Virus record (IMG/VR): IMGVR_UViG_2703719355_000005
From: a virus
Lineage: Duplodnaviria > Heunggongvirae > Uroviricota > Caudoviricetes
Direction: 5' to 3' (one strand)
Length of the DNA stretch: 10,434 nucleotides
Shown: piece after piece, positions 1-10,434 of the stretch
How the letters are laid out: each line of letters opens with the position of its first letter
How positions within the stretch are numbered: position 1 is the stretch's first letter
Position numbers and translations under genes: made by a program
Notes under the pieces: generated by a model
What the model was told of the DNA's origin: nothing
Databases searched by the model: none
The model's input: the letters and a program-made list of their open reading frames with translations, nothing else

Positions 1-1
1 A

Positions 2-241
2 TTTTTAGTCATCCTGTTTACCTCTTTCTCAGGGAGTTTAGTCTCCAGGATTTCCGGGGCGGTTCAATCCAGTACGCTTGATTCCATCCCTTTATCCATG
101 CAACGACAGTTTCCTGATTTAACACCGCGCCATCTTGACCATCTGAAAACCCTTATTGCGAAGGGGGCAAATCAGTGTGCGCGGGCGGGGGATAAATTAC
201 CGGATTTACTCGATGAATATATCAGAGCAACAACTGAATAA
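2..241 (+). CDS. nu1: Terminase small subunit, C-terminal fragment (lambda Nu1-like); 5' end lies outside the window
   Basis: Frame 2 is open from the window edge to TAA at 239-241. Its translation ...PLSMQRQFPDLTPRHLDHLKTLIAKGANQCARAGDKLPDLLDEYIRATTE resembles the lambda Nu1 C-terminus as I recall it (...PLSVQRRFPELENRHVDFLKRDIIKAMNKAAALDELIPGLLSEYIEQSG). It overlaps the terminase large subunit start, as in lambda. Confidence 0.8.
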   Translation, partial: FLVILFTSFSGSLVSRISGAVQSSTLDSIPLSMQRQFPDLTPRHLDHLKTLIAKGANQCARAGDKLPDLLDEYIRATTE

Positions 242-2141
242 TATGATGAGTGCTGTCACAACAGCATTACAGCCCCTGATAAGGGCATTGCCGGTGACGC
301 CAGTTGAATGGGCTGATCAAAATTATTATCTGCCTAAAGAATCTTCATATGGTGAGGGAGAATGGAAAACGCTGCCATTCCAGATCGCCATCATGAACAG
401 CATGGGGAATGATCAGATCCGCACTGTTAATCTGATTAAATCTGCCCGTGTTGGCTATACAAAGATGTTGCTGGGGGGGGTCGGGTATTTTATTGAGCAT
501 AAATCCCGAAACAGTCTGCTTTTTCAGCCCACGGATTCTGCCGCTGAAGATTTTATGAAGTCTCACGTGGAGGCGACGATTCGGGACGTGCCATGCCTGA
601 AAGATCTTTCCCCGTGGCTGGGTCGTAAACATCGTGACAATACTCTCACGCTGAAACGCTTTTCATCGGGGGTGGGCTTCTGGTGCCTGGGTGGTGCGGC
701 AGCAAAAAACTACCGTGAAAAATCCGTGGATGTGGTCTGTTATGACGAGCTTTCCTCGTTCGAACCGGATGTTGAAAAAGAGGGTTCGCCAACCCTGCTG
801 GGGGATAAACGTATTGAGGGCTCTGTATGGCCAAAATCCATTCGCGGCTCGACGCCTAAAATCAAAGGCTCCTGCCAGATCGAAAAAGCCGCTAACGAGT
901 CGGCACACTTCATGCGTTTTTATGTGCCCTGTCCGCACTGTGGGGAGGAGCAGTATCTGAAATTTGGCGATGATGCCTCGCCTTTCGGTCTTAAGTGGGA
1001 GAAGAATAAGCCAGAAAGTGTTTTCTACCTTTGTGAGCATCATGGCTGTGTGATCCATCAGTCTGAGCTTGACCAGAGTAACGGGCGGTGGATCTGTGAA
1101 AACACGGGCATGTGGACCCGTGACGGTCTGACGTTTTTCAGCGCCCGGGGTGATGAAATTCCGCCGCCGCGCTCCATCACGTTCCATATCTGGACGGCGT
1201 ACAGTCCGTTCACCACCTGGGTACAGATTGTCTATGACTGGCTGGATGCACTGAAAGATCCCAACGGCCTGAAAACCTTTGTGAACACCACGCTGGGCGA
1301 GACCTGGGAAGAGGCCGTGGGCGAAAAACTCGATCACCAGGTACTGATGGATAAGGTTGTGCGTTACACGGCGGCGGTGCCTGCCCGGGTGGTTTATCTG
1401 ACGGCGGGCATTGACTCGCAGCGAAACCGTTTTGAGATGTATGTCTGGGGATGGGCTCCGGGAGAGGAAGCCTTTCTGGTGGATAAAATCATCATTATGG
1501 GGCGTCCCGATGAGGAAGAGACGCTGTTACGTGTGGATGCGGCGATCAACAAAAAATACCGCCATGCGGATGGCACCGAAATGACCATTTCCCGTGTCTG
1601 CTGGGACACCGGGGGGATCGATGGTGAAATCGTCTACCAGAGGTCAAAAAAACACGGTGTTTTCCGTGTGCTGCCGGTAAAAGGCGCGTCTGTCTATGGC
1701 AAGCCGGTGATCACCATGCCAAAAACCCGCAATCAGCGGGGCGTGTATCTGTGTGAAGTGGGGACGGACACCGCAAAAGAAATTCTCTATGCCCGTATGA
1801 AAGCCGATCCCACGCCTGTGGATGAAGCCACGTCGTATGCCATCCGTTTTCCTGATGATCCGGAGATTTTTTCGCAGACAGAGGCGCAGCAACTGGTCGC
1901 GGAAGAGCTTGTGGAGAAGTGGGAAAAAGGAAAGATGCGTCTGCTGTGGGATAACAAAAAGCGGCGTAACGAAGCGCTGGACTGCCTGGTGTATGCCTAC
2001 GCGGCATTACGTGTGTCCGTGCAACGCTGGCAGCTTGATCTGGCTGTACTGGCAAAATCCCGGGAAGAAGAGACGACCCGGCCAACCCTTAAAGAACTGG
2101 CAGCGAAGCTGTCCGGAGGAGTGAATGGTTACAGTCGCTGA
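213..2141 (+). CDS. A: Terminase large subunit (lambda gpA-like)
   Basis: 642-codon ORF. Recognisable end-to-end similarity to lambda gpA: N-terminus MNIS..., EWAD.NYYLPKESxY, KSARVGY(S/T)KMLLG ATPase region, CPHCGEEQYLKFGD zinc-ribbon-like motif, TAYSPFTTWVQIV, WDTGGID nuclease region. Start placed at ATG 213 (MNISEQQ), which matches the lambda N-terminus, rather than the ORF-track start at 156. Confidence 0.95.
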   Translation: MNISEQQLNNMMSAVTTALQPLIRALPVTPVEWADQNYYLPKESSYGEGEWKTLPFQIAIMNSMGNDQIRTVNLIKSARVGYTKMLLGGVGYFIEHKSRNSLLFQPTDSAAEDFMKSHVEATIRDVPCLKDLSPWLGRKHRDNTLTLKRFSSGVGFWCLGGAAAKNYREKSVDVVCYDELSSFEPDVEKEGSPTLLGDKRIEGSVWPKSIRGSTPKIKGSCQIEKAANESAHFMRFYVPCPHCGEEQYLKFGDDASPFGLKWEKNKPESVFYLCEHHGCVIHQSELDQSNGRWICENTGMWTRDGLTFFSARGDEIPPPRSITFHIWTAYSPFTTWVQIVYDWLDALKDPNGLKTFVNTTLGETWEEAVGEKLDHQVLMDKVVRYTAAVPARVVYLTAGIDSQRNRFEMYVWGWAPGEEAFLVDKIIIMGRPDEEETLLRVDAAINKKYRHADGTEMTISRVCWDTGGIDGEIVYQRSKKHGVFRVLPVKGASVYGKPVITMPKTRNQRGVYLCEVGTDTAKEILYARMKADPTPVDEATSYAIRFPDDPEIFSQTEAQQLVAEELVEKWEKGKMRLLWDNKKRRNEALDCLVYAYAALRVSVQRWQLDLAVLAKSREEETTRPTLKELAAKLSGGVNGYSR

Positions 2142-2331
2142 ACTGCAGGTGCTGCGTCAGGCGCGCCTTGATTTATTAACCGGTAAACGGGTGGTGTCTG
2201 TCCAGAAAGATGGTCGCAGAATTGAATATACGGCAGCTTCTCTGGATGAGCTTAACCGGGCGATCAATGATGCGGAGTCGGTACTGGGGACAACCCGGCG
2301 TCGCCGTCGTCCGCTGGGAGTGAGGTTATGA
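2125..2331 (+). CDS. W: Head-tail joining / head completion protein (lambda gpW-like)
   Basis: 68-aa ORF; LTGKRVVSVQKDGRRIEYTAASLDEL matches the lambda gpW core ([23 protein letters not shown]) and the length is the same. GGAGGA precedes the ATG. Overlaps the 3' end of A and the 5' end of B (ATGA). Confidence 0.9.
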   Translation: MVTVAELQVLRQARLDLLTGKRVVSVQKDGRRIEYTAASLDELNRAINDAESVLGTTRRRRRPLGVRL

Positions 2332-3920
2332 AACGAACGCCTGTCCTGATTGATGTGAACGGCGTTCCGCTTCGGGAGAGCCTCAGCTACAACGGTGGCG
2401 GTGCAGGATTTGGCGGGCAAATGGCAGAGTGGTTGCCACCCTCGCAGAGTGCCGATGCGGCCCTGCTGCCCGCGTTGCGTCTGGGGAATGCCCGTGCAGA
2501 TGATCTGGTGCGCAATAACGGAATAGCGGCCAATGCGGTGGCCCTGCATAAGGATCACATTGTCGGGCATATGTTTCTGATTAGCTACCGTCCGAACTGG
2601 CGCTGGCTGGGGATGCGGGAGACCGCGGCAAAAAGTTTTGTCGATGAGGTGGAGGCGGCCTGGTCAGAATACGCAGAAGGGATGTTTGGTGAGATCGACG
2701 TGGAAGGGAAACGCACGTTTACGGAATTTATCCGTGAAGGTGTGGGCGTTCATGCGTTTAACGGCGAAATCTTTGTGCAGCCGGTCTGGGATACGGAGAG
2801 TACGCAACTGTTTCGTACGCGTTTTAAAGCCGTGAGTCCGAAACGGGTGGACACGCCAGGACACGGTATCGGGAACCGTTTTCTGCGGGCCGGTGTGGAG
2901 GTTGATCGATATGGCCGTGCCGTTGCGTACCATATCTGTGAGGATGATTTTCCTCGCTCCGGGAGTGGACGATGGGAACGGATCCCGCGTGAACTACCCA
3001 CCGGGCGTCCGGCCATGCTGCATATTTTCGAGCCGGTGGAGGACGGGCAGACCCGTGGAGCCAATCAGTTTTACAGCGTTATGGAACGGCTGAAGATGCT
3101 GGATTCCCTGCAGGCAACACAGCTTCAGTCGGCCATAGTGAAGGCGATGTATGCAGCGACGATTGAAAGTGACCTTGATACCGAAAAGGCCTTTGAATAT
3201 ATCGCCGGTGCGCCGCAGGGGCAGAAGGATAATCCGCTTATTAATATTCTGGATAAGTTCTCCACCTGGTATGACACGAATAGCGTGACGCTGGGCGGTG
3301 TCAAAATTCCGCACCTTTTCCCCGGTGATGATCTGAAACTTCAGACCGCGCAGGATTCAGACAATGGATTTTCGGCGCTTGAACAGGCGCTGCTGCGGTA
3401 TATCGCCGCCGGTCTTGGCGTTTCCTACGAACAGTTGTCCCGGGATTACTCGAAGGTCAGTTATTCAAGTGCCCGCGCCTCCGCCAATGAGTCGTGGCGC
3501 TATTTTATGGGACGACGAAAATTTATTGCGTCCCGGCTGGCCACGCAGATGTTTTCCTGCTGGCTGGAAGAGGCACTTCTTCGGGGGATTATTCGTCCGC
3601 CACGGGCGCGTTTTGATTTTTATCAGGCGCGATCAGCCTGGTCACGGGCTGAGTGGATTGGAGCCGGAAGAATGGCCATTGACGGGCTCAAGGAAGTCCA
3701 GGAATCAGTGATGCGCATTGAGGCCGGACTGAGCACGTATGAGAAAGAGCTGGCGCTGATGGGCGAGGATTATCAGGACATTTTCCGCCAGCAGGTCAGG
3801 GAATCTGCAGAGCGGGAAAAAGCCGGACTCTCACGTCCGGTGTGGATAGCGCAGGCGTATCAGCAGCAGATAGCGGAGAGTCGCAGGCCGGAAGAGGAGA
3901 CAACACCACGTGAGACGTAA
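2328..3920 (+). CDS. B: Portal protein (lambda gpB-like)
   Basis: 530-aa ORF in the lambda B position with a similar length (I recall about 533 aa for lambda), located between W and C; the start overlaps the W stop (ATGA). Confidence 0.93.
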   Translation: MKRTPVLIDVNGVPLRESLSYNGGGAGFGGQMAEWLPPSQSADAALLPALRLGNARADDLVRNNGIAANAVALHKDHIVGHMFLISYRPNWRWLGMRETAAKSFVDEVEAAWSEYAEGMFGEIDVEGKRTFTEFIREGVGVHAFNGEIFVQPVWDTESTQLFRTRFKAVSPKRVDTPGHGIGNRFLRAGVEVDRYGRAVAYHICEDDFPRSGSGRWERIPRELPTGRPAMLHIFEPVEDGQTRGANQFYSVMERLKMLDSLQATQLQSAIVKAMYAATIESDLDTEKAFEYIAGAPQGQKDNPLINILDKFSTWYDTNSVTLGGVKIPHLFPGDDLKLQTAQDSDNGFSALEQALLRYIAAGLGVSYEQLSRDYSKVSYSSARASANESWRYFMGRRKFIASRLATQMFSCWLEEALLRGIIRPPRARFDFYQARSAWSRAEWIGAGRMAIDGLKEVQESVMRIEAGLSTYEKELALMGEDYQDIFRQQVRESAEREKAGLSRPVWIAQAYQQQIAESRRPEEETTPRET

Positions 3921-5415
3921 TCTTTCACACATTATTGCCGCAGCATTCAATGAACCGCTGCTTCTGGAGCCCGCCTATGCGCGGGTTTTCTTTTGCGCGC
4001 TGGGGCGCGAGATGGGGGCAGCAAGTCTTTCGGTACCACAACAACAGGTACAGCTTGATGCTTCCGGAATGCTGGCTGAAACGGACGAGTACATGGCCGG
4101 AGGTAAACGACCGGCCCGTGTTTACCGGGTGGTGAACGGTATTGCGGTACTGCCGGTGACCGGCACGCTGGTGCACCGGCTGGGGGGGATGCGGCCATTT
4201 TCCGGAATGACAGGCTATGACGGTATTGTCGCCTGTCTTCAGCAGGCAATGGCAGATAGCCAGGTGCGGGGCATACTGCTGGACATTGACAGTCCGGGCG
4301 GGCAGGCCGCCGGCGCGTTTGACTGCGCTGACATGATTTACCGCCTCCGGCAGCAGAAGCCGGTCTGGGCACTGTGCAATGACACGGCCTGTTCTGCGGC
4401 CATGCTGCTGGCGTCGGCCTGCTCCCGACGGCTGGTTACCCAGACATCCCGTATCGGCTCCATTGGCGTGATGATGAGCCATGTCAGCTATGCCGGTCAT
4501 CTGGCGCAGGCCGGGGTGGATATCACGCTGATTTATGCCGGGGCGCACAAGGTGGATGGCAATCAGTTTGAAGCGTTGCCGGCAGAGGTTCGCCAGGACA
4601 TGCAGCAGCGGATTGATGCGGCGCGCCGGATGTTTGCCGAAAAAGTGGCGATGTATACCGGGTTGTCTGTTGATGCAGTCACGGGAACAGAGGCCGCCGT
4701 TTTTGAAGGTCAGTCCGGCATTGAGGCCGGACTGGCGGATGAATTAATCAATGCGTCGGATGCCATCAGTGTGATGGCCACGGCGCTGAACAGTAATGTC
4801 AGAGGAGGCACTATGCCGCAATTAACTGCAACGGAAGCCGCCGCGCAGGAGAACCAGCGAGTGATGGGGATCCTGACATGCCAGGAAGCGAAAGGACGTG
4901 AACAGCTTGCCACGATGCTGGCAGGACAACAGGGCATGAGCGTTGAACAGGCCCGGGCGATTCTGGCCGCGGCGGCACCGCAGCAGCCGGTGGCATCCGC
5001 GCAGAGTGAAGCCGATCGCATTATGGCGTGTGAAGAAGCGAAAGGTCGTGAACAACTGGCGGCAACGCTGGCGGCGATGCCGGAGATGACGGTGGAAAAA
5101 GCACGCCCGATCCTGGCGGCTGCACCACTGGCGGATGCCGGGCCCTCACTTCGTGATCAGATCATGGCCCTGGATGAGGCAAAAGGGGCAGAAGCGCAGG
5201 CTGAAAAACTGGCGGCCTGCCCGGGAATGACCGTGGAGAACGCCCGGGCTGTGCTGGCTGCGGGATCAGGTAAGGCCGAACCGGTCTCTGCATCCACAAC
5301 CGCCCTGTTTGAACATTTCATGGCGAATCATTCACCGGCAGCGGTGCGGGGTGGCGTGTCACAGACGTCAGCAGACGGTGATGCGGACGTGAAAATGCTC
5401 ATGGCCATGCCATGA
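3910..5415 (+). CDS. C: Prohead protease / scaffold fusion (lambda gpC-like, S49/ClpP-family serine peptidase domain), GTG start
   Basis: 501-aa ORF. N-terminal two-thirds resembles lambda gpC (NLSHIIAAAFNEPLLLEPAYARVFFCAL..., GIAVLPV.GTLV, DSPGG.AAGAFDCAD, VWAL.ND..CSA, GSIGVMM, LADEL.N..DAI). GTG start at 3910 overlaps the B stop, with GAGGAG upstream. The C-terminal third is the Nu3-like scaffold region. Confidence 0.9.
   Translation: MRRNLSHIIAAAFNEPLLLEPAYARVFFCALGREMGAASLSVPQQQVQLDASGMLAETDEYMAGGKRPARVYRVVNGIAVLPVTGTLVHRLGGMRPFSGMTGYDGIVACLQQAMADSQVRGILLDIDSPGGQAAGAFDCADMIYRLRQQKPVWALCNDTACSAAMLLASACSRRLVTQTSRIGSIGVMMSHVSYAGHLAQAGVDITLIYAGAHKVDGNQFEALPAEVRQDMQQRIDAARRMFAEKVAMYTGLSVDAVTGTEAAVFEGQSGIEAGLADELINASDAISVMATALNSNVRGGTMPQLTATEAAAQENQRVMGILTCQEAKGREQLATMLAGQQGMSVEQARAILAAAAPQQPVASAQSEADRIMACEEAKGREQLAATLAAMPEMTVEKARPILAAAPLADAGPSLRDQIMALDEAKGAEAQAEKLAACPGMTVENARAVLAAGSGKAEPVSASTTALFEHFMANHSPAAVRGGVSQTSADGDADVKMLMAMP
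4813..5415 (+). CDS. nu3: Putative nested scaffolding protein (lambda Nu3-like), in-frame internal start within C
   Basis: Strong Shine-Dalgarno AGAGGAGG at 4801-4808 followed by ATG at 4813, in the same frame as C. The position aligns with the lambda Nu3 start (..SGGRMTKETQ versus ..RGGTMPQLTA). In lambda, Nu3 is translated from an internal in-frame start in C. Confidence 0.6.
   Translation: MPQLTATEAAAQENQRVMGILTCQEAKGREQLATMLAGQQGMSVEQARAILAAAAPQQPVASAQSEADRIMACEEAKGREQLAATLAAMPEMTVEKARPILAAAPLADAGPSLRDQIMALDEAKGAEAQAEKLAACPGMTVENARAVLAAGSGKAEPVSASTTALFEHFMANHSPAAVRGGVSQTSADGDADVKMLMAMP
4855..5270 (+). repeat. Three tandem copies of an approximately 47-codon scaffold module inside C/Nu3 (period about 141-159 nt)
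   Basis: Protein-level repeats: (1) RVMGILTCQEAKGREQLATMLAGQQGMSVEQARAILAAAAP, (2) RIMACEEAKGREQLAATLAAMPEMTVEKARPILAAAPL, (3) QIMALDEAKGAEAQAEKLAACPGMTVENARAVLAAG. Similarity is also visible in the DNA (gaagcgaaagg.cgtgaaca at about 4884 and 5034). From memory, lambda has a single copy (SRIMGILNCEEAHGREEQARVLAETPGMTVKTARRILAAAPQ). Confidence 0.8.
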
Positions 5416-5451
5416 AGTCAGTGCTGACCATCAACAGGAGGTTTTAACAAA

Positions 5452-5799
5452 ATGGTGACGAAAACCATCACTGAACAGCGTGCGGAAGTACGTATTTTTG
5501 CCGGTAATGATCCGGCTCATACCGCCACAGGCAGCAGCGGGATTTCTTCTGCAACACCGGCTCTGACGCCCCTGATGCTGGATGAAGCCACCGGGAAACT
5601 GGTGGTCTGGGACGGACAGAAAGCCGGTAGTGCGGTTGGCATACTGGTACTGCCGCTTGAAGGCACAGAGACGGTGCTGACCTATTACAAGTCGGGGACC
5701 TTTGCGACGGAGGCAATCCGCTGGCCTGACAGTGTGGATGAACACAAAAAGGCAAATGCCTTTGCCGGCACAGCCCTGAGTCACGCGGCTCTGCCGTAA
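5452..5799 (+). CDS. D: Head decoration protein (lambda gpD-like)
   Basis: 115-aa ORF; DPAHTAT, TPLMLD, KLVVWDG, AVGIL, YKSGTF and AFAGTA motifs match lambda gpD (110 aa). AGGAGG lies 10 nt upstream of the ATG. Confidence 0.9.
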   Translation: MVTKTITEQRAEVRIFAGNDPAHTATGSSGISSATPALTPLMLDEATGKLVVWDGQKAGSAVGILVLPLEGTETVLTYYKSGTFATEAIRWPDSVDEHKKANAFAGTALSHAALP

Positions 5800-5807
5800 C
5801 ACGTTAT

Positions 5808-5827
5808 CAGGCCACCATGGTGGCCTG
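5808..5827 (+). promoter_or_regulatory. Perfect palindrome / hairpin in the D-E intergenic region (8-bp stem CAGGCCAC/GTGGCCTG, loop CATG)
   Basis: Read directly from sequence: caggccac catg gtggcctg. It is followed by only a weak T-run (gatttct), so it is more likely an RNA-stability or attenuation element than a strong terminator. Confidence 0.45.
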
Positions 5828-5949
5828 ACTGATTTCTGAATGAAAGGAACTGATTTATGGGATTGTTTACGACCCGCTAGTTACTCGGTTATACCGAACA
5901 AAAAGTTAAATTTCGTGCGCTGTTTCTGGAACTGTTTTTCCGCCGTACG

Positions 5950-6885
5950 GTGAATTTCCACACCGAAGAGGTGATGCTGGACAAAATTACCGGAAAAACG
6001 CCGGTGGCGGCCTATGTCTCCCCGGTCGTTGAAGGAAAAGTGCTGCGTCATCGTGGGGGTGAAACCCGCGTGTTACGTCCGGGCTACGTCAAGCCGAAAC
6101 ACGAATTTAATTACCAGCAGGCGGTTGAACGCCTTCCTGGTGAAGATCCGGCTCAACTGAACGATCCGGCTTACCGCCGTCTGCGTATCATTACCGATAA
6201 CCTCAAACAGGAAGAGCACGCGATTGTCCAGGTGGAAGAAATACAGGCGGTAAATGCTGTGTTGTATGGCAAATATACGATGGAAGGAGACCAGTTCGAG
6301 AAAATTGAGGTCGATTTTGGCAGGTCGACGAAGAATAACATCACTCAGGGTAGTGGTAAGGAGTGGTCAAAACAGGATCGTGACACGTTCGATCCTACAC
6401 ATGATCTTGACCTCTACTGCGACCAGGCCAGCGGTCTTGTGAATATTGCCATTATGGACGGTACCGTCTGGCGTCTTCTGAATGGTTTTAAGCTGTTCCG
6501 CGAAAAACTGGATACCCGTCGCGGTTCAAATTCTCAACTCGAAACGGCAGTGAAAGATCTGGGCGCAGTGGTGTCCTTCAAGGGGTATTACGGCGATCTG
6601 GCCATTGTGGTGGCGAAAACGTCTTATATAGCAGAAGACGGTATCGAAAAACGTTATCTGCCGGAGGGCATGCTGGTTCTGGGGAATACTGCTGCAGATG
6701 GGATCCGTTGTTACGGTGCCATTCAGGATGCGCAGGCGTTGTCCGAAGGTGTGGTGGCCTCTTCCCGTTATCCGAAACACTGGCTGACGGTGGGGGATCC
6801 CGCCCGTGAATTTACCATGACGCAGTCCGCGCCGCTGATGGTGTTGCCGGACCCGGATGAGTTTGTGGTGGTACAGGTGAAATAA
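5950..6885 (+). CDS. E: Major capsid protein (lambda gpE-like). The conserved N-terminal codons continue upstream to ATG 5857 but are interrupted by an in-frame TAG at 5878-5880, so this may be an amber allele or pseudogene
   Basis: The open frame from GTG 5950 encodes ...YVSPVVEGKVLRHRGGET...PGYVKPKHE...DPAYRR.RII...GKYTM.G...RGSNS.LETAVKDLG...TGDPAREFTM.QSAPLM, matching lambda gpE. The same frame upstream reads MGLFTTR*LLGYTEQKVKFRALFLELFFRR, which aligns with lambda MSMYTTAQLLAANEQKFKFDPLFLRLFFRE. A Shine-Dalgarno AAGGA lies 8 nt before ATG 5857. Confidence 0.85.
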   Translation: MNFHTEEVMLDKITGKTPVAAYVSPVVEGKVLRHRGGETRVLRPGYVKPKHEFNYQQAVERLPGEDPAQLNDPAYRRLRIITDNLKQEEHAIVQVEEIQAVNAVLYGKYTMEGDQFEKIEVDFGRSTKNNITQGSGKEWSKQDRDTFDPTHDLDLYCDQASGLVNIAIMDGTVWRLLNGFKLFREKLDTRRGSNSQLETAVKDLGAVVSFKGYYGDLAIVVAKTSYIAEDGIEKRYLPEGMLVLGNTAADGIRCYGAIQDAQALSEGVVASSRYPKHWLTVGDPAREFTMTQSAPLMVLPDPDEFVVVQVK

Positions 6886-6892
6886 TCCGTGA

Positions 6893-6922
6893 GCGGGGGC
6901 GAAATGCCCCCGTGTCTTTTTT
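6893..6922 (+). terminator. Rho-independent terminator-like hairpin immediately after the major capsid gene
   Basis: GC-rich stem cgggggc (6894-6900), loop gaaat, stem gcccccg (6906-6912), followed by tgtctttttt (T6 at 6917-6922). Lies between the E stop (6885) and the FI start (6937). Confidence 0.65.
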
Positions 6923-6936
6923 CACAGGGGGCTGAT

Positions 6937-7311
6937 ATGGCAACGAAAGAGCAAAATCTGAAACGGCTTGATGAACTGGCCCTGATTCTGGGGCGTGAGC
7001 CGGATATATCCGGGAGTGCCGCAGAGATAGCGCAGCGGGTGGCGGAATGGGAAGAGGAAATACAGTCATCCGGCGAGGATGTTCAGGTTGGGGATACGGT
7101 GATCCGGGAGCGGGAAACCGCGGCTCATGATGTTCGTGAGGATACATCCGGTGCGTTAACGCGCATCAGAGTTCTGACCTGCCTCCATCTCTGTGGCATT
7201 GATGGTGAAACAGGGGAATCCGTTGAGATTGCGGATGTTGGTCGGGTGATTCTGATTATGTCCTCAGATGCAAAAACACACGTTGATGGCGGAATGGCTG
7301 TTTATGCGTGA
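6937..7311 (+). CDS. FI: DNA packaging / head assembly protein (lambda gpFI-like)
   Basis: Start placed at ATG 6937 (MATKEQNLKRLDELALILGREPDISGSAAEIAQRVAEW), which resembles the lambda FI N-terminus (MTKDELIARLRSLGEQLNRDVSLTGTKEELALRVAEL). AGGGGG lies upstream. The ORF-track GTG start at 6889 sits inside the terminator hairpin and was not used. Confidence 0.85.
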   Translation: MATKEQNLKRLDELALILGREPDISGSAAEIAQRVAEWEEEIQSSGEDVQVGDTVIRERETAAHDVREDTSGALTRIRVLTCLHLCGIDGETGESVEIADVGRVILIMSSDAKTHVDGGMAVYA

Positions 7312-7657
7312 TTTTCAGAATGCCTTTGATGCTGCCCTTGCCGGGGTGGACAGTACGATTGTTGAAGTGATGGGGCTCTGTGCACAGTTCACCTCGGGGG
7401 CACAGTGTGGCAGCGAAGTTCAGGGGGTTTTTGACGATCCGGAGTCGCTGGGATTTGCCGGTAGCGGGGTCCGTATTGAAGGAAGCAGCCCGTCATTATT
7501 TGTGCGGACGGATACGGTTCGTGCTGTGCGGCGTGGTGACACGCTGACCATTAATGGTGAGACGTTCTGGGTGGATCGTGTTTCTCCGGATGACGGGGGC
7601 AGCTGTTATCTCTGGCTCAACCGTGGGCAACCACCCGCCGTTAACCGGCGACGATAA
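7304..7657 (+). CDS. FII: Head-tail connector protein (lambda gpFII-like)
   Basis: 117 codons from ATG 7304 (MRDFQNAFDAALA...GVFDDPESLGFAGSGVRIEGSSPSLFVRTDTVRAVRRGDTLTINGETFWVDRVSPDDGGSCYLWLNRGQPPAVNRRR), near-collinear with lambda FII (117 aa). The start overlaps the FI stop. Confidence 0.9.
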   Translation: MRDFQNAFDAALAGVDSTIVEVMGLCAQFTSGAQCGSEVQGVFDDPESLGFAGSGVRIEGSSPSLFVRTDTVRAVRRGDTLTINGETFWVDRVSPDDGGSCYLWLNRGQPPAVNRRR

Positions 7658-7672
7658 ACGCAGGGTGAAATT

Positions 7673-8248
7673 ATGGCGATAAAAGGGCTTGAGCAGGCGA
7701 TTGATAATCTGAGCCGGGTTCGTAAAAACGCCATTCCGGCGGCTTCTGCAATGACCATTAACCGCGTGGCCACAACGGCGATTAATCAGTCTTCATCACA
7801 GGTTGCCCGGGAAACCAGGGTGAGACGGAAACTGGTTAAGGAACGGTCCAGACTGAAACGGGCCACGGTCAGAAATCCGAATGCCAGAATTATCGTTAAC
7901 CGCGGTGATCTCCCGGTGATTAAGCTGGGGATCAGGATGCCGGGGCGTCGTCCGGACAGCATACTCAAAGCCGGTCAGCATCGTTATCAGCGGGCATTTA
8001 TCCAGCGATTAAATAATGGGCGCTGGCATGTTATGCAACGTCTTCCCCAGGCCAGATATAAGGAGGGCAATGACGACAAGGGAAGGAAAAAGCGTAATCG
8101 CCTTCCCATTCAGGTGGTGAAAATCCCGATGGCGGCCCCACTGAAACAGGCATTTGATGAGAATGTTGACCGTATCCGGCGTGAACGCCTGCCTAAAGAA
8201 CTGGCATACGCGCTGAAACAACAACTGAGGATTGCGATAAAACGATGA
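7673..8248 (+). CDS. Z: Minor tail protein Z (lambda gpZ-like tail completion protein)
   Basis: 191 aa; MAIKGLEQAIDNLSRV...INRVA...SQVARET.VRRKLVKER.RLKRATV.NP.ARI.VNRGDLPVIKLG...RERLPKEL.YAL..QLR matches lambda gpZ (192 aa). Confidence 0.9.
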   Translation: MAIKGLEQAIDNLSRVRKNAIPAASAMTINRVATTAINQSSSQVARETRVRRKLVKERSRLKRATVRNPNARIIVNRGDLPVIKLGIRMPGRRPDSILKAGQHRYQRAFIQRLNNGRWHVMQRLPQARYKEGNDDKGRKKRNRLPIQVVKIPMAAPLKQAFDENVDRIRRERLPKELAYALKQQLRIAIKR

Positions 8249-8640
8249 AACACACTGACATTCGTGCCGCAGTGCTGGATGCACTCGAGCAGCATGAACA
8301 CGGGGCGACGCTGTTTGATGGTCGCCCCGTTGTTTTTGACGAAGAGGATTTTCCTGCGATCGCGGTTTATCTGACGGATGCAGAGTATACCGGTGAAGAG
8401 CTGGATGCAGATACCTGGCGGGCCACACTGCATATTGAGGTGTTTTTACCGGCACAGGTACCGGATTCAGAGCTCGATCAGTGGATGGAAAGCCGGATTT
8501 ACCCGGCGATGACCGCGATCCCGGCACTGGCAGGACTGATTACCACGATGGTTACGCAGGGCTATGAGTATCGTCGTGATGACGATATGGCGTTATGGAG
8601 TTCTGCTGATTTGACTTATTCCATTACATACGAGATGTGA
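8245..8640 (+). CDS. U: Minor tail protein U (lambda gpU-like tail terminator)
   Basis: 131 aa; [79 protein letters not shown] matches lambda gpU (131 aa). ATGA overlap with the Z stop. Confidence 0.92.
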
Positions 8641-8647
8641 GGACGAT

Positions 8648-9400
8648 ATGCCAACACCAAATCCTCTGGCACCGGTAAAAGGTGCCGGTACCACCCTGTG
8701 GGTTTATAACGGTCAGGGTGATGCCTATGCAAACCCGTTGTCAGACGATAACTGGCAGCGACTGGCACAGGTAAAGGATCTGACGCCGGGCGAGATGACG
8801 GCAGAACCCTACGATGATAACTACCTGGATGATGAAGACGCGGACTGGACTGCGACCGGGCAGGGGCAGAAATCTGCAGGTGATACCAGTTTTACGCTGG
8901 CCTGGAAACCGGGAGAGGAAGGCCAGAAAGGGCTTATAGGCTGGTTTGAAAGCGGCGATGTCCGGGCCTATAAAATCCGTTTTCCGAATGGCACGGTGGA
9001 TGTGTTTCGTGGCTGGGTCAGCAGTATCGGTAAGGCCGTGACGGCGAAAGAAGTGATCACCCGCACGGTGAAAGTGACCAACGTGGGTAAACCTTCTGTA
9101 GCGGAAGAACGCAGCAAAATTACGCCGGTCAGTGCGATTAAGGTGACGCCGACATCCGGTACGGTGGCAAAAGGGAAAACAACCACCCTGACGGTTTCTT
9201 TTGAGCCGGAAAGTGCAACCGACAAAACGTTCAGAGCGGTTTCCGCCGATCCGTCAACGGGAACCATTGCTGTGAAAGATATGGCGATCACTGTGACGGG
9301 GGTTAAGGCTGGAAAAGTGAGTATCCCCGTGATTTCCGGTAATGGTCAGTTTGCCACGGTAGCTGAAGTCACCGTTACTGAAGCGGGCGCTGCAGGGTAA
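8648..9400 (+). CDS. V: Major tail protein V (lambda gpV-like) with a C-terminal Ig-like (Big_2-type) domain
   Basis: 250-aa ORF in the V position. The N-terminal domain resembles lambda gpV. The C-terminal roughly 90 residues (about 9110-9400; ...[30 protein letters not shown]...[13 protein letters not shown]...) have the beta-rich, T/V/S-rich pattern of the Ig-like domain known at the lambda gpV C-terminus. GAGGA lies before the ATG. Confidence 0.92.
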
Positions 9401-9413
9401 ACGGAGGTAATAC

Positions 9414-9845
9414 ATGTTTCTGAAAACCGAACAATTTGAATATAACGGTGTGTCCGTCACGCTTTCCGAGCTGTCTGCGCTGCAGCGTATCGAGCATCTT
9501 GCCCTGCTGAAACGACGGGCAGAACAGGCTGAAGCCAGCGGTAACCTGCAGGTGAGCGTGGAAGACCTTGTCAGAACCGGCGCGTTTCTGGTGGCGATGT
9601 CCCTGTGGCATAACCATCCACAGAAAACGGAGTCACCGTCAATGAATGAGGCCGTGATGAAGATAGAGCAGGAAGTGCTCACCACCTGGCCTGCCGATGC
9701 CATTGCCCGGGCGGAAGACGTGGTGTTGTGCCTGTCCGGGATGATCGAAGCTGTTCGTCCGGATACTGATATTACTGAAGTGGCGAAAAATAACACGCTG
9801 ACTGATGATGATTTTTCTGCGGGAAAGTCTTCGACGGCGAGCTGA
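9414..9845 (+). CDS. G: Tail assembly chaperone G (lambda gpG-like)
   Basis: 143 aa; MFLKTEQFEYNGVSVTLSELSALQRIEHLALLKRRAEQAE...TGAFLVAMSLWHNHPQKT..PSMNEAV..IEQEVLTTWP is near-identical in pattern to lambda gpG. GGAGGT precedes the ATG. Confidence 0.92.
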   Translation: MFLKTEQFEYNGVSVTLSELSALQRIEHLALLKRRAEQAEASGNLQVSVEDLVRTGAFLVAMSLWHNHPQKTESPSMNEAVMKIEQEVLTTWPADAIARAEDVVLCLSGMIEAVRPDTDITEVAKNNTLTDDDFSAGKSSTAS

Positions 9846-10285
9846 ACTTTGCCCTCAGACTGGCGCGTGAGATGGGGAGACCCGACTGGCGCGCCATGCT
9901 TGCCGGGATGACATCCACCGAATATGCCGACTGGCACCGTTTTTACCGCACGCATTATTTTCAGGATACCCAGCTGGATATGCATTTTTCCGGGCTGACG
10001 TACGCTGTACTCAGCCTGTTTTTTTGCGATCCGGATATGCATCCCTCTGATTTCAGTCTGCTTGTCCCCCGGCATGAGGAAGAGCAGGTGGAGAGGCTGG
10101 ATGAGGACAAAATGCTGATGCAGAAAGCGGCAGGACTTGCCGGAGGCGTCCGGTTCGGTGGGGACGGAGGGCGCGATATTTTATCGTCTGCGGATGTGGC
10201 GGATGTCATGGTGGATGATGCCGCATTAATGATGGCTTCAGCGGGGATTTCCGGAGGTGTGAGATATGTCCCAGCCGGTTGGTGA
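9414..10285 (+). CDS. Tail assembly chaperone G-T fusion, made by -1 frameshift at 9821-9827 (G frame 9414-9827, then T frame 9827-10285)
   Basis: The T frame (position mod 3 = 2) is exactly -1 relative to G (mod 3 = 0) and is open through the slip site to TGA at 10283-10285. Arrangement is conserved in lambda and many other tailed phages. Confidence 0.8.
9821..9827 (+). other. Programmed -1 ribosomal frameshift slippery heptamer G_GGA_AAG (G/G-T)
   Basis: gggaaag at 9821-9827, with GGA and AAG as zero-frame codons 22 nt before the G stop. The -1 frame continues as VFDGELNFALRLAREMGRPDWRAMLAGMTSTEYADWHRF..., which matches the lambda gpGT junction and T sequence. Confidence 0.85.
9827..10285 (+). 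CDS. T: T-frame segment of the tail assembly protein (lambda gpT-like), expected to be expressed only as the G-T fusion
   Basis: Open -1 frame encoding VFDGELNFALRLAREMGRPDWRAMLAGMTSTEYADWHRFYRTHYFQDTQLDMHFSGLTYAVLSLFFCDPDMHPSDF... The first ATG (9872) has no convincing independent RBS. Confidence 0.75.
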   Translation, partial: VFDGELNFALRLAREMGRPDWRAMLAGMTSTEYADWHRFYRTHYFQDTQLDMHFSGLTYAVLSLFFCDPDMHPSDFSLLVPRHEEEQVERLDEDKMLMQKAAGLAGGVRFGGDGGRDILSSADVADVMVDDAALMMASAGISGGVRYVPAGW

Positions 10286-10434
10286 TCTTGTTATTGACCT
10301 TAGTCTGGATGCGGTCCGTTTCGATGAGCAGATGAGCCGGGTAAGGCGTCATTTTTCAGGTCTGGATACCGACGCCAGAAAAACCGCCACTGCTGTTGAA
10401 CAGGGCCTGAGCCGTCAGGCGCTGGCTGCGCAAA
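10267..10434 (+). CDS. H: Tail tape measure protein, N-terminal fragment (lambda gpH-like); continues beyond the window
   Basis: MSQPVGDLVIDLSLDAVRFDEQMSRVRRHFSGLDTDARKTATAVEQGLSRQALAAQ matches the lambda gpH N-terminus (MAEPVGDLVVDLSLDAARFDEQMARVRRHFSG...SLSRQALAAQ). GGAGGTG lies upstream and the ATG overlaps the 3' end of the T frame. Confidence 0.92.

Follow-up and report, generated by a model that had tools for sequence, protein, structure and literature searches.

The question raised by this locus was whether a single long reading frame in a phage head operon gives rise to one product or to two. The window, meaning the whole stretch of 10,434 nt that was analysed, contains a homologue of the lambda C protease gene. 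The initial annotation had proposed that a strong ribosome-binding site inside this gene starts a nested, in-frame, Nu3-like scaffold protein.

The long reading frame and its scaffold part

The window was identified as the head-gene block (left arm, head and proximal tail) of a phage 21-like lambdoid E. coli prophage. The list of open reading frames placed the large terminase gene at 156-2141, a W-like gene at 2125-2331 and the portal gene at 2328-3920. The head maturation protease-scaffold gene, homologous to lambda C and phage 21 gene 5, was assigned to 3910..5415 of the plus strand from the ORF list, its translation and homology. The decoration gene (5452-5799), the major capsid gene (5857-6885) and, downstream of the latter, tail genes followed. 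Hence, the protease-scaffold gene was flanked by the portal gene on one side and by the decoration and major capsid genes on the other, in an order colinear with that of lambda and phage 21. The major capsid gene of the window contained an amber codon, which was absent from the phage 21 gene.

The ORF at 3910-5415 comprised 501 codons (501 aa), and started with GTG, its first 11 nt overlapping the portal gene. A Shine-Dalgarno-like GAGGAG for the full-length product (3894..3899, plus strand) was located 10 nt 5' of the GTG and gave a duplex energy of -9.1 kcal/mol; a putative RBS is marked at the equivalent site in the phage 21 record. A peptidase S49 (SppA/ClpP-like) domain was recognized at residues 146-293 (4345..4788, plus strand; Pfam PF01343, E = 2.9e-35), and the closest solved structures to this domain were those of SppA (7e-16). 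Ser162 and Lys214 were invariant across six diverse aligned homologues, Ser162 being aligned with Ser166 of lambda. In a BLASTP comparison, the 501-aa protein was 54% identical to lambda gpC over residues 3-372 (E = 1e-142).

The predicted nested scaffold gene (4813..5415, plus strand), a homologue of Nu3 and of phage 21 gp6, would encode 200 aa in the same frame and is 3'-co-terminal with the protease gene. The part of the long protein past codon 302 matched no Pfam family; it matched PHROG 8399 'head scaffolding protein' in three stretches (E = 2.3e-34). The exact 200-aa protein of the window was found as a called product on two contigs in the protein collection, and its cluster held a second 200-aa member named phage 21 gp6.

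Three diverged units of about 45 aa were found in this part, following the pattern I-M-x-x-x-E-A-K-G-x-E...M-T-V-E-x-A-R-x-I-L-A-A, of which lambda Nu3 has one. Repeat 1 (4840..5004, plus strand; aa 311-365) contains the Tri1 box of phage 21 and is homologous to the single copy of lambda Nu3. Repeat 2 (5005..5145, plus strand; aa 366-412) corresponds to the Tri box, and repeat 3 (5146..5295, plus strand; aa 413-462) to the Tri3 box. When the three units were aligned with the lambda unit, 15 columns were invariant. BLASTP aligned the C-terminal part to residues 355-414 of lambda C and returned a second repeat match, in which repeat 3 was paired with lambda C residues 364-410. Repeat finders applied to the DNA recovered the Tri boxes only as fragments, the repeats being clear at the protein level only. 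With its triple Tri-box scaffold, the predicted product was of the phage 21 gp6 subtype. The lambda gpNu3 protein is called intrinsically disordered in the title of Medina et al. 2011.

The internal start site and its existing annotation

The internal Shine-Dalgarno (SD) sequence, AGAGGAGG, was located at 4801..4808 of the plus strand, where the codons AGA GGA GG(C) specify Arg-Gly-Gly in the long frame. It was followed by the 4-nt spacer CACT (4809-4812, plus strand) and the ATG of the nested gene (4813..4815, plus strand), the sequence around the junction reading gtcAGAGGAGGcactATGccg. The distance from 3910 to 4813 is 903 nt, or 301 codons, so that the ATG is in frame with the protease ORF as its codon 302. 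The SD, the 4-nt spacer and the in-frame ATG described in the initial annotation were therefore recovered exactly, at 4801-4815.

The duplex between this SD and the anti-SD was calculated at -12.0 kcal/mol, which ranked second among the 611 ATG, GTG and TTG codons on the plus strand. Among the 27 in-frame ATG codons of the ORF, the one at 4813 had the strongest SD pairing, and the other 26 were all weaker. The context of the 3910 start was weaker than that of the nested start, being a GTG with GAGGAG at a distance of 10 nt as against an ATG with an 8-nt SD at 4 nt. The bare motif AGGAGG-N3-9-ATG was not found beyond chance, since the window held two copies where 0.54 were expected, and 22 of 200 shuffles held two or more. 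The significance of the site therefore rests on its frame, its position at a domain boundary and its conservation.

A crude estimate that combined SD pairing with unfolding gave a net -0.3 kcal/mol at 4813 and -0.8 kcal/mol at 3910. A thermodynamic ranking of the starts was rejected, as 4813 was not separated from 3910 and was not predicted to be the stronger start. In the minimum-energy fold, the AUG and a portion of the SD can be held within a hairpin of 4 bp; the local RNA fold at the junction was unremarkable (z = -0.17).

Further, a sigma-70-like promoter was sought in 4500-5500 on both strands by a consensus scan only, and none was found. Any short product would therefore have to be translated from a start within the gene, on the polycistronic late mRNA, and an internal promoter of the herpesvirus UL26.5 type had no sigma-70-like counterpart in the scanned interval. 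A cII-type TTGC-N6-TTGC, annotated in OL657228 on the minus strand next to the start, was also considered. Such a site was at chance level, with at least one match in 84 of 200 shuffles, a plausible -10 element was also absent by eye, and the site was dismissed as a regulatory feature.

The nested start itself was already known, as it is annotated at the same codon in phage 21 and represents the classic lambda C/Nu3 arrangement. The window gene was 96.9% identical to that of phage 21 at the nucleotide level over the whole gene. In M81255.1 ('Bacteriophage 21 head gene operon'), gene 5 spans the whole ORF and gene 6 ('head-tail preconnector gp6') begins at the ATG equivalent to 4813; a 'putative' RBS just 5' of gene 6 and the repeat_regions Tri1, Tri and Tri3 box are marked as well. 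In OL657228.1, the complete phage 21 sequence, CPT_21_05 is a 'capsid protease/scaffolding protein' and the nested CPT_21_06 a 'scaffolding protein'. The phi80 record FN582354.1 lists a 137-aa gp6 with an 'internal in-frame translational start within gene 5' at the aligned Met, and a nested CDS with its own RBS is annotated in Xylella phage Sano. These curated phage 21 records, together with the comparative evidence given below, support the proposal that a Nu3-like scaffold starts within the C frame.

The junction was found in 1867 of 5426 complete E. coli genomes. It had been expected that automated single-ORF annotation would miss the second product, and this held for the rows examined: among the matches listed, all 24 full-length RefSeq E. 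coli rows (PGAP) bore no name other than 'S49 family peptidase'. Most proteome files hence lack the scaffold protein. The practical worth of the site lies in annotation, and little is added to biology, because the overlapping-gene arrangement is a textbook one and the start was annotated before.

Conservation of the junction and competing explanations

The junction was compared in 80 close IMG/VR relatives and 80 loci from a set of bacterial genomes with one genome per species. Lambda, phi80, Gifsy-1, an Aeromonas phage and Sano were added as references, and the end of the protease domain was located by tblastn. The 27-mer around the start was identical in 63 distinct close ORFs. Over these 63 distinct ORFs of 1506 nt, positions -10 to +25 relative to the ATG were invariant, while 183 of the 1506 columns varied overall. 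An Escherichia albertii allele had four upstream codons altered and retained ACA GGA GGC ACT ATG. The initial annotation had named loss of the internal start in close relatives, with the repeats otherwise conserved, as evidence against it. G-G-T-M-P was kept in 119 of 120 protein clusters (90% identity), and the start was absent only from P0120, a singleton database variant in which a 15-aa deletion removes the SD and ATG.

In the closest relatives the motif always encoded G-G-x-M, so conservation of the peptide and conservation of the RNA are inseparable there. This would also agree with an explanation in which only the 501-aa protein is made, free scaffold, if any, arises by cleavage, the SD-like string is a by-product of an Arg-Gly-Gly linker and the ATG encodes an ordinary Met. 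The chance-level count of the bare motif in the window fits this explanation too, and fused protease-scaffold proteins that are simply cleaved exist elsewhere, P2 gpO being an example. The Gly-Gly pair overlapped by the SD could owe its conservation among the closest relatives to a role as a flexible linker.

More diverged sequences argued against cleavage as the sole source of the scaffold. In a 78-nt alignment of 23 gamma-proteobacterial relatives (45-96% protease identity), invariance was confined to the three letters of the start codon and a single G within the SD. Besides the ATG, only GGAG(G) formed a conserved block in the linker, whose mean column identity was 55%. This set included Trabulsiella, Salmonella Gifsy-1, lambda, phi80, Enterobacter, Kluyvera, Klebsiella, Serratia and Erwinia, as well as Aeromonadaceae, Marinomonas, Marinobacter, Hahella and others. 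Whether related phages retain the internal SD and start codon had been proposed as a check, and both were retained in the identical 27-mers as well as in these diverged relatives.

Of the 24 distinct junctions in which Gly codons spell the motif, 23 had the rare GGA as the first Gly codon of the SD, as against a share of 13.7% for GGA among the Gly codons of these genes. As the sequences lack phylogenetic independence, no formal probability was attached to this count; the flanking codons had fully turned over. In distant relatives a purine-rich, SD-like motif preceded the junction ATG in other registers and encoded other residues. It was spelled as NRS (AAC AGG AGT, Sano), EERS (GAG GAG AGG AGT), QQE (CAG CAG GAG), KGA (AAA GGA GCA), LE (TTG GAG) or RKG (AGA AAG GGT, in many Rhodobacterales prophages), and GV was seen as well. 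The motif and the ATG thus persisted with residues such as RS, QE, KG, RKG and GV and beside an unalignable linker. That the purine motif is retained despite changes in the encoded residues argues for selection at the level of the RNA and not of the peptide.

Relatives with separate protease and scaffold genes provided a further line of evidence. In L145, L154, L158 and L165, of which the last three are Chromobacterium prophages, a stop codon directly followed the protease domain. In these four relatives, CTGGAGGTATTTATG or a similar sequence, comprising an SD and an ATG, started a separate gene 14-16 nt past the stop. The two downstream products that were scanned, those of L145 and L154, matched PHROGs 6382 and 17040, in the profile regions that the nested protein of the window matches too. 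The scaffold module is thus also encoded as a gene in its own right, which occupies the same position and begins in the same way. When the nested scaffold was compared by BLASTP with the separate downstream protein of L154, no relationship was seen (E = 82), and the nested scaffold and the two-gene products were linked by the shared PHROG profile matches only.

Cleavage as the sole source of the scaffold also disagrees with lambda genetics, which reportedly defines Nu3 as a separate cistron overlapping C. Given the codon usage, the spelling of the distant junctions and the separate genes, this explanation was judged very unlikely. The comparative evidence supports a functional start at ATG 4813.

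It was also considered that the internal SD-like sequence serves mainly as an elongation pause through anti-SD pairing, by which the protease would fold before the scaffold emerges, and that it is no start site. The motif lies exactly at the domain boundary, the S49 domain ending at residue 293, and pausing at SD-like sequences has been proposed, although it was later disputed. A pause would need no ATG at a fixed distance of 4-6 nt, yet the ATG was invariant in the 23 relatives, and the relatives in which a separate gene starts at this place would be left unexplained. Pausing as the main role of the sequence is therefore very improbable.

The proposed equivalence with the lambda Nu3 start was upheld in one sense and not in another. 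The homologous site in lambda is Met309 (nt 5342), where CAGGAGGGCGAATG provides CAGGAGG and a 4-nt spacer in the same geometry as in the window, and the conserved junction agrees with the proposal. The nu3 CDS of the GenBank and RefSeq records (J02459, NC_001416) starts at 5132, that is, at C codon 239 and 70 codons upstream of Met309, and the window has ATT at the aligned position. A start of the nested product elsewhere, for instance inside the protease domain at the homologue of lambda nt 5132, would agree with these records, whose nu3 of 201 aa is by coincidence almost as long as the proposed 200-aa product. It was the least credible explanation, because the aligned Met is not conserved (Ile in the window and phi80, Val in the Aeromonas phage, Leu in Sano), lambda 5132 has no SD upstream, as opposed to 5342, and the SD pairing at 4813 is not approached at any further in-frame ATG of the long gene.

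The comparative data support the 131-aa form of lambda Nu3 that begins at Met309, not the record start. This form is present in databases only as a 'hypothetical protein', and its length equals that of the PHROG 8399 profile; the Nu3 isoform in UniProt is reported to lack residues 1-308. In the lambda reference records, nu3 is given a start that lacks both conservation and an upstream SD.

Proposed expression and comparison with known systems

It was proposed that two initiation sites in one frame very probably yield a protease-scaffold fusion and a free scaffold, as read from the sequence. Initiation at GTG 3910 would produce the 501-aa S49 serine protease-scaffold fusion. Independent binding of ribosomes at AGAGGAGG-N4-ATG (4801-4815) on the same late mRNA would produce the 200-aa scaffold alone, probably as the more abundant product. 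Ribosomes elongating from 3910 would be expected to occlude the internal site transiently. Both products share the C-terminal part, i.e., the three Tri-box repeats and the tail, and the protease is therefore expected in the procapsid together with the scaffold. There, the protease would co-assemble with the free scaffold and would later digest both the scaffold and itself, in the manner known from lambda gpC and gpNu3. In lambda, Nu3 is the scaffold that overlaps C and gpC is the protease, roles that are said to have been established in earlier studies of that phage. A search of one literature collection for proteomics, N-terminal sequencing or genetics on phage 21-like elements returned no paper, and a search there for phage 21 head-gene papers and lambda ribosome profiling returned nothing usable.

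The two-gene relatives (e.g., L154, L158, L165) resemble the window in a homologous S49 protease and in a scaffold-like gene with an SD and ATG at the same place. They differ in that a stop codon closes the protease frame 14-16 nt ahead of the scaffold gene, so that simple read-through yields no fusion protein. A tentative idea, possible but less likely than not, is that the internal start is the retained start of a once-separate scaffold gene, that one junction stop codon interconverts the fused-plus-nested and the two-gene states, and that the Tri-box copy number tunes the valency or assembly of the scaffold. Between 2 and 4 Tri-box copies were found among natural E. coli prophage alleles.

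Herpesvirus pairs (HSV-1 UL26/UL26.5; OsHV-1) are similar in having a fusion and an N-terminally truncated scaffold in the same frame and 3'-co-terminal, and HSV-1 UL26/UL26.5 has the same layout of a protease-scaffold fusion and a shorter scaffold. Unlike the arrangement proposed for the window, the short form is made from a separate transcript via an internal promoter, and the assemblin protease fold is unrelated to S49. The capsid protease/scaffold pair of OsHV-1 consists of a fusion and a more abundant truncated scaffold, and it is through their common C-terminus that the protease is carried into the procapsid (PMC11565193).

Among the phages, phi80 gene 5/gene 6 has TGGAGGAACTATG at the aligned Met, leading to the 137-aa scaffold, and differs from the window in a single repeat unit and a lambda-like spacer. 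Lambda C/Nu3 shares with the window the S49 part (54% identical), the gene order and an SD, 4 nt and ATG at the aligned junction (lambda nt 5332-5344), and its scaffold part has the repeat unit EA-x-G-x-E...M-T-V-x-x-A-R-x-I-L-A-A. In contrast to the window, lambda has one such unit and a long Thr/Ser/Ala-rich spacer, which accounts for a Met309 product of 131 aa compared with 200 aa. Lambda C starts with ATG, whereas the window gene starts with GTG.

The closest likeness was to genes 5 and 6 of phage 21, which have the GTG start, the internal RBS and ATG, the nested length of 200 aa and the three Tri boxes in common with the window. The neighbours are also the same, with the portal gene upstream and the shp/decoration and major capsid genes downstream. 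The differences amounted to point differences of about 3% only and to the amber codon in the major capsid gene of the window. An S49 domain with its Ser and Lys, the operon position, the internal SD-start and a Nu3-homologous C-terminal part were all found. By these sequence features, the pair belongs to the lambda C/Nu3-type family of nested protease-scaffold genes and is essentially the gene 5/6 pair of phage 21.

Length alleles of the protease-scaffold gene

Whole or partial units of the Tri box, the scaffold repeat (4840-5295), were found to distinguish the natural alleles of the protease-scaffold gene (proteins P0026, P0091, P0002 and P0107). The 451-aa form carried about two units, the 482-aa form a partial deletion, the 501-aa form three units and the 551-aa form four, a length variation that recombination between the repeats could explain. 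All four length forms retained the internal start. The sole allele found without the internal SD-ATG was P0120 (450 aa), which was recorded on one ENA contig. It had lost 15 residues (ALNSNVRGGTMPQLT) by a deletion flanked by short direct repeats, and the allele may be defective or an artefact of assembly.

Other candidate signals in the window

The strongest SD pairing of the window (−12.7 kcal/mol) was recorded for TAAGGAGGGCAATG at 8059-8072, upstream of an out-of-frame ATG within the Z-like gene (7673-8248). The reading frame opened there comprised 16 codons only (MTTREGKSVIAFPFRW), and this SD-ATG combination was probably due to chance.

A perfect cII-type TTGC-N6-TTGC repeat, TTGCAGTTAATTGC, was located on the minus strand at 4818-4831, directly downstream of the nested ATG, and a CII binding site is annotated at this position in the phage 21 complete genome record (OL657228). 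The motif occurred once in the window versus 0.56 matches expected, and at least one match was obtained in 84 of 200 shuffled sequences. Given this frequency, and because no convincing −10 element was seen after the repeat on inspection by eye, TTGCAGTTAATTGC was rejected as a regulatory feature and considered probably a chance match.

The window also contained a second feature giving two products from one region. The sequence GGGAAAG, in the register G GGA AAG, lay at 9821-9827 near the 3' end of the G-like ORF (9414-9845), and from it the −1 frame ran into the T-like ORF (frame of 9872-10285). GGGAAAG here is the conserved site of the programmed −1 frameshift of lambda G/GT.

Integrity of the element and of the compared sequences

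The major capsid gene (5857-6885) had an amber TAG at codon 8 (5878-5880), where phage 21 has CAG. When the compared loci and the window itself were counted together, 79 of 80 sequences had CAG at this codon, the window alone having TAG. The 81 nt around the amber codon had no identical counterpart among 1870 matching E. coli records, each of which differed by at least one base. Therefore, the element carrying it is either a defective prophage or an amber mutant, or else the codon reflects a sequencing error.

Lambda-identical sequence with the lambda version of the junction 27-mer, which surrounds the nested start, was observed in genome contigs L093, L095-L100, L102, L103 and others. These were assigned to unrelated taxa including Neobacillus, Kitasatospora, Shewanella, Leeuwenhoekiella and an Akkermansia MAG, and the names of several of them gave a coverage near 1. 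The lambda-identical sequence most likely represents contamination of the assemblies by lambda DNA.

Scaffold starts in lambda and in unfused relatives

In the lambda reference (L003, NC_001416), the annotated nu3 CDS (5132-5737; 201 aa) begins at a Met that was not conserved and had no SD. The conserved junction start of lambda was at 5342 and gives a 131-aa product; a 4-nt spacer separates it from CAGGAGG upstream. In four other relatives (L145, L154, L158 and L165), the S49 protease stopped at the domain boundary and was followed downstream by a separate gene that had its own SD and was scaffold-like, acidic and repeat-rich. This arrangement is the unfused version of the protease-scaffold module.

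Follow-up and report, generated by a model that had tools for sequence, protein, structure and literature searches.

An in-frame amber codon at a conserved glutamine position of the major capsid gene in an apparently decaying lambdoid prophage of Escherichia coli

The DNA analyzed here, which we call the window, is the whole 10,434-nucleotide stretch of IMG/VR record IMGVR_UViG_2703719355_000005. It carries a head and tail operon of the lambda/phage 21 type, in which the genes follow the order Nu1-A-W-portal-protease-shp-capsid-FI-FII-Z-U-V-G-T, the same as in phage 21, and the start of the tape-measure gene lies at the end. The features relevant to the analysis are given below, with coordinates counted from the first nucleotide of the window and with the strand where it bears on the argument.

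1 to 66, minus strand: left end of IS629, with the terminal inverted repeat and the first orfA codons (ATGACTAAAAAT, minus strand), 100% identity
67 to 241, plus strand: 3' remnant of the small-terminase (Nu1-type) gene, its last ~57 codons (frame 68-241), cut by IS629 from the 5' two-thirds
213 to 2141, plus strand: large terminase (gpA-type) gene, intact in the window and frameshifted by one added G at 667 in the sister contigs L007 and L012
2125 to 2331: W-like gene
2328 to 3920: portal gene
3910 to 5415: S49 protease/scaffold gene
5452 to 5799, plus strand: head decoration gene (phage 21 shp/lambda D type), intact
5845 to 5848, plus strand: ribosome-binding site AGGA of the capsid gene, the same as in phage 21 and matching the annotated ribosome-binding site of gene 7
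5857 to 6885, plus strand: major capsid gene (phage 21 gp7/lambda gpE family), 342 codons, apparently a pseudogene through one internal stop
5878 to 5880, plus strand: amber codon TAG at codon 8, with T5878 in place of the C of CAG (Gln8) in relatives
5950 to 6885, plus strand: residual open reading frame (ORF) called "capsid protein," 311 amino acids (from GTG 5950) or 303 amino acids (from ATG 5974)
9414 to 9845: tail-chaperone G gene
9872 to 10285: T gene

Several smaller elements accompany these genes. Near the end of the G gene and upstream of T lies the lambda-type G/T -1 frameshift heptamer GGGAAAG (9821-9827), and this programmed frameshift site appears intact. Two strong hairpins flank the capsid gene, at 5807-5828 and at 6893-6922. 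The former has a 9-bp stem (TCAGGCCACCATGGTGGCCTGA), is located between the decoration and capsid genes, and carries AT as its central bases where phage 21 carries GC. The latter is terminator-like, consisting of GCGGGGGC-GAAAT-GCCCCCGT followed by T6, and is positioned directly past the capsid stop. Nine terminator-like sites were observed in the region, compared to 1.8 expected. Outside this group of prophages, a 245-nt stretch of the 254-kb record MT713136.1 (Aeromonas phage AP1, 250152-250396) is 98% identical to the capsid gene. This stretch lies ~4 kb short of the record's end and is probably the product of contamination or chimeric assembly.

When read directly from the window, the frame that opens at ATG 5857 encodes MGLFTTR*LLGYTEQKVKF..., with TAG at 5878-5880. 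The codons quoted in the earlier note on this DNA, ATG(5857) GGA TTG TTT ACG ACC CGC TAG TTA CTC GGT TAT ACC GAA CAA AAA, match the window letter for letter. If the stop is read through or Gln is restored, the 342-residue product aligns with lambda gpE (PDB 7vi9) at E = 2e-134, with residues 1-341 on 1-340 and codon 8 opposite lambda Gln8. This alignment reproduces the N-terminal likeness to gpE that the earlier note had reported. Furthermore, the Pfam profile PF03864 (Phage_cap_E) is matched with E = 1.4e-63, with profile positions 1-329 on residues 5-341, and codon 8 therefore lies within the family profile. The gene thus has the full-length similarity of a Phage_cap_E member as well as the expected position in the head operon, with the decoration gene upstream and FI downstream, and what separates it from a functional member is the TAG at codon 8 that interrupts its frame. 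We consequently regard it as an apparently pseudogenized member of the gpE/gp7 family. The co-linearity with lambda gpE, the CAG of phage 21, and the conservation of Gln8 also uphold two further claims of the earlier note, namely that the TAG lies within genuine capsid coding sequence that is conserved, rather than marking a gene boundary, and that it is one transition away from CAG, the codon that phage 21 has at this place. A deamination hot spot at a Dcm site was considered for position 5878 but is not supported, since the context is GCCAGT and not CCWGG.

Relatives of the capsid gene consistently encode glutamine at this codon. Phage 21 is the nearest relative among named phages. Both of its records (OL657228.1 and M81255.1) carry CAG at capsid codon 8, have an annotated gp7 start at the equivalent of 5857, and are 97.2% identical to the window over 5780-6100. 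Across the whole gene, 20 of 1,029 nt differ from phage 21 gene 7, and these comprise 14 synonymous changes, 5 missense changes, and the C-to-T change at 5878. Gln8 is likewise kept in all four of the distinct solved homologues, for example as TTAQLL in lambda, TNQLF in the CFT073 prophage (3bqw), and TTYQLL in phage YSD1.

A TAG-bearing 61-mer centered on the T was then compared with 5,426 complete E. coli genomes. It had no perfect match among the 1,870 matching records (2,910 places), and each best place carried at least one mismatch. The nearest complete genome is STEC005, which over the gene's first 281 nt departs from the window solely by the C at 5878, and the nearest complete-genome relatives are 99.7% identical over 5780-6100, with one base different. 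Exact TAG-containing 36-mers and 23-mers gave no match in GTDB species representatives, IMG/VR, or JGI metagenome contigs. As a positive control, we used a window-derived 37-mer that adjoins the T and starts at the second base of codon 8. This pattern was found in 57 IMG/VR contigs, all of which carry CAG (57/57) and share the identical MGLFTTR N terminus. The comparison with related prophages that the earlier note had proposed therefore returned CAG at codon 8, both in phage 21 and in every one of these contigs. No complete genome carries this exact prophage, and the best whole-window identity is ~97%. Within the collections searched, the TAG appears to be private to one lineage.

Related prophages from closed STEC genomes carry damage of their own. 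In O145:H28 strain RM13514, the related prophage shares 94-98% identity with the window, and its S49 protease/scaffold gene is frameshifted (L017, 5585-7559), whereas both its capsid gene and its small-terminase gene are intact. The prophage of O26:H11 strain 11368 has an internal stop in its large terminase gene (L016, 1047-1934).

An exact-protein look-up of the residual 303-amino-acid ORF showed the window to be the entire contig CYGN01000101.1 (assembly GCA_001286505.1) and gave sister contigs from other NCBI assemblies, ENA metagenome assemblies, and Logan public-run assemblies, and a second look-up with the protease/scaffold protein gave additional ones. TAG is present at codon 8 in 12 contigs (L004-L007, L009-L012, L075-L077, and L079), which come from 12 samples in three archives (NCBI, ENA, and Logan). 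Because these contigs are 99.7-100% identical to the window, they represent a single clonal lineage. The source name given for one 303-amino-acid protein, CUA54273.1, is "phage head protein [Escherichia coli O145:H28]." A Shigella host had been considered in view of IS629 and the lack of this prophage in complete E. coli genomes, but the source name speaks against it. Truncated products of this kind are on record with 303 amino acids on 25 contigs and with 311 amino acids on 22 contigs, and at least 2 of the 25 contigs with the 303-amino-acid form are without a demonstrated TAG, namely L008 (which has CAG) and L013 (which begins downstream of codon 8).

The same contigs speak to whether T5878 is a sequencing or assembly error in this contig alone, as the earlier note had allowed. 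An error could account for the one base by which the window differs here from its nearest relatives among complete genomes, to which it is 99.7% identical over 5780-6100. However, the same T occurs in all 12 of the independently assembled contigs, which were obtained from 12 samples by different groups and with different pipelines, and position 5878 is outside any homopolymer. The error explanation is thus left with practically no probability. A different matter is L008 (FZID01000072.1), which was considered as a second, frameshifted CAG allele and rejected because its blocks are joined with ~123 bp duplicated overlaps, a typical assembly artifact. The joins are at 2050/2052, 4309/4312, and 5806/5808, where ~123 bp are repeated between blocks that differ in their identity to the window. 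The apparent frameshifts of this contig, including a split capsid gene with CAG, look like untrimmed k-mer overlaps and not like biology.

The capsid gene is not the only damaged gene in the window. Positions 1-66 match, with 100% identity, the left inverted repeat and the beginning of orfA that are annotated for IS629 in VT2-Sakai (AP000422.1) and VT1-Sakai, and the contig end falls inside the IS629 terminal inverted repeat. Short-read assemblies break at this junction because IS629 is repeated in many copies; in O145:H28 genomes, no insertion sequence is more abundant (PMC3893438). The earlier note had described every other morphogenesis gene as intact, which does not hold for the small-terminase gene, since IS629 cuts it at 66/67. 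Of the 164 positions in the Pfam Phage_Nu1 profile, the remnant covers just 127-163. In the intact small-terminase gene of E. coli O26:H11 11368 (510 nt), the equivalent of window position 67 is nt 336, which places the insertion at about codon 112 of 169. An identical junction is present in nine sister contigs, which is every sister contig that reaches that point, and no contig was found that has the exact gpC protein of the window but only one of the two changes (IS629 or the amber codon). Besides the capsid and small-terminase genes, the 12 other genes of the window are intact. Judging from the sequence, the prophage carries two independent lesions in head-assembly and DNA-packaging genes, the capsid amber codon and the IS629 element in the small terminase.

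Strain O121 WL1277 (NZ_CP193494.1; see L014, 12054-12066) also has IS629 in the small-terminase gene, in the same orientation and 2 bp further on. The junctions read ...GGTTCA|CCAGTACG in WL1277 and ...GGTTCA|ATCCAGTACG in the window. The two insertions are independent of each other and suggest that there is a local IS629 hot spot.

Additional damage is evident in part of the lineage. In L007 and L012, which come from different archives, an extra G at 667 together with T673G creates a G10 run, and the large terminase is split into pieces of 168 and 471 amino acids. A separate run of eight G residues is present in the large terminase gene of the window at 473-480 (Gly89), where at least six sister contigs encode Val89 through a T at 478. 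The point differences within the lineage include five that are nonsynonymous (G89V and T505N in A, R25W and P357L in C, and S162T in V) and one that is synonymous, a count of six that leaves out a cluster of 16 substitutions in L005. C3916T in L007 and L012 is an additional difference and, by direct reading, is nonsynonymous in both overlapping frames. A ratio of 5:1 is what relaxed selection would predict, compared to the 14 synonymous and 5 nonsynonymous changes of the capsid gene against phage 21, although with such small numbers we take it as supporting evidence only. The L005 cluster (8618-8784 in that contig, 8607-8773 in the window) runs from the last part of U into the 5' part of the major tail gene V, and it appears to stem from a co-resident lambdoid prophage, either by recombination or through chimeric assembly.

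Whether the amber codon abolishes the capsid protein depends on how it is decoded. Neither the ribosome-binding site nor the start codon of the capsid gene has changed, and the amber lesion is therefore young and, in principle, suppressible or revertible. A supE-like tRNA that inserts Gln in the host lineage, or a sufficient level of UAG readthrough, could then still give functional capsid protein. The TAG is one step from CAG, and a Gln-inserting suppressor or a near-cognate tRNA-Gln would restore the wild-type protein; as expected of a suppressible allele, the UAG stands in an essential gene in place of CAG, where the amino acid of the suppressor is tolerated. This argument is based on the genetics of lambda amber mutants, which is well established. 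None of the 13 stop codons of the window is a gene-ending TAG, which would also suit a suppressing host, but TAG is the rarest stop codon in E. coli, and its absence from so small a set is therefore uninformative. Several points weigh against suppression. There is no tRNA gene, and hence no suppressor tRNA, among the 10,434 nt of the window, and amber suppressors are laboratory alleles that are rare in natural isolates. Furthermore, a lambda T=7 head needs ~415 copies of the capsid protein, so trace readthrough would provide too little. A prophage already disabled by IS629, and in some members by the gpA frameshift, would also leave nothing for suppression to rescue. We consequently consider a suppressed amber very unlikely. 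Programmed stop readthrough or an alternative phage genetic code is a further proposal, whose probability we judge to be negligible. Nothing other than the in-frame position of the stop favors programmed readthrough. None of the 1,870 genome records or the 57 viral contigs carries the TAG, nor does phage 21. A signal with a programmed role would be expected to recur among relatives, and a TAG that is private to one lineage is therefore not such a signal. An alternative code is at odds with the nature of the element, which is an E. coli lambdoid prophage with the standard code.

A further alternative accepts the stop but has ribosomes re-initiate at GTG 5950 or ATG 5974, so that a truncated capsid protein assembles or gains a new role, such as blocking the assembly of related superinfecting phages. 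As the earlier note had pointed out, these are the next in-frame starts, and their use would remove the first 31-39 residues, where the N-arm starts. The downstream ORF extends over 311 codons without a stop, annotation pipelines report it as a gene, and the anti-Shine-Dalgarno sequence has a complement in GAGGTGAT (5968-5975). However, GAGGTGAT overlaps ATG 5974, and the GAGGTG element abuts or overlaps it, so that no normal spacer is left, in agreement with the earlier remark that this ATG has no usable spacer after its GAGGTG, and GTG 5950 has no Shine-Dalgarno sequence. The capsid ORF has so far acquired no substitution within the lineage, which might be taken as a sign of function, but the whole lineage shows only ~7 point differences in 10 kb, and a 1-kb ORF would by chance be expected to have escaped them. 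The re-initiation products would also be missing the first part of the HK97-fold N-arm. A strand of this arm in lambda joins a four-stranded sheet with the E-loop of the neighboring subunit and the N terminus of the decoration protein, and this sheet binds the decoration protein and links neighboring subunits (PMC5701804). We therefore strongly doubt that re-initiation yields a working product. The broader proposal that the amber allele is alive, either through a Gln suppressor or leaky UAG decoding or through a re-initiated protein without its N-arm that poisons phage-21/lambda-type head assembly and so provides an exclusion function, likewise merits little credence.

Given these considerations, we conclude that the amber codon is very probably an inactivating point mutation that forms part of the neutral, stepwise decay of a defective lambdoid prophage, and not a regulatory or recoding device. 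Among the explanations offered in the earlier note, an inactivating mutation in a prophage is the one that the evidence supports, given the inherited TAG, the IS629 insertion, and the later frameshift. Essential genes are disrupted by changes that are absent from functional relatives (the capsid amber codon and IS629), and vertical inheritance is seen together with accumulating lesions (the 12 TAG contigs, the 9 IS junctions, and the gpA frameshift sub-lineage). The decay would have involved a single C-to-T change at 5878 that turned Gln8 (CAG) into an amber codon in a phage-21-type capsid gene. This change presumably arose once, in the lambdoid prophage of one clonal E. coli lineage, and was then inherited vertically. 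In a nonsuppressing host, translation from the normal start would stop after seven residues, and since no full-length capsid protein would be made, the prophage would be unable to build heads alone. We infer that capsid production has been lost and that suppression is absent. With the small terminase split as well, the prophage would probably leave its own DNA unpackaged unless co-resident prophages supply both functions. Such help in trans has been documented for head-defective prophages of O157 Sakai (PMC2669165). Routine pseudogenization of the type seen in STEC is already well known, and no new mechanism is needed to explain the amber codon.

These observations have some practical uses. 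The TAG and the IS629 junction together form a clean marker that is specific to the lineage of this E. coli clone. The deposited 303- and 311-amino-acid "major capsid proteins" of the lineage are pseudogene truncation artifacts and deserve to be flagged as such. The locus also offers a small but well-resolved case of stepwise prophage decay, in which a nonsense point mutation and an IS insertion are followed by a frameshift. Its significance beyond annotation is small, and no new mechanism is shown.

Among known systems, the capsid gene most closely resembles phage 21 gene 7, with which it shares its start, its ribosome-binding site, its head-operon position between shp/D and FI, and 98% DNA identity. 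It is also co-linear with lambda gene E (gpE), which occupies the same operon position. Unlike these two genes, the window has TAG rather than CAG at codon 8, and a full-length protein would be impossible without suppression. Lambda E-amber lysogens, such as the Eam4 lysogens used for in vitro packaging extracts, produce no proheads in a su- host, although the other head and tail components are made. Like these mutants, the window is from a lambda-type prophage with a UAG near the start of its major capsid gene, and by analogy, a similar phenotype would be expected. In contrast to the Eam alleles, the window allele is natural, comes from a wild lineage, affects the phage 21 version of the gene, is accompanied by IS629 in a terminase gene, and has no known suppressor host.

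A second comparison is with the pool of Sp prophages in O157:H7 Sakai. Most lambdoid prophages of this STEC strain carry such defects, head genes included (Asadulghani et al. 2009, PMC2669165), and trans complementation by co-resident prophages was shown for Sp9 and Sp15 (PMC2669165). The window shares with this pool its lambdoid character, an EHEC-type background, head and packaging genes damaged by point mutations and IS elements, and IS629 as the disrupting element. It differs in the Gln8 amber codon in a phage-21-type capsid gene and in belonging to this particular lineage, both of which are absent from the sequence collections searched. The element is a typical member of the EHEC/STEC pool of defective lambdoid prophages.

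What the first reader, a model, noticed from the sequence alone, without database searches (positions are those of the whole stretch)
9821..9830. Conserved G/G-T -1 programmed frameshift site
The slippery heptamer G GGA AAG sits 22 nt upstream of the G stop, and the -1 frame is open across it and encodes a gpT-like sequence. This is the canonical tail-assembly-chaperone frameshift of lambda-like phages and sets the G to G-T ratio needed for tape-measure-dependent tail assembly. The site is often missed in automated annotation, leaving T as an orphan ORF with no start.
Basis: partly seen in the sequence, partly recalled or inferred. Interest (0 to 1): 0.45.

Follow-up and report, generated by a model that had tools for sequence, protein, structure and literature searches.

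The report
Lambda-type G/G-T tail chaperone frameshift
This is the textbook -1 ribosomal frameshift site of a lambda-like E. coli prophage, where a few percent of ribosomes slip on G GGA AAG to fuse tail chaperone G to domain T; it is real but already well known.

Summary
GGGAAAG lies at 9821-9827, phased G_GGA_AAG in the G gene (9414-9845), with its first base 22 nt before the G stop codon. The -1 frame is open from 9812 to 10285. It encodes a 152-residue T domain that is 73% identical to lambda T and matches PF06223 and TIGR01715. G is 67% identical to lambda G and matches PF06894 and TIGR01674. Lambda has the same heptamer at the same distance from its G stop.

In 188 of 188 related loci an N_NNA_AAG site lies exactly 11 codons before the conserved LARE motif of T. 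T-frame residues are conserved from the first codon after the slip, while the first possible start codon moves between codons 6, 10, 16 and 24. G and H have GGAGG ribosome-binding sites and T has none. The window sits in a V-G-T-H tail module of an E. coli prophage.

Nothing here is new. The only open lead is a predicted stem-loop starting 8 nt 3' of the heptamer, for which the evidence is equivocal. Frameshifting itself was shown experimentally in lambda, not here.

The parts
9403..9407 (+). GGAGG ribosome-binding site of G, 6 nt before ATG 9414
   Evidence: Read directly from the sequence.
9414..9845 (+). G gene (zero frame), 143 aa, tail assembly chaperone G
   Evidence: ORF list and translation. 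PF06894 E 1.3e-50. TIGR01674 equivalog, 165 bits. 67% identical to lambda G.
9803..9811 (+). TGA TGA TGA in the -1 frame (GAT GAT GAT = DDD in the G frame). This is the last block of -1-frame stops before the slip site.
9821..9827 (+). Slippery heptamer G_GGA_AAG (Gly-Lys in both frames)
   Evidence: Identical to the lambda site. The homologous position is occupied by N_NNA_AAG in 188 of 188 loci.
9843..9845 (+). G stop codon TGA, 5 codons after the AAG codon
9827..10285 (+). T segment in the -1 frame: 152 codons plus the stop, VFDGELNFALRLAREMGRPDW...GGVRYVPAGW. The first codon is GTC, which is not a start codon.
   Evidence: PF06223 E 1.9e-13. TIGR01715, 210 bits, with the model starting at residue 5. 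73% identical to lambda T. phrog_32165, a 290-position profile, matches G at positions 1-142 and T at 140-290.
9872..9874 (+). First ATG in the T frame (codon 16 after the slip). Databases use it as the T start. It has no Shine-Dalgarno sequence at a usable distance.
   Evidence: The upstream 18 nt are CTCAGACTGGCGCGTGAG.
9836..9904 (+). Predicted RNA stem-loop starting 8 nt 3' of the heptamer. The outer helix pairs 9836-9842 with 9898-9904 and the inner hairpin pairs 9861-9876 with 9881-9896. Its status is unproven.
   Evidence: z -3.65. Consensus fold. Pair counts. No excess synonymous conservation.
10253..10268 (+). GGAGG ribosome-binding site (10253-10257) and ATG (10266-10268) of the tape measure gene H. 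H overlaps the end of T by 20 nt.
   Evidence: Sequence. RefSeq annotation of the 99.9% identical locus.
8648..9400 (+). Major tail protein V gene, immediately upstream of G

Best explanation
The window carries the G-T tail assembly chaperone locus of a lambda-like E. coli prophage. Ribosomes start at ATG 9414 and translate G. Most terminate at TGA 9843 and give gpG (143 aa).

When GGA (Gly) is in the P site and AAG (Lys) is in the A site, a small fraction of ribosomes slip one base back, so the two tRNAs re-pair with GGG and AAA. In lambda this fraction is about 4%. Those ribosomes read on from GTC at 9827 in the -1 frame to TGA 10283-10285. The product is a 290-aa gpG-T fusion (138 + 152 residues).

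By analogy with lambda, the G part binds the tape measure protein H and the T part recruits the major tail protein V. The roughly 30:1 G:GT ratio set by the slip frequency is needed for correct tail assembly, and neither protein ends up in the virion.

Shown here: the anatomy, the family membership, the conservation of the site, and the lack of an independent start for the conserved N-terminus of T. Inferred from the lambda experiments: that the slip occurs, how often it occurs, and the assembly role.
For: - Phase and position of the heptamer, and an open -1 frame.
- G and T family hits above curated cutoffs. A 290-position PHROG profile spans both parts.
- 67% and 73% identity to lambda G and T, with the identical heptamer and the same 15-nt distance to the stop.
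- Gene order V-G-T-H.
- 188 of 188 related loci have N_NNA_AAG exactly 11 codons before the LARE motif: 181 GGGAAAG, 6 GGAAAAG and 1 AAAAAAG.
- In G homologues down to 28% identity, the Lys codon at the junction is invariant and the fusion alignment is gapless across it for 6 of the 7 aligned sequences, with a single-residue offset in PSTCR8lys.
- T-frame residues 1-15 are conserved, while the first possible start codon falls at codon 6, 10, 16 or 24 in different phages. In the window the first T codon is GTC.
- G and H have GGAGG sites and T has none.
- Curated records annotate the joined product or the slippery sequence: phage 21, phi80 and N15.
- Literature: PMC3296357 (GGGAAAG, about 96% zero frame); PMC5009743 (30:1 ratio, roles of the G and T parts, G_GGA_AAG highly shift-prone in E. 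coli).
Against: There is no experimental evidence for this allele. The prophage has an amber codon at codon 8 of its major capsid gene, so it may be defective and the site may not currently be under selection in this host. Major databases annotate T as an independent ORF, although that follows from ORF-calling rules and is not evidence.
Confidence: 0.93

Rival explanations
1. The same -1 slip occurs on G_GGA_AAG, but its frequency is tuned by an RNA stem-loop that starts 8 nt downstream (window 9836-9904). This would be a refinement of the accepted picture of an unstimulated slip. It is not an alternative to the frameshift itself.
For: - The 100 nt 3' of the heptamer fold at -41.4 kcal/mol, z -3.65, with 0 of 200 shuffles folding as well.
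- The same architecture is predicted in lambda, a Stx1 phage, N15 and mEp043.
- The consensus fold has 20 pairs, 95% of cells are paired across 22 distinct sequences, 5 pairs show changes on both sides, and 0 of 500 shuffles reach the observed values.
- The outer helix is paired 6/6 in 55 of 57 distinct sequences. Pair 9836/9904 is G-C in 23 and A-T in 32, with no G-T or A-C intermediates.
- An 8-nt spacer is in the usual range for -1 frameshift stimulators (general knowledge).
Against: - Synonymous-site conservation inside the structure (0.60) is barely above that of the following 40 codons (0.54).
- The region encodes the most conserved peptide of T, LAREMGRPDWRAMLAG. Most changes are C/U transitions opposite G, which keep a pair without any selection for structure.
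- The compensatory changes may trace to one or two events in related sequences.
- The inner hairpin is lost in the L195-type clade (7/14 pairs). The whole fold is absent in mEp460 and only partly kept in PSTCR8lys (inner hairpin 10/14 pairs), and the 100 nt fold no better than shuffles in either (z about -0.9).
- The structure was derived from these same sequences.
Confidence: 0.25
2. T is made independently by initiation at ATG 9872, as RefSeq and GenBank annotate it, and the heptamer is incidental.
For: An ATG exists at 9872 in the T frame, and automated pipelines call a 137-aa protein from it. That protein is in public databases.
Against: - There is no Shine-Dalgarno motif at a usable distance. 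The upstream sequence is CTCAGACTGGCGCGTGAG, whereas G and H have GGAGG 6-8 nt upstream.
- The 15 T-frame codons before the ATG are conserved at the protein level, and the TIGR01715 model starts at residue 5.
- Relatives have Phe in place of this Met (LAREFGRP). Their first start codon lies at codon 6, 10 or 24.
- From my own recollection of Levin et al. 1993, which I could not read here: T sequence is made in lambda only as the G-T fusion.
Confidence: 0.04
3. The -1 shift arises at the RNA level by transcriptional slippage of RNA polymerase on the A run, not by ribosomal slippage.
For: Transcriptional slippage produces frameshifted products in some bacterial and phage genes (PMC5009743). The Stx1-phage homologue has A_AAA_AAG at this position.
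Against: The window has only three consecutive A residues, GGGAAAG. That is far shorter than the homopolymer runs known to support polymerase slippage (general knowledge). In lambda the frequency depends on tRNA-Lys U34 modification, which points to the ribosome (PMC3296357).
Confidence: 0.02

Closest known systems
Bacteriophage lambda G / G-T programmed -1 ribosomal frameshift (Levin, Hendrix and Casjens 1993; Xu, Hendrix and Duda 2004, 2013, 2014, as cited in PMC5009743)
   Same: - Identical heptamer G_GGA_AAG and identical flanking TTCTGC...T.
- Same 15-nt distance from the heptamer to a TGA stop.
- Same Gly-Lys junction.
- G is 67% and T is 73% identical to the lambda proteins.
- Same V-G-T-H gene order.
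   Different: - The C-terminal tail of G before the slip site is diverged and 3 residues longer (…NNTLTDDDFSAGK against …AGPAEPVSAGK).
- The first T-frame codon is GTC, not lambda's GTG.
- The -1 frame opens only 3 codons before the heptamer, against 13 in lambda.
- T is 8 residues longer and overlaps H by 20 nt, against 8 nt in lambda.
N15 / phi80 / HK225-type G-T frameshift sites (annotated 'slippery sequence for -1 translational frameshift' in AF064539 and FN582354)
   Same: Homologous G and T families. The slip site is at the homologous codon, with A_AAG in the A site. The G stop is again GAGC TGA, 15 nt downstream.
   Different: These phages use G_GAA_AAG, in which the P-site re-pairing is imperfect. 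They also have a shorter T that lacks the duplicated C-terminal motif.
E. coli dnaX -1 frameshift (A_AAA_AAG with an upstream SD-like element and a downstream stem-loop)
   Same: A bacterial -1 slip with Lys AAG in the A site, decoded by the single tRNA-Lys (UUU). A downstream stem-loop is predicted here as well.
   Different: - No SD-like element lies upstream of the heptamer.
- Efficiency in lambda is about 4% (PMC3296357), well below that of dnaX (general knowledge).
- The product here is an extension, not a truncation.
- The function of the downstream structure is unproven.

Membership tests
Lambda-type G/G-T tail assembly chaperone frameshift | Two overlapping ORFs lie between the major tail protein gene and the tape measure gene. 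| tested here: met
   V 8648-9400, G 9414-9845, T frame to 10285, H from 10266.
Lambda-type G/G-T tail assembly chaperone frameshift | The upstream ORF belongs to the gpG chaperone family. | tested here: met
   PF06894 E 1.3e-50. TIGR01674 equivalog, 165 bits against a cutoff of 74. 67% identical to lambda G.
Lambda-type G/G-T tail assembly chaperone frameshift | The downstream ORF is in the -1 frame and belongs to the gpT family. | tested here: met
   PF06223 E 1.9e-13. TIGR01715 equivalog, 210 bits against a cutoff of 77. 73% identical to lambda T.
Lambda-type G/G-T tail assembly chaperone frameshift | A slippery heptamer X_XXY_YYZ, phased with the upstream ORF, lies in the overlap near its 3' end. 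| tested here: met
   G_GGA_AAG at 9821-9827, 5 codons before the stop.
Lambda-type G/G-T tail assembly chaperone frameshift | The conserved N-terminus of T has no start codon or ribosome-binding site of its own. | tested here: met
   The first T codon is GTC. The first ATG is at codon 16 and lacks a Shine-Dalgarno motif. The position of the first start codon is not conserved among relatives, although residues 1-15 are.
Lambda-type G/G-T tail assembly chaperone frameshift | The slip site is conserved at the homologous position in relatives. | tested here: met
   188 of 188 loci. Nine diverse phages with G down to 28% identity.
Lambda-type G/G-T tail assembly chaperone frameshift | A G-T fusion protein is actually made at a few percent of G, and both products are needed for tail assembly. 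| not testable with these tools
   Shown for lambda only (PMC3296357; PMC5009743). It needs proteomics or a reporter assay for this allele.
Stimulated -1 PRF (dnaX-like) | An SD-like element lies about 10 nt upstream of the slip site. | tested here: not met
   The upstream sequence GATGATGATTTTTCTGCG has no GGAGG-like motif.
Stimulated -1 PRF (dnaX-like) | A conserved, functional stem-loop or pseudoknot lies 5-9 nt downstream. | tested here: inconclusive
   A stem-loop is predicted 8 nt downstream (z -3.65), with some covariation. There is no excess synonymous constraint, and it is not kept in all clades.

The most novel reading that the evidence does not exclude
The lambda-type G-T frameshift is held to need no stimulatory signal. 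It may in fact be tuned by a conserved mRNA stem-loop that begins 8 nt after the heptamer (window 9836-9904). The closing helix of that stem-loop is intact in 55 of 57 distinct lambda-, N15- and phi80-type sequences and shows one G-C/A-U covarying pair.
Probability: 0.2. Interest if true: 0.4.

Novelty: already known. Interest (0 to 1): 0.1.

Why it matters
For biology it adds nothing new. The G/G-T frameshift has been characterised in lambda since 1993 and is known to be conserved across long-tailed phages.

Its practical value is for annotation. For this very common E. coli prophage allele, public records list T as a stand-alone 137-aa protein. Exact G is on at least 1000 contigs, and related sequence is found in 3648 of 5426 complete E. 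coli genomes. The real 290-aa product is missing from a collection of about 15 billion proteins. A joined CDS with ribosomal slippage at 9827 would be the correct annotation.

The downstream stem-loop is a cheap, testable lead for anyone studying how the slip frequency is set.

Tried and rejected
1. Heptamer count as evidence. GGGAAAG occurs about as often as chance predicts (2 observed, 1.64 expected), so the argument rests on phase, context and conservation.
2. Rfam. No frameshift element or any other family was found near the site at E <= 1. The only hit is a chance-level sRNA match at 4711-4734.
3. Promoter and terminator scan of 9200-10434. Nothing was found, so there is no sign of a separate T transcript.
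4. Ribosome collision at the G stop as a stimulator. The published effect peaks at 8-10 codons between A sites (PMC6815119). Here the AAG codon is only 6 codons from UGA, and the distance is 0-1 codon in mEp460 and PSTCR8lys. Rejected.
5. Upstream SD-like stimulator. None is present.
6. Solved structures. No PDB sequence matches the fusion at E <= 0.01.
7. Long antisense ORF 9254..10075 (273 aa). No hit in NCBIfam or PHROGs. Treated as spurious.
8. First collection scan with a wrongly counted spacer (12 N where 11 were needed) found nothing. It was corrected.
9. Xu et al. 2013 (PMC3762263) is not held, and Levin et al. 1993 is not in the library. What the primary papers say about downstream sequence effects therefore could not be checked. 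My recollection that Levin et al. saw a modest downstream effect is unverified.
10. The search for related loci returned mostly near-identical prophages. Diversity came from tblastn against phage records and from a DNA pattern scan.

Full report
**Observation.** The sequence around the finding reads TTT TCT GCG GGA AAG TCT TCG ACG GCG AGC TGA. GGGAAAG occupies 9821-9827 and is phased G_GGA_AAG with the ORF 9414..9845 (143 aa). The stop TGA is at 9843-9845. The -1 frame is closed by TGA TGA TGA at 9803-9811, opens at 9812 and stays open to 10285. After a -1 slip the next codon is GTC at 9827, and the product continues VFDGELNFALRLAREMGRPDW... for 152 residues. The junction peptide ...SAGK/VFDGEL... 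is therefore correct, and no stop lies between 9827 and 9872.

The bare heptamer is not unusual (2 in the window, 1.64 expected). Among 47 XXXYYYZ heptamers (Y = A or T) in any phase on both strands, three pass loose length filters. Only the one at 9821 joins a recognised gene in the zero frame to a recognised -1 extension. The other two have ORFs I judge spurious as their zero frame.

**What the two reading frames encode.** The zero-frame protein matches PF06894 (lambda tail assembly chaperone G, E 1.3e-50) and the NCBIfam equivalog TIGR01674 (165 bits, cutoff 74). The -1 product matches PF06223 (minor tail protein T, E 1.9e-13) and the equivalog TIGR01715 (210 bits, cutoff 77). The TIGR01715 model starts at residue 5 of the -1 product, well before the first Met. 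A PHROG profile of 290 positions matches G at positions 1-142 and T at 140-290, and 290 aa is exactly the length predicted for the fusion here. G is 67% and T is 73% identical to the lambda proteins.

**Genomic context.** The window is 96.8% identical over 10.4 kb to a prophage in the E. coli Z1323CEC0019 chromosome, and 99.9% identical over the G-T region. The annotated order there is terminase, portal, protease, decoration protein, major capsid, FI, FII, Z, U, V, G, T, tape measure, and onward to J. Sequence related to the G-T region is found in 3648 of 5426 complete E. coli genomes.

**Comparison with lambda and other relatives.** In lambda (J02459) the same heptamer sits in the same context (TTCTGCGGGAAAGT), with the G stop again 15 nt downstream. 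The DNA upstream of the site, which encodes the C-terminal tail of G, is poorly conserved between the window and lambda. Conservation becomes high exactly at TTTCTGCGGGAAAG and stays high downstream.

I sampled G homologues down to 28% protein identity by tblastn and read nine loci. All have a -1 ORF that opens 22-82 nt before the G stop and encodes a T domain. All have A_AAG at the junction:
- G_GGA_AAG in lambda, phage 21 and the window;
- A_AAA_AAG in a Stx1 phage;
- G_GAA_AAG in N15, HK225, mEp043, phi80, mEp460 and Providencia phage PSTCR8lys.

In the last two the G stop follows 3 nt and 0 nt after the heptamer. Across 188 fetched loci that contain the T motif, every one has such a site exactly 11 codons before LARE (181 GGGAAAG, 6 GGAAAAG, 1 AAAAAAG). 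In the alignment of predicted fusions the junction Lys is invariant, and the alignment is gapless across the junction apart from a single-residue offset in PSTCR8lys.

**Independent initiation of T.** In the window the first T-frame start codon is ATG 9872, at codon 16. It is preceded by CTCAGACTGGCGCGTGAG, which has no Shine-Dalgarno motif at a usable distance. G and H each have GGAGG 6-8 nt upstream of their ATG. In relatives the first start codon is at codon 6, 10, 16 or 24, and the window's Met is Phe in most of them (LAREFGRP). Residues 1-15 are nevertheless conserved (xLxxELxFxxxLARE). Lambda's first T-frame codon is GTG, which is how J02459 came to annotate T from the slip site. Here it is GTC, so even that nominal start is unavailable. 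The conserved N-terminus of T can be translated only by ribosomes arriving from G.

**Mechanism.** The published lambda work names GGGAAAG as the G/GT slippery sequence. It reports about 96% zero-frame reading, with Gly-Lys encoded in both frames and both Lys codons read by the single tRNA-Lys (UUU). The U34 thiolation state of that tRNA changes the slip frequency and the phage yield (PMC3296357). The Atkins 2016 review describes a roughly 30:1 gpG:gpGT ratio that is crucial for tail assembly. It says G and the G part of GT bind the tape measure protein and the T part binds the major tail protein, and that neither protein is in the virion. It also lists G_GGA_AAG among the highly shift-prone heptamers in E. 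coli (PMC5009743). By homology the same applies to the window. The slip itself, its frequency and the assembly role are inferred here, not shown.

**Annotation.** RefSeq's annotation of the 99.9% identical locus and GenBank PV340551 both list T as a separate 137-aa ORF starting at the ATG that corresponds to window 9872. Curated records for phage 21, phi80 and N15 annotate a joined product or the slippery sequence. The exact 290-aa fusion is not in the collection of about 15 billion proteins. The ATG-started T is there (an 1810-member cluster named 'phage tail assembly protein T'), and so is exact G, seen on at least 1000 contigs.

**A possible downstream RNA structure.** The 100 nt after the heptamer fold better than shuffled controls (-41.4 kcal/mol, z -3.65, 0 of 200 shuffles as good). 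The fold has an outer helix (9836-9842 with 9898-9904) that starts 8 nt after the heptamer. It encloses a hairpin (9861-9876 with 9881-9896).

Evidence for the structure:
- Lambda, the Stx1 phage, N15 and mEp043 give the same architecture.
- A consensus fold has 20 pairs.
- On 22 distinct sequences, 95% of cells pair, five pairs show changes on both sides, and no shuffle of 500 reaches the observed values.
- With 57 distinct sequences the outer helix is intact in 55. Pair 9836/9904 is G-C in 23 and A-T in 32, with no intermediates.

Evidence against it:
- Synonymous-site conservation inside the structure (0.60) hardly exceeds that of the next 40 codons (0.54).
- The stretch encodes the most conserved peptide of T. 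Most substitutions are C/U transitions opposite G, which keep a pair without selection for structure.
- The inner hairpin is lost in one clade. The fold is absent in mEp460 and only partly kept in PSTCR8lys.
- The structure was derived from the same sequences on which it was tested.

I could not read Levin et al. 1993 to see what their downstream deletions showed. I rate a functional role at about 0.2-0.25.

**Other stimulators considered.** There is no SD-like element upstream of the heptamer. A collision with a ribosome terminating at the G stop is unlikely to contribute. The published effect peaks at 8-10 codons between A sites (PMC6815119), and the distance here is 6 codons. Rfam has nothing at the site.

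**Verdict.** The feature is a member of a thoroughly characterised family, so it is already known and of low interest. It has minor practical value for annotation, and the downstream stem-loop is one modest open lead.

Noticed in passing
window 5857-6885, codon 8 at 5878-5880: The major capsid gene has an amber stop (TAG) at codon 8, where phage 21 and the closest E. coli prophage have CAG (Gln). The difference is a single C-to-T change at 5878. None of the 1870 matching complete-genome records contains the exact 80-mer. The prophage may be defective, or this may be a sequencing error or an introduced mutation.
   Followed up: partly
window 9836-9904: A stem-loop is predicted 8 nt 3' of the slippery heptamer (z -3.65). 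Its outer helix is intact in 55 of 57 distinct related sequences and has one G-C/A-T covarying pair. Synonymous sites show no extra conservation, and the fold is not kept in all clades.
   Followed up: partly
window 9872-10285; also L003 10073-10486 and L002 1574-1987: Public annotation (RefSeq and a 2025 GenBank phage record) lists T as a stand-alone ORF starting at an internal ATG. The exact 290-aa G-T fusion is absent from the collection of about 15 billion proteins, while the truncated T sits in an 1810-member cluster.
   Followed up: yes
window 9803-9811: Three consecutive TGA codons lie in the -1 frame (GAT GAT GAT in the G frame), ending 9 nt before the slip site. Lambda has 13 open -1 codons before its heptamer.
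   Followed up: no
window 10083-10285 (C-terminal third of T): Lambda-type T proteins (window, lambda, Stx1 phage) carry a second copy of the C-terminal motif LMxxAxGxxGGVR[FY] (MLMQKAAGLAGGVRFG, then ALMMASAGISGGVRYV). N15-, phi80- and mEp460-type T proteins end after the first copy. TIGR01715 also reports two matched stretches.
   Followed up: no
L106-L111 (N15, HK225, mEp043, phi80, mEp460, PSTCR8lys): Relatives use G_GAA_AAG at the homologous position. This is not a perfect X_XXY_YYZ heptamer, so a strict heptamer scan misses it. In mEp460 and PSTCR8lys the G stop follows the heptamer by only 3 nt and 0 nt.
   Followed up: partly
L007-L019 (genome contigs): Short or low-coverage contigs in assemblies of Neobacillus, Oceanobacillus, Kitasatospora, Pseudomonas, Shewanella, Leeuwenhoekiella, Pseudoxanthomonas and others carry a G gene at the same 67% identity to the window as lambda G. 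Seventeen fetched loci share a slip region identical to lambda's, although I did not check which loci these are. This looks like lambda DNA contamination of those assemblies.
   Followed up: partly
window 5809-5828: A perfect 20-nt palindrome, CAGGCCACCATGGTGGCCTG, lies in the gap between the decoration protein gene (ends 5799) and the major capsid gene (starts 5857).
   Followed up: no
window 9254-10075, minus strand: A 273-aa ATG-started ORF runs antisense to the end of V, all of G and the start of T. It has no hit in NCBIfam or PHROGs and is probably spurious.
   Followed up: partly
window 1-66: The first 66 bases did not align to the closest phage and E. coli records, which match from base 67 onward.
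   Followed up: no
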